38,738 bases of DNA. It comes from a virus. Within the stretch, counting starts at the first letter, position 1. Every line of letters begins with the position of its first letter. The notes beneath the pieces were generated by a model, which saw only the letters and a program-made list of their open reading frames with translations, was not told the DNA's origin and did no database searches. This document shows, piece after piece, positions 1-38,738 of this stretch. The stretch spans positions 1 to 38,738 of the IMG/VR virus record IMGVR_UViG_3300034069_001386; one strand, given 5' to 3'. The position numbers were made by a program, and so were the translations under genes.

Positions 1-141
1 CGCCACGACCGTGCCCGGCGGGACCGGCCCGGTCTGGGTCGTCGAGGAGCACACGCACCCGCGCGACTCCGCCGACCTCCGCTACGCCTTCCCCGGCGAC
101 ACGCTCCGGCTCCGGAACCGCCAGCCCGGCCCCCCGGTGAC
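1..141. repeat. Left copy of the 141-bp terminal overlap (identical to 38598-38738)
   Basis: Base-by-base comparison of both window ends. The overlap lies inside an ORF that reads through the junction. Confidence 0.95.
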
Positions 142-1339
142 CATGCTCACCGGCACTCAGCCCGGCCATGCCGTCACGATCACGACCACCGGCACCCCCG
201 CCGCGCAGAACCTGAACGACACCAGCGACTTCCTCCTCGGCAGCCAGTCGGTGTCCTTCAGCACGAACGCCACCAACGCCGAGACCGACGCGTTCCGGCG
301 AGACATCGCCGTCGACATGACCGGCAAGGGCTTCGTCTTCTTCGTCGAGTTCGGCAACCAGACCGCGGGCGTCAGCAAGATCGACGTACAGCTGCCGTCC
401 GGCGACGGGAACTTCACCGGCATCATCTTCGGTGGCGCTGCCTACACCGCCGACCAGCAGTACCTCAAGGACGGGGAATGGGGCCGCTTCTTCGTCCCCT
501 TCTCGCAGATCAGCGCAGGCTTCCGCGGCGGCTCCTCCGGCACCACGATGTCCCGCGCCGCCATCACCAGCATCCGGCTCCGCGTCTACAACCTCGCCGG
601 CCAGCAGGTCCCCGCGAAGCTCAACGGCATCGGCACCTACCCGGAACCCGTCGCGACGTTCCCGAACGGTGTCGTCTCCTTCGTCTACGACGACAGCTAC
701 TCCTCGCAGTACGCCACCGCGCGTCCGCACCTCGACAAGTACGGCTACCGCGCCACCGCGTACCCGATCACCGGCCGCATCGACTCCGGCGCGAGCTACA
801 TGACGATGGCACAGCTGCGGAAGCTGCACGACCAGAACGGCTGGGAGATCGGCGCCCACGCCACCACCGACGCGATCCACGCGCTCGGCCTGACCGGCCT
901 CTCGAGCACGGACCGCGCGATCGAGCTCAAGGCGCTCCGCGACTGGCAGATCGCGAACGGCTTCGCGGACTCCTCGTCCTACGCCTACCCGCGCGGCTCC
1001 TTCGACGCCGCCTCGATCAGCGAGGTCGGGAAGTACTGGGAAAGCGCCCGCACGACCTACGCCCACAGCGTCGAAATCGTCGGCACGCCCTACCCCTACC
1101 GGCTCCGCTCGTTCAACGTCGGCGGCTGGACCACCACCCAGCGCCGCACCATGGTCGACGTGGCGAAGCAGGGACGCGCCTGGACGATCTTCCTCATCCA
1201 CGCGATCGTCTCAACCGTCACCGACTCGCAGAACGACATCCTCGTCGCCGACCACCAGGACCTCGTCGACTACGTCGCCTCGAGCGGTGTCCCTGTGCTG
1301 CCGGTCGGCGAGGTTATGCGCGCAGGCGTCCCGGTCTAG
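2..1339 (+). CDS. Tail fibre/receptor-binding protein, C-terminal part: beta-sandwich (CBM-like) region plus polysaccharide deacetylase (CE4/NodB-like) domain
   Basis: Same frame as 38290..38738. Motifs SFVYDDSYSS, GWEIGAHATTD, YAYPRGSF and IFLIHAI resemble NodB motifs 1, 2, 3 and 5. High GC3. Confidence 0.6.
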   Translation, partial: ATTVPGGTGPVWVVEEHTHPRDSADLRYAFPGDTLRLRNRQPGPPVTMLTGTQPGHAVTITTTGTPAAQNLNDTSDFLLGSQSVSFSTNATNAETDAFRRDIAVDMTGKGFVFFVEFGNQTAGVSKIDVQLPSGDGNFTGIIFGGAAYTADQQYLKDGEWGRFFVPFSQISAGFRGGSSGTTMSRAAITSIRLRVYNLAGQQVPAKLNGIGTYPEPVATFPNGVVSFVYDDSYSSQYATARPHLDKYGYRATAYPITGRIDSGASYMTMAQLRKLHDQNGWEIGAHATTDAIHALGLTGLSSTDRAIELKALRDWQIANGFADSSSYAYPRGSFDAASISEVGKYWESARTTYAHSVEIVGTPYPYRLRSFNVGGWTTTQRRTMVDVAKQGRAWTIFLIHAIVSTVTDSQNDILVADHQDLVDYVASSGVPVLPVGEVMRAGVPV

Positions 1340-1361
1340 TAGCGCGGGTGCAGGGCCGGGA

Positions 1362-1475
1362 TCACTCCAGGTCGTCGTTCGCGAGATGGCTGGCCATCGT
1401 CACGCACATCACGACCGTGATCGGTATCGCGAAGAGCAACACCCAGACGAACGGCGCCAGCGCTTCAGACTCCAT
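1362..1475 (-). CDS. Small hydrophobic protein (37 aa, one predicted TM helix)
   Basis: Hand translation gives MESEALAPFVWVLLFAIPITVVMCVTMASHLANDDLE. GC3 about 90%. No SD; an ACACTGG motif lies 5 nt upstream of the ATG. Below the track length cutoff. Confidence 0.3.
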   Translation of the reverse strand: MESEALAPFVWVLLFAIPITVVMCVTMASHLANDDLE

Positions 1476-1546
1476 GGCTACCAGTGTGACGGGATGCCGG
1501 ATAAGTAACGCTGGCGCTTACGTAACTCAGGTGGGAGACTGTAAGC

Positions 1547-1921
1547 GTGACACTTACACCAGACGAGCGCGATGCGCTCGAAGACCGCAACACCGAACGA
1601 CTCGATGATGCCCCGCGAGCAGCACACCGCCTCGAAGTCTCGCTGAGCCTGAAGCGCGGGTTGAACTACCACCTGCGGTGCCTAGGTGATCGCGAATCCC
1701 GCTGCCACCTCTGGCAGGAGGACGAAGCCGACCCGACCACGCTCCAGGAGCACGAGTACTGCGCTGCGGTCGACTGGTGGCACTACGACACACAGTCGTC
1801 GGTCGAGAGCTATGTCGGCCCCGACCGAGACAGCGTCGTCACCGGCGAGGTGAACCTGCTGATGTGGGGCGAAAACGGCATCGAGTGGGAGTACCTCGAG
1901 ACACCGGAGGCCCGGCCGTGA
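1547..1921 (+). CDS. Hypothetical protein (124 aa), first gene of the accessory operon
   Basis: GTG start preceded by GGTGGGAG. Codon usage is richer in A/T-ending codons than the structural genes. Stop overlaps the next start (GTGA). Confidence 0.6.
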   Translation: MTLTPDERDALEDRNTERLDDAPRAAHRLEVSLSLKRGLNYHLRCLGDRESRCHLWQEDEADPTTLQEHEYCAAVDWWHYDTQSSVESYVGPDRDSVVTGEVNLLMWGENGIEWEYLETPEARP

Positions 1922-2028
1922 AGCACGTCATCACGATCGAGATCGATGACGACTACGACGACCTCGACGAGATCAAGCAGCTGCTCGACGAGAACGCGTT
2001 CCTGTACGACGTCAAGACGCTCGCGTGA
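1918..2028 (+). CDS. Hypothetical very acidic mini-protein (36 aa)
   Basis: GTGA overlap with both neighbours. Sequence VKHVITIEIDDDYDDLDEIKQLLDENAFLYDVKTLA. Confidence 0.4.
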   Translation: MKHVITIEIDDDYDDLDEIKQLLDENAFLYDVKTLA

Positions 2029-2381
2029 GGTACGAGCGCATCTGTCAGGTCCCGTCCTGCCAGACTCCCGTCGTCGAGGGGTTGGACTACTGCGCGCCTC
2101 ACATGGCTCGTAGGCTCATCCAGGAGGCGGACGCGCTTCGCGCTCGTGCACGAGCGCTTGAGTCGATCCGGCGCGGCATCCGTCTCGGCCGCAAGCCACT
2201 GCGGTTGCGCGATCGGATCTTCTCGTCCGACGGCGGATCCGCGGAGGAACTCACGGCCGCCGAGACGAGCGAGCTCTATGCGTGGGCCGGCGACAAGATC
2301 GCCGAGGTCGAGGCTCACGCCGCTCGTCTCGATGCGACCGTGCACATCGATCGGCGAGCCGCGGAGTCGACCGAATCGTGA
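2025..2381 (+). CDS. Hypothetical protein (118 aa) with N-terminal Cys/His cluster
   Basis: CQVPSCQTPVVEGLDYCAPH followed by a helical Arg/Ala-rich region. Coupled starts and stops. Confidence 0.55.
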   Translation: MRYERICQVPSCQTPVVEGLDYCAPHMARRLIQEADALRARARALESIRRGIRLGRKPLRLRDRIFSSDGGSAEELTAAETSELYAWAGDKIAEVEAHAARLDATVHIDRRAAESTES

Positions 2382-2596
2382 GCGTGCACGCTACGCATGT
2401 GCCTCGTCCTCGCGGTGAACTCGATCCGGCGGATCTCCGCGCGATTCGGAAGGCGCTCGCCAGCAGGGACAAGGCGGACCAGGCGGTGCGGGACGCGGTA
2501 CTGACCGCGATGGACCACGGCGCCTCGTTCCGTGTCCTCGCCGAAGCGACCGGCATCGCCGGGACCACGATCCAGCGTTGGAAGAACGAACGCTGA
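2378..2596 (+). CDS. Small helix-turn-helix DNA-binding protein (72 aa)
   Basis: C-terminal SFRVLAEATGIAGTTIQRWKNER looks like a resolvase/transposase-type HTH. GTGA overlap with the upstream gene. Confidence 0.6.
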   Translation: MSVHATHVPRPRGELDPADLRAIRKALASRDKADQAVRDAVLTAMDHGASFRVLAEATGIAGTTIQRWKNER

Positions 2597-2601
2597 TCCG
2601 G

Positions 2602-2626
2602 TATCGTCAGCAGCACGCTGACGATA
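2602..2626. terminator. Perfect 10-bp stem hairpin (TATCGTCAGC-agcac-GCTGACGATA) between convergent genes
   Basis: Read directly. Lies 6 nt after the stop at 2596. A second imperfect hairpin lies at about 2633-2661. Confidence 0.6.
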
Positions 2627-2670
2627 GAATCCCTGGTCAGCGGCGTTTTGTGCCGGACCAGTGACGCTGC

Positions 2671-2820
2671 TCAGTCCTCGATGCGCCTGATGTAGAGCAA
2701 CTGCTCGCCCTCGTGGACCTGCGCCTCGAGCGCCGCCTTCGCGGCGTCGTAGGTGGCCGCCTCGGCTCCGGTCATCCGGGTACCGCCGTCAGCCACGCGG
2801 ATCTGTCCCGAGAGCTTCAC
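2671..2820 (-). CDS. Hypothetical mini-protein (49 aa)
   Basis: Hand translation gives VKLSGQIRVADGGTRMTGAEAATYDAAKAALEAQVHEGEQLLYIRRIED. Starts 9 nt after the stop of the upstream minus-strand gene. Below the track cutoff. Confidence 0.35.
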   Translation of the reverse strand: MKLSGQIRVADGGTRMTGAEAATYDAAKAALEAQVHEGEQLLYIRRIED

Positions 2821-2829
2821 GAGGCGAGC

Positions 2830-3126
2830 CTACGAGCGCACATGCCGCTCGTACGCCCCGTGCGTGACCGACGCGTGCTGATGCCGCACCACTGACTGCT
2901 CGAGGAACCGCGCCCAGATCGCTTCCGCGGCCGCGTCACCGTTCGAAAACGGGCCGAGGTCCTCCTCGGCGCACCACGCCCGGAACTCGGGCCCCTGCCG
3001 GCGCACGACCCCGATCGGTGTCGACGGCTGCACGGGATACACGAGCTCCCACTCGGTCGGCTCGATTGTCCACGGACGCTCCCCCACGCCTGCGCACGGT
3101 ACCCGCGCGCCATGACACCGCCCCAT
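2830..3126 (-). CDS. Hypothetical protein (98 aa; alternative GTG start at 3087 gives 85 aa)
   Basis: 3' part of track ORF 2830..3270. The coding-like part is ERPWTIEPTEWELVYPVQPSTPIGVVRRQGPEFRAWCAEEDLGPF... It is divergent from the holin gene. Confidence 0.45.
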   Translation of the reverse strand: MGRCHGARVPCAGVGERPWTIEPTEWELVYPVQPSTPIGVVRRQGPEFRAWCAEEDLGPFSNGDAAAEAIWARFLEQSVVRHQHASVTHGAYERHVRS

Positions 3127-3139
3127 GAACGGAGCCCAC

Positions 3140-3601
3140 ATGAACAGCGCCCTCACGAAGTACGCGGCCGCCCTCATCCAGATCGCGATCGTCCTCGTCG
3201 CCGCACTCGCGCAGCTCACCGGCCGCGTGACACTCGTCGACGCCCTGCAGCTCATCGCGCTCGGCGCCAACGCGCTGCTGGTCTACCTCGTGCCCCTCTT
3301 CGGTGCAGCGATGCGCTCCGGCTGGAAGACCGGGGTCGCCGTGCTCGGCGCCCTGATCGCCGCCGGTATCCCCTTCGCGACCGTGCACCACATCACCGGC
3401 TCCCAGATCGCGGTCGTGCTCCTCGCCGGCCTGCAAGTCCTCGGTGCCCACATCGGTGTCCAGATCCGCAACGCTGCCACCAACGGGACGACGTCGGGCG
3501 AAACGCCTCAGCAAGCGGCCGTCGAACCGCCGACCGTCACGACGATCAACCGCGCCGTCAGCACGAACGGCGGCGAGTTCATCGGAGAGTCGGCCCGCTG
3601 A
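3140..3601 (+). CDS. Holin-like multi-pass membrane protein (153 aa; alternative ATG at 3125)
   Basis: Four hydrophobic segments. GGAG lies 8 nt upstream of ATG 3140. The stop overlaps the endolysin ATG. Confidence 0.6.
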   Translation: MNSALTKYAAALIQIAIVLVAALAQLTGRVTLVDALQLIALGANALLVYLVPLFGAAMRSGWKTGVAVLGALIAAGIPFATVHHITGSQIAVVLLAGLQVLGAHIGVQIRNAATNGTTSGETPQQAAVEPPTVTTINRAVSTNGGEFIGESAR

Positions 3602-4341
3602 TGCTGCCCTTCACTCTCGACGAGACCCGCACCCGCGAGCTCGCTCACGTCAACACGATCGGCCGGCCGAACGGCTGGTGGCCCGGGGGCGCCCTCACCA
3701 ACGACTGCGTCGGCTACCAGACCACACAGCTCGGCCTCCGCACCGGCCGCGAGAGCCTCGCCTGGCTCGGCGCGCACCCGCACATGATCTCGATCGCCGC
3801 GTTCCGCGCGCACTACCAGTGGCCAGAGGTGCCCGCGCACACGATCCGGCCCGGTGACCTCGTCATCTCGAACTGGACCGGCCTCCGCCTCGACGGCGAG
3901 CTCGAGGCGGAACACATGGAGTGGGCGTACTCCGTCGCCGAGTCATCGCTGGTGATCATCGGCGCGAACACCGGCCCGGCACCGGGTACCCCGACACCCA
4001 ACGGTGTCTGGCGGAAGATCCGGCCCATCAACGAGCACATCCTGTTCGGCATCCGTCCGCCGTACAAGGACGAGAAGCCTTCCTTGTCCCGCAAGCACGT
4101 TGTAAAGGTCGTCGCCGGCTACACGAACCGGCAGGACCTCGGCAGCATCCCGACGAGTACCGCGGCCGGTCCCGGGAAGGAGACCGGGATCGAGGGCCCG
4201 AACTACTGGCGCCGCGTCCAGACGTGGGCGCGGAAGCACGGCTACTACCCCCACGAGTTTGTCATCGACGGGATCCCGGGGAAGCAGTCCCGCATCGGCG
4301 AGGCTGCCGCGTACAAGGCGGCCACCGCGAAGAAGAAGTGA
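3601..4341 (+). CDS. Endolysin: CHAP/NlpC-P60-like cysteine peptidase plus C-terminal peptidoglycan-binding-like repeat
   Basis: NDCVGYQ (Cys), RPGDLVISNW and EHMEWAY (His) fit a CHAP-like triad layout. C-terminal YWRRVQTWARKHGYYPHEFVIDGIPGKQSRIGEAAAYKAA resembles PG_binding_1. Sits next to the holin. Confidence 0.75.
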   Translation: MLPFTLDETRTRELAHVNTIGRPNGWWPGGALTNDCVGYQTTQLGLRTGRESLAWLGAHPHMISIAAFRAHYQWPEVPAHTIRPGDLVISNWTGLRLDGELEAEHMEWAYSVAESSLVIIGANTGPAPGTPTPNGVWRKIRPINEHILFGIRPPYKDEKPSLSRKHVVKVVAGYTNRQDLGSIPTSTAAGPGKETGIEGPNYWRRVQTWARKHGYYPHEFVIDGIPGKQSRIGEAAAYKAATAKKK

Positions 4342-4347
4342 CCGGCC

Positions 4348-4785
4348 GTGTCGTTCTGGTCCCAGCTGCTGCTGAACGCGATCGTCGGCGGCGCGCTCTC
4401 CACGATCGTCGGTGTCGTCGTCGGGTTCCTGTTCAAGCGGTGGCTCCGCTCGGTGTTCGAGCCGGAGCAGAAGGCGACGACCGCGGCCGCGAACAAGGCG
4501 GCGTCCAGCGCGGTCGAGGCGCGTGACGCGTCGCAGACCGCGGCGAAGCACGCGCTCGAGCTGAAGGAAGCGAACGGCCGGTTCGTCGCGATGCTGCCCG
4601 AACGGGAGGACGCGGTCGAGTACCTGAAGGAGACGAACAGTCGCCTCCTCGCGGAGCTCGTGATCCAGGCGTCGAAGCATCCGGAGGACTTCGACAGCCC
4701 GACCGCGCCCCGCTTCGAGCACCCGACCGCGGTACCGGAAGAGGTCTACGTGACCGGTCGGCACGCACTCCACGGTCGTGCCTGA
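4348..4785 (+). CDS. Single-pass membrane protein with coiled-coil tail (lysis accessory or second holin-like protein)
   Basis: N-terminal TM LLLNAIVGGALSTIVGVVVGFLF, then KRW and a helical region. Position is immediately after the endolysin. Confidence 0.6.
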   Translation: MSFWSQLLLNAIVGGALSTIVGVVVGFLFKRWLRSVFEPEQKATTAAANKAASSAVEARDASQTAAKHALELKEANGRFVAMLPEREDAVEYLKETNSRLLAELVIQASKHPEDFDSPTAPRFEHPTAVPEEVYVTGRHALHGRA

Positions 4786-4801
4786 CCGGGGCGGCGATAC
4801 G

Positions 4802-4882
4802 GTGCTCGCGCTGCTCGTCGGCGTCGTCGCCGTGTGCGTTGTGGTGCTCGTCGTGGTCGGTGTGATCGTGGCGTCCGCATGA
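4802..4882 (+). CDS. Possible 26-aa all-hydrophobic micro-protein
   Basis: Hand translation gives VLALLVGVVAVCVVVLVVVGVIVASA. Its TGA overlaps the ATG at 4879 (ATGA). Confidence 0.25.
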   Translation: MLALLVGVVAVCVVVLVVVGVIVASA

Positions 4883-5088
4883 TCGTCCGCGACCCGAAGT
4901 CGGACCTGTTCATCGCGATCTGCACGGGGTGCGGGATGCGTGAGCACATCGACTCGGACACCGGGTTCGGTGCCGCGTCGCTCGCGTCCGGCGCCGGCTG
5001 GTCGCTCGGCTTGCGGGACCTGTGCCGCGACTGTCGTCCCTCGGAGGACGCCGGGCGCAAGGTGCGGCGTGCCCGCAGTTCTGCCTGA
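4879..5088 (+). CDS. Small Cys4 (zinc-ribbon-like) protein (69 aa)
   Basis: CTGCG ... CRDC pairs. Internal ATG of track ORF 4834..5088. Confidence 0.45.
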   Translation: MIVRDPKSDLFIAICTGCGMREHIDSDTGFGAASLASGAGWSLGLRDLCRDCRPSEDAGRKVRRARSSA

Positions 5089-5280
5089 TCGGGAGACACT
5101 TCCCTGGTCCCCCGGCAGGCGTACTGCCTCCGGCCGCTCGTAGATGGATCTGGGGGGATCAACGAGCGGCCGGGAGGCGATGCACGGGCGGAGGAAACCC
5201 GCTCCCAGTGTCCCCCAAGGTGGGCACAGTCCGGTACCCCCAGTCTCTGATTCGTTCGCGCCGCGGGAGCGTGAACTACT

Positions 5281-5320
5281 GCAGCCCTGCTGCGCTCGAC
5301 GTCGAGCGCAGCAGGGCTGC
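5281..5320. terminator. 40-bp perfect palindrome (20-bp stem) followed by TTT; bidirectional terminator candidate
   Basis: GCAGCCCTGCTGCGCTCGAC/GTCGAGCGCAGCAGGGCTGC read directly. Lies 6 nt from the stop of the minus-strand operon (5326) and at the end of the plus-strand lysis unit. Confidence 0.7.
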
Positions 5321-5325
5321 TTTCG

Positions 5326-5577
5326 TCATGTCCGGACGAGAGCGAGGAAGTCCCGGTGGAGGGCTCGCAGGTTCTCGACGTCGAATTCGTCCCAGCCGTG
5401 ACGGGCGGCCAGCTCGCCCATGGCGTCCTCGTCGGGAGAATCGTCGTCGTCCCAGCCGACGATGATTCCCCAGAGCCAGGCATCGACCTTCTGCGCGCCC
5501 CAGTCCCGGCTGTTGAAGATGAGGGCGTTGCGGAGCGCCTCGACCGCGCTCTCCGTGGTTCGCCATGTCTTGCTCAC
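5326..5577 (-). CDS. Very acidic Trp-rich protein (83 aa), function unknown
   Basis: GTG start overlaps the TGA of the RHH gene (GTGA). Contains WGIIVGWDDDDSPDEDAMGELAARHGWDEFD. High GC3. Confidence 0.6.
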   Translation of the reverse strand: MSKTWRTTESAVEALRNALIFNSRDWGAQKVDAWLWGIIVGWDDDDSPDEDAMGELAARHGWDEFDVENLRALHRDFLALVRT

Positions 5578-5726
5578 CGCACGTACCGCTCGAGCGCGCG
5601 CCGGACGACGTCGGTGAGCGTCTCGCCTTTCTCGGCGGCCTTGACCTGGGCGGCTCTGTAGAGGTCCTCGGGGATCCGGAACGACTTCATCGGCGTGCGG
5701 GGCGCGTTCGGGGACACGCGGCCCAT
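5574..5726 (-). CDS. Ribbon-helix-helix (CopG/Arc/MetJ-type) DNA-binding protein (50 aa)
   Basis: MKSFRIPEDLYRAAQVKAAEKGETLTDVVRRALERYV is a textbook RHH pattern (beta strand, helix, GxT, helix). Confidence 0.7.
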   Translation of the reverse strand: MGRVSPNAPRTPMKSFRIPEDLYRAAQVKAAEKGETLTDVVRRALERYVR

Positions 5727-5740
5727 CGTCCCACGTGTCA

Positions 5741-6166
5741 TTACAGGTCGACCTGCTCGATCCACTCGACCTTGAGTCGCACTGCGAACGGCAGGCCCTC
5801 GTCGGTCTTCCCGTACAGCTCGATGGCGTCCGTCTCGCCGGCGATGTCCGACTCGGTGATCTCGAAGGGACCACGCCAGTCCCATCCGATGGGGACGGCC
5901 TTGATGATGTCGAGCGGCGTCGGCAGCTTGCGCGCCCGCATCTGTGCGTAGGTCCGCACGAGTTTGAGGTGGCTCTCGCGGCCTTCCATGCCACCAGCTC
6001 CGCGGTCCGGCTGCGACAGCGAATACACAGGCTCGCCGACCTGCTCGACAGCGTCGTCGTAGGCGAACTCGACGACGTAGAGCTGTCCCTCGCGAAGGTC
6101 GAAGTCGGGCCCGATGGCACGCACCTCGTCGCCCTCGTGGAACTTGAACTGCGCCTCTGGTGTCAT
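5741..6166 (-). CDS. Hypothetical protein (141 aa; in-frame alternative ATG at 6190)
   Basis: The ATG lies in the centre of palindrome copy 1. TATTCT (-10-like) lies exactly 6 nt upstream, so a leaderless mRNA is plausible. High GC3. Confidence 0.65.
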   Translation of the reverse strand: MTPEAQFKFHEGDEVRAIGPDFDLREGQLYVVEFAYDDAVEQVGEPVYSLSQPDRGAGGMEGRESHLKLVRTYAQMRARKLPTPLDIIKAVPIGWDWRGPFEITESDIAGETDAIELYGKTDEGLPFAVRLKVEWIEQVDL

Positions 6167-6172
6167 GACACC
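6159..6172. promoter_or_regulatory. Operator-like palindrome copy 1: GGTGTCATGACACC (perfect 14 bp)
   Basis: Read directly. The central CAT/ATG is the start codon of minus-strand gene 5741..6166. Confidence 0.7.
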
Positions 6173-6182
6173 AGAATAGGGA

Positions 6183-6195
6183 GGTGTCATGACAC
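6183..6195. promoter_or_regulatory. Operator-like palindrome copy 2: GGTGTCATGACAC (12-bp perfect core)
   Basis: Read directly. Preceded by AGGGAGG. Its ATG opens an 11-codon micro-ORF (6189..6224) whose TGA overlaps the ATG at 6221. Confidence 0.65.
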
Positions 6196-6214
6196 TGCGC
6201 AAGAGCGAACACTG

Positions 6215-6227
6215 GGTGTCATGACAC
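6215..6227. promoter_or_regulatory. Operator-like palindrome copy 3: GGTGTCATGACAC (12-bp perfect core)
   Basis: Read directly. The central ATG is the start codon of plus-strand gene 6221..6403. Confidence 0.7.
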
Positions 6228-6403
6228 AGGCACAGATCCGCGAGGCCCTCGCTGAGGCGCAGATCGTCCTCGCCGCCATCACCGAACTCGGTGAGCGCAT
6301 CGCCGCAGGCGCCGTCGACGACGGGACCCGCGACGAGCTCGCAACCGACCTCTACTTCGGGGCCGCACGCCTCGCTGCGTTCGCGGGCCAGGTGGCGGCA
6401 TGA
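6221..6403 (+). CDS. Hypothetical helical protein (60 aa), first gene of the ParB operon
   Basis: The ATG lies inside palindrome copy 3. The stop overlaps the ParB ATG (ATGA). Confidence 0.5.
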   Translation: MTQAQIREALAEAQIVLAAITELGERIAAGAVDDGTRDELATDLYFGAARLAAFAGQVAA

Positions 6404-7341
6404 GCACCGCGACCTCGTCCCTAGAGTTCCTCCTCGCCCGTGCCGCGGTCCGCTCCGACGCGGTCATGCACATCGTGTCCCGCCGCGACAGCGGCCTCCT
6501 CAACCCGATCTGCGCCGCGCACCCGATCCGGTCCCAGAAGATCGACGAGTGGGCCACGGTCCCCGCCGACCTCTCCGCACTCTGCTCGGACTGCGCCGCG
6601 ATCGCCGCCGGCATCAAGGGCGTGCCCTCCGTCGAGGTCGGCATCGCCGTGTTCCTCGGCGGCGACACCGACGGCGCACCCGTCTCACTGCTCACCGAGG
6701 TACCGATCACCTCGATCGACCTCGCGCCGGCACACGCACGCCGCACCCCCGGTGACGTCGACGACCTCATCGCATCCGTCACCGAGCGCGGTGTCGTCAC
6801 CCCCGTGCTGCTGCGCCGGGTCGGCGGCCGGTTCGAGGTCATCGACGGCGCCCGCCGCCTCTACGCCGCACACAAGGCCGGCCGCACCACCGTGCCTGCC
6901 ATCGTCCGCGACACCACCGACAGCGACGCGCTCCTCGACGCCCTCACCGCGAACCTGCACCGCACCGACCTGAACCCGATCGACCAGGCCCACGCCTACC
7001 AGCACGCGATCGTCACGCTCGGGCTGCAGTCGAAGGCGGAGCTCGGGCGGCTGCTCGGGATCTCGCGGGAGAAGGTGTCGAACACGATCCGCCTCCTCGA
7101 CCTCCCCGCGGAGGAGCAGGACGCGATCGCGCGTGGCGAGCTCACGGTCGAGGCGGGCCGGAAGCTGCTCGCCGCCCCCAAGGCGCCGGCCGAGGATCTG
7201 CCTGACGTGGCCGGGCTGCTCGCGGAGCTGCTCGCCGCGAAGGTCGCCGTCACTTCCCGCGGGGGCAAGACGCGGATCGTCATCGCCGTCGCAGACGCTG
7301 AGGCGGAGCGGATCCTCGGGCGGCTCAGCGCCGCGGCCTGA
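6400..7341 (+). CDS. parB: ParB/Spo0J-family protein with about 95-aa N-terminal extension; no ParA partner in the genome
   Basis: FEVIDGARRLYAAHKAG (GxxR box), LNPIDQAHAY, HTH KAELGRLLGISREKVSNTIRLL, and a C-terminal TRIVIAVADAEAERILGRL dimerisation-like end. Confidence 0.8.
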   Translation: MSTATSSLEFLLARAAVRSDAVMHIVSRRDSGLLNPICAAHPIRSQKIDEWATVPADLSALCSDCAAIAAGIKGVPSVEVGIAVFLGGDTDGAPVSLLTEVPITSIDLAPAHARRTPGDVDDLIASVTERGVVTPVLLRRVGGRFEVIDGARRLYAAHKAGRTTVPAIVRDTTDSDALLDALTANLHRTDLNPIDQAHAYQHAIVTLGLQSKAELGRLLGISREKVSNTIRLLDLPAEEQDAIARGELTVEAGRKLLAAPKAPAEDLPDVAGLLAELLAAKVAVTSRGGKTRIVIAVADAEAERILGRLSAAA

Positions 7342-7344
7342 GCT

Positions 7345-7373
7345 ACTTAGCGGAACGCACGTGCCACTTAGCG
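7345..7373. repeat. Two direct ACTTAGCG octamers 21 bp apart, flanking the palindrome GCACGTGC
   Basis: Read directly. Lies immediately after the parB stop. Confidence 0.6.
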
Positions 7374-7383
7374 AGCGTCGGTG

Positions 7384-7405
7384 GTTTCAAGTACGTTTCG
7401 AGTAG
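7384..7405. repeat. Tandem 11-bp repeat GTTTCAAGTAC / GTTTCGAGTAG
   Basis: Read directly. Sits in a locally AT-richer non-coding stretch. Confidence 0.6.
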
Positions 7406-7449
7406 GTCCTGGAGCAGCGCCGGCTAGTCGTCGCGAAGAGCGGGGACCA

Positions 7450-7466
7450 GAGACGTTCAGCGTCTC
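7450..7466. terminator. Hairpin GAGACG-ttcag-CGTCTC
   Basis: Read directly. Lies between convergent parB and the DUF4236-like gene. Confidence 0.4.
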
Positions 7467-7471
7467 GACTC

Positions 7472-7509
7472 CTGATGGCCCGGCCGGGAATGCTCAGCCG
7501 GGCCATCAG
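7472..7509. terminator. Hairpin with perfect 13-bp stem (CTGATGGCCCGGC ... GCCGGGCCATCAG, 12-nt loop)
   Basis: Read directly. Lies 14 nt from the stop of minus-strand gene 7523..7822. Confidence 0.65.
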
Positions 7510-7522
7510 TGTGCGAGGACGC

Positions 7523-7822
7523 TCAGGGGCGCTTGCGCTGCCTCATCGAGCGCACTACGCCGGCGATCACCACGCCGACCACGAAGGCCGAGGCGATGAT
7601 GCCGAAGCCCACCGCCGGCAGGAGCAGTGCGAGCAGGGTCCCGGCCACGATCGCGCCGGCAACAATGAACACCTCGACGGGCGCGAGCGGCGGCACGGGC
7701 CGCCTGCGGCTATGACTGTCGGGAGAGTAGGACACGGGTCCGACACGGATACTGCTCCGTAGGCCGCTCCTGCCGACCGAGACCCGGAACGGGCCGAGCC
7801 CGCCTCCGATGCGAAGACCCAT
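7523..7822 (-). CDS. Membrane protein with DUF4236-like N-terminus (99 aa)
   Basis: MGLRIGGGLGPFRVSVGRSGLRSSIRVGPVSYS resembles the DUF4236 pattern. The C-terminus has two hydrophobic helices. Internal start of track ORF 7523..8047. Confidence 0.55.
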   Translation of the reverse strand: MGLRIGGGLGPFRVSVGRSGLRSSIRVGPVSYSPDSHSRRRPVPPLAPVEVFIVAGAIVAGTLLALLLPAVGFGIIASAFVVGVVIAGVVRSMRQRKRP

Positions 7823-7880
7823 CAGCGGACTGACTCGCGGCTGACCATGGCGGCAGCATGCCCTAACTTGTGCGCATTCA

Positions 7881-8696
7881 TCAGGCGACGCTCTCGAAGC
7901 CGGTCGCAGTCGCGTCCGCAACAGCCCGCAACGCGGCCTCGTCGACGTGCAGGTACCGCTGGGTCGTCGCGATGCTCGCGTGCCCGAGGAGCTCCTGCAC
8001 GGCCCGCAGGTCGCGGGTTGCCCGGTAGGCGGCGGTGGCGCCGGCATGACGGAGGCTGTGCGGGTTCCAGCCGGTGCGCGCCTGGATCGTGTGGTGGATC
8101 ACGTCGGCGGACAGGTGACCGCCGTTCCCGTCTGGGAAGTAGTAGTCCCCGGGGTTGACGCGCTCGAGCTCGAGGAGGGCGTCCATCAGCATCGGGTTGA
8201 TCGGCACGCGTCGCTGCTTCTCGCCCTTGCCGAGTACGCGGAGGTGACCGTGGTCGCGGTGCCGACTGTGCAGGGTGGCGATCTCGTTGCGCCGGAGGCA
8301 GCCGAAGCGGGCTAGCAGGATGATCGCCCGGTCGCGGGTGCTGGCGCCCAGCAGTGCGAGCTGGATGTCGGCGTCGACTGCCACACGGGGCACCGTCATC
8401 GTCTTGCGGACGGGCGCGAGCCGGGCAGAGGGGTCGCGGGGGATGTACTCCTCTTCGAATGCCCAGGCGTAGAACAGCCGCAGTGCGGTGCGGATGGATG
8501 CCCGGGTCTCGGCCTTGTGAGTGAGCCGGCGGGCGGCGAGGAAGCCTTCGAGCTCGACGCGACCGACAGCGAGGAGGTCGCTGTGTTCGGCAGCGAACTG
8601 CCGGAGATAGACGAGGCGGAGGCGGACGGTTCCTGCGCTGCGTCCTGCAGCGAGGAGATGGTTCGAGAACTGTTCGAGGAGAACGTCGGTGTTCAT
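7881..8696 (-). CDS. int: Tyrosine integrase (XerC/D-like, 271 aa; a TTG at 8759 is an alternative start)
   Basis: Catalytic pattern: ARFGCLRRNE (R), GKGEKQRRVP (K), HSLRHAGAT (HxxR), LLGHASIATTQRYLH (H..Y). SAM-like N-terminal core-binding domain with no obvious arm-binding domain. Confidence 0.85.
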   Translation of the reverse strand: MNTDVLLEQFSNHLLAAGRSAGTVRLRLVYLRQFAAEHSDLLAVGRVELEGFLAARRLTHKAETRASIRTALRLFYAWAFEEEYIPRDPSARLAPVRKTMTVPRVAVDADIQLALLGASTRDRAIILLARFGCLRRNEIATLHSRHRDHGHLRVLGKGEKQRRVPINPMLMDALLELERVNPGDYYFPDGNGGHLSADVIHHTIQARTGWNPHSLRHAGATAAYRATRDLRAVQELLGHASIATTQRYLHVDEAALRAVADATATGFESVA

Positions 8697-8808
8697 AAGT
8701 GTGGGTAGCCGTTCGACAGGCCCGTGCCGGGTAGCACGGGAGAGATGGACTCGCCGCAACTGACAGCGAGAGGAACATACGTTCGAAACTGGACGCGCAA
8801 ACCGACCT

Positions 8809-8825
8809 CCCTAGGTTTCCCTAGG
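8809..8825. repeat. Two CCCTAGG heptamers 10 bp apart, between the repressor stop and the integrase start
   Basis: Read directly. Confidence 0.5.
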
Positions 8826-8848
8826 CAAGGGTGCTCGCGAGTGCAGAT

Positions 8849-9229
8849 TCAGGCGGCTGCGACACCACTTTCTGCATGTTGCGAGAGTTGTAACCACCGT
8901 GTTACAGGCAGCACTCCGTTGCCCGTCTCCGGGGAGGCGTCCGAGTGCTCGCCACCGTCAGGCCCATAAGGGGTCTGCGGTAGTTCACCTGTTCGAATCC
9001 AGTCGACGTCGACGCCTGTGGCGAGGGCCCAGGCGTTGAGCACAATGGCTCGCATCTTGTCGGCCGGCGTCTTCTCGAGCTCGTAGTTCGTGACGGTGCC
9101 TCGGGAGACACCGATGAGGTCGGCGAAGCGTGCAGCGTCCATCTCGGGGCCCAGCTGGGTGCGGGCGAGGCGCAGGCGCCATCCGATGGTGAACTGCGGG
9201 TAACGCCGATCATGGGTATTGATCGTCAT
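8849..9229 (-). CDS. XRE/cI-type HTH repressor (126 aa from ATG 9229; GTG 9235 alternative) with a disordered C-terminal tail ending VAAA
   Basis: HTH_3 pattern IGWRLRLARTQLGPEMDAARFADLIGVSRGTVTNYE ... VDVDWIRTGE. The last 17 or so codons switch to rare A/T-ending codons. Confidence 0.75.
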   Translation of the reverse strand: MTINTHDRRYPQFTIGWRLRLARTQLGPEMDAARFADLIGVSRGTVTNYELEKTPADKMRAIVLNAWALATGVDVDWIRTGELPQTPYGPDGGEHSDASPETGNGVLPVTRWLQLSQHAESGVAAA

Positions 9230-9241
9230 GTGCACAAGCTA
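9230..9241 (-). promoter_or_regulatory. Putative -10 (TAGCTT) plus 6-nt spacer GTGCAC directly abutting ATG 9229 (leaderless layout)
   Basis: The minus strand reads TAGCTTGTGCACATG. Same 15-nt architecture as at 10630-10644. Confidence 0.45.
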
Positions 9242-9246
9242 GAGCG

Positions 9247-9266
9247 CTTGCGCACTCCTGCGCAAG
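9247..9266. promoter_or_regulatory. 20-bp palindromic operator CTTGCGCA-ctcc-TGCGCAAG (outer arms AGAGCG/CGCTCT extend it to 9241-9276)
   Basis: Read directly. Overlaps a TTGACT (-35-like) on the minus strand upstream of the repressor gene. Confidence 0.6.
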
Positions 9267-9409
9267 TCAACGCTCTGCCGTGACCCCGAGATGCCCGCAG
9301 CAGCACCAGAAGACTTCGTGCAAGGCAGGCACTTCTCGCGGGCGACTGCAAGCGCTGTGGCGCTCAAGCCCACAGTTCCAGCAGCTTCGGTTTCCTCGAC
9401 TTGATGAGT

Positions 9410-9574
9410 TCATCGCTGGTCCGTCGCCCCGAGGAGCAGGGCTCCGATTGCCACATCAAGCGCGAGAGCAGATCGCCGGACCTCAGAGCTAGACGCATGC
9501 TCGACCGCGCGACGGAGAGCCCACTGCATGATGCGGGCCTCCTCCCGAGTGAAGGAAAGACAGATTCTTTCCAT
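9410..9574 (-). CDS. Hypothetical mini-protein (54 aa), low GC3
   Basis: Hand translation gives MERICLSFTREEARIMQWALRRAVEHASSSEVRRSALALDVAIGALLLGATDQR. The ATG shares one base with the upstream TGA (TGATG). Below the track cutoff. Confidence 0.45.
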   Translation of the reverse strand: MERICLSFTREEARIMQWALRRAVEHASSSEVRRSALALDVAIGALLLGATDQR

Positions 9575-9771
9575 CAGACGTCGCACTCCAGACCAGCATC
9601 GGGGTGCAGTCGGAGGGTGACACGGCCGTCTTGATCCGCAGCTCCATCAGTGGTGCCGACGTACTCGAGGCGAACGATGACGTTTCGATCCAGGCGGACG
9701 AGATCGCCCGGTTGCAGTCGCATGCGGTCTCTCCCGAACTCGGCTGTCGACAGGTTGAAGATGTTCCTCAC
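9574..9771 (-). CDS. Hypothetical protein (65 aa), possibly an AbrB/MazE-like beta-barrel
   Basis: LQPGDLVRLDRNVIVRLEYV fits a swapped-hairpin-like pattern. GTGA overlap upstream. Low GC3. Confidence 0.5.
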   Translation of the reverse strand: MRNIFNLSTAEFGRDRMRLQPGDLVRLDRNVIVRLEYVGTTDGAADQDGRVTLRLHPDAGLECDV

Positions 9772-9983
9772 GCGTCACCTCGGGACTGCAGCGCTTCCCA
9801 GATCTTCTCGACGATGCGGTTGGCGCCGACAGGGCGGGGTCCGAACACCCGGCTCATGTGGTCCTCACCAACCAGGACGTCGACGACGCGCCCGAGAGTC
9901 GCCTCGGCTCGCTCCGCTCGAAGCGCCCACTGCACAACGAGCGCCTGCTCCGGGGTGAGGTCGGGCGGAACCGGATGGGTCAT
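9768..9983 (-). CDS. Hypothetical protein (71 aa) sharing an E(E/Q)AxxxQWALR motif with the 54-aa product
   Basis: LTPEQALVVQWALRAERAE compared with FTREEARIMQWALRRAVEH. ATGA overlap with the upstream gene. Confidence 0.5.
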   Translation of the reverse strand: MTHPVPPDLTPEQALVVQWALRAERAEATLGRVVDVLVGEDHMSRVFGPRPVGANRIVEKIWEALQSRGDA

Positions 9984-10555
9984 GCGACGTTTTCCCCGGT
10001 CCCCTCAGTGACTTCTCCGCCACGAGTACTGTCCGCGGCCCCAAGCGCCCCGGCTCTACGTGCTTCGAGCACCCACCGCGACGCAGTTGTGTAGAGCAAG
10101 TCAAAGTGCTGAGCGACGGCTTTCGTTGGAGCGAAACCGTCCCCAACAGCAGCCCGATAGACCTCAGCCACTTCTTGGAGCAGAGCAGGAGTGATGCGTC
10201 GCCAGGGGGAACGCGGGGTTGCCACCTTGGGCGCCTGTGACAGGACTTCCTTGAGCAGACGGCGGACTTCCTGTTCTTGCGCGATGCTGAGCGCTCCGGG
10301 GGCCTGTCGTGGCTCAGGCAGCGGCCCAAGCATGTCCAGTAGGGGCTGACCAAATACGGTCGCAAAGCCGACTGCCTCGTCGAGGTCAATACGCCTTTGC
10401 CGTCCAGAGCCGGCGGACGCTTCGATCTTCGAGATCGCTGCCTGGTCGACTGCATAGCCGGCCGCGATCATCCGTCGAGAGAGCTCGGCCTGAGACCACC
10501 CCAGCCTCACCCGTTCGTCCTTCACTCGGTCCGCGAAATGCTGCGCTGCTGTCAT
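9980..10555 (-). CDS. Second XRE-family HTH regulator (191 aa) with an extra C-terminal HTH-like segment; divergent from the early operon
   Basis: DERVRLGWSQAELSRRMIAAGYAVDQAAISKIE (HTH_3). C-terminal TKAVAQHFDLLYTTASRWVLEARRAG. Start taken at MTAAQHF. Confidence 0.7.
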   Translation of the reverse strand: MTAAQHFADRVKDERVRLGWSQAELSRRMIAAGYAVDQAAISKIEASAGSGRQRRIDLDEAVGFATVFGQPLLDMLGPLPEPRQAPGALSIAQEQEVRRLLKEVLSQAPKVATPRSPWRRITPALLQEVAEVYRAAVGDGFAPTKAVAQHFDLLYTTASRWVLEARRAGALGAADSTRGGEVTEGTGENVA

Positions 10556-10566
10556 GAGCACTATCG

Positions 10567-10595
10567 TTGCGCACCTGCTCAAACTTGTGCAAGTG
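10567..10595. promoter_or_regulatory. Switch-region repeat R1: TTGCGCACCTGCTCaaacTTGTGCAaGTG
   Basis: 29-bp direct repeat of R2, 49 bp away. Contains TTGCGCA/TTGTGCA half-sites and an AAACTT-GTGCAA-GTG module. Confidence 0.6.
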
Positions 10596-10615
10596 GTGCG
10601 TCCCTCTTGCTGGGA

Positions 10616-10644
10616 CTACGCACCTGCTCTACGTTGTGCATGTG
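10616..10644. promoter_or_regulatory. Switch-region repeat R2: CTACGCACCTGCTCtacgTTGTGCAtGTG, includes the -10-like TACGTT and the start codon of the early operon
   Basis: TACGTT (10630-10635), then the 6-nt spacer GTGCAT, then GTG at 10642. This is a leaderless layout. Confidence 0.6.
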
Positions 10645-10827
10645 AGCAATGCTGACCTCGTGACCACCGCCGAGGCGGTACAGATCACCGGTCGAACCAG
10701 GTGGTCGCTGTACCGCCTCGTGAAGCAAGGCCGCCTCCCCGTGGCCATGAAGCTCCCCGCAGCGACCGGTGCCTACATGTTCGACCGGGCCGACGTCGAA
10801 GCTCTCCGCAAGGAGATCGCCGCGTGA
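10642..10827 (+). CDS. Small HTH (MerR/excisionase HTH_17-like) protein, Cro- or Xis-like (61 aa)
   Basis: VTTAEAVQITGRTRWSLYRLVKQGRLP. First gene of the rightward early operon. Confidence 0.65.
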   Translation: MSNADLVTTAEAVQITGRTRWSLYRLVKQGRLPVAMKLPAATGAYMFDRADVEALRKEIAA

Positions 10828-11162
10828 ACGCGCTCCGCAGCTCCGCCGCTCGAGCCCAAGCCCAGCGCATCTGGGACGACCTCGAAATCGACGGCGGCGT
10901 CTACTTCATCCGGTTCGGCAGCGACGGCCCCATCAAGATCGGCTACGCCACCGACACGGTCAGCCGGCTTCACTCGCTCCAGACCGGATCGCCCGTGCAG
11001 CTGCACCTCATCGGTCACGTAGTCGGGACGATCAAGGACGAACGCAAGCTGCACGCCCGCTTCGCCCACCTCCGCATTCGTGGCGAGTGGTTCGAGCCCG
11101 CCGCCGACCTACTCGCTCACATCGACGAGGTGCTGCGCGCTCCAGTCAGAGTCGCGTCATGA
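10824..11162 (+). CDS. T5orf172/MUG113 (GIY-YIG-like) domain protein (112 aa)
   Basis: VYFIRFGSDGPIKIGYATD ... RLHSLQTGSP ... ERKLHARFAHLRIRGEWFE. GTGA overlap upstream. Confidence 0.6.
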   Translation: MNALRSSAARAQAQRIWDDLEIDGGVYFIRFGSDGPIKIGYATDTVSRLHSLQTGSPVQLHLIGHVVGTIKDERKLHARFAHLRIRGEWFEPAADLLAHIDEVLRAPVRVAS

Positions 11163-11341
11163 GCGCCTACTTCTGCCCGACCTGCGGCACCTACCACGGC
11201 GTTCCCGTTGTCGCTCACCTCTCCCCAGGAGAGCTGGTTCTTCCCATGCCGATTGTCGGGCGATCCATCACCCCAGGCGAACTCGCGGCCGCCGTGAACG
11301 AGATCGCCCGCCGCAACGCCAGCGGCGACATCCACTACTGA
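11159..11341 (+). CDS. Hypothetical protein (60 aa) with CPTCG motif
   Basis: ATGA overlap upstream. MSAYFCPTCGTYHG... Confidence 0.5.
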   Translation: MSAYFCPTCGTYHGVPVVAHLSPGELVLPMPIVGRSITPGELAAAVNEIARRNASGDIHY

Positions 11342-11367
11342 CCACCGCACCACCGCGGGAAAGGAAA

Positions 11368-11394
11368 GGGCCCGGCGCTGTGAACGCCGGGCCC
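11368..11394 (+). terminator. Hairpin with perfect 10-bp GC stem (GGGCCCGGCG-ctgtgaa-CGCCGGGCCC) inside the early operon
   Basis: Read directly, in the 75-bp gap after the third early gene. No U-tract. Confidence 0.45.
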
Positions 11395-11416
11395 ACTACG
11401 GAAGGAAGCCACCCGA

Positions 11417-11632
11417 ATGGCCCTCACGAGTCAGATCAAGTCTCCCGCAACCGGGAGCATCAGCACCACCCCGAACACGCCCGACCGTGCCCCGTACCTC
11501 GCCGAACTCGCGGCCTGGTTCTGGAACGACTTCGAGGTCCCCGTCACCGGGAAGCACCTCGTCGCCATCATCGGCGCGATCACGGCCGGCATCGGTCTCG
11601 TCGCCGGCGTCATCGCAGCAGGTGTTCTGTGA
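11417..11632 (+). CDS. Membrane protein (71 aa, C-terminal TM)
   Basis: GGAAGG SD. HLVAIIGAITAGIGLVAGVIAAGVL. Confidence 0.55.
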   Translation: MALTSQIKSPATGSISTTPNTPDRAPYLAELAAWFWNDFEVPVTGKHLVAIIGAITAGIGLVAGVIAAGVL

Positions 11633-11790
11633 ACGGGTTCATCGACATCACGGTCCACGGGCTCGAGACCGAGTACACGGCCCGCTGCCAGTGCGGGTGG
11701 ACTGGCACCGAGTCCGCGACCGTCGAGTGGGCGGAGTTCGACTTCCGTGGCCACCTCGCCAAGGCACACACCGAGGAGGTCGCCGCGTGA
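11629..11790 (+). CDS. Hypothetical protein (53 aa)
   Basis: GTGA overlaps on both sides. CQCGW motif. Confidence 0.45.
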   Translation: MNGFIDITVHGLETEYTARCQCGWTGTESATVEWAEFDFRGHLAKAHTEEVAA

Positions 11791-12026
11791 GCGCGATCGA
11801 CCGTGTAGTTGGGCTCATCCGAGATGAGCTGGCAAGTGCGCAACTCATCGTGCAGATGGGATCGAACCCGCGTTTGGCGCCGTTTGAGCGAGCGAAGACC
11901 TACGCGGACGCGTGCAGGGCGTACGACGCCCTGTTCGAGCGCATCTGCAACGAACTGCAGATTCCCGCGGGTCTCAACGCCAGCCTCTACATCTGGCCCG
12001 GACCCGACGAAGACGGTTCCGCATGA
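11787..12026 (+). CDS. Hypothetical protein (79 aa)
   Basis: GTGA overlap upstream and ATGA overlap downstream. High GC3. Confidence 0.5.
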   Translation: MSAIDRVVGLIRDELASAQLIVQMGSNPRLAPFERAKTYADACRAYDALFERICNELQIPAGLNASLYIWPGPDEDGSA

Positions 12027-12253
12027 CCGAGGCGGAGCGTCTCCGTCTCGCGGGCGAGTACCGCCGCGCGTACACCGAGACCGACCTCATCGCCCGCGTC
12101 GGGTTCAACACCCTCGCGGACCTCCGCCGGCAAGGCGTCGACCCGTCCCTCATCGTGCCCGCCCTCTACGCGCACATGGACCAGTTCCACGCCGCCGTCG
12201 AGGTCGAACGCGCCGCCTTCGCGGCCATGGAAGCAGCAAGGAACAACGCATGA
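12023..12253 (+). CDS. Hypothetical protein (76 aa)
   Basis: ATGA overlaps on both sides. Confidence 0.5.
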   Translation: MTEAERLRLAGEYRRAYTETDLIARVGFNTLADLRRQGVDPSLIVPALYAHMDQFHAAVEVERAAFAAMEAARNNA

Positions 12254-12675
12254 GCCAGCACATCGACACCCGCGAGGGGTGGCGCGAGATCAACGTGCGC
12301 GGCGAGGAGGCGTCGATCTACGCCGTTTATCAGCTCGCCGAGTACGACAAGGAGACCGGCAACCTCAAGCGTGCGTGGGTCCGCGAGTCCCCGGTACCGC
12401 CGCTGCCGACCGAGCCGTACACCGTCGTCCGCGTCACGCGCTGCGACGAAGAGCCGACGCTTGTAGGAGCGGTACTGCACCTCGATCCGAAGGACGACCG
12501 ATATCCCTGGGTCGGTGAAGGCGATGCTTGGCCAGCTGACACGATCCAGGGATTCGAGGTCCTGTCGGAGCCGCGCACGGTCACCGCGATGGCCATGTCG
12601 ACATGGTTCCGCGACGAGTACGGCAGCACGGTTGTCGCAGACGTCATCGCGCGCGTGTTCGGGGCGACATCGTGA
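12250..12675 (+). CDS. Hypothetical protein (141 aa)
   Basis: ATGA overlap upstream and GTGA overlap downstream. Non-repetitive composition. Confidence 0.6.
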   Translation: MSQHIDTREGWREINVRGEEASIYAVYQLAEYDKETGNLKRAWVRESPVPPLPTEPYTVVRVTRCDEEPTLVGAVLHLDPKDDRYPWVGEGDAWPADTIQGFEVLSEPRTVTAMAMSTWFRDEYGSTVVADVIARVFGATS

Positions 12676-12857
12676 CCACGGACGGTTGGATCCTCGTCGA
12701 GTACCGGGCAGGCTCCGCGAACCCGCAACTCTCCGGCCAGACCGTCTTCAACGACGTCGAGGCCGCCGAGGACGCACGCCGCGAGAAGCAGCGCGACAAG
12801 CTCGAGCAGCACCTCCAGCACCGCGTCGCCGTCGCACGCCTCGAGGTCCTCCCATGA
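12672..12857 (+). CDS. Hypothetical protein (61 aa)
   Basis: Coupled overlaps with both neighbours. Confidence 0.45.
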   Translation: MTTDGWILVEYRAGSANPQLSGQTVFNDVEAAEDARREKQRDKLEQHLQHRVAVARLEVLP

Positions 12858-13171
12858 GCGCCGCGAGTGAGCTACAGGCGGCCCTCGGCCAGGCGGGGTA
12901 TCGCCAGCACGAAGCAGACGCACTGCTGCTGCGCTACAGCGAAGAGATCCGCCCCGCCCCAGTTGCCGCGGCAGAGGCTGCGCCGGCGCCCAGGCTTGCC
13001 CGTTACGTCACCCGAGTTCACGCCACCAACCGCCACGCGGGCTATGGCGTCCCGGTTGATGTCCTCGCGGCATCCAGGGAGGCAGCGGTCACCCGAGCGA
13101 TCGACCTCGGATGGAACGGCCGCCGTGACGACGCGGTGGTCACCATCGACCGCATCGAGGACCTGCCGTGA
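12854..13171 (+). CDS. Hypothetical protein (105 aa)
   Basis: Coupled overlaps with both neighbours. Confidence 0.5.
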   Translation: MSAASELQAALGQAGYRQHEADALLLRYSEEIRPAPVAAAEAAPAPRLARYVTRVHATNRHAGYGVPVDVLAASREAAVTRAIDLGWNGRRDDAVVTIDRIEDLP

Positions 13172-13434
13172 CCGCGATCGGTGAGCTCCTCGGCCTCGGC
13201 GCACCCGCCGACCAGGAACGCATCCGCGCCGACCTCGACCTCATCCGCCGGCACGGCCTCGACGCACTCCGCACCCGCATCCACGGTGCAGCCGTCCCCG
13301 CCGACCTCTACATCGCCGTCATCGCGCAACTCGCGTACCGGCACCCCCGACACGAGCCCTCCGCAGAAGAGCAGCTCGCACGACTCGAAGCCGCCGACGA
13401 ACGGCGACAGATCTCCCGAGGAGGGAACCGATGA
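13168..13434 (+). CDS. Hypothetical protein (88 aa)
   Basis: Coupled overlaps. Immediately upstream of RecT. Confidence 0.5.
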   Translation: MTAIGELLGLGAPADQERIRADLDLIRRHGLDALRTRIHGAAVPADLYIAVIAQLAYRHPRHEPSAEEQLARLEAADERRQISRGGNR

Positions 13435-14303
13435 CCGACCAGAAGGCCGGAACCGACCTCGTGTTCGCACGAGCCACCCTGCAAGACCGCGTCCGGTGGG
13501 CGAACGAGATCGCCAACGCCGGCGACCTCGTCCCCCGCGGCTTCCGTGACGGGAACCGCGCGAACCCCGCCAAGGTGCTCCTCGCCGCCGAGACCGGCGC
13601 GATGCTCGGCATCCACCCCATCGCCGCCCTCCAAGGCATCCACGTCATCGAGGGGAAGCCGACGATCTCCGCCGGCCTCATGTCCGCCCTCGTCCGCCGT
13701 GCCGGCCACAAGCTCCGCGTCACCACCCGCGGGTCCGTGAAGGACGGCACCTTCGAAGCGATCGCGGAACTCATCCGCTTCGACGACCCCGACTTCGTCT
13801 ACCGATCCGTCTGGAACGCCGAACGCGCGAATCGGGCCGGGCTCGACAAGAAGGACGTGTGGACGAAGTACTTCGAGTCGATGTGCAAGTCCCGCGCCAT
13901 CTCCGAGGTCACGAAGGAAGGCGCCGAGGACGTCCTCATGGGCGGCGTGTACACGCCCGAAGAGTTCGACGTCCCCGTCGACGAGCACGGCGAAGTCATC
14001 GAGGACGCCGAGATCGTCCCCGAGGTCATCGTCGAGGAGCTGACGGACCGGTGGCGGAACCTGATCGTCGACGCGACGACCCTCGACGAGCTCGCGTCCC
14101 TGTGGGACACCGGGAAGAACGACCGAGTCCTCGGACTCCCGATCGACGGTCGCCCCCTCGGCGACCACCTCCGCGAGAAGAAGGCCCGCCTCCTCGAACT
14201 GCAAGCCCAGGAGGAGGCGGAGACGCCCGCTGAGGAGCCCGTGATCGCTCTCGCGACCGGTGACACGGCCGAGCCCGTCTACGAGGACGAGGTGCCGTTC
14301 TGA
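13431..14303 (+). CDS. recT: RecT-family single-strand annealing recombinase (290 aa)
   Basis: LLAAETGAMLGIHPIAALQGIHVIEGKPTISAGLMSALVRRAGHK and KYFESMCKSRAISE fit the RecT core pattern. Confidence 0.7.
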   Translation: MTDQKAGTDLVFARATLQDRVRWANEIANAGDLVPRGFRDGNRANPAKVLLAAETGAMLGIHPIAALQGIHVIEGKPTISAGLMSALVRRAGHKLRVTTRGSVKDGTFEAIAELIRFDDPDFVYRSVWNAERANRAGLDKKDVWTKYFESMCKSRAISEVTKEGAEDVLMGGVYTPEEFDVPVDEHGEVIEDAEIVPEVIVEELTDRWRNLIVDATTLDELASLWDTGKNDRVLGLPIDGRPLGDHLREKKARLLELQAQEEAETPAEEPVIALATGDTAEPVYEDEVPF

Positions 14304-14557
14304 TGCCCACAGACGACGAGATCCTCCGCCAGCCGGCCCGCCTCGAAACCACCGAGGACCGGGTGTGGTTCCGCACCGGCAACGAGACGTTCCCCGCGTT
14401 CGTGTTCGTCATCTGGGACGGCGGCGACCGCGTCGCGGTCACCGTCGCGTCCCACTCGAACCCGGACGGCGCCAGCGGCCTCATCACCATCGACGACACC
14501 CGACGCATGCACGAGGCGCTTGGACTCATCCTCGACCACGCAGAGGCCCCCTCATGA
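14303..14557 (+). CDS. Hypothetical protein (84 aa)
   Basis: The ATG shares one base with the recT stop codon (TGATG). ATGA overlap downstream. Confidence 0.5.
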   Translation: MPTDDEILRQPARLETTEDRVWFRTGNETFPAFVFVIWDGGDRVAVTVASHSNPDGASGLITIDDTRRMHEALGLILDHAEAPS

Positions 14558-14733
14558 CCCGGCAGCTGAAGGTCCTCGGCGCCGGCCTCGACAAGGGGCG
14601 CGTGTTCGTGTCCGTCGAACACCCCGACAAGGGCGGACCAGCCGTCCGCTACTACGTCGACCCCGTCCAGGCCCTCACCCTCATCCGCACCCTCGCAGCC
14701 GCCCTCGAGCACGCCCAGAAGGAGGCGCCCTGA
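14554..14733 (+). CDS. Hypothetical protein (59 aa)
   Basis: Coupled overlaps. Confidence 0.45.
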   Translation: MTRQLKVLGAGLDKGRVFVSVEHPDKGGPAVRYYVDPVQALTLIRTLAAALEHAQKEAP

Positions 14734-15044
14734 TGGAACCGACCGAATGGCAGCGACAGGCGCTGTCGAGCCACATCGGGCGCGCACGAGCCCGCTACGG
14801 GATCTCTGCGCCGCCATGGCGCGATGGGTACCCGTGGGCGACGTACTGGGCGGAGGAGACGCGGCCCGGCCGCGGACACGACCTCACGGCGGTCTTCCTC
14901 GACGGCGAGCACGTCCTCACGATTCAACTCGACGTGTACGGGAACGGCGGCGGGATCGCGATCGGCGTCGTCGAGTGGACGCACGCGGACGCCGACGAGG
15001 ACTGCGACTGCATGTGGTGCCGCGCGGAGAGGGAGGTGTCCTGA
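14733..15044 (+). CDS. Hypothetical protein (103 aa), C-terminal CDCMWC
   Basis: TGATG junctions on both sides. Confidence 0.5.
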   Translation: MEPTEWQRQALSSHIGRARARYGISAPPWRDGYPWATYWAEETRPGRGHDLTAVFLDGEHVLTIQLDVYGNGGGIAIGVVEWTHADADEDCDCMWCRAEREVS

Positions 15045-15760
15045 TGGCCAGGATCCGCACGATCAAACCCGACTTCTGGACCGACGGCACCATGATCGGC
15101 CTCTCCCCCTGGGCGCGGCTGTTCTACGTCGGCACCTGGAACTTCGCCCTCTGCGATCACGGGCACCTCCCCGACGACGCACTCGGCCTGAAGCTCAAGA
15201 TCCTCCCCGCCGACAACGTCGACGCCCAGGCGCTCCTCGACGAGCTCATGACCTCCGGCCGCATCGTCCGCCTCCGCCTCCCCGACGGCCGCACCTTCCT
15301 CCACATCGTCCGCCTCGACGAGCACCAGAAGATCGACAACCGGTGGCAGTCACGGTGCCCCGTCTGCACCTACCTCGCCGAAACTCACGCGAGTTCTGAT
15401 GAGACTCACCGCGACTCGCCGGAACTCAAGATCCCTCACCTGGGAGGGGAAGGGAAGGGAAAGGAAAGTAAAGGAGGGGAAGGGGCCCCGGCGATGAACG
15501 CCGAGGCCGAACCCCCCACCCGCTGCTCCATCCACCTCAACTCCACCAACCCGCCGGCCTGCGGACACTGCAAGGACGCCCGAGTCGCCCACGAGGCTTG
15601 GCAGAAGGCCCACACCCCTCCGGTCCCGGAGAAGACCGGAGCCTGGCGCCCAGGCCTCTGCAGAGAGCACCTGCAAGTCGCCGAGACGTGCGAGATGTGC
15701 GCCCGCGAAGCCCGCGAACACGGCGAGGTCATCCACGGCCGGTTCGGGGGTGCCGCATGA
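15044..15760 (+). CDS. Putative replication-initiation/DNA-binding protein (238 aa) with a Gly/Lys/Glu low-complexity linker and a Cys-rich C-terminus
   Basis: The N-terminus MARIRTIKPDFWTD... is typical of prophage replication-organiser-like proteins. A polypurine tract is embedded in the linker. The function call is weak. Confidence 0.5.
   Translation: MARIRTIKPDFWTDGTMIGLSPWARLFYVGTWNFALCDHGHLPDDALGLKLKILPADNVDAQALLDELMTSGRIVRLRLPDGRTFLHIVRLDEHQKIDNRWQSRCPVCTYLAETHASSDETHRDSPELKIPHLGGEGKGKESKGGEGAPAMNAEAEPPTRCSIHLNSTNPPACGHCKDARVAHEAWQKAHTPPVPEKTGAWRPGLCREHLQVAETCEMCAREAREHGEVIHGRFGGAA
15442..15485 (+). repeat. 44-nt polypurine tract (one T only): GGGAGGGGAAGGGAAGGGAAAGGAAAGtAAAGGAGGGGAAGGGG
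   Basis: Read directly. A strong outlier in a 70% GC genome. Confidence 0.9.
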
Positions 15761-15861
15761 GCGGGCACGACACATGGCCGGACGCCATCGAGTGGGTCGC
15801 ACTGCTCGCGGCCATCGCCTACATCTGGGGCCTCTACATCAACCGCGGAGGCCGCAAGTGA
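15757..15861 (+). CDS. Small membrane protein (34 aa)
   Basis: ATGA overlap. WVALLAAIAYIWGLYI. Confidence 0.4.
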   Translation: MSGHDTWPDAIEWVALLAAIAYIWGLYINRGGRK

Positions 15862-16043
15862 GCCTCCGACGCGGCACCCCGAAGCCGCCCAAGCCCCTCT
15901 GGGACGAGCTCACCGCCGCCCACGAAGCCCGCGACGAAACCCGCGTGCAAGTCGCAGAAGAACACATCCGAGCCTGGGCCGTCACCAACGGCTACGAACA
16001 CCCCCAAGGCCGCCCAGCACGCGCAGACGAGGCCGCACGATGA
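15858..16043 (+). CDS. Hypothetical protein (61 aa)
   Basis: GTGA and ATGA overlaps. Confidence 0.45.
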   Translation: MSLRRGTPKPPKPLWDELTAAHEARDETRVQVAEEHIRAWAVTNGYEHPQGRPARADEAAR

Positions 16044-16246
16044 TCCACGACGACCACCTCGCCGCCCACCTCGAAAACGAACTCCCCCGACCCCTCACCA
16101 CCGCCCAAGTCAACGCACGCGTCGACACCGCCATCGACGAACTCCTCCGCCTCCGCGCCAACGTGAGGACGCTGGCGACCACCGTCGGATTCCTCCTCGC
16201 ACTCGTCCTCGGCCAATTCGGATACGCCCTCTGGGGCCACCGATGA
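16040..16246 (+). CDS. Hypothetical protein (68 aa) with C-terminal TM
   Basis: Coupled overlaps. TVGFLLALVLGQFGYALWG. Confidence 0.5.
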   Translation: MIHDDHLAAHLENELPRPLTTAQVNARVDTAIDELLRLRANVRTLATTVGFLLALVLGQFGYALWGHR

Positions 16247-16449
16247 GCCACGAACGTTCAACCTCGAAACCGCCACGCGGGGACCAGTCCAGTGCTCCCG
16301 CGCGCACGCGCCTGCTCGACGGGGTGCGGCTGTTGGCGTGGCTGGATGAGCATGCCGGGTCGGGGTCGTTGGTGCGTCGTGCGGTGTACGAGGGTGCTGC
16401 GGCCCGGGTTCGGCGTGGGGACTTCGACGCCACCGAGGCGACCCGGTGA
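16243..16449 (+). CDS. Hypothetical protein (68 aa)
   Basis: Coupled overlaps. Confidence 0.45.
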   Translation: MSHERSTSKPPRGDQSSAPARTRLLDGVRLLAWLDEHAGSGSLVRRAVYEGAAARVRRGDFDATEATR

Positions 16450-16652
16450 GCGACTACGAGCCAGCCGACAGCCTGGAGCGCCTTCTGCGCATCAGGGAAC
16501 TGCGAGGGATTCGCAGCCGGCGCGCGAACGAGCATGAGTGGGTCACGGCGTACGACGTCGACGGGTCGTACCGCGAGTGTGCTCGTTGTGGCGCGATCGC
16601 TTCTGAGCCCTACGAGGAAGAAGCCGCGGACAACGAAGGGTGCCCCTCGTGA
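16446..16652 (+). CDS. Hypothetical protein (68 aa), CARCG motif
   Basis: Coupled overlaps. Confidence 0.45.
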   Translation: MSDYEPADSLERLLRIRELRGIRSRRANEHEWVTAYDVDGSYRECARCGAIASEPYEEEAADNEGCPS

Positions 16653-16942
16653 GCGCGGACGTGGCGCTGTTCGAGCTCGAGGCGCCTGTCGAGGACCGCT
16701 GGTGGGAGCGCGTTGTCCGTCAGCACGTCATCCACTCGACCGATGTCGACCGCCGCTACTACTGCGGCGCCGACGAGTACGGGTACCTCGAGGGTGCTCC
16801 TGAGCGGCGGGATGCCTGGCTGTGGCACTGCTGCACCCAGCCGGTAGGCCACATCGGGCTGCACGTGTGTGACCGCTGCGACCAGACCTGGGACGGTCCC
16901 GCGGCGCATCACCTCACGACTGCTGCGGAGGCCGCCTCGTGA
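16649..16942 (+). CDS. Hypothetical Cys/His-rich protein (97 aa)
   Basis: GTGA overlap. WHCCTQPVGHIGLHVCDRCDQTW. Confidence 0.5.
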   Translation: MSADVALFELEAPVEDRWWERVVRQHVIHSTDVDRRYYCGADEYGYLEGAPERRDAWLWHCCTQPVGHIGLHVCDRCDQTWDGPAAHHLTTAAEAAS

Positions 16943-17112
16943 CCCCGTTGGAGCGGCTCCGTGCGGCGCAGCACCTGGAGGTGCGGACGGTGGCGGATGA
17001 GCGTCTGGAGGCGTTCCTCGCGGAGATATCCCCAGCCTGTGCACAACTCGACCTGATGCCGGCCACCGACATCGAACTCCGCCACCTCACACACGCAAGG
17101 AGAACCGCATGA
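16939..17112 (+). CDS. Hypothetical protein (57 aa)
   Basis: Hand translation gives VTPLERLRAAQHLEVRTVADERLEAFLAEISPACAQLDLMPATDIELRHLTHARRTA. GTGA and ATGA overlaps. Below the track cutoff. Confidence 0.4.
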   Translation: MTPLERLRAAQHLEVRTVADERLEAFLAEISPACAQLDLMPATDIELRHLTHARRTA

Positions 17113-17357
17113 AGTACCGCAAGAAGCCCGTCGTGATCGAGGCCATCCAGTTCCTCGGCGACGAGAACGTGAATGCCGTTGCCAAATTCGTTGGCGATCC
17201 CGACGAGTACGGGAAGGCAGACTTCTACGACATCGAGACGCTCGAAGGCACGATGACCGCGCGGCCCGGCGATTGGATCATTCGCGGCGTGCAGGGCGAG
17301 TTCTACCCCTGCAAGCCGGACATCTTCGAGGCGACGTACGAAGCGGTCGAGGCATGA
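17109..17357 (+). CDS. Conserved phage protein resembling the PGDYG-domain family (82 aa)
   Basis: MKYRKKPVVIEAIQF ... PGDWIIRGVQGEFYPCKPDIFEATYE. Confidence 0.65.
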   Translation: MKYRKKPVVIEAIQFLGDENVNAVAKFVGDPDEYGKADFYDIETLEGTMTARPGDWIIRGVQGEFYPCKPDIFEATYEAVEA

Positions 17358-17551
17358 CCGCCGCACTGATCAGTTCTCACGACGCCGAGGAGCAGCTGCG
17401 TCCCGCTCTCGGCGCCTTGTTCGAGGCGACGGATGCCCGTCTCGCGAAGCCCGGCGGCGAGGGCGAGGAGTACGCACTCCTGCTCGCCCAACTGCGGGCC
17501 ACGAACGCGGTCCTCGACCGGGCGCTCGAGCTCCTCGGAGTGCAGCGGTGA
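17354..17551 (+). CDS. Hypothetical protein (65 aa)
   Basis: Coupled overlaps. Confidence 0.45.
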   Translation: MTAALISSHDAEEQLRPALGALFEATDARLAKPGGEGEEYALLLAQLRATNAVLDRALELLGVQR

Positions 17552-17748
17552 CCGACGTGCAGGTCGCGTTCTACCCGGCGACCGCCCGCCGGCACCTGCC
17601 CGCGGAGACCCTCGCCCACATCGACCAGCTCACGCAGGAGCTCGCCGAACTCGGCCCCGACTGGCTCCTCCAAGCCTTCTGGGGCGACCGCCGCGACGGG
17701 ATCAACCAGATCACCGCCGAACCAGCCACCACCAAGGAGCACGCATGA
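17548..17748 (+). CDS. Hypothetical protein (66 aa)
   Basis: Coupled overlaps. Confidence 0.45.
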   Translation: MTDVQVAFYPATARRHLPAETLAHIDQLTQELAELGPDWLLQAFWGDRRDGINQITAEPATTKEHA

Positions 17749-18215
17749 CCGACACCACCGCCCCGCGCCCCCTCAAGGTCTTCACCTGCTACGACCCCAC
17801 CGGCCGCACCGCGTTCTGCTACGGCCTCGTCGAGGACACCGACGAGACCCGCCGCGAGCACCGCGCCTGGCACCGCCACGAGGAAGCCGTGAAGCGTGGC
17901 CTCCGCGGTGCGATCACGGAACGCGACGACACGATCGCGTCGCTGCGGCAGGAAGTCGCGGACCTCCGCGGCGACGTGAAGGGCATCGAACTCCCCGAGG
18001 CGGTCCTCGGTATCGAGATCAACCGTGACGGGTACACGGAGGACGACGACCTCGACGAGGACGACGACGAGCCGGAGGATGCGGTGGAGCGGGCGCGTGC
18101 GGACGCTGAGGCCGCGTTCACGACCTCGGACGCCCCGACACCCCAGGTGGACCCGTCCGGGCTGTACACGCCCGCAGGGAGCGGCAACTACGGCGCATCC
18201 GGGACCGTGTTTTGA
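17745..18215 (+). CDS. Hypothetical protein (156 aa) with coiled-coil and acidic D/E tract
   Basis: ATGA overlap. EDDDLDEDDDEPED. Confidence 0.55.
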   Translation: MTDTTAPRPLKVFTCYDPTGRTAFCYGLVEDTDETRREHRAWHRHEEAVKRGLRGAITERDDTIASLRQEVADLRGDVKGIELPEAVLGIEINRDGYTEDDDLDEDDDEPEDAVERARADAEAAFTTSDAPTPQVDPSGLYTPAGSGNYGASGTVF

Positions 18216-18433
18216 ACGCGTCGAACTGGTGGGGCGTCGCATACGGCGTCGGCGCGATCCTCCTGCTCACCACCGCCGGGGTCGTCGTCGCCGCGTTCTC
18301 CTGGATGCGCACCGCCGACGTCGCCGACCCTCGCGCCTGGACGGGTGAGCTCGGCGGCCTCGACGACGACCCGTCCCTCGTCGACGAGGTGGAGGAGTTC
18401 CTCCACGACCTCAACCACCAAGGCGACCGATGA
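18212..18433 (+). CDS. Membrane protein (73 aa, N-terminal TM)
   Basis: WWGVAYGVGAILLLTTAGVVVAAF. The start codon TTG at 18212 overlaps the upstream TGA by 4 nt (TTGA). ATGA overlap downstream. Confidence 0.5.
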   Translation: MNASNWWGVAYGVGAILLLTTAGVVVAAFSWMRTADVADPRAWTGELGGLDDDPSLVDEVEEFLHDLNHQGDR

Positions 18434-18627
18434 GCGACGACCCCGAAGTGCCCGACGCGTACGACCCCGACAGCGAATGCGGGGCGTGGCGGAAGCGGCC
18501 GCCCGTGATCGGGGCGCCCGTGCATCACCACGTGTGCCGGAGGTTCCCCGAACACGAACCGCCGCACGTCTGCCACTCCTGCGGCGCCACCTGGACCCGC
18601 ACCACCGCCACGGAGACCGCCGCATGA
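18430..18627 (+). CDS. Hypothetical Cys/His-rich protein (65 aa)
   Basis: Coupled overlaps. HHHVCRRFPEHEPPHVCHSCG. Confidence 0.45.
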   Translation: MSDDPEVPDAYDPDSECGAWRKRPPVIGAPVHHHVCRRFPEHEPPHVCHSCGATWTRTTATETAA

Positions 18628-18830
18628 GCCCGGAACCGCTTTCGATCCCCTGCCCGCTCTGTCCCGTCGTCATGACGGTGCCCTACACGCTGTCGCCCGG
18701 CCTTCAGAAGGTGGGCGGGGAGAAGCGGCACTTCGTCATGACCTTCGACGACACCGACATGCGAGAGCACCTCGCGACACATCAGCCAGGTCCAGACGGT
18801 CCTGGCCGGCCGGTCGAGGCTGCGGCGTGA
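18624..18830 (+). CDS. Hypothetical protein (68 aa), CPLCP motif
   Basis: Coupled overlaps. Confidence 0.45.
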   Translation: MSPEPLSIPCPLCPVVMTVPYTLSPGLQKVGGEKRHFVMTFDDTDMREHLATHQPGPDGPGRPVEAAA

Positions 18831-18988
18831 TCCGACTCCTGTGCCTGCTCGGCATCCACCGCACCATCTGGCAGCCACGAAACGAGTACGCCGTCGATGA
18901 CCTCGACGGACACGTCGCCGCCTGGACAGTCCAGGTCCGCACCTGCCGCGACTGCGGACACCTCGTCGGCAGGACGCACCGTGACTAG
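18827..18988 (+). CDS. Hypothetical protein (53 aa), CRDCG motif
   Basis: Hand translation gives VIRLLCLLGIHRTIWQPRNEYAVDDLDGHVAAWTVQVRTCRDCGHLVGRTHRD. Below the track cutoff. Confidence 0.4.
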   Translation: MIRLLCLLGIHRTIWQPRNEYAVDDLDGHVAAWTVQVRTCRDCGHLVGRTHRD

Positions 18989-19151
18989 GGCCCAGTGGGT
19001 GCTCCTCGCCGCCACCACCGCCCCTGTGCTCGCTGGTGCGGTGCTCGTGTCCGCGACGTTCGGGCCTGCCGGCGCGGTCGCGTACGCCGCGCTTCTCACC
19101 GCTGGGGTGAACACGCCCCGCCTCTTCCGCAACCGACAGGACCACCGATGA
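18981..19151 (+). CDS. Small membrane protein (56 aa, two TM)
   Basis: GTG within the end of the upstream gene. WVLLAATTAPVLAGAVLVSATFGPAGAVAYAALLTAGV. Confidence 0.4.
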   Translation: MTRAQWVLLAATTAPVLAGAVLVSATFGPAGAVAYAALLTAGVNTPRLFRNRQDHR

Positions 19152-19774
19152 GCCACACCACGATCTGCATCACGAACGTCCTCCCGAACATCGCCTCCTG
19201 CACCTACCGGGGTGAGCACCTCCTCGGCTGCAACTCGGTCCGCGCGGACGGGCAGGCGTGCACCGGGTGCGACCCGAAGCCCGCCACCCGCGGGGAGGTG
19301 TGCGAGTCGTGCTTCACCCGCATCGACCACGCGATCGGTCTCGCGGACACGCTCCGCGCCCGCCTCAACGGCGTCGACTCCGCCGTCACCTCCGACAACG
19401 GCAGCAGCGTCGCCGGGCCGCGGCTCCCCCACACGGCATGGCAGCTCGACCTCGACGCGATCGACCGGTGGCAGCAAGGCCACACCGACCCGACGACGTG
19501 GGTGCAGACCGAGGAAGGCGCCCGGGAAGCGGTGTACTTCGCGCAGGCCGTGCACCGCGCTGACAAGGCCCACCCGACGGTGGAGGTGGAGCGGAAGTTG
19601 CGGCGCCTCCGCTGCCCCGCCTGCTCCCGGCTGACGGCGACGTGGCAGCCGCCGGACTGGTACGGGGACGACGTCACGATCGCGTGCATCGCCGCGGACT
19701 GCGGGTGGCAGGCGACGAACCCCGACGCGATCGACATCGTCACCGCCATCGAAACCACCAGGGGTGCCGCATGA
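19148..19774 (+). CDS. Cys-rich protein (208 aa) at the early/late boundary, function unknown
   Basis: Multiple CxxC-type pairs (CTGCD, CESC, CPAC, CIAADC). ATGA overlaps. Confidence 0.6.
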   Translation: MSHTTICITNVLPNIASCTYRGEHLLGCNSVRADGQACTGCDPKPATRGEVCESCFTRIDHAIGLADTLRARLNGVDSAVTSDNGSSVAGPRLPHTAWQLDLDAIDRWQQGHTDPTTWVQTEEGAREAVYFAQAVHRADKAHPTVEVERKLRRLRCPACSRLTATWQPPDWYGDDVTIACIAADCGWQATNPDAIDIVTAIETTRGAA

Positions 19775-20031
19775 GTGCCAAGGGCACCTTCAAGACAGCG
19801 GGCGAGGCTCGGACCTACGCCGCGATCAACGGGATCGACTTCGACAACCAGGACGACTACTGCGACGTGTGCGAGGCGTTCCACGTCGGCCTCGACCACG
19901 ACGCGGCGGTACCGGAGCAGTGCGGGTCGCTGTCGCTCCAGGGCTTCAACACGGTGCTCGAGTGCAAGCGGGCACCGCACGACGACGACCTGCACGACAA
20001 CGGCGTCAGCTCGTGGCTGGAGGGCGCGTGA
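19771..20031 (+). CDS. Hypothetical protein (86 aa), CDVCE motif
   Basis: Coupled overlaps. Confidence 0.5.
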   Translation: MSAKGTFKTAGEARTYAAINGIDFDNQDDYCDVCEAFHVGLDHDAAVPEQCGSLSLQGFNTVLECKRAPHDDDLHDNGVSSWLEGA

Positions 20032-20252
20032 AGTGGATCACGGTGCCGGAGGCGATGAACCTCGTCGGCCGCTCCCGCACCCAGATCTACGACTGGGTCG
20101 CCCGCGGCCGGCTCCGCACCGCCCGCACAGCGGACAACACGTTGGTCATCGACGCCATGCACCTCCTCGAGGTCGAGCCGACGGTGCGGCGTGGAAGGAG
20201 GCCCGGGTCAGCACGCCCGAAAGCGCGGAAGGGCGTGTCTGGCTTGAATTAA
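20028..20252 (+). CDS. Second HTH_17/excisionase-like DNA-binding protein (74 aa)
   Basis: ITVPEAMNLVGRSRTQIYDWVARGRL with a basic tail. Last gene before the packaging module. Confidence 0.6.
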   Translation: MKWITVPEAMNLVGRSRTQIYDWVARGRLRTARTADNTLVIDAMHLLEVEPTVRRGRRPGSARPKARKGVSGLN

Positions 20253-20290
20253 TTCCGGATTCTCCGGACGATTCATCTCGACGGTCGAGA
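20246..20290. promoter_or_regulatory. Cluster of short palindromes upstream of terS (GAATTAATTC; TCCGGA x2; TCTCGAC-g-GTCGAGA): cos/pac or late-promoter candidate
   Basis: Read directly. This is the only AT-rich 10-mer in the area and is followed by a C-rich tract (about 20326-20355). Confidence 0.35.
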
Positions 20291-20404
20291 AGTCCGCGCA
20301 ACCGCCACTCTGCAAGCGCACCCCGACCCACCCCCACCACTCTCCCGACGCTCGTCCCCGGCGTCCCCTGATCCGCGGCCAGGCGCCCGGGGACGGAGTC
20401 ACCA

Positions 20405-20908
20405 ATGCCCGCGCCCCGAGCGTTCAACCAGACCGCCCGCAAACGGGCACGCGAGCTGTACGACACCGGCCACGGCTGCAACGCGATCGCGAAGCAACTC
20501 GGCTACTCGCCCGCCACGATCTCGAAGTGGGCGAAGGACACCGGGATCCGGTTCGACCGGTCCCAGACCGACCTCGCGACCCGCGCACACACCATCGACC
20601 TCCGCGCCGACGCGCTCCTCCTCGCACAGAAGGCGATGGTCGCCGCCCACGACGCCGTCGACCGGCTCGACGGGCAGTACACGCTCCGCGAACTCGGCCG
20701 CGCCGAGGGCAAGGACGCCGGCGACGAGTGGCACGAGCTCACCATCGACGAAGCCCCGATCGACGTCGTCCGCAACGCGATGGTCGTCGCGGGCATCGCG
20801 ATCGACAAGGCCCTGAAGGTGTCCGCCGCACTCGATGAGGGCGAGGACCTCCCCGCGGTCGACGCGTGGCTGAACCACATGGTCGGCGACGACGAGAAGG
20901 CCGCCTGA
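20405..20908 (+). CDS. terS: Terminase small subunit (167 aa)
   Basis: N-terminal HTH RKRARELYDTGHGCNAIAKQLGYSPATISKWAKDTG. Directly upstream of terL. Confidence 0.7.
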   Translation: MPAPRAFNQTARKRARELYDTGHGCNAIAKQLGYSPATISKWAKDTGIRFDRSQTDLATRAHTIDLRADALLLAQKAMVAAHDAVDRLDGQYTLRELGRAEGKDAGDEWHELTIDEAPIDVVRNAMVVAGIAIDKALKVSAALDEGEDLPAVDAWLNHMVGDDEKAA

Positions 20909-22224
20909 TGGTCGCCGCTACCCGGGTCGGCCCGAAGTACCGGCGGGCCGTGAAGCTCTCCACCGCCCGCATCAACGCCTACGAAGGCTCCGTCCGGGCG
21001 GCGAAGACGTTCACGTCGCTGCTCGACTGGCTGCACTTCATCCGGGTCGCCCCACCCGGTGCGCTGCTGATGGTCGGTCGCACCGAACGGACCGTGTGGC
21101 GCAACCTCATCGAACCCCTCCGCGACCTCCTCGGCGCGAAGCGGGTCAAGATCAACCGGGGCGAGGGCACCGCCCGCATCTGCGGCCGCCTCGTGTACGT
21201 CGTTGGCGCGAACAACGAGCAGGCGACGACAAAGATCCAGGGCCTCACCCTGATCGGCGCGTACGTCGACGAGGCCGCGACGCTGCCCGAGTCGTTCTTC
21301 AACATGCTCTACTCGCGGCTCTCCCTCGCCGGCGCCCAACTGTGGCTGACGACGAACCCGGACGGGCCCGCGCACTGGCTGCTCGTGAAGTGGCTGTCGA
21401 ACTGGAAGCTGTGGCTCGACCGCGACGGGAACCTCCGCCAGCGTGACGTCCTCGACGAGGACGGCAACGAGACCGGCGTCATCGACCTGCACCGGTTCAC
21501 GTTCACGATCGACGACAACACCACCCTCGATCCCGACTACGTCGCGTCCCTGAAGCGGTCCTACACGGGCCTCTGGTACCGGCGGTTCATCGGCGCCGAG
21601 TGGGTCGCCGCGGACGGTGCCGTGTACGACGGGTGGGACCCCGCCAAGCACGTCATCGCCCACGCCGAGTTGCCGAAGATGCGGCAGGTCCTCGCGCTCG
21701 GCCTCGACCACGGCATGACGAACGCGACCGCCGGGATCCTCCTCGGCCTCGCTGACGACTTCGACGACTTCGGCCGCCGGGTCGGGTCGAAGCTCTACGC
21801 GATCGACGAGTTCTGGGTGCGGAAACCGAAGGACACCGCCGGCCTGACCGTCGCGGAGCAGTCCGCGGCGCTCCAGGAGTGGATGACCGTCAACCGGTAC
21901 GACCCGACCTGGCTGATCGTCGACCCGGCCGCGGCCGCGTTCAAGGTGCAGCTCGCCACCGACCGGGTCGGGCGGCTCACCGACGCGGACAACCACGTCA
22001 CCTACGGCATCTCGACCGTCGCATCCCTGCTCGGCTCCGGCCGGCTGCTGGTCTCCGACCGGTGCGCGCACCTCATCGAGGAGATCCCGTCCTACTCGTG
22101 GGACGACAAGGCCGCCGCGAAGGGGCAGGACGCCCCCGTGAAGGTCAACGACCACGCGTCCGACGCGCTCCGCTACGCGATCGCGACGACCGAGTCCGCC
22201 TGGCGGACCCTCATCGACTACTGA
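20908..22224 (+). CDS. terL: Terminase large subunit (438 aa)
   Basis: Walker-like ATPase N-terminus (YEGSVRAAKT). LIGAYVDEAA (Walker B-like). C-terminal nuclease end DHASDALRYA. Confidence 0.85.
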   Translation: MVAATRVGPKYRRAVKLSTARINAYEGSVRAAKTFTSLLDWLHFIRVAPPGALLMVGRTERTVWRNLIEPLRDLLGAKRVKINRGEGTARICGRLVYVVGANNEQATTKIQGLTLIGAYVDEAATLPESFFNMLYSRLSLAGAQLWLTTNPDGPAHWLLVKWLSNWKLWLDRDGNLRQRDVLDEDGNETGVIDLHRFTFTIDDNTTLDPDYVASLKRSYTGLWYRRFIGAEWVAADGAVYDGWDPAKHVIAHAELPKMRQVLALGLDHGMTNATAGILLGLADDFDDFGRRVGSKLYAIDEFWVRKPKDTAGLTVAEQSAALQEWMTVNRYDPTWLIVDPAAAAFKVQLATDRVGRLTDADNHVTYGISTVASLLGSGRLLVSDRCAHLIEEIPSYSWDDKAAAKGQDAPVKVNDHASDALRYAIATTESAWRTLIDY

Positions 22225-22240
22225 CCCGGAGGGCTACCGC

Positions 22241-23938
22241 ATGCCGCTGCCCTCCGACGACATCAAGTGGCCGCCGCCCGAGGTCGCGGCCGTGTACGAG
22301 CAGATCGCCGTCGACGACGCCTGGTACACCGGCTCCGTCGAGCAGCTGATCGGCTTGTACTCCGCTGCGGGGAAGCAGGGCGGGTCGTCGCTGTGGGGCC
22401 GCATGAAGCGGTGGTTCTGGGGTTCCCCCGTGCCCGGTCAGGCCGACCAGGCGCCCGTGAAGCTGCACCTGCCGGTACCGGCTGAGGTCGCGCGGATGTC
22501 GTCGTGGTCGCTGTTCGGGGAGCTGTTCACCGCCACGTTCGAGACCAGCGAGGTCGACCAGCCCGACCAGGCGGTCGAGGACGCGGCTGCGAAGCCGGCG
22601 GAGGATCCGCACCGAGTCCGCAACGCCCGCGTCGCCGAGCTCCTGAACGACGACACCCACGCCCGCCTCATCGAAGGCGGCGAGTACGCGTCCGCGCACG
22701 GTGGCGCATACATGAAGGTGTCGTGGGACACGACGGTGCAAGCCGACGGGCCGTTCCTGACCGTCGCGACCGCGGACACCGCGGTGCCGGAGTTCCGGTT
22801 CGGGCGCCTCGTCGCGGTCACGTTCTGGTCGAAGCTCGCCCCTCAGGCGGGCCTGTCGTACACGCTCCTCGAACGGCACACCGCCGGCCATGTCGAGTTC
22901 GCCCTGTACGAGTCCGCGACGAAGGACACCATCGGGACCCGCACCACCCTGACCGCGCACCCGGACGCTGCCGCCCTCGCGGACATCGTCGACAAGAACT
23001 CGTCCATCGTCACCGGGTCGACCCTGCTGACGGCGCAGTACCTGCCGAACGTGCGCCCGAACCGGTCCCTCCGCCGCGACCCGGTCGGCCGGAACCTCGG
23101 CCGCTCCGACTTCGACGGCGCCTACGACCTGTTCGACGCCGCCGACGAGACCCTCACCTCCCTGCAACGCGACGTGCGCCTCGCGAAGGCGCGCCTCGTC
23201 GTCGCGAAGGGGCTGCTGCAGATCCACGCACCCGGGCAGGGTGCGTCGTTCAACGCCGACCAGGAGCTCTTCGTCGAGGCCGGGGACACGGTCGGGTCGT
23301 TGAATCCGAACGCGACCGCCGGGGGCGCCTCATCGACGGGAATGGAGCTGTTCCAGCCCGCGATCCGCAACGTCGAGCATCAGGCGATCATCGACGCGCA
23401 CCGGTCCGCGATCTACCAGGCGTGCGGGTTCTCCCCGCAGACGTTCGGTGAAGCGTCCGAGGGCGGCGCTGCGACCGCGACGGAGATCACGTCGCGGGAG
23501 AAGCTGACCATGCTGTCCCGTGGGGCGAAGATCCTCGCCGCCCGGCCCGTCCTGCAGCTGCTCCTCGCGGCGCTGATGGACGTCGACGAGCACCACTTCG
23601 GCGGGCCCGGCCGTGACGGGCTGCTCCCGCAGATCGAGTGGCCGGACGCGGCCGCAGACGCACCCAAGGTCGTCGCGGACACCCTGCAGACGTTGAACCT
23701 GTCCGAGTCGACGTCAATCAAGACGCGGGTGAAGATCCTCCACCCCGACTGGCTCGAGTCCGAGATCGACGCCGAGGTGGAGCAGATCCGGGAGGACATC
23801 TCCGCGACCCCGTTGGGTACGGAGAAGGACCTGTGGGGCGCGTTCGGTGGCAGCACCGCACCGACCCCGGACGCGGAAGCCAAGGACGAGAAGGTGACCC
23901 CGACCGGTGGCGAAGGATCCGAGCAGCCCACGGCCTGA
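22241..23938 (+). CDS. Portal protein (565 aa)
   Basis: Size, position after terL, and GGAGGG SD. Confidence 0.8.
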   Translation: MPLPSDDIKWPPPEVAAVYEQIAVDDAWYTGSVEQLIGLYSAAGKQGGSSLWGRMKRWFWGSPVPGQADQAPVKLHLPVPAEVARMSSWSLFGELFTATFETSEVDQPDQAVEDAAAKPAEDPHRVRNARVAELLNDDTHARLIEGGEYASAHGGAYMKVSWDTTVQADGPFLTVATADTAVPEFRFGRLVAVTFWSKLAPQAGLSYTLLERHTAGHVEFALYESATKDTIGTRTTLTAHPDAAALADIVDKNSSIVTGSTLLTAQYLPNVRPNRSLRRDPVGRNLGRSDFDGAYDLFDAADETLTSLQRDVRLAKARLVVAKGLLQIHAPGQGASFNADQELFVEAGDTVGSLNPNATAGGASSTGMELFQPAIRNVEHQAIIDAHRSAIYQACGFSPQTFGEASEGGAATATEITSREKLTMLSRGAKILAARPVLQLLLAALMDVDEHHFGGPGRDGLLPQIEWPDAAADAPKVVADTLQTLNLSESTSIKTRVKILHPDWLESEIDAEVEQIREDISATPLGTEKDLWGAFGGSTAPTPDAEAKDEKVTPTGGEGSEQPTA

Positions 23939-25157
23939 CCCGGCCGAGGACCGCCTCATCGGCGTGTACCGGGCGGCGGAGTCGATCCTCCTCGCCCAAG
24001 CCGCCGTGCTCCTCCAACGGGCACTCACCGCCGGCGGGGCGACTTTCGTGCTCCCGCAGTTGCGGCGGCTCGTGCAACGCACCACCGCGGGTCTCGCCGC
24101 AGCAACCCCGGCCCTGATCTCCGCGATGATCGCCCACGAGGCCACGCAGGGCGCCCGGTTCGCGGACCGTGCGATCGCGGTCATCCCCGGCCCGCCACCT
24201 ACCGGTGGTGGTGCGGGCGGTGCGCGCACTCCCCCGCCGGGCGGGTTCACCGCCGCCGGCCGGGCCGACGGAGGGGACTTCTTCGACCTGTCGAAGGACC
24301 ACGGCACCCGGGCTGCGGAAGCGATCGGCCGAGACCTCGAGTCGGACCTGCAAGACGTCCGGCAACGCCTCACCCGCCTCCCCGACGACATCTACAAGAC
24401 CGTCGGACCGCAGGGCGGAATCGCCCAGGTCCTCGACAACAACGTGACCCCGGAGCAGGCGCAGGCGGCCGCGTGGAGGGACTTCACCCGCCGCGGGGTG
24501 ACCGGGTTCACCGACCGGTCTGGCCGCGACTGGGCGCTGTCCTCCTACGTGGAGATGGCGGTCCGCACCTCCTCCGCCCGCGCGTTCAACGCGTCGTCGA
24601 TGGCTCGGATGCAGGCGGTCGGGTTCCGGTACTTCACCGTCCCGCAGCACGTGCATCCGTGCCCGCTGTGCGGGCCGTGGGAAGGCGCGATCCTCACTCT
24701 CGGCCCGAACCCCGACCCGGCCGTGCACACCGACGGGACCGTCGAGGAAGCGACCGCGGCGGGCCTGTTCCACCCGAACTGCCGCGACACCCTCATCGCC
24801 TGGGAGCCGCGCACCCAGGCCCGCCCGGAACGGCGCGACTGGACCGGCGAGGACGAGCTCCGGTACCGGGCGACGCAGAAGCAGCGGGCTCTCGAGCGGG
24901 AGATCCGGAAAGCGAAGGCCGCGGCCGCGCACGCGCTCACCCCTGAGGCTGCCGCTGAGGGGCGGAAGGACGTGCGGCGGGCGCAAGCCGCGATCCGTGC
25001 GCACCTCGCCCAGCATCCGAGCCTCGGCCGGCAGTCGCGTCGTGAGCAGCCGAAGCTGCGGATGGACGTGCAGAACCTCACCCCGTGGACGCCACCGCCC
25101 GGGCCGCGGCCGCCGTTCTCGGACGGGTCCGCACCCGACTGGACCGGCGTCGCCTGA
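23907..25157 (+). CDS. Head morphogenesis protein (SPP1 gp7 / Mu F-like); start uncertain (GTG 23907 or 23964)
   Basis: YFTVPQHVHPCPLCGPWEGAIL ... HPNCRDTL matches the Phage_Mu_F signature region. Confidence 0.75.
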   Translation: MAKDPSSPRPDPAEDRLIGVYRAAESILLAQAAVLLQRALTAGGATFVLPQLRRLVQRTTAGLAAATPALISAMIAHEATQGARFADRAIAVIPGPPPTGGGAGGARTPPPGGFTAAGRADGGDFFDLSKDHGTRAAEAIGRDLESDLQDVRQRLTRLPDDIYKTVGPQGGIAQVLDNNVTPEQAQAAAWRDFTRRGVTGFTDRSGRDWALSSYVEMAVRTSSARAFNASSMARMQAVGFRYFTVPQHVHPCPLCGPWEGAILTLGPNPDPAVHTDGTVEEATAAGLFHPNCRDTLIAWEPRTQARPERRDWTGEDELRYRATQKQRALEREIRKAKAAAAHALTPEAAAEGRKDVRRAQAAIRAHLAQHPSLGRQSRREQPKLRMDVQNLTPWTPPPGPRPPFSDGSAPDWTGVA

Positions 25158-25181
25158 CCGTTTCGGCCGAAACGGTCAGGC
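25152..25181. terminator. 30-bp perfect palindrome GCCTGACCGTTTCGG/CCGAAACGGTCAGGC overlapping the MuF-like stop codon
   Basis: Read directly. Confidence 0.55.
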
Positions 25182-25366
25182 CGTGAGCCGGACGAGGGCA
25201 GTTCGTGGCTGCTGCACTTAGTCAGGCTTCAACCCCTGCGGGCGATATCCCCTGAGCCTCACCGTCGTCGAGGACCGAGCCCGACTCACGTGCGAGCACT
25301 CTCCCCCCGCTGACTGACAGTCCCTTCTCCCCCACGCGGCCAGGCGCCGCAGGAAGCAGCACCCTC

Positions 25367-26005
25367 ATGTCCGACGAGACCACCGCCGCCGCGCCCGTCA
25401 CCGAGGCCGCAGCACCCACCCCAGCATCGGCCGCTACCACCGAGACGGCGCCGGCGCCCGTGTCGGACCTGCCGGACTGGGCGAAGGACCCCGCGCAGGC
25501 GCTCCGCGAGGTCGAGAAGGCCCGCACCGAAGCCGCGGCCGCCCGCACCAAGGCGCGCGAGGCCGCGAAGGACGAAGCCCGCGCGACGCTCCTGAAGGAG
25601 CTCGGGCTCGTGAACGACGACGAGCCCGCCGACCCGAAGCAGGTCGCCGCGGACCTCGCCGCCGCCCGCACCCAAGCGACGGACGCCGCCCGCGAGCTCG
25701 CGATCTTCCGCAACGCGCCCACCGGCACCGACGTGAACGCGCTCCTCGACTCCCGGTCGTTCATGACGACCGTGGGCTCCATCGACCCGACCGACACCGC
25801 AGCCCTGGTGGCTGCGATCGGGCAGGCCATCACGAACACCCCTCGACTGAAGTCCGGCCAGGCGCCGGCGTCCAGCGGCACGGACATCCCCGGCGGGCAA
25901 GCGCCCGTCCGTACGTACACCCGCGCACAGCTCAGGGACCCGGCCTTCTACCAGGCCAACCAAGCCGACATCGACCTGGCCCTCGTCGAGGGCCGAATCA
26001 ACTGA
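25367..26005 (+). CDS. Scaffolding protein (212 aa)
   Basis: Ala/Glu/Lys-rich helical protein directly upstream of the capsid gene. Confidence 0.7.
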   Translation: MSDETTAAAPVTEAAAPTPASAATTETAPAPVSDLPDWAKDPAQALREVEKARTEAAAARTKAREAAKDEARATLLKELGLVNDDEPADPKQVAADLAAARTQATDAARELAIFRNAPTGTDVNALLDSRSFMTTVGSIDPTDTAALVAAIGQAITNTPRLKSGQAPASSGTDIPGGQAPVRTYTRAQLRDPAFYQANQADIDLALVEGRIN

Positions 26006-26018
26006 GAGGTGAGCCGTC

Positions 26019-26930
26019 ATGGCGAACATCACGAACACCGAGGCGGTCAAGTACGTCCCGGAGATCTGGGCCCAGAAGGGTCTCGAGGTCCTCCGGAACA
26101 ACGTCGTCCTCGCCCCCCTCGTCACGAAGGACTCCGAGCTGGAGGTCTTCAACCGAGGCCAGACGCTGCACGTGCCCTACCCGGGCACCCTGTCCGCGAA
26201 CGCGAAGGCCGCGAACACGGTCGTCACGCGGCAGAACCCGCAGTCCACCGGCATCGACGTGACCCTGAACAAGCACAAGGAAGTCACGTTCCTCGTCGAG
26301 GACTACACGCGGGCGATGGCGCAGCCGACGTACATGTCCGAGCTGATGGACGCCGCGATCGTGCCCCTGGCGGAGCAGGTCGAGTCGGACCTCTTCGCCC
26401 TGTACTCCGCGTTCTCCGGCACCGCTGGCACCGCCGGGACGGACCTGAACGCGGCGACGCTACGTGCGGTGAACAAGAAGTTCACCGACAACAAGATCCC
26501 GCGCGGCAACCGGAACCTCGTCATCTCGACGAAGGACACCGCGAGCCTGCTGGCGGACTCGTCGCTGCAGAACTTCTTCGCCTACAACGAGGGCGCCCGC
26601 AACGACATCTCCACCGGCCTCATCGCCGACAACCTGTACGGGCTGAAGATCTACGAGTCGCAGCTCGTGCCCGTCGTCGCCGGCACCCCGAACTCGACGA
26701 AGAACCTCGCGTTCGACCGCGGCGGTCTCGTCCTCGCGTCCCGGCAGCTGCCCGACGCCCCGGCCGGGACCGGGGTGTACCAGACCAGCGTGAAGGACCC
26801 CCTGTCGGGCCTGATCCTCCGCGTGACCCTGTCCTACGACCCGAACATGCTCGGCGTGCAGTGCACGACGGACATCCTCTACGGCGTCGCGCTGCTGCGT
26901 GACGCGAAGGCGTTCCCGGTGTTGAGCTGA
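26019..26930 (+). CDS. Major capsid protein (303 aa)
   Basis: Position, strong SD (GAGAGG), and an N-terminal VKYVPEIWAQK pattern common in capsid proteins. Confidence 0.8.
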   Translation: MANITNTEAVKYVPEIWAQKGLEVLRNNVVLAPLVTKDSELEVFNRGQTLHVPYPGTLSANAKAANTVVTRQNPQSTGIDVTLNKHKEVTFLVEDYTRAMAQPTYMSELMDAAIVPLAEQVESDLFALYSAFSGTAGTAGTDLNAATLRAVNKKFTDNKIPRGNRNLVISTKDTASLLADSSLQNFFAYNEGARNDISTGLIADNLYGLKIYESQLVPVVAGTPNSTKNLAFDRGGLVLASRQLPDAPAGTGVYQTSVKDPLSGLILRVTLSYDPNMLGVQCTTDILYGVALLRDAKAFPVLS

Positions 26931-26962
26931 CCTCTGTCAGTGACGTGCCTTAGCGTCGCGAA

Positions 26963-27517
26963 ATGGCGTGTAGTCGTGAGCGATGCGAGGCCCCTGGTCC
27001 TCGCGGAGGACCGTGCAACACCTGTCGGAAGAGGCGAGAGCGACAGCTCCGCAACGAAGAGATCAACGCCCGGCGGCGCGACCTGTATCGGGAGAATCCC
27101 GAACCGGTACGCGCCGCCGTGCAGGCCTGGCGATCCCAACACCTCGACCAGGAACGTGCTCGTGGCCGAGAGAGGGGCGCCCGGTACCGGGTTGCCCATC
27201 ATGAACAGTCACGCGAGGCCGTACGCAGCGCGAACGCGCGGTGGAAAGCCGAACACCCTGTCGAGTGGTCACTGCTGAATCGCGAAAGCGTGCGCCGTCG
27301 GAAGCTCGGCTTCAGTGAGCCCGTCGACTACAGCGAGGTTCTCGCTCGAGACGGCATGACCTGCCACATCTGCGGCGAACCCATCAGCGAACTCGCCGAC
27401 TGCGAGTTCGATCACGTCATCCCCGTTGTCCTCGGTGGAACGCATACCGCCGACAACATCCGTCCCTCCCATGTCGCCTGCAACCGGCGTAAGGGAGGAC
27501 GTTCCATCACCGAGTAG
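26963..27517 (+). CDS. HNH endonuclease (184 aa), free-standing, inserted in the head module
   Basis: CHICGEPI ... DHVIPVVLGGTHTADNIRPSHVACNRRKG. Arg-rich helical N-terminal repeats. Confidence 0.8.
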   Translation: MACSRERCEAPGPRGGPCNTCRKRRERQLRNEEINARRRDLYRENPEPVRAAVQAWRSQHLDQERARGRERGARYRVAHHEQSREAVRSANARWKAEHPVEWSLLNRESVRRRKLGFSEPVDYSEVLARDGMTCHICGEPISELADCEFDHVIPVVLGGTHTADNIRPSHVACNRRKGGRSITE

Positions 27518-27527
27518 GAGTTCCCCG

Positions 27528-27854
27528 ATGGCTCAGCACACGAACGACCCCAAGAACGACCTGAAGGCGACCACGCCGGAGGTCGACCCGGACATCAAGT
27601 ACGTGCGGAACCCGTCCGGCGAGGTCCACTCCGTGACGAAGGAGCACTACGACGAGGTCATCAGCCTCACCCTGCCGAACGGCCGCACCGTCCTCCAGCC
27701 CGGCTGGGAGGACGTCGACGAGGCGACCGCGAAGCAGGAGCAGCCGCAGCTGTTCGGGGCGCTCGACCCGAACGTGCGGATGAACTACCAGGAGCGGCAG
27801 GACGTGATCTCCCGGGAGAAGTTCGAGGCCGATCACCCCACCGCCGGCGCGTAG
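27528..27854 (+). CDS. Hypothetical head-module protein (108 aa)
   Basis: AGGAG SD upstream of ATG 27528. Internal start of track ORF 27426..27854. Confidence 0.6.
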   Translation: MAQHTNDPKNDLKATTPEVDPDIKYVRNPSGEVHSVTKEHYDEVISLTLPNGRTVLQPGWEDVDEATAKQEQPQLFGALDPNVRMNYQERQDVISREKFEADHPTAGA

Positions 27855-27857
27855 TCG

Positions 27858-28286
27858 ATGCCCGCCCCGATCTACGCCGACCCGACCGACTGGCTCGCGT
27901 GGTCGGGGCAGACCGACGCACCCGACGACTTCGTCCCCCTGCTGCGGACCGCGTCACGGGCCGTCCGTGAAGCGACCGCGCTGTGGGCGTACCCGGTCGA
28001 CACGACTACCAGCCTCCCCCTCGACCCGGACTTGCTCGGCGCGATGCGGGACGCGACGTGCGCGCAGATCTCCGCGCTGATCACTCTCGAGGTCGACCCG
28101 GCTGCCGGCGGTACCGCGACGGACATGGTCGAGTCGGCGGCGAAGATCGGGTCCGCGCAGATCACCTACGCGGGCGCTGAGACCGTCATGGCGGCCCGCA
28201 TGCAGACCGCGCAGGGTCTCTGCCCGGAAGCGCTTGGGATCCTGCGGGACGCCGCCCAGATGGCGGCGGTGCGGGTGTTCGGTTGA
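27858..28286 (+). CDS. Head-tail connector/adaptor protein (142 aa)
   Basis: Synteny and size. Confidence 0.6.
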   Translation: MPAPIYADPTDWLAWSGQTDAPDDFVPLLRTASRAVREATALWAYPVDTTTSLPLDPDLLGAMRDATCAQISALITLEVDPAAGGTATDMVESAAKIGSAQITYAGAETVMAARMQTAQGLCPEALGILRDAAQMAAVRVFG

Positions 28287-28612
28287 GACGCGGCACCGAC
28301 CCGCTCGCCCGGTTCCGGGTCCACACGATCCAGGTCGAGGCCCGCACCGGGCAGGACGTCAACGGGGTCGACGTGTACGCCACCCCGGTCCCCGTGGCCT
28401 GCTTCCTCGAGGAGACGAACCGGCTCGTCCGGTCCCCGAACGGCGCCGAGGTCGTGTCGACCGTGCAGGCCTACACGGCACCCGGCACCACGGTCGCACT
28501 CGACTCCCGCGTGACCCTGCCGTCCGGGCGGGCCGCGCAACTGATCTCCATCGACCGTCACGACAGTGCCGCGCTCGGCCTGCCCGACCACGTCACCCTG
28601 AACCTCGAGTAG
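28283..28612 (+). CDS. Head closure / head-tail joining protein (109 aa)
   Basis: Synteny. TTG start overlapping the upstream TGA. Confidence 0.55.
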   Translation: MRRGTDPLARFRVHTIQVEARTGQDVNGVDVYATPVPVACFLEETNRLVRSPNGAEVVSTVQAYTAPGTTVALDSRVTLPSGRAAQLISIDRHDSAALGLPDHVTLNLE

Positions 28613-28620
28613 GAGCCGCC

Positions 28621-28998
28621 GTGGCTGTCGACTGGGAGATCCGGCTACCGCTCGAGATGATCCCCACCCAGCTCGAGGCCGCTACCCCGCTCGTGCTCGC
28701 CCGCGCCGCCGAACACCTCCGCGGTGTCGCCGTGGCCCGCACCCCGAACCGGGACGCGCATCTCGCCGGTTCCGCCGGGATCACCGTCACCGGTGCCGGT
28801 GTCGACGCGGTCGCGGAGCTGAAGTTCGAGGGCCCTTACGCGGCGTTTCAGAACCGCGGCATGCGCGCTGACGGCACGCACGTCATCCACAACCGGCCCG
28901 CCGGCGGGCAGACCGGGTTCCTCACCGACACGATGCTCGACCAGGAGCAGGCGGTCCTCGACATCGTCGCCGATACGATCTGGCAGCTCATCGGATGA
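28621..28998 (+). CDS. Neck/tail-completion protein (HK97 gp10-like position, 125 aa)
   Basis: AGGAG SD and GTG at 28621. Synteny. Confidence 0.55.
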   Translation: MAVDWEIRLPLEMIPTQLEAATPLVLARAAEHLRGVAVARTPNRDAHLAGSAGITVTGAGVDAVAELKFEGPYAAFQNRGMRADGTHVIHNRPAGGQTGFLTDTMLDQEQAVLDIVADTIWQLIG

Positions 28999-29366
28999 GC
29001 GCGTTCCTCCACGAGCTCCGCGACTACGCCACACCCACCGCGGTCGGTACCCCGACGCTGCACCAGCTCGCCGAGACCCCGGACGAGCAGTGGGCTCTCA
29101 CCTTCAACCGTGGCCCCACCGACCCGCTGTCCCGGTGGGGGCAGGGCGTCCTCACGCTCCTCACCCGCGGGCCCCGCTCGAACCCCGACATCGTCGACGA
29201 CCGAGCCGACCCCGTCGTGAAGGTCCTCCTCGACGCTGCCGGCCGCACCTTCGGCGGGGTCGGGCTGAACACGATCGACCACCGCGGTTCCTCGTCCGGG
29301 GCGGACTCCTCGAAGCGGACGCTGCGGATCGACACGTTCCTTCTCGACCTCGACTACCAGGCGTAG
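28995..29366 (+). CDS. Tail terminator-like protein (123 aa)
   Basis: Synteny, directly upstream of the major tail gene. Confidence 0.55.
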   Translation: MSAFLHELRDYATPTAVGTPTLHQLAETPDEQWALTFNRGPTDPLSRWGQGVLTLLTRGPRSNPDIVDDRADPVVKVLLDAAGRTFGGVGLNTIDHRGSSSGADSSKRTLRIDTFLLDLDYQA

Positions 29367-29400
29367 CCGGACCGTTCCACCTTCTTCCCTGCCTGCTCCC

Positions 29401-29429
29401 CCTCCAGGCACCTACTACGCCTCTGGAGG
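29401..29429 (+). promoter_or_regulatory. Hairpin CCTCCAG-(15 nt)-CTGGAGG that sequesters the SD of the major tail gene
   Basis: Read directly. The GGAGG at 29425-29429 is the 3' arm and the ATG is at 29436. Confidence 0.35.
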
Positions 29430-29435
29430 CTCCTC

Positions 29436-30158
29436 ATGACCAGCGCTCTCGCGCGCAAGTTCGCGCTCCGCGTCTCCCCGTACATCGCCGGTGTCCTCCC
29501 GGGCGCGGTGACCGCATGGACGCCCTACAAGGGCATCACCGACTTCTCGAAGAAGGTCGACGCGACCCTCGTCGACGTTTCCGACTACGACTCGAACGGG
29601 TTCTCCTCGTCGGAGAAGACGATGCAGACGTGGTCCGCGGTCGCGAAGTGCCGCCGCCCGATCACCGCCGGCGTGTACGACCCGGGGCAGGAGATCGTCC
29701 GCTCCGCGGAGCTGAACTTCGGCGACCAGGCGCGGGTGTTCGTGAACTGGTACGACCGCAACGGTGGCGAGTCCCGGTCCGGGGTGTCCCTCGTCGGGTG
29801 GGAGCAGACGAAGACCGGCGTGACCGACGTCGAGGAGGTCACGGCGACGTTCACCGGCGACGGGCAGCTGTTCGACATCTCGAACCCGTACCAGGCCGCC
29901 GTGATCCCGACGATCCAGTCGGTCAGCCCGTCCGGTGCCTCCGCAGGCACCTCCGTCGCGATCACCGGCTCCGGCTTCATCGGCACCGTCTCGTCCACCG
30001 GGGTGAAGTTCGGTGGCACGAACGCGGCCAGCTTCTCCGTCATCTCCGACGCGCTGATCGTCGCGGTCCTCCCGGCCGGGTCCTCCGGGTCCGCGGTCGT
30101 CACCGTCACGAACGGTGCCGGCACATCCGCGAACTTCCCGTACACGCGCGGTTCGTGA
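29436..30158 (+). CDS. Major tail protein with C-terminal IPT/TIG (Ig-like) domain (240 aa)
   Basis: PTIQSVSPSGASAGTSVAITGSGF ... VKFGGTNAASFSVISDALIVAVLPAGSSGSAVVTVTN is a typical IPT/TIG pattern. Confidence 0.75.
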   Translation: MTSALARKFALRVSPYIAGVLPGAVTAWTPYKGITDFSKKVDATLVDVSDYDSNGFSSSEKTMQTWSAVAKCRRPITAGVYDPGQEIVRSAELNFGDQARVFVNWYDRNGGESRSGVSLVGWEQTKTGVTDVEEVTATFTGDGQLFDISNPYQAAVIPTIQSVSPSGASAGTSVAITGSGFIGTVSSTGVKFGGTNAASFSVISDALIVAVLPAGSSGSAVVTVTNGAGTSANFPYTRGS

Positions 30159-30165
30159 GTAGACC

Positions 30166-30199
30166 CCCGGGCGGCGATGTGGGGACACCGCCGCCCGGG
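30166..30199 (+). terminator. Hairpin with perfect 11-bp stem (CCCGGGCGGCG ... CGCCGCCCGGG) after the major tail gene
   Basis: Read directly. Confidence 0.5.
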
Positions 30200-30231
30200 C
30201 CCAGTCCCCACCCGTCCCCGAAGGAGTCCCC

Positions 30232-30684
30232 ATGCCGTTCGCCGACTACGAGCAGCTCACGCAACCACTCGCGCTCCCCTACAAGGGGAAGGTGTACACG
30301 CTGCCCGAGCTGAGCATCCAGGACACGATCCGCCTCAACCTGGTCCTCGACCCGGAGGCGGAGACGACCATGGAGGTCGACGAGCTCGAACGGCTTCTGC
30401 TCGGCGCCGCGGGTGAGCAGATGGTCACCGACGACGTCCCGCAGGGGATGCGGGAGCGTGCGCTGCGCACCGCGATCGCGGAGTTCCGGTACGGGCGGCA
30501 GGTCGCCGAGCAGATCTGGAACCTGAAGGACGGCGACCTCGACCCAAAAGGGCCCTCGAGCAGCGTGAAGGACTCGACGCCCTCGACGAGTACGGGCGAG
30601 GCGACCGGGACCCCGTCACCGGCCTCTACGACTGGTACGAGGACCTCCCGCCGGAAGCAGGCCCCGTCGGAGACGACACCGTAG
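30232..30684 (+). CDS. Tail assembly chaperone (G-like, 150 aa)
   Basis: Position between the major tail and tape measure genes. Contains the slippery site. Confidence 0.75.
   Translation: MPFADYEQLTQPLALPYKGKVYTLPELSIQDTIRLNLVLDPEAETTMEVDELERLLLGAAGEQMVTDDVPQGMRERALRTAIAEFRYGRQVAEQIWNLKDGDLDPKGPSSSVKDSTPSTSTGEATGTPSPASTTGTRTSRRKQAPSETTP
30543..30549 (+). other. Programmed -1 ribosomal frameshift heptamer C_CCA_AAA
   Basis: Zero-frame codons CCA AAA. The -1 frame is open from here to TGA 30894-30896 and encodes a non-artefactual sequence. Confidence 0.7.
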
Positions 30685-30896
30685 GGATCTCCTGGTCGGC
30701 GCTGATCGAAGCGTGGCCTGCCCTGGAGTACTCCTTCCACGCTCACCTCGGGGTCGACCTGGACCACGTGATGCGCCGCCGCCGGAAGACCGGCCGGTGG
30801 TTCACGATCCGAGTCCGCGGCCTCCTCGCCCAGGACACGCTCCTCGCCGCCCAATTCCGGCAGCCCTCTGACGAAACCCCGAAGGAGGAGTCGTGA
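30549..30896 (+). CDS. T-like extension of the tail assembly chaperone (GT fusion via -1 frameshift from 30232)
   Basis: The -1 frame reads RALEQREGLDALDEYGRGDRDPVTGLYDWYEDLPPEAGPVGDDTVGISWSALIEAWPALEYSFHAHLGVDLDHV... Its stop overlaps the tape-measure GTG. Confidence 0.65.
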   Translation, partial: RALEQREGLDALDEYGRGDRDPVTGLYDWYEDLPPEAGPVGDDTVGISWSALIEAWPALEYSFHAHLGVDLDHVMRRRRKTGRWFTIRVRGLLAQDTLLAAQFRQPSDETPKEES

Positions 30897-33082
30897 GCGA
30901 ACAGGGCGAGATCCGGGGGCGGCTGACGCTGGACTCCACCCAGTTCCGGGACGAGGTCCTCGCGGCCCGCCGGCAGCTCGGTGACCTGACCGACCGCCGC
31001 ACCGACGTGCGGGTCGGTGCGGACATCGTCAGCGCGTTGGCCGACATCCGCCGCATCGCGGACCGTGTCGACGAGCTCGCGTCCCGGTCGCCAGAGATCC
31101 GGATCGACGTGAATACGGGCGCCGCCGAGGCACGCATCGCAGCCCTCGAGGCGCAGCTCGCCTCTCTGCGGATGCAGTCGAACTCGACCGGTGCTGCCGC
31201 GGAGAACGCGTCCGGGAACATCGCCCTCCTCGTCGCCGGTGCGACGATGCTCGTGCCGGCCCTGTTCCCGATCGCCGGTGTCGCGGCGGCGGGTGCTGGT
31301 GCGCTCGGTGGGCTCGGTGCGGCCGCGCTGCTCGCCGGGACGGGTGTCGCCCGTGGGCTCGAGTCCGGGTCTGCCGCGTACGCCGGGTGGCGGCCCATCG
31401 TCGACGGAGTCATCGCCGACGTCCACAAGCTGCAGGACACCGCCGCGACGAACATCCTCCCCGGCGCCTCCGCCACGTTCACCCGGCTGCAGGCGCTGCT
31501 GCCCGAGGTGAACCGTGGCATCGCGGAGATGGCGTCCGACATCGGCCGGATCCTGCCGACCGGTCTCGACGCGGTCGTCACGCTCATCGAGCGGGGTGTG
31601 CCGCTGTGGCGGATGGGCGCGGACGAGCTCGGCCGTGCCGTCGCCGCGGTGGACCGGTTCGCGCACTCGAACGGGTACGCCGACTTCATCGACTACACGA
31701 TCCGCAACGCACCCTCGGTGGAACGGTTCCTCACCCAGGTCGTGCAGCTCGTCGGAGACACGGTCACCGCGTTCGCGCCGTGGGGGGAGGCGATCCTGCC
31801 CGCGGTCACCGACGTGGTGGCGGCGTTCGACTGGATCGTGCGCACCCTCGGCCCCGCCCTGCCGGTCATCGCGGCCGGCTTCACCGGGTGGAAGGTCGCC
31901 GCGCTCGGCATCGCCGCAGTCTCCGGAGCGATCGACCTCGTCACCGGGTCGCTGGCCGGGATGACGATCGCGGAAGCTCTCGCGTCCGGTGGGCTGTCGC
32001 TGCTCGTCGGGGCGGCCGCCGCGGGCGGTGCCGTCGCGCTGCTCGCCGCTTCCGGGGTGAAGGCCCCGGGTGGAGCTGCCGCGTCCCGGAAGGGCGGCGC
32101 TGCGGCAGTCACGAGACCGTCGACTCCGATGGGCGGCGGGGACACCTCCTACAACGGGTTCGGTGCCGGCTCGGACACGTCCGCGACGACCGCGCAGGCG
32201 GTCGCGTTGACCACCACGGTGAACGTGCTCAACCGGGAGATCACCGCGCTGCAGAAGGTCACCGCAGCGCAGGACAAGACCTCGAAGTCCGCCCTCACCC
32301 TCGAGGGGTCGTGGGATGGGGCGGCGGATGCGGCGAAGGACGCGACCGACGCGATCAAGCAGAACGGCACTTCCCTCGACCGGACCACGTCGAAGGGGCG
32401 CGCGAACCGGGAGATGATCCTCGCCGCGGTGCAGGCCGCGAAGCAGCACGCGGATGCGATCAACGCGGACGGGAAGCACGCTGGCGCTGCGGCGGTGTAC
32501 ACCGACCAGTTCGCTCTCGCGCTCGGCCGGTCCCTGGCGAAGATGGGCATGAGCAAGACCGCGGCGGACCAGTACATCGCGAAGCTGCTCGGGATCCCGA
32601 AGAACAAGACGACGACTGCGCAGCTGAAGACCGACCGGGCTCTCGCCCGGCTGCAAGAGCTGCAGCGTCAGATCAACGCGATGCACGGCAAGTCCGTCAC
32701 GATCACCGCGAAGGGTGCCGGCGCGTTCTCCGACTCCCGTGAGTCCTTCACAGGGGTCCGGGGGCATGCCGGTGGCGGCACGATCACCGGCTCGGGTACC
32801 GCGTCGAGCGACTCCGTCGTGCGGCGCCTATCTGTCGGCGAGGAGGTCATCTCGAACATGCGCGGTCAGGCGTCCGCGATGCGCCCCCTGCTGAAGGCGA
32901 TCAACTCCGGTGCGGTGCGCAGCCCCCGCGATGTTGCTGCGGCGTTCGGCACCGGCGGCCCGCAGCACGTCGACAACAGCCGGACGGTCCACCTTCACGT
33001 GTACGGGGCGCCCGGGCAGTCGACGCAGGAGATCTCCGCGGAGACGATGCGGCGCCTGAACCAGGAGCTGAGAGGGGCGTGA
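30893..33082 (+). CDS. Tape measure protein (729 aa)
   Basis: Size, Ala/Gly-rich TM-like core, coiled-coil ends, and synteny. Confidence 0.85.
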   Translation: MSEQGEIRGRLTLDSTQFRDEVLAARRQLGDLTDRRTDVRVGADIVSALADIRRIADRVDELASRSPEIRIDVNTGAAEARIAALEAQLASLRMQSNSTGAAAENASGNIALLVAGATMLVPALFPIAGVAAAGAGALGGLGAAALLAGTGVARGLESGSAAYAGWRPIVDGVIADVHKLQDTAATNILPGASATFTRLQALLPEVNRGIAEMASDIGRILPTGLDAVVTLIERGVPLWRMGADELGRAVAAVDRFAHSNGYADFIDYTIRNAPSVERFLTQVVQLVGDTVTAFAPWGEAILPAVTDVVAAFDWIVRTLGPALPVIAAGFTGWKVAALGIAAVSGAIDLVTGSLAGMTIAEALASGGLSLLVGAAAAGGAVALLAASGVKAPGGAAASRKGGAAAVTRPSTPMGGGDTSYNGFGAGSDTSATTAQAVALTTTVNVLNREITALQKVTAAQDKTSKSALTLEGSWDGAADAAKDATDAIKQNGTSLDRTTSKGRANREMILAAVQAAKQHADAINADGKHAGAAAVYTDQFALALGRSLAKMGMSKTAADQYIAKLLGIPKNKTTTAQLKTDRALARLQELQRQINAMHGKSVTITAKGAGAFSDSRESFTGVRGHAGGGTITGSGTASSDSVVRRLSVGEEVISNMRGQASAMRPLLKAINSGAVRSPRDVAAAFGTGGPQHVDNSRTVHLHVYGAPGQSTQEISAETMRRLNQELRGA

Positions 33083-33083
33083 C

Positions 33084-33860
33084 ATGACGCTCGTCTCGAT
33101 CAACAGCATCCGCATCCACGGCCGCCGCCAGCCCGACGGGTTCTGGCTCGCCGCCGACGGGATCAAGGGCTGGCACGACGGGATCACGTACCGGCGGAAC
33201 CTGCAGCCGCGCCCGCAGCAGCACGGCTACTTCGACCAGCCCGCGTACCTCGACGGGCGCACCATCAGCCTCCACGGGTACTGCCGAGCCTCAACGCTCG
33301 AGCAGCTCGCGAACTACCGGAACCTGCTCTCCGGACTGAACGCCAACGGGGGCCTCCGGAAGTTCACCGTGCAGGACGACATCGGGACCCTGTTCGCGCA
33401 GGCCCGCGTCGACGCGGGCCTGCAGTGGACGGTGTCGCGGGGGCCGATCCTGGCGGAGTGGCAGGCGCAGTTCTGGGCGCCCGACCCCCGCAAGTACGGT
33501 GACGAACGACGCTTCGTGAACCCGGGACCCGCGACCGGCACGAACAGTGTCACCGTGTTCCACCGCGGGAACTTCCCCGCCGTGCCCGTGCACACGATCA
33601 CCGGCACGTTCCCGTCCGGGTACAGCCTCCTCGGCCCGAACGGTGAGACGTACCGGGTCAACCGGCCACTGAACGGCAGCGACACCCACGTCGTCGACAT
33701 GGGCACCGGGGCGCTGACCGAGAACGGCACCATCGTCTACGGCGGCACCGTCGACGTGGACCTGTGGACCGTCCTCCCCGGCGGGCAACCGCAGACCAGC
33801 TTCTCCGCCCCGTCCGGGTCCGGGCAGGTCGTGACGACGTTGAGGGACACCTTCATCTGA
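33084..33860 (+). CDS. Distal tail protein (Dit-like, 258 aa)
   Basis: Synteny after the tape measure gene. Confidence 0.6.
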   Translation: MTLVSINSIRIHGRRQPDGFWLAADGIKGWHDGITYRRNLQPRPQQHGYFDQPAYLDGRTISLHGYCRASTLEQLANYRNLLSGLNANGGLRKFTVQDDIGTLFAQARVDAGLQWTVSRGPILAEWQAQFWAPDPRKYGDERRFVNPGPATGTNSVTVFHRGNFPAVPVHTITGTFPSGYSLLGPNGETYRVNRPLNGSDTHVVDMGTGALTENGTIVYGGTVDVDLWTVLPGGQPQTSFSAPSGSGQVVTTLRDTFI

Positions 33861-34969
33861 TGGCGTACCGCTACTACGTCTGCAACACCGAGACCGGCAA
33901 CGTCATCCTCGAGGTGTACCCGACCACCGCCGGCACGTGGATGCACCGCCTCAACGCGGACGGCACACCCGCCTACTCCCACGACTTCCTCCTCACCGCG
34001 AACCCCGGCCTGAAAGCGCCGGACGGGAAGTACCGGACCCGGTCCTGGCACTCCACCCTCGTCGTCGAATGGGCCGGCCAGGTCCTCTACGCCGGGGTCG
34101 TGCAGTCCCGCGAGTACGACGAGGACAGCAACACGCTCACGATCTACCACGGCGACGTCCGCGCGGTCCTCGGGAAGCGGACCACGTTCCGGCAGGACGG
34201 CTACTCCGGTGCGGCGGACCCGCTCGTGTTCAACAACCTCACCCTCGCGTCCATCGCGACGGGGCTCGTGAAGGCCGGCACGACCGGGGCAGGCGGCGCG
34301 GCGGACCTCCCGATCGTGTTCGGGTCCTCGACCAACACCGGCACCCACGACCGGAAGTACCACGACTACGACCTGATGCTCGTCGACGACGCCCTCACCG
34401 AGGTGCAGAACGTCATCGACGGGCCCGACATCGACTTCGACCCGTCGTGGGACGACGACCACAACCTGCAGTGGACGATGCGGGCCGGGCAGCTCACGGC
34501 CGGGGTGTACGAGTTCAACATGACCGCCCCGCAGCGGAAGCTTCAGGCGGTGAAGTACCGGCTCGACGCGACGAAGAAAGCGAATCGGGTGTACGCGGTC
34601 GGGGCGGGCAGCGAGAAGAAGATGCTCGTCGCGACTGCGTCGGACCCGACGATGACGGTGCCGCTGCTGGAACGGGTCGAGTCGTACAAGCAGACGAAGA
34701 CGATGTCGCGACTGCAGGGCCACGCCGACGCGGACCTCGCCACGTTCAACGCACCGACCCGGCAGCACTCCGCGTCGATGCAGGTCGCGGACGCCGGCGA
34801 CCTGAAGCTCGGGGCGACGTTCCGGCTGTACTACAGCGGCAACGCGTGGATCCCCGACGGGTGGCTCGAGCTGCGCCTCATCGGGTACGGGCCCGACGGG
34901 TCCGACCCGACAGGGGCGACCCTGCAGCTGATCTTCCAGGACACGGGGAACGTCGACAATGAGACTTGA
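33860..34969 (+). CDS. Tail tip / minor tail protein (Tal-like, 369 aa)
   Basis: TGATG junction. Synteny. Confidence 0.6.
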   Translation: MAYRYYVCNTETGNVILEVYPTTAGTWMHRLNADGTPAYSHDFLLTANPGLKAPDGKYRTRSWHSTLVVEWAGQVLYAGVVQSREYDEDSNTLTIYHGDVRAVLGKRTTFRQDGYSGAADPLVFNNLTLASIATGLVKAGTTGAGGAADLPIVFGSSTNTGTHDRKYHDYDLMLVDDALTEVQNVIDGPDIDFDPSWDDDHNLQWTMRAGQLTAGVYEFNMTAPQRKLQAVKYRLDATKKANRVYAVGAGSEKKMLVATASDPTMTVPLLERVESYKQTKTMSRLQGHADADLATFNAPTRQHSASMQVADAGDLKLGATFRLYYSGNAWIPDGWLELRLIGYGPDGSDPTGATLQLIFQDTGNVDNET

Positions 34970-35627
34970 CGACCCGTCCCTGTCCGCGGAGCTGAAGGAG
35001 ATGAAGCGGCGCATCGCCGCACTCGAGAAGGCAACCCCGGCCGGGCTGACGTCGATCAGTGAGGACGCGCTGGAGATCACCGGCGAAGCGGCCCTCATCG
35101 TCAACGGTGGCGGGTCCGCCCGCGTCGACGGGTCGCTGATCATCACCGGGCTGCTGCAAGCCGACGGGACGATCACGTTCACCGGCCAGTTCGACGTGTC
35201 CGGTGAGACGCACATCACCGGCCCCACCGAGATCACCGGGACCACGCAGATCACGGGTGCGACGTCGATCACGGGCGACACGACCCTCAGCGGGGACCTG
35301 ACGGTGCAGGACGGTGGCGCGATCACGGTCGCGGGCAGCCCGTCCGCGAAGCTCGGCGTCACCTCCGGCGGCCGCGCCGGCCTCGACTTCGGCGCCGGCG
35401 AGCTCTCCGCCCTCGCGGACCGCATCGCCCTGTCCGCCGGGTCCGCGACCGCCGGGGTGTCGACGACGTTCGCGGCGATCGCGTTCGGGTCCAACGTCGT
35501 CCTCGTCACCTCCGGCGGTATCTACCTCCAGGGCCTCGGCACCACGTCGAGCCCCGCGAACCTCTACGCCGACTCCTCCGGCCACCTCGCCCGATCCACG
35601 GCGACACCCGGCGGCGGCACCGTCTAA
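34959..35627 (+). CDS. Tail fibre-like protein with hexapeptide (TxITGx) beta-helix repeats (222 aa)
   Basis: N-terminal coiled coil, then THITGP TEITGT TQITGA TSITGD TTLSGD LTVQDG GAITVA. Confidence 0.65.
   Translation: MRLDDPSLSAELKEMKRRIAALEKATPAGLTSISEDALEITGEAALIVNGGGSARVDGSLIITGLLQADGTITFTGQFDVSGETHITGPTEITGTTQITGATSITGDTTLSGDLTVQDGGAITVAGSPSAKLGVTSGGRAGLDFGAGELSALADRIALSAGSATAGVSTTFAAIAFGSNVVLVTSGGIYLQGLGTTSSPANLYADSSGHLARSTATPGGGTV
35208..35333 (+). repeat. Seven tandem 18-bp units encoding the TxITGx hexapeptide repeat
   Basis: Read directly (ACGCACATCACCGGCCCC, ACCGAGATCACCGGGACC, ACGCAGATCACGGGTGCG ...). Confidence 0.7.
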
Positions 35628-35636
35628 GGAGCCCCT

Positions 35637-36071
35637 GTGGCGATCGTCTACGGCAACCTGTCCGACATCAACGAGCAGCCGCTGCTCGCCTACCAGCCGC
35701 AGATCGTGTTCACCCCCACCACCCCAGCGGTCGGCTCCCCCGGCGCGATCTACGCCACCCGCCCGATCACGATCGACGTCGACACCGTCGACGGCACCTT
35801 CCAGGTGAACCTCGCACCCACCGACCTGCTGCGCCCGTCGGTGGAGTACCGCATCTCGTTGCGGTGGCTCGACGCGGACGGCGGCTACCAGGCCACCGAC
35901 TTCCTCCCCTGGGCGCTGACCGTCCCGGAGGACGGCGGGTTCATCGGGGACCTGCTCACCGAGCCGGCGAACCCGGTGTTCTGGTGGGTCGACACCGTCG
36001 CGCCCACCCACCCGGTGCCGAGCCTGATGTGGTTCGACCCCGTGTCCGGCAACGTCTACAAGTGGAGCTGA
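35637..36071 (+). CDS. Minor tail protein (144 aa)
   Basis: GTG start. Synteny within the fibre module. Confidence 0.55.
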   Translation: MAIVYGNLSDINEQPLLAYQPQIVFTPTTPAVGSPGAIYATRPITIDVDTVDGTFQVNLAPTDLLRPSVEYRISLRWLDADGGYQATDFLPWALTVPEDGGFIGDLLTEPANPVFWWVDTVAPTHPVPSLMWFDPVSGNVYKWS

Positions 36072-36075
36072 TCTG

Positions 36076-37320
36076 ATGGTGTGGACCCTCGTCGCGAACA
36101 TCCGAGGCCCCCGCGGGTACAACGGGGACCAGGGCATTCCGGGCCCTCAGGGCATTCCCGGCACGGGGGCGGTGCCGGCGGACACGGCGGTTGCCGGGTA
36201 CGTCGGCACCGCCGGGACGAGTGCCACGAAGACGGCGCTGCAGAACACGGTGCAGGCGCTCCCGTCCGTGCACCACGACTTCTCCGGCGACCCCGACGGC
36301 ACCCCTGCCGCGGTGCTCGACTCCGGGCAGACGGTGGACCTGCAGGGCAGCCAGAAGCAGATCGTCGCCGGCGGTGCCCTCACCCAGGCGACCGGCACGT
36401 CCGGCACCGCCAGCGCGTACCTGAACGTCACCACCGCCAACCCGGTCCGCCGGATCGGCGCCGAGTTCGTCCTCCAGTCGTCCGCGTCGTCGGGGATCCT
36501 CGCGCTCGTGAACTGGCAGAACCAGTTCCAGAACCCGATCCCACCCGCGAACGCGCACCTCGTCCTCACCGGCACGTCGTGGTCGTTCGGCCCCTACCTG
36601 GGCCAGAACGGTGGCGGGTTCGCCCCGATCGCGACGTTCGACTTCCTCCAGCCGCTCCTGGCGGGGGTGCTGTACCGGGTCGAGATGATCATCGACGCGG
36701 ACCGCGGCACCGTCACGATCCTGCTGCCCGACGGGAACACATACACCTGCTCGGACGCCCGCATCCAGAGCTTCAACGGCAACCACCCGACGTGGGAGAA
36801 CCTCTCCAACACGGACACCGACGTCGAGGTGCCGGTGCGGATCCTCCGCATCTGGGCGGACGACAACCCTGCCGCGCCGTTCGCTGGCGTCCGCGGCGTC
36901 ACGTCCCCGCGGGACCTGACCGTGTCCCGGTTCGGGCTCACCGCCAGCCAGGCGACCACGTTGAGTGATTCCTCGTTCGTGCAGGTCGACCAGACCGACA
37001 TGATCGTGCCCGCCTCGAAGCGAGCCCGGATCGACGGCCTCGAGTACGTGCAGATGAACAACGTGAAGACGAACCTGTACGTGCAGACCTCCGTCGGTGG
37101 TGACACCTCTCGCGGGTTCACGCAGCTGCTCGGCAACACGGACGACGACTTCCTCTTCGCGTTCGGTGGAGAGCTCGACCTGTCGGACTACATCCCGGGC
37201 ACGAAGGTGACAGTCGCGGTGAAGATGCAGGCCGCGTCGACGGCGACGCACCGGCACCTCGCGTCGGCGAACATGCGGAACTCGCTGACGGTCACGCCGC
37301 TGCCGATCAACCTGATCTGA
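36076..37320 (+). CDS. Tail fibre with short collagen-like (Gly-X-Y)7 segment and globular C-terminal domain (414 aa)
   Basis: GPRGYNGDQGIPGPQGIPGTG at residues 11-31 (nt 36106-36168). Confidence 0.7.
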   Translation: MVWTLVANIRGPRGYNGDQGIPGPQGIPGTGAVPADTAVAGYVGTAGTSATKTALQNTVQALPSVHHDFSGDPDGTPAAVLDSGQTVDLQGSQKQIVAGGALTQATGTSGTASAYLNVTTANPVRRIGAEFVLQSSASSGILALVNWQNQFQNPIPPANAHLVLTGTSWSFGPYLGQNGGGFAPIATFDFLQPLLAGVLYRVEMIIDADRGTVTILLPDGNTYTCSDARIQSFNGNHPTWENLSNTDTDVEVPVRILRIWADDNPAAPFAGVRGVTSPRDLTVSRFGLTASQATTLSDSSFVQVDQTDMIVPASKRARIDGLEYVQMNNVKTNLYVQTSVGGDTSRGFTQLLGNTDDDFLFAFGGELDLSDYIPGTKVTVAVKMQAASTATHRHLASANMRNSLTVTPLPINLI

Positions 37321-37817
37321 TGCCCACGTATCCCGTCTCGGTCGACGTCTCCGACTTCACCGGCAACAGCACCGCGCCGGGTCTCGCGTTCGCGACGATC
37401 AGCCGCGCGACCGTCGATGCGGCCACCGGCGAGATCATCACCGAAGCGCCGGTCTCGATCCGCCTCACCGCGACTCCGGTGATGGTGCAGCTCGAGCAGG
37501 ACGTCGCCTACCGGGTCCACCTCCTCGGTGTCGCCGGCATCGCGGGGACGTTCTACGTCCGCCACAACACGGCGGCTTCTCTCGCGGAGCTGTACCGGGC
37601 GCACCAGGTCGACCCGACCAGCCTGCAGCCGGCACCGATCCCGCCGACGACGCAGGAGCTGCTCGAGCAGGCGAACGAGGTGCTGACGCAGGTGCAGTCG
37701 TACGGGTTCTCCGCAGCCCCGGACGCGGCCGATGTCGACGCCCTCCAGATCACCTACCCGGCCCAGATGGTCGACCCCGCTGACGCGGACGCGATCCTTT
37801 TCACGACAGGAGCCTGA
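37320..37817 (+). CDS. Minor tail protein (165 aa)
   Basis: TGATG junctions on both sides. Confidence 0.55.
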   Translation: MPTYPVSVDVSDFTGNSTAPGLAFATISRATVDAATGEIITEAPVSIRLTATPVMVQLEQDVAYRVHLLGVAGIAGTFYVRHNTAASLAELYRAHQVDPTSLQPAPIPPTTQELLEQANEVLTQVQSYGFSAAPDAADVDALQITYPAQMVDPADADAILFTTGA

Positions 37818-38293
37818 TGGCAGTCAACGTGGGCAGCGTCCCGATCCTCGACGACCAGCACCACCTGAAGGCGAAGCACCTCGACGTGCCGACCGCGGGG
37901 CTGGTGGGGACGCCGGCCTCGGCGACGGCGATCGCGGTGCAGGCGCTCATTCAGGCCGCGGTGACCGCGGTCGTAGCGGCGGCGCCCGGGCAGCTCAACA
38001 CGCTGAAGGAGCTCGCGGACGCGCTCGGCGATGACGCGAATTTCGGAGCCACCGTCACCGCGGCGCTTGCCGCGAAGGCGGACGCAGCGTCAGTTGCGGC
38101 CACGTACTCGCCGCTCCCGACCGCCGGCACGACACCGGGCTACGTCGCCACCGTTGGGCCCGACGGGAAGTCGATCACCTACTCCGCAGCGACCGGAGGT
38201 GGCGGGCTCACCGCCGCCGACAACGGTCTCGGCGGCATCACCACGTCGTCCACCGCGGCGACCGACAACGGACTCGGAGGGATCGCCGCGTGA
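37817..38293 (+). CDS. Tail fibre protein with phage-fibre repeat motif (158 aa)
   Basis: LNTLKELADALGDDANFGATV matches the common tail-fibre repeat. The C-terminal DNGLGGI motif is duplicated. Confidence 0.65.
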   Translation: MAVNVGSVPILDDQHHLKAKHLDVPTAGLVGTPASATAIAVQALIQAAVTAVVAAAPGQLNTLKELADALGDDANFGATVTAALAAKADAASVAATYSPLPTAGTTPGYVATVGPDGKSITYSAATGGGGLTAADNGLGGITTSSTAATDNGLGGIAA

Positions 38294-38738
38294 CCACCAC
38301 CTGGCCCACTCAGCTCGGCAAGCTCGCGACCGTCACCGCCTCCGGGACGGTGCAGGCCGGGAAGCACAACAGCTACAACGCGACCTCCGGCGCGATCACC
38401 GCCACGCTCCCGCCGCTCACCAGCGGCGCTGTCGCGACCGCGCTCACGGCCGGGCAGATCGTCCGCGCGAAGATCACCAAGTCGAAGTCCGACACGTCCA
38501 GCAACGCGGTCACCATCGCCTGCGCCGGCAGCGACACCTTCGAGAGCGGCTCGACCTCGCAGACGCTCCTCGTCGCCGGCGAGAAGCTCACCCTCATCGC
38601 CACGACCGTGCCCGGCGGGACCGGCCCGGTCTGGGTCGTCGAGGAGCACACGCACCCGCGCGACTCCGCCGACCTCCGCTACGCCTTCCCCGGCGACACG
38701 CTCCGGCTCCGGAACCGCCAGCCCGGCCCCCCGGTGAC
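38290..38738 (+). CDS. Tail fibre/receptor-binding protein, N-terminal part (continues at 142 after removing the overlap; full product about 548 aa)
   Basis: GTG at 38290 overlaps the TGA of the upstream gene (GTGA). The frame stays open to the window end and is in frame with ORF 11..1339 through the 141-bp overlap. Confidence 0.7.
   Translation, partial: MTTTWPTQLGKLATVTASGTVQAGKHNSYNATSGAITATLPPLTSGAVATALTAGQIVRAKITKSKSDTSSNAVTIACAGSDTFESGSTSQTLLVAGEKLTLIATTVPGGTGPVWVVEEHTHPRDSADLRYAFPGDTLRLRNRQPGPPV
38598..38738. repeat. Right copy of the 141-bp terminal overlap (identical to 1-141)
   Basis: Same as the left copy. Most simply a circular-contig closure artefact of a k=141 de Bruijn assembly. 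Confidence 0.95.

Follow-up and report, generated by a model that had tools for sequence, protein, structure and literature searches.

Candidate operators for an RHH protein at the start codons of two divergent operons in a temperate actinophage genome

The 38.7-kb temperate phage genome analyzed here (38,738 nucleotides, referred to as the window) contains two divergently oriented operons that are separated by three copies of a short palindrome packed into 69 bp. Considering that two of the copies carry the start codon of the first gene of an operon at their centre, the question arises which protein recognizes this sequence and how recognition could be combined with initiation in both directions.

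Palindromes, start codons and predicted promoters

Reading of the sequence and a repeat finder agree on three copies of GGTGTCATGACAC, with 13-mers that are 100% identical (6159-6171, 6183-6195 and 6215-6227) and centre-to-centre distances of 24 and 32 bp, exactly as described in the first-pass annotation, and on the lack of any further copy in the 38.7-kb genome. Copy 1, GGTGTCATGACACC, is a perfect palindrome over 14 bp, and copies 2 and 3 deviate at position 14 only; given the 24- and 32-bp spacings, the sites are not all located on one face of the helix. A chance origin, previously dismissed by rough estimate, is ruled out by a shuffle test with the 10-bp core TGTCATGACA, which is found 4 times with at most one mismatch, against a shuffle mean of 0.63, with none of the 100 shuffles reaching 4. 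For GGTGTNNNNACACC, a single occurrence in the window compares with an expectation of 0.03.

The palindrome centres indeed provide the start codons that were assigned to them: the CAT at 6164-6166 opens the 141-aa ORF on the minus strand, and the ATG at 6221 opens the 60-aa ORF on the plus strand. The N-termini of homologues are co-linear from both ATGs, and this is a divergent control region in which both operons very probably start at palindrome centres. Specifically, the start of the 141-aa protein at 6166 is supported by its homologue P0002, which begins VTELKFKEGDEV, and homologues of the 60-aa protein begin with MTKAQIDAAL in four loci (L003, L163, L164 and L165). Shine-Dalgarno sequences are present at the structural genes of the window and absent at the divergent regulatory first genes (Table 1).

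Table 1. Predicted features of the divergent region (positions in the window)
Feature	Position	Strand	Remarks
83-aa gene	5326..5577	-	Third gene of leftward operon; GTGA overlap with RHH stop; variable cargo slot
RHH gene	5574..5741	-	55 aa, MTRGTMGRV...; Arc/CopG/omega-like; second gene of leftward operon
Decayed fourth site	5734..5747	.	CCTGTAATGACACG (minus strand); 10/14 matching; overlaps RHH start codon
141-aa gene	5741..6166	-	First gene of leftward operon; function not assigned
Operator O1 (predicted)	6159..6172	.	GGTGTCATGACACC; centre is start codon and predicted +1 of leftward operon; kept in L231 and L233
Leftward -10, TATTCT	6173..6178	-	TANNNT type; 6 nt before A6166 of copy-1 ATG; identical in L231 and L233
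Operator O2 (predicted)	6183..6196	.	GGTGTCATGACACT; inside 18-nt spacer of leftward promoter; left half GTGTCA is 18 nt upstream of rightward -10
Micro-ORF	6189..6224	+	11 codons; opened by O2; TGA overlaps ATG 6221
Leftward -35-like, TTGCGC	6197..6202	-	18 nt upstream of TATTCT
Rightward -10-like, AACACT	6208..6213	+	Weak; 7 nt before A6221
Operator O3 (predicted)	6215..6228	.	GGTGTCATGACACA; centre is start codon and predicted +1 of rightward small-gene/ParB-like operon
Small-protein gene	6221..6403	+	60 aa; first gene of rightward operon; ATGA overlap with ParB-like gene
Orphan ParB-like gene	6400..7341	+	313 aa; ParB_N + HTH_ParB; conserved N-terminal His/Cys-rich domain

The leaderless layout had been proposed from the spacing of -10-like hexamers, and hexamers at leaderless distance are also found in two related loci, L231 and L233. 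The leftward -35-like element has the equivalents TTGCGG (L231), TTGCTG (L233), TTGCGT (L242), TTGACG (L241) and TTGCGC (L244), and the equivalents of the rightward -10 are AACACT at 6 nt (L231) and AATCCT (L233); relatives of the ParB-like gene that are associated with other regulators display TANNNT or nAnnnT at the same spacing as the rightward -10. Relative to the start codons, TATTCT of the leftward gene occupies -12 to -7, and AACACT of the rightward gene, only a weak fit to TANNNT, occupies -13 to -8. Across 40 distinct related loci, TANNNT is present at one of these two positions in front of 43 of the 80 palindrome ATGs that open long ORFs, compared with 2 of the 92 that do not (Fisher's test, 6e-16, with the loci being related and hence non-independent). 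In mycobacterial promoters, a TANNNT centred 7-12 nt upstream is the norm and the -35 element is not conserved (PMC3898074). A scan of positions 5200-7600 for E. coli-type promoters and terminators yielded nothing, with neither promoter passing, and is uninformative for actinobacterial promoters. Judging by these sequence features, both operons are candidates for leaderless transcription from the palindrome-centre ATGs.

The AGGGAGG sequence in front of copy 2 and the micro-ORF that this copy opens are present as described in the first-pass annotation but have not been retained in L231 and L233, in which a spacing of 31 bp alters the frame. The overlap between the TGA of the micro-ORF and the ATG of the small gene follows automatically from the TCATGA core, and no -10 is found at leaderless distance from the O2 ATG. 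The micro-ORF is probably incidental, and copy 2 is better read as a putative operator that lies between the -35 and -10 elements of the leftward promoter and covers the rightward -35 position; its placement relative to both -10 hexamers is unchanged in L231 and L233. The additional "degenerate copy" reported at 5735-5744 exists, but matches at just 10 of the 14 positions and, taken alone, is within chance, because about 0.6 extra core matches with one mismatch are expected. Given that relatives carry sites at the start of the RHH gene (GCGTCATGACACG in L231 and L234, ACGTCATGACACG in L233, GGTGTGATGACACC in L242 and GGTGTAATGACACC in L244), we read it as a decayed fourth site; with the central C lost, it was rejected as an independent operator.

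The RHH protein and the distribution of the palindrome

The coordinates originally given for the ribbon-helix-helix (RHH) gene (5574..5726) had to be corrected: the gene encodes 55 aa, its initiating ATG lies within the "degenerate copy", and it has a TAATG overlap with the stop codon of the 141-aa gene. The protein is similar to phrog_6506, "Arc-like repressor" (E = 1.5e-15), and in a PDB profile search omega, AvtR, DinJ and ParG rank at the top, the best match being the omega repressor (2bnw/1irq, E = 6e-4), in which the DNA-contacting strand KTVRV is aligned with KSFRI of the phage protein. The score against Pfam RHH_1 is 18.3 bits, under the cut-off of 20.5, and members of a second RHH subfamily exceed the threshold (24.8 bits for family members). 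The AF2 model contains helices at 25-37 and 42-54 (pLDDT 84-92), and all ten matches of a fold search are RHH proteins, at non-significant E values of 3 or higher. By sequence and model, the protein falls within the RHH (Arc/MetJ/CopG) repressor family, whose domain comprises an N-terminal strand and two subsequent helices. The 45 homologues are mostly 48-72 aa long and mostly begin with MT.

The neighbors of the RHH gene are variable. The position of the 141-aa gene is a cargo slot that is filled by a gene for 51-53 aa in L231 and for about 130 aa in L233, and the genes downstream of RHH differ among L231, L233 and L234. PADLOC and NCBIfam assigned no function to the 141-aa, 83-aa or 60-aa proteins.

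Both the RHH protein and the ParB-like protein had been named as candidate binders; comparison of the relatives leaves the former credible and, as discussed below, the latter not. The search of relatives for the motif, proposed at the time as a check, shows that L231, L232 and L233 possess an RHH gene on the divergent side and all three palindrome copies in the same layout, and the O3 equivalent in L231 and L233 likewise bears the ATG of the small gene. A motif search identified 38 high-GC IMG/VR loci with paired TGTCATGACA. A model of the RHH family built from close homologues only matches 14 of these 38 loci and none of 153 background actinobacterial loci (1.1 Mb in total), and a broadened model, partly trained on ten ORFs from motif loci, matches 34 of the 38, again against 0 of 153; the loci are related, so that these counts are non-independent. 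In 25 of the 34 loci, the start of the RHH ORF itself contains the palindrome. In all five loci picked by RHH similarity alone (L240-L244), GGTGT-N4-ACACC sites are arranged around a TAnnnT -10 that is itself preceded, at 17-18 nt, by TTGnnn, and a site at the RHH start codon is present in L241-L244 and missing in L240. In the window, L231, L233, L241, L242, L244 and approximately 25 viral loci, the RHH operon has sites around its -10 that extend over the predicted +1.

The motif is absent from cultivated phages with 35-56% identical RHH proteins (BritBrat, Mbo4, GMA1, Hedwig and Ramsey), and the strand residues provide no clean specificity code that would clearly separate the RHH proteins of these phages from those accompanied by the palindrome. 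No match was found in a megablast search of positions 5000-9500 against GenBank phages or in a tblastn search of the 141-aa protein against phages, and searches of IMG/VR with the ParB-like and 141-aa proteins yielded no relatives. The statement in the first-pass annotation that no described operator centred on the initiation codons of both divergent genes was known agrees with our literature survey, in which keywords retrieved no account of the module and the sequences TGTCATGACA and GTGTCATGACAC retrieved only unrelated primers and sequences. The layout is not, however, unique to this phage: dozens of contigs from uncultivated high-GC phages display it as well.

Proposed regulation and alternative explanations

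We consider it probable that the 55-aa RHH protein of the leftward operon uses the three palindromes as its operators and would thereby shut off both divergent operons. Two divergent actinobacterial promoters would be squeezed into 69 bp, the leftward one comprising TTGCGC, an 18-nt spacer, TATTCT and 6 nt up to A6166, and the rightward one GTGTCA, an 18-nt spacer, AACACT and 7 nt up to A6221. In both directions the mRNA would be leaderless, with the A of the palindrome-centre ATG as its first base. O1 would cover the leftward +1 and start codon and O3 their rightward counterparts, and O2 would fall within the spacer of the leftward promoter and over the -35 of the rightward one; RHH dimers occupying the three sites would turn both operons off, such that the protein would negatively autoregulate its own gene and the associated cargo and repress the small-protein/ParB-like operon. 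The earlier suggestion that a protein bound here would span promoter, transcription start and start codon at once is supported by this layout. The analysis shows the anatomy of the region, its conservation and the joint occurrence of palindrome and RHH gene; from these we infer that the protein binds, whether it represses, where transcription begins and with what stoichiometry the sites are occupied. Recognition would probably occur mainly via the arms GGTGT and ACACC: among the relatives, the arms are conserved and the central four bases vary, and the latter are therefore free to accommodate an ATG on one or both strands as well as a TGA stop.

A more far-reaching version of this proposal, which we advance only tentatively, is that the RHH protein contacts nothing but the arms and that the uncontacted CATG was co-opted as a two-strand start codon with a built-in TGA that couples stop and start. 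Being located at each gene boundary, the element would then double as a junction for cargo swapping in RHH-controlled operons across many high-GC phage lineages. If this is true, one 14-bp element combines operator, transcription start, start codon and stop codon, and imposes an M-T-(P/R/Q) N-terminus on each protein launched from it.

The mosaicism of the region could indicate that the palindromes serve in the first place for cargo exchange, as recombination sites or module boundaries, rather than as operators. The homology between the window, L231 and L233 stops exactly at the palindromes (at the 141-aa gene, exactly after O1) and restarts exactly at the RHH-start site, the slots between the sites hold different genes, and the inserted genes of L231 and L233, although unrelated to each other, share the ending ...CGTCATGA, which runs into the site. 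However, the boundaries of leaderless genes coincide with the palindromes, so mosaic junctions are expected there anyway. The fixed placement with respect to the -10 and -35 hexamers, along with the conserved arms and variable centre, favors control of transcription, as does the SD-led variant L241, which keeps the operators without an ATG on the coding strand. As the main function, cargo exchange appears unlikely; a secondary role, at most, is possible.

Palindromes of 14 bp are typical targets of helix-turn-helix dimers as well, and the sites might serve as operators for another protein, be it a transcription factor of the host, the product of the 141-aa gene or the CI-like repressor encoded at 8849-9235. 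We find this explanation improbable for each of the three. The CI-like gene has a different inverted repeat of its own by its start, CTTGCGCA-N4-TGCGCAAG, with no TGTCATGACA-like site there; the 141-aa protein has a single homologue, in an unrelated context lacking the motif, and is absent from the viral loci; and a host factor would leave unexplained the tight linkage of the palindrome with RHH genes across diverse phages.

Palindromes are known targets of ParB proteins, and autoregulation from upstream sites is common among partition operons. The palindromes adjoin the ParB-like operon on its upstream side, and its product contains the ParB_N and HTH_ParB domains, so the sites could be a parS centromere or an autoregulatory operator of this protein. 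Nevertheless, the recognition helix SNTIRLL is invariant across the ParB family, yet TGTCATGACA is absent from ten ParB-family loci (L003-L007, L082 and L162-L165; 42-83% identity), which instead combine other divergent regulators (HTH_3 or small HTH) with different inverted repeats. Because the palindrome is missing in relatives with an identical recognition helix, the ParB-like protein cannot credibly be taken for the binder. Paired palindromes are present in 65 viral loci, not one of which codes for a relative of this protein, and homologues of the ParB-like, 141-aa and 60-aa proteins are all missing from the 38 motif loci. In the window, the canonical 16-bp parS, TGTTNCACGTGAAACA, has no match with up to 3 mismatches, and no frame contains a ParA-like deviant Walker A motif; k-mer comparison across the ParB-family loci for a common parS-like palindrome recovered only coding-sequence k-mers and generic GC-rich palindromes. 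Overall, this explanation is highly improbable, and the comparison of relatives suggests that the ParB-like protein is regulated cargo rather than the binder.

Least plausible of all is action at the RNA level, whereby short hairpins, into which each copy could fold if transcribed, or the micro-ORF with its upstream AGGGAGG and its coupling to the small gene would attenuate or couple translation: the micro-ORF is not conserved and O2 lacks a leaderless -10, transcripts starting at the palindrome centres would hold only half of each palindrome, and sites elsewhere are spaced 24-27 bp apart, with no preference for multiples of three.

Regulation by the RHH protein would provide unannotated genes of temperate actinophages with a likely regulator and a regulatory logic, and the orphan ParB-like operon is predicted to be always under the control of a dedicated local repressor. 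Leaderless mRNAs would allow a compression whereby a repressor site, a transcription start and two divergent start codons share 14 bp, and the operator would then set the first residues of the proteins. Because at least 40 distinct uncultivated phage loci carry the module, it appears to be a general device and not a curiosity of one genome. Conceivably, it could be adapted for Actinobacteria as a repressible cassette of very small size that drives expression in both directions.

Comparison with known regulatory systems

The proposed module can be compared with several known systems. The stoperators of Cluster A mycobacteriophages are asymmetric 13-bp sites that occur in 20-30 copies genome-wide and are oriented with transcription. 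The sites described here are palindromes that, apart from one decayed copy, all lie within a single region of 69 bp. In lambda, with OR and the leaderless cI transcript from P_RM, and in actinophage switches with leaderless repressor transcripts, such as that of mycobacteriophage BPs, a tripartite or multiple operator is located between divergent promoters, at least one transcript starts at the start codon and the repressor is autoregulated. These are, however, the main immunity switches, which employ helix-turn-helix repressors and operators that are not centred on both start codons; the phage analyzed here differs also in possessing, separately from the RHH gene, a CI-like gene that is accompanied by a repeat of its own. 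Arc and Mnt of phage P22 are phage-encoded repressors of the RHH family. In the immI region, two divergent promoters overlap, and Arc, bound to one operator between them, shuts off both and with them its own expression. Unlike the present case, the Arc operator is a single 21-bp site with half-sites about 11 bp apart, the transcripts are leadered, the start codons are outside the operator and the host is enterobacterial.

Type II RHH antitoxins autoregulate via palindromes over their own promoters, as proposed here. In mycobacteria, many such transcripts lack a leader (PMC8485053). In contrast to these antitoxins, the phage RHH gene is not followed by a recognizable toxin, its flanking genes vary, and the divergent ParB-like operon would also be under its control. 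The C-proteins of restriction-modification systems are small autoregulators with palindromic C-boxes directly upstream of a leaderless start; two papers on this type of control came up in the literature survey (PMC2632904, PMC2175313). C-proteins are helix-turn-helix activator-repressors, their boxes are upstream of the start codon rather than centred on it, and the arrangement is not divergent.

The strongest hit in the profile search, the omega repressor of pSM19035/inc18, is a small RHH dimer that acts on 7-bp units over several promoters, with two dimers on two adjacent units resulting in high affinity (PMC9499535), and the 14-bp palindrome can be read as two 7-bp halves. The omega sites, however, are contiguous arrays of 7-10 non-palindromic heptads, WATCACW, whereas those in the phage are discrete 14-bp palindromes separated by gaps of 10-18 bp, the arm sequences differ, and starts inside the sites are not reported for omega-regulated genes. 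Omega is also a centromere binder acting with the ParA protein delta, and type Ib partition involves ParA and contiguous short repeats (at least 4 heptads for omega); here, no ParA was found, including in the gene tables of the relatives, and the sites are 24-34 bp apart. Against this background, the mechanism of the predicted module, with a repressor placed over +1, would be conventional, and the module, for all its compactness, would amount to a local repressor that controls its own gene from operators placed on divergent, leaderless promoters.

Palindromes and genes of the divergent operons

The 38,738-bp window has a GC content of 69%, encodes a terminase, portal, major head protein, RecT, excisionase-like protein, tyrosine integrase and CI-like repressor but no tRNA genes, and is a complete or near-complete genome of a temperate phage with an actinobacterial host; the closest identifiable relatives are found in Amnibacterium genomes. 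The gap between the ParB-like and integrase genes contains an unlisted ORF (MGLRIGGGLGPFRVSV...) whose product, of about 100 aa, has a membrane-spanning segment at its C-terminus. A stretch of about 180 bp that appears AT-richer by eye could contain attP. Just beyond the stop of the 83-aa gene lies a perfect 40-bp palindrome (20-nt arms GCAGCCCTGCTGCGCTCGAC and GTCGAGCGCAGCAGGGCTGC, loop of 0), which may be the terminator of the leftward operon or a further protein-binding site.

Features of the window discussed in the text
Feature	Position	Strand	Remarks
Imperfect match CGCGCCATGACACC	3106-3119		ATG at 3112; gene at 3125-3601
40-bp palindrome	5281-5320
83-aa gene	5326-5577	minus	leftward operon; GTGA overlap
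RHH gene, 55 aa	5574-5741	minus	leftward operon; ATG 5741-5739 opens frame; TAATG overlap with 141-aa stop
Fourth palindrome copy	5734-5747
141-aa gene	5741-6166	minus	leftward operon
O1	6159-6171		GGTGTCATGACAC
TATTCT	6178-6173	minus
O2	6183-6195		GGTGTCATGACAC
TTGCGC	6202-6197	minus
AACACT	6208-6213	plus
O3	6215-6227		GGTGTCATGACAC
60-aa gene	6221-6403	plus	rightward operon
ParB-like gene, 313 aa	6400-7341	plus	rightward operon; ATGA overlap
AT-richer stretch	7345-7520
Unlisted ORF	7523-7826	minus
CI-like gene region	9229-9266		ATG at 9229

The three palindrome copies O1-O3 are 100% identical and spaced by 24 and 32 bp, the first being a perfect 14-bp palindrome. The first-pass annotation had rejected chance on a rough estimate, and the counts agree: allowing up to one mismatch, the window contains the core 4 times against 0.63 expected, with 0 of 100 shuffles getting to four, and GGTGTNNNNACACC occurs once against 0.03 expected. 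Its start codons, TATTCT, AACACT, 11-codon ORF and TGA/ATG overlap were all verified in the window. A further match, CGCGCCATGACACC, has 3 mismatches and is within chance expectation; its right half-site, ATGACACC, is perfect and falls at an ATG near a gene start.

The palindrome-centred ATGs had been taken for real start codons, and the N-termini of homologues support the starts at 6166 and 6221: the sole homologue of the 141-aa protein begins with VTELKFKEGDEV (window, MTPEAQFKFHEGDEV) and homologues of the 60-aa protein with MTKAQIDAALAEAQ (window, MTQAQIREALAEAQ). The ribbon-helix-helix (RHH) gene had been annotated five codons short, at 5574-5726; the same frame opens at the upstream ATG, and members of this family in public data, mostly of 48-72 aa, have the N-terminus MT(R/P)GT.... 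The window protein is 98% identical to P0102. Given this start, the degenerate copy reported in front of the RHH gene is present but overlaps the start codon instead of preceding it; compared with relatives, it is the decayed remnant of a site that they have on the RHH start codon.

Relatives with the RHH keep the motif, which recurs in at least 40 phage loci. An RHH protein 76-78% identical to that of the window is encoded on the divergent side of L231, its duplicate L232, and L233, contigs that contain three GGTGTCATGACAC copies in the same order. Both outer ATGs are preceded at 6 nt by a hexamer, TATTCT for one and AACACT or AATCCT for the other, and TTGCGG or TTGCTG lies 18 nt upstream of TATTCT. 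The 11-codon micro-ORF at O2 exists but is not conserved, the O2-O3 spacing in L231 and L233 being 31 bp and the frame different; its TGA/ATG overlap is inherent in the TCATGA core.

In alignments with L231 and L233, homology spans the operator array, ends exactly after O1, restarts exactly at the RHH start and ends again at the RHH stop, and from phage to phage, unrelated genes fill the slots between sites. Recombination at the palindromes is compatible with this pattern, but gene boundaries coincide with the sites, so the breaks are no proof of it. The 141-aa protein has a single homologue (58% identity; Logan contigs L001 and L002), which is located in an unrelated early-gene cluster, 3' of a DUF2283 gene, with neither an RHH gene nor the palindrome found around it, a context that fits mobile cargo; the cargo proteins showed no match to known defence families.

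Candidate binders and co-occurrence with RHH proteins

Binding by the ParB-like protein is contradicted by covariation. Full-length relatives are 44-83% identical, with an invariant HTH recognition helix SNTIRLL. Their N-terminal domain (about 70 aa) is conserved, H24, C38, C62 and C65 being invariant, and looks like a zinc-binding module. In all 10 neighborhoods recovered for these relatives (L003-L007, L082, L162-L165), a small MT... gene is translationally coupled to the ParB-like gene and a dedicated regulator, which varies in type (Cro/CI-type HTH_3 or another small helix-turn-helix protein), is encoded divergently opposite the pair. These loci have other intergenic repeats (e.g., GTAGCG-N5-GCTAC or CTTAGGAC-CT-GTCCTAAG), and TGTCATGACA is absent from all ten. 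The palindrome is kept in the RHH loci L231-L233 (the L231 ParB is 57% identical to that of the window) and thus tracks RHH, not ParB. Neither a canonical parS nor a ParA-like motif was found in the window.

Three other explanations were judged unlikely: the CI-like repressor, whose own start is adjoined by a different inverted repeat, CTTGCGCA-N4-TGCGCAAG, likely its own operator; the 141-aa protein, which is too rare for a general binder; and RNA-level explanations, which fail on conservation.

Scanning IMG/VR for exact pairs of TGTCATGACA at distances of 10-40 bp yielded 65 loci, 38 of them with at least 60% GC and 27 low-GC, none with relatives of the ParB-like, 141-aa or 60-aa proteins. 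An RHH model built from close homologues only matched 14 of the 38 high-GC loci, none of the 27 low-GC ones and none of 153 actinobacterial loci used as background (1.1 Mb total); with ten ORFs of a longer subfamily added, it matched 34 of 38, again against 0 of 153. Several members of this subfamily (75-92 aa) attain the Pfam RHH_1 threshold. The palindrome falls within the RHH reading frame at the MT... start in 25 loci. The consensus derived from 40 distinct loci is GGTGTCATGACACC, and the spacing has a main mode of 24-27 bp and a second of 31-36 bp. A third site, TGTCATGACAC, often lies in frame about 33 bp past the start in the longer subfamily (L170, L177, L191, L195, L209-L211, L220, L222 and others) and is translated as CHDT or RHDT some 10 residues in, so that the operator sequence is written into the protein.

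The 27 low-GC viral contigs (among them L167-L169, L172, L173, L176, L178, L183, L185, L186, L189, L192, L199, L205-L207, L223 and L227) have paired or multiple TGTCATGACA copies, often inside longer TGACA-rich repeats, and, with one exception, no RHH of the window's family; these copies are presumably sites of an unrelated regulator.

Putative operator arms, start codons and predicted leaderless transcription

Five contigs fetched by RHH identity irrespective of the motif (L240-L244; L243 duplicates L242) all contain near-consensus sites. In L241, L242 and L244, a -35 (TTGACG, TTGCGT or TTGCGC) is followed by an operator in the 17-18-nt spacer, a -10 (TAGGTT, TAGCGT or TAGCAT) and another operator at +1. 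RHH occupies position four or five in the operon, and near-consensus sites (GGTGTGATGACACC, GGTGTAATGACACC) still contain its start codon. The sites have invariant arms, GGTGT and ACACC, and variable bases at the four central positions (CATG, TATG, CATA, AACG, GATG, AATG, ATCT, ATGT). The +1 operator of L241, GGTGTCATAACACC, has no ATG on the coding strand, and the gene starts 20 nt downstream, led by AGGAGG. We infer that recognition is carried by the arms, the centre being free and its use as a start codon optional and opportunistic.

The leaderless layout proposed earlier gains comparative support. In a pooled set (high-GC viral loci, window, L231 and L233), TANNNT at -12..-7 or -13..-8 precedes 43 of the 80 palindrome ATGs beginning ORFs of 45 aa or more, versus 2 of the 92 beginning ORFs below 30 aa (Fisher's test, 6e-16, with independence overstated because the loci are related). 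In Mycobacterium tuberculosis, TANNNT is centred 7-12 nt upstream of 73% of primary transcription starts, a -35 consensus was not found, and leaderless mRNAs are extensive (PMC3898074). In the window, Shine-Dalgarno sequences precede most structural genes but neither the 141-aa nor the 60-aa gene; the CI-like gene, which probably starts at its ATG (MTINTHD...) and not at an upstream GTG, in a leaderless layout, has TAGCTT 6 nt before it, and ParB relatives with other regulators have TANNNT or nAnnnT at leaderless spacing 5' of the small gene. Together, these observations make leaderless starts a prediction well supported by comparison.

A model of RHH repression and its relation to known systems

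The palindromes are probably operators of the RHH protein. The leftward promoter would consist of TTGCGC, an 18-nt spacer containing O2, and TATTCT, 6 nt before A6166 at the centre of O1; the rightward one, of GTGTCA (O2's left half) and, after a spacer of 18 nt, AACACT, placed 7 nt before A6221 in the middle of O3. Occupancy of O1, O2 and O3 by RHH would block both promoters, resulting in autoregulation, control of the variable cargo and repression of the small-protein/ParB-like operon. An AF2 model of RHH has both helices at high confidence, and all 10 matches in a fold search were RHH proteins, none significant. The closest solved protein is the omega repressor of pSM19035 (E = 6e-4), whose DNA-contacting strand aligns with KSFRI; omega binds as one dimer per 7-bp repeat, two adjacent repeats giving high affinity (PMC9499535). 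For RHH, one dimer on the dyad and one per 7-bp half are both compatible.

Sequence and keyword searching of literature outside subscription journals revealed no published description of the motif or module, and cultivated actinophages encode only distant RHH relatives without the window motif. Distant RHH paralogs are preceded by another palindrome family, GGTGC-N4/5-GCACC, such as GGTGCCATGCACC in L240 (3940-4030) and an analogous trio upstream of the Arc-like gene gp36 in Gordonia phage Hedwig (L238), which suggests RHH/operator pairs that share a design but have diverged in specificity. Autorepression by an RHH protein from several operators over divergent promoters is the familiar part of the proposed arrangement; what sets it apart is an operator whose free centre coincides with the predicted leaderless start codons of both genes, recurring in 40 or more phage loci.

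Follow-up and report, generated by a model that had tools for sequence, protein, structure and literature searches.

A Candidate attP Core inside the Immunity Repressor Gene of an Uncultured Actinophage Points to Integration-Dependent Immunity

Repressor–Integrase Cassette

The window analyzed here, which is the whole 38,738-nt stretch of the IMG/VR virus record IMGVR_UViG_3300034069_001386, carries a repressor–integrase cassette that is best explained as a whole by integration-dependent immunity (IDI) of the type of mycobacteriophage BPs, with attP located inside the 3′ part of the repressor gene (a probability of about 0.78 in our estimate). The type of switch is already known, and the present case is its occurrence in an uncultured actinobacterial phage with a target that does not resemble a tRNA gene. 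[quoted passage not shown] No integrated copies with an intact repressor ORF and junctions elsewhere, which had been set beforehand as the refuting outcome, were found. IDI, which the note describes as documented mostly in Mycobacterium phages, is not limited to them and has also been described for Gordonia and Bifidobacterium (PMC5559632, PMC6109161).

The window has a 141-bp terminal direct repeat and is for this reason a circular assembly; it represents the free, circular attP form of a 38.6-kb actinophage genome. Its portal protein is at most 37% identical to the portal of any isolated phage, megablast of the cassette region against isolated phages gave no matches, and in a distant search against them part of int was the sole matching stretch. 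A search of the region for known RNA families found none.

Both genes of the cassette lie on the minus strand, the repressor gene directly upstream of the integrase gene as previously described. The ORF of rep (8849–9229, stop codon included) encodes the viral full-length form of an XRE-family immunity repressor of 126 aa, and int (7881–8696, with the ATG at 8696) encodes a tyrosine integrase of 271 aa, recognized by Pfam, that has no arm-binding domain. The gap between them (8697–8848) measures 152 bp rather than the 150 bp given before, and the two CCCTAGG repeats and the hairpin that had been reported in it are all present. A scan of the gap for terminator-like sites found none.

Repressor and Integrase

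The repressor matches phrog_2328, “transcriptional repressor” (E = 1e-18), and is 38% identical to BPs gp33 (pairwise E = 8e-16) and 47% identical to Wizard gp47 (pairwise E = 4e-20). In tblastn, 187 actinophage records are matched, and the matches include genes annotated as “immunity repressor.” The HTH DNA-binding domain, delimited by AlphaFold2 and alignment to codons 1–82 (8984–9229, minus strand), is the conserved portion of the repressor protein alignment and the part that is predicted to be retained in the prophage. It is modeled with five helices, the fold covering about residues 10–82 with pLDDT values of 81–93 over residue blocks 11–80. The domain had been taken to end at WIRTGE near residue 88; the motif is correct, but it is found at residues 77–82. 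Similarly, the low-complexity tail noted after the domain is present, but it comprises 44 residues rather than about 38. This tail (codons 83–126 plus the stop codon, 8849–8983, minus strand) is poorly conserved in the DNA alignment and is predicted to be disordered, with pLDDT values of 42–58 for residues 81–126.

The repressor does end in VAAA, the complete C-terminus being GVAAA (8852–8866, minus strand). On the basis of its sequence and of the family pattern discussed below, this is a candidate ssrA-like degron that is predicted to be lost upon integration, and by analogy with BPs gp33 the full-length form would be unstable. The function of a repressor tag has been established for BPs only (PMC4557955). 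Two repressors of the family (P0002 and P0005) are identical in their first 73 N-terminal residues while their tails differ, which indicates that tails have been exchanged.

In the integrase, the catalytic domain PF00589 (residues 119–253, E = 4.8e-22) and the SAM-like domain PF02899 (residues 7–82) take up most of the 271 residues, and the enzyme is armless, having no arm-type DNA-binding domain. The integrases of IDI systems have been described as armless (PMC6109161, PMC3694055). The identity is 34% to BPs gp32 (pairwise E = 4e-31) and 38% to Wizard Int (pairwise E = 1e-41), and the nearest homologues found among named bacterial genomes are those of Microbacteriaceae. The protein ends in …GFESVA. 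A C-terminal AA or VA is shared by 30 of the 33 Int homologues, and one further homologue ends in AAS; a tag-like C-terminal degradation signal is predicted also for the integrase.

Candidate attP Core

The last 17 or so codons of rep had been described as rare and A/T-ending, and 12 of the 17 codons 108–124 indeed end in A or T. The GC3 of this segment is 0.3–0.4, as compared to 0.84 for ten genes of the window taken as reference, in which TTA accounts for 0.1% of the Leu codons and GTA, ACA, and AGT each account for 4–5% of their own codon families. A second GC3 dip, absent from the earlier note, is present at codons 76–90 of rep. The suggestion that the aberrant codons reflect a constraint on the DNA holds for the first 6–7 of them (8890–8910), but not for the later A/T-rich codons, which are not conserved in relatives.

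The constrained stretch is TGCCTGTAACACGGTGGTTAC (codons 107–113, 8890–8910, minus strand), which we assign as the candidate attP core from its invariance in four relatives and from the L008 junction. All 21 DNA columns are invariant in these four diverged and independent relatives, versus 24–27% in the rest of the tail. At the third codon positions, the corresponding numbers are 7 of 7 in the island and 3 of 37 in the remaining tail (chance about 3e-11). The island is the longest invariant run of the 700-nt alignment, is kept at synonymous sites despite the rare codons, and is present once in the window. It contains the motif GTAAC-N6-GTTAC, an inverted repeat GTAAC/GTTAC about the 6-bp spacer ACGGTG, which would constitute the crossover region, and a conserved TGCCT extension is found at the left side of this core. 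In a relative whose integrase is 69% identical (L006), a variant core, CTGTATC-GACTCG-GATAC, is found in register, with both arms changed symmetrically and with a new spacer. Such a change would be expected of the core site of a recombinase.

The core appears not to be tRNA-like. The island encodes the peptide LPVTRWL, versus DSNxQPT or EGFEPPT in tRNA-type relatives, and the support from ARAGORN, which finds no tRNA or tmRNA genes in the window, and from Rfam, which gives no match around the island, is indirect, as a short tRNA 3′ fragment would escape both. We have also considered TTCGAATCC at 8993–9001 as a tRNA T-arm remnant that marks attP. This was rejected: its flanks are unpaired, it encodes the family-wide WIRTG motif, and the same sequence is present in relatives whose true tRNA-derived core lies further downstream.

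Junctions in Relatives and Lysogens

The sole junction for the core type of the window, seen on the int side only, comes from L008, a single 3,994-bp contig of a different phage (Int 76% identical) with a coverage of about 2.3 according to its name. Here, the island is adjoined by 220 nt that bear no relation to any segment of the window, and these are followed by AACACGGTGGTTAC, by an in-frame repressor tail …TRWLRHEIHSARGALAA that ends in GALAA and the stop codon, by the conserved hairpin, and by int. The body of rep is absent, and the gap elements remain attached to int. The junction falls at the left arm of the island, and the left arm of the junction itself matches the phage arm at only 4 of 7 positions. 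For the presumed host gene next to the junction, the 43-aa N-terminal part gave no homologue and no Pfam match, and the junction may be the result of a chimeric assembly or of a replaced gene.

The ends of the repressors in the family follow the position of the gene. Where int follows the repressor gene, an xA ending (x being A, V, I, L, S, or G) is seen in 26 of 29 distinct tails, versus 0 of 24 at provirus ends or over tRNA genes, where 23 of the 24 end in tRNA-encoded peptides. At one of these loci (L001), rep overlaps a tRNA-Arg gene, and in one provirus contig int and rep occupy opposite ends (L060 and L044). In complete lysogens of Frigoribacterium and Marisediminicola (Microbacteriaceae), int is located at the edge of the prophage with no rep body upstream; in the former, int is preceded by a tRNA fragment and a rep tail ending in RAA. 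As far as can be judged from these sequences, the prophage-form repressors of the relatives are truncated inside tRNA genes and tag-less.

A position of attP downstream of int, at 7342–7522, was also evaluated. This segment holds a hairpin with a 13-bp stem between convergent genes. The host genes of the integrated relatives are, however, on the other, upstream side of int, and attP is therefore not downstream of it.

The searches for attB, attL, and attR with the core of the window found none in 185,579 species genomes, the JGI metagenomes, and IMG/VR, and the exact 21-mer of the island has 0 matches in the same three collections. An 18-mer composed of the L008 host arm and spacer has four matches in genomes, all in unrelated organisms and with no similarity past the pattern, while the corresponding 19- and 20-mers have 0 matches in IMG/VR and the metagenomes. 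The degenerate 16-mer GWAACACGGTGGTTAC has 15 matches in IMG/VR, mostly in low-GC contigs, and none of these carries a homologue of rep or int bar one marginal case (tblastn to Int 32% over 53 residues, E = 8e-4, in a contig of 36% GC).

Elements of the rep–int Gap

The element TTGCCTAGGGAAACCTAGGG (8809–8828, minus strand) contains two CCTAGGG repeats 10 bp apart, with the CCCTAGG heptamers at 8809–8815 and 8819–8825. A match to the double motif would occur by chance 0.09 times in a shuffled window, and the relatives carry a diverged double repeat (TTGCCTATGGATTCCTGGGG and similar). Between these repeats and int, a near-palindrome, GAACGTATGTTC, is found at 8773–8784 (minus strand); in the relatives, its position is taken by GTACATATGTAC or GTACCTATGTAC. 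The operator of BPs is CGACATATGTCG (PMC4557955). The near-palindrome is a candidate operator, possibly linked to repressor binding, or a promoter element.

The conserved hairpin (8721–8740, minus strand), located 25–44 nt upstream of the int start, consists of CCCGTGC (8721–8727), a 6-nt loop, and GCACGGG (8734–8740). The top of the stem and the loop, GCTACCCGGC, are invariant in the relatives, and the consensus fold of six sequences displays compensatory changes in 3 of 7 pairs. The fold of the entire gap has a z score of −3.46. As possible crossover sites, both the CCCTAGG repeats and the hairpin were rejected, because in L008 they stay on the phage side together with int.

Putative Promoter Region and Second Regulator

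A putative promoter of rep (TTGCGC, 18 nt, TAGCTT; 9236–9265, minus strand) was assigned from the conservation of this region upstream of rep in the relatives, and the ATG located 7 nt downstream would make the transcript leaderless. An 18-bp palindrome, TTGCGCA-N4-TGCGCAA, overlaps the −35 element, and a strict sigma-70 scan was negative. A 24–33-nt motif of the region is repeated at two rightward early promoter-like sites.

The rightward early operon starts with a Cro/Xis-like HTH_17 gene (10642–10827, plus strand; PF12728, E = 2.2e-7; phrog_66, “excisionase and transcriptional regulator”). This gene starts about 1.4 kb from rep, and four leftward genes lie between the two, such that rep is not directly divergent from it; in L002, the homologue is directly divergent from rep. 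The Gordonia phage GMA5 also departs from the canonical organization (PMC5559632), and the rep/cro divergence is typical, rather than essential, of IDI.

One of the four intervening genes (9980–10582) encodes a second XRE regulator (HTH_3, 200 aa), and rep may for this reason not be the sole repressor. An alternative compatible with attP inside rep is that this protein is the main CI-like repressor at the head of the leftward operon, rep being an accessory or vestigial IDI module. The HTH_3 gene directly adjoins, and diverges from, the Cro/Xis-like gene that opens the early rightward operon, which speaks for such a role, as do the extra XRE genes found at the same place in L004 and L005 (absent in L002) and a published evolutionary model that predicts intermediates adding regulators to an IDI core (PMC3694055). 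However, rep has its own conserved promoter-like region that shares the 24–33-nt motif with the two rightward early sites, rep alone suffices in L002, and the module is under selection, as judged from the intact and conserved state of its tag, its island, and int. We therefore consider a subordinate role of rep unlikely.

Proposed Mechanism and Alternatives

For the IDI scheme that we favor, the sequences show the homology, the anatomy of the cassette, the conservation of the island in the DNA, one junction at the island in a relative, and the division of the family into viral and prophage forms, whereas proteolysis, the promoter, the precise point of crossover, and which site serves as attB are inferred. 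The two genes would be transcribed leftwards, probably as a leaderless transcript from the putative promoter that directly precedes rep. The viral repressor, composed of the HTH domain and the disordered 44-residue tail ending in GVAAA, would be directed by this tail to a ClpXP-type protease, by analogy with BPs gp33, and the free phage would consequently make little active repressor. The armless integrase, with its tag-like …SVA end, would then recombine the GTAAC-ACGGTG-GTTAC core in the tail-coding DNA (8890–8910), flanked at left by the conserved TGCCT, with a host site unlike a tRNA gene in appearance. Upon integration, rep codons 1 to about 111–113 would be kept at one prophage end, reading into host DNA, and the last 13 or so codons together with the tag would move to the other end with int, away from the rep promoter. 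The truncated, tag-less repressor would accumulate and maintain lysogeny.

A conventional switch was also considered, in which attP lies outside rep, in the gap or downstream of int, and phage and prophage have the same repressor. The island would then be a regulatory binding site or an RNA hairpin for int or rep, and the -AAA ending would be incidental or serve general turnover. This scenario agrees with the fact that no attB has been found for the island, whose small palindrome might be recognized by a regulator, and the other conserved gap elements could be part of attP; moreover, phage Galaxy has the same layout with attP elsewhere (PMC5513430). We nevertheless find it quite improbable. 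The L008 junction falls at the island and not in the gap, whose elements stay with int, and in complete genomes the integrated relatives have int at the prophage edge, flanked upstream by host genes. In L006, the arms have changed symmetrically around a new 6-bp spacer in register, which is more easily understood for a recombination core than for an operator, and it is hard to see why else repressors across the family would be tagged in the viral form and truncated in the prophage.

Finally, it is very improbable that the codon anomaly is the scar of a recent mosaic recombination that joined foreign, lower-GC, functionless DNA to rep: tails are exchanged between repressors (P0002 versus P0005) and the A/T-rich codons past the island are not conserved, such that codons 114–124 could be of this origin, but the invariance of the 21 nt, every synonymous site included, in four lineages with flanks of about 25% invariant columns largely refutes it for the island.

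Comparison with Known Systems

BPs (a Cluster G mycobacteriophage), whose cassette has been characterized experimentally and serves, like that of Gordonia phage Wizard, as a reference for IDI, has homologous Rep and Int proteins, with rep upstream of int on the same strand as in the window, and in both phages the viral repressor and the integrase have tag-like C-termini. The attP of BPs is annotated inside gene 33, and the candidate of the window is likewise in the 3′ part of rep. The BPs core is, however, the 3′ end of a tRNA gene (…RPEGFEPPTF…), whereas that of the window is palindromic and non-tRNA. Integration removes 33 residues of the BPs repressor (PMC4557955) and would remove about 13 here. 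In addition, rep and int overlap in BPs and are separated in the window by the 152-bp gap with its conserved elements, the BPs Int has 398 aa with extensions as compared to 271 aa, and the BPs rep is directly divergent from cro, whereas four genes lie between them here.

The closest isolated-phage homologues of both Rep (47%) and Int (38%) are found in the Gordonia Wizard/Twister6 group, for which IDI systems have been predicted (PMC5559632). The integrase of Wizard is small (295 aa), its repressor ends in …EPAAA, and an HTH gene is divergent from rep. Its core is tRNA-derived (…RRDSNPKPS…), unlike that of the window, and the remaining genome is unrelated to the window. Non-tRNA attB sites have been reported for Gordonia Int-Y phages, at 3 of 13 sites (PMC5559632).

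The Bifidobacterium prophages Bb423phi2 and 689b-1, likened here by their description, have int beside one attachment site and the repressor beside the other. When the viral form of their repressor is reconstructed, it is longer by 18 residues at the C-terminus and carries an ssrA-like tag there, and the removable part is thus about as short as in the window (PMC6109161). They differ from the window in host phylum branch and integration site. In Arthrobacter phage Galaxy, the adjacent repressor and tyrosine integrase genes were called reminiscent of IDI by the authors, but recognizable degradation tags are absent and attP is five genes from int, whereas the window has tags and a conserved island inside rep (PMC5513430). 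The rep–int layout alone is therefore no proof of IDI.

Implications

We tentatively suggest, as a possibility that is doubtful at present, that the tail, the attP core, and the armless integrase form an exchangeable cassette. It would be retargeted by symmetric 5–7-bp changes of the inverted repeat with a new 6-bp spacer (GTAAC-ACGGTG-GTTAC versus GTATC-GACTCG-GATAC) and by swaps onto identical HTH domains at TTCGAAC (the WIRTG codons, conserved at synonymous sites), in the present case with an intergenic non-tRNA target and a second CI-like regulator. If this is true, the phage would represent a naturally occurring stage between the minimal IDI switch of three genes and more complex ones, in terms of the Broussard–Hatfull evolutionary model.

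The main reading extends the reach of BPs-type IDI to an uncultured actinophage lineage. It also provides a diagnostic rule, derived from about 80 loci, according to which an -AA-type ending marks the repressors located upstream of int, and a tRNA-encoded one those located at the edges of prophages. For annotation, the same repressor gene is to be expected with different lengths in phage and prophage, and attP can be located without the host genome, as an island of synonymous-site conservation. If attB is found, the armless-Int core of about 21 bp could serve as a compact integration tool for high-GC Actinobacteria.

Repressor–Integrase Cassette and Related Systems

The XRE-family repressor gene rep (8849-9229, minus strand, 126 aa) is followed at its 3′ side, on the same strand, by the tyrosine integrase gene int (7881-8696, ATG at 8696). 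An earlier note, made from the sequence alone, read this pair as a possible integration-dependent immunity (IDI) cassette of the type worked out in mycobacteriophage BPs, whose attP lies within repressor gene 33 and whose integrase is tagged too (PMC4557955, PMC3694055). The BPs record itself has attP annotated within gene 33. All elements described in the note are present in the window, some at corrected positions: the two genes are adjacent as stated, but the gap is 152 rather than 150 bp, and the WIRTGE motif marking the end of the HTH domain is found at residues 77-82 instead of about 88, leaving a tail of 44 rather than about 38 residues. In the AlphaFold2 model (14 homologues), the HTH domain consists of five helices (residue blocks 11-80, pLDDT 81-93), and tail residues 81-126 are of low confidence (pLDDT 42-58). 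The tail ends in GVAAA.

Rep matches phrog_2328 (“transcriptional repressor”, E 1e-18) and, by tblastn, 187 actinophage records, including 82 from Mycobacterium, 61 from Gordonia, 32 from Brevibacterium, and 11 from Arthrobacter phages, the matches listed being annotated as immunity or transcriptional repressors. In pairwise comparisons, BPs gp33 is 38% identical to Rep (E 8e-16) and gp32 34% identical to Int (E 4e-31), while gp47 and the integrase of Gordonia phage Wizard are 47% and 38% identical, respectively. Wizard and Twister6 have been described with intact IDI systems (PMC5559632). Most of Int is taken up by a SAM-like core-binding and a catalytic domain, so that an arm-binding domain is lacking; IDI integrases have been noted as armless (PMC6109161). 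The window Int ends in SVA, and 30 of 33 Int homologues end in AA or VA.

The layout alone is insufficient to establish IDI, because Arthrobacter phage Galaxy has the same layout without recognizable tags and with attP elsewhere (PMC5513430).

Candidate attP Core in the Repressor Tail

Four independent viral-form relatives have the rep-then-int order (L002, L003, L004/L005, and L006; Int identity to the window 85% for L004/L005 and 69% for L006). In a 700-nt alignment of the window with L005, L002, and L003, 63% of the columns are invariant in the HTH-coding part compared to 24-27% in the tail. The longest invariant run, however, lies within the tail: the 21 bases TGCCTGTAACACGGTGGTTAC at 8890-8910 (rep codons 107-113), with a chance of about 3e-11. 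All seven third codon positions are invariant here, against 3 of 37 in the remaining tail, which indicates that the constraint acts on the DNA and not on the protein.

The note had proposed such a constraint from the aberrant codons at the end of rep. Codons 108-124 are indeed unusual, 12 of the 17 ending in A or T, with a GC3 of 0.3-0.4 compared to 0.84 in ten reference genes of the window, in which TTA makes up 0.1% of the Leu codons. The proposal holds for the first aberrant codons, which belong to the invariant stretch (CCT GTA ACA CGG TGG TTA), but not for the later A/T-rich ones, which are unconserved in the relatives.

Within the stretch, the inverted repeat GTAAC/GTTAC flanks a 6-bp spacer, ACGGTG, an anatomy that would suit a tyrosine-recombinase core site. 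L006 has CTGTATC-GACTCG-GATAC exactly in register, with one base changed symmetrically in both arms and a different spacer, which is how a changed recombination specificity would be expected to look. The core is not recognizable as a tRNA or any Rfam family. Searches of genomes, metagenomes, and IMG/VR with the 21-mer, with host-arm patterns from the junction contig L008, and with a degenerate 16-mer gave no matches or chance-like ones, and the host site was not found. The integration target is probably intergenic, because the L008 flank adjoining the core has no coding frame. Among Gordonia phages with tyrosine integrases, 3 of 13 attB sites are of a non-tRNA kind (PMC5559632).

Prophage Junctions and Repressor Tails

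L008 is an ENA contig of 3,994 bp (Int 76% identical) whose int-to-parB part is collinear with the window; a repressor body is missing upstream of its int. Nucleotides 1-220 of L008 are unrelated to any window segment and hold the beginning of a gene whose coding signature is strong (GC3 0.84), for which no homologue was detected and which presumably belongs to the host. The junction reads …CAGGGGTACGAA/ACACGGTGGTTAC/GGCACG…; from the core on, the repressor frame encodes TRWLRHEIHSARGALAA and a stop, followed by the conserved hairpin and int. Host DNA, core, tagged repressor tail, and int would be expected in this order where an IDI prophage meets the chromosome on its int side. The evidence is suggestive rather than conclusive, because this is a single contig with a coverage of about 2.3 according to its name. 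L008 also carries a second integrase-family gene between int and parB (1691-2434, minus strand, 247 aa), absent from the window.

The repressor alignment found 76 loci in IMG/VR, which were then classified. Where an int homologue lies just downstream, 26 of the 29 distinct repressor tails end in [AVILSG]A (20 in AA), two more in a BPs-like KAS, and none has a tRNA-encoded end. Where int is absent and the repressor gene is overlapped by an opposite-strand tRNA gene or lies at the very end of a provirus contig, 23 of the 24 distinct tails have tRNA-encoded ends (DSNQQPSD, EGFEPPTF, and similar) and none ends in [AVILSG]A. The repressors are 98-152 residues long in the former class and 87-111 in the latter. 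One repressor (L001), whose aligned HTH region is 81% identical to that of Rep, terminates within a tRNA-Arg gene, and in one provirus contig (L060 and L044) int and rep lie at opposite ends. In the complete genomes of Frigoribacterium sp. PhB160 and Marisediminicola sp. LYQ134, int (53% identical) has the host's def and glycosyltransferase genes as neighbors and lacks an upstream repressor body. The Frigoribacterium int follows a tRNA 3′ fragment (…LDSNQQPAG…) and a repressor tail whose last residues before the stop are …KVRAA. An independent assembly of the Frigoribacterium-type prophage (L107, Logan SRR8477874, 38,430 bp) starts at position 1 with the tRNA-derived core GAGTTGGACTCGAACC…, as would be expected from an assembler break at the duplicated core or from an excised form.

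The rep segment 8988-8997 (TTCGAACAGG, codons W77-G81) is also invariant in close relatives. More broadly in the family, an A is conserved as the third base of the codon preceding Thr in W-L/I-x-T-G: all 9 Arg residues at this position are encoded by CGA, and 10 of 12 Glu residues by GAA. Two repressors (P0002 and P0005) share their first 73 residues and then, just before this segment, diverge into different tails, of the PVTRWL and tRNA types, respectively. This suggests that the segment may serve as a conserved DNA joint for the exchange of tail-attP-int cassettes.

Gap and Regulatory Regions

The gap (8697-8848) contains the CCCTAGG pair (8809-8815 and 8819-8825; 0.09 expected per shuffled window) and the hairpin (8721-8727 pairing with 8734-8740) that the note had pointed out. 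Relatives have counterparts of three gap elements: this heptamer pair (CCTAGGG on the minus strand), a near-palindrome similar to the core of the BPs operator, and the hairpin, in which compensatory changes are seen. GCTACCC occurs twice in 8701-8740, once within the hairpin loop, where GCTACCCGGC is invariant in six relatives, and once directly before the int ATG (GGCTACCCAC). The int start has no obvious purine-rich ribosome-binding site, and the repeated heptamer GCTACCC may control translation or transcription of int.

Directly 3′ of int lies a 107-aa ORF (7523-7846, minus strand) whose product has a hydrophobic segment at its C-terminus and matches no family. L004, L006, and L008 have a gene of 97-130 aa in its place, and in a prophage it would lie near the int-side end. 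Between it and the convergent parB-like gene (6400-7341), a perfect 13-bp-stem hairpin at 7472-7509 (CTGATGGCCCGGC, 12 nt, GCCGGGCCATCAG) is probably a bidirectional terminator; it falls in an interval that the note gave as another possible place for attP.

Between rep and the Cro/Xis-like HTH_17 gene (10642-10827), which are thus not directly divergent, lie four leftward genes whose stops and starts overlap (9410-10582, minus strand): one for a 200-aa XRE-family regulator (9980-10582) and then ORFs of 71, 65, and 58 aa that matched no family. This block, possibly a second repressor or an accessory module, is absent from L002, where rep is directly opposite the HTH_17 gene, and L004/L005 have a different extra XRE gene in its place.

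The conserved region upstream of rep reads TTGCGC, 18 nt, TAGCTT, with the ATG 7 nt further on, a putative promoter spacing from which the rep mRNA would be leaderless. A promoter-like motif, roughly TGCGCA-n3-GCTC-TAnnTT-GTGCA, occurs at 9226-9265 (minus strand) and at 10568-10595, 10613-10645, and 7859-7877 (plus strand). For three of the four copies, an ATG or GTG lies in leaderless position, namely the rep and HTH_17 (10642) starts and a site at 10593, and the copy at 7859-7877 is antisense into the int 3′ end. Because the motif is common to rep and the early rightward sites, it may contain the operator of the repressor. A perfect 18-bp palindrome, TTGCGCA-N4-TGCGCAA (9248-9265), overlaps the putative -35 of the rep promoter; no other exact copy occurs in the window, and a three-mismatch copy lies at 10575-10592.

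Genome Form and Host

The window (68.9% G+C) has identical 141-bp direct repeats at its ends (1-141 and 38598-38738) and is thus a circularly assembled 38,597-bp genome in the free attP form, not a chromosomal prophage. Portal and other virion genes are present, the portal sharing no more than 37% identity with its counterpart in any isolated phage, and megablast of the rep-int region against 50,697 phage records gave no match. Among named bacterial genomes, the nearest Int homologues found come from Frigoribacterium, Marisediminicola, and Microbacterium, and the host is therefore probably a member or neighbor of the Microbacteriaceae.

Implications

Cassette homology, conservation of the core, the L008 junction, and the family-wide split of the tails support the reading of rep-int as a BPs-type IDI cassette in its viral form. 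We estimate a probability of about 0.78 that attP lies within the repressor tail and consider its core, somewhat less firmly, to be most probably exactly at 8890-8910. By analogy, the tagged forms would be proteolysed and the truncated repressor stabilized. IDI is already established in Mycobacterium phages and predicted in Gordonia and Bifidobacterium phages; the particular features of the present cassette are its non-tRNA core and its expanded regulatory region.
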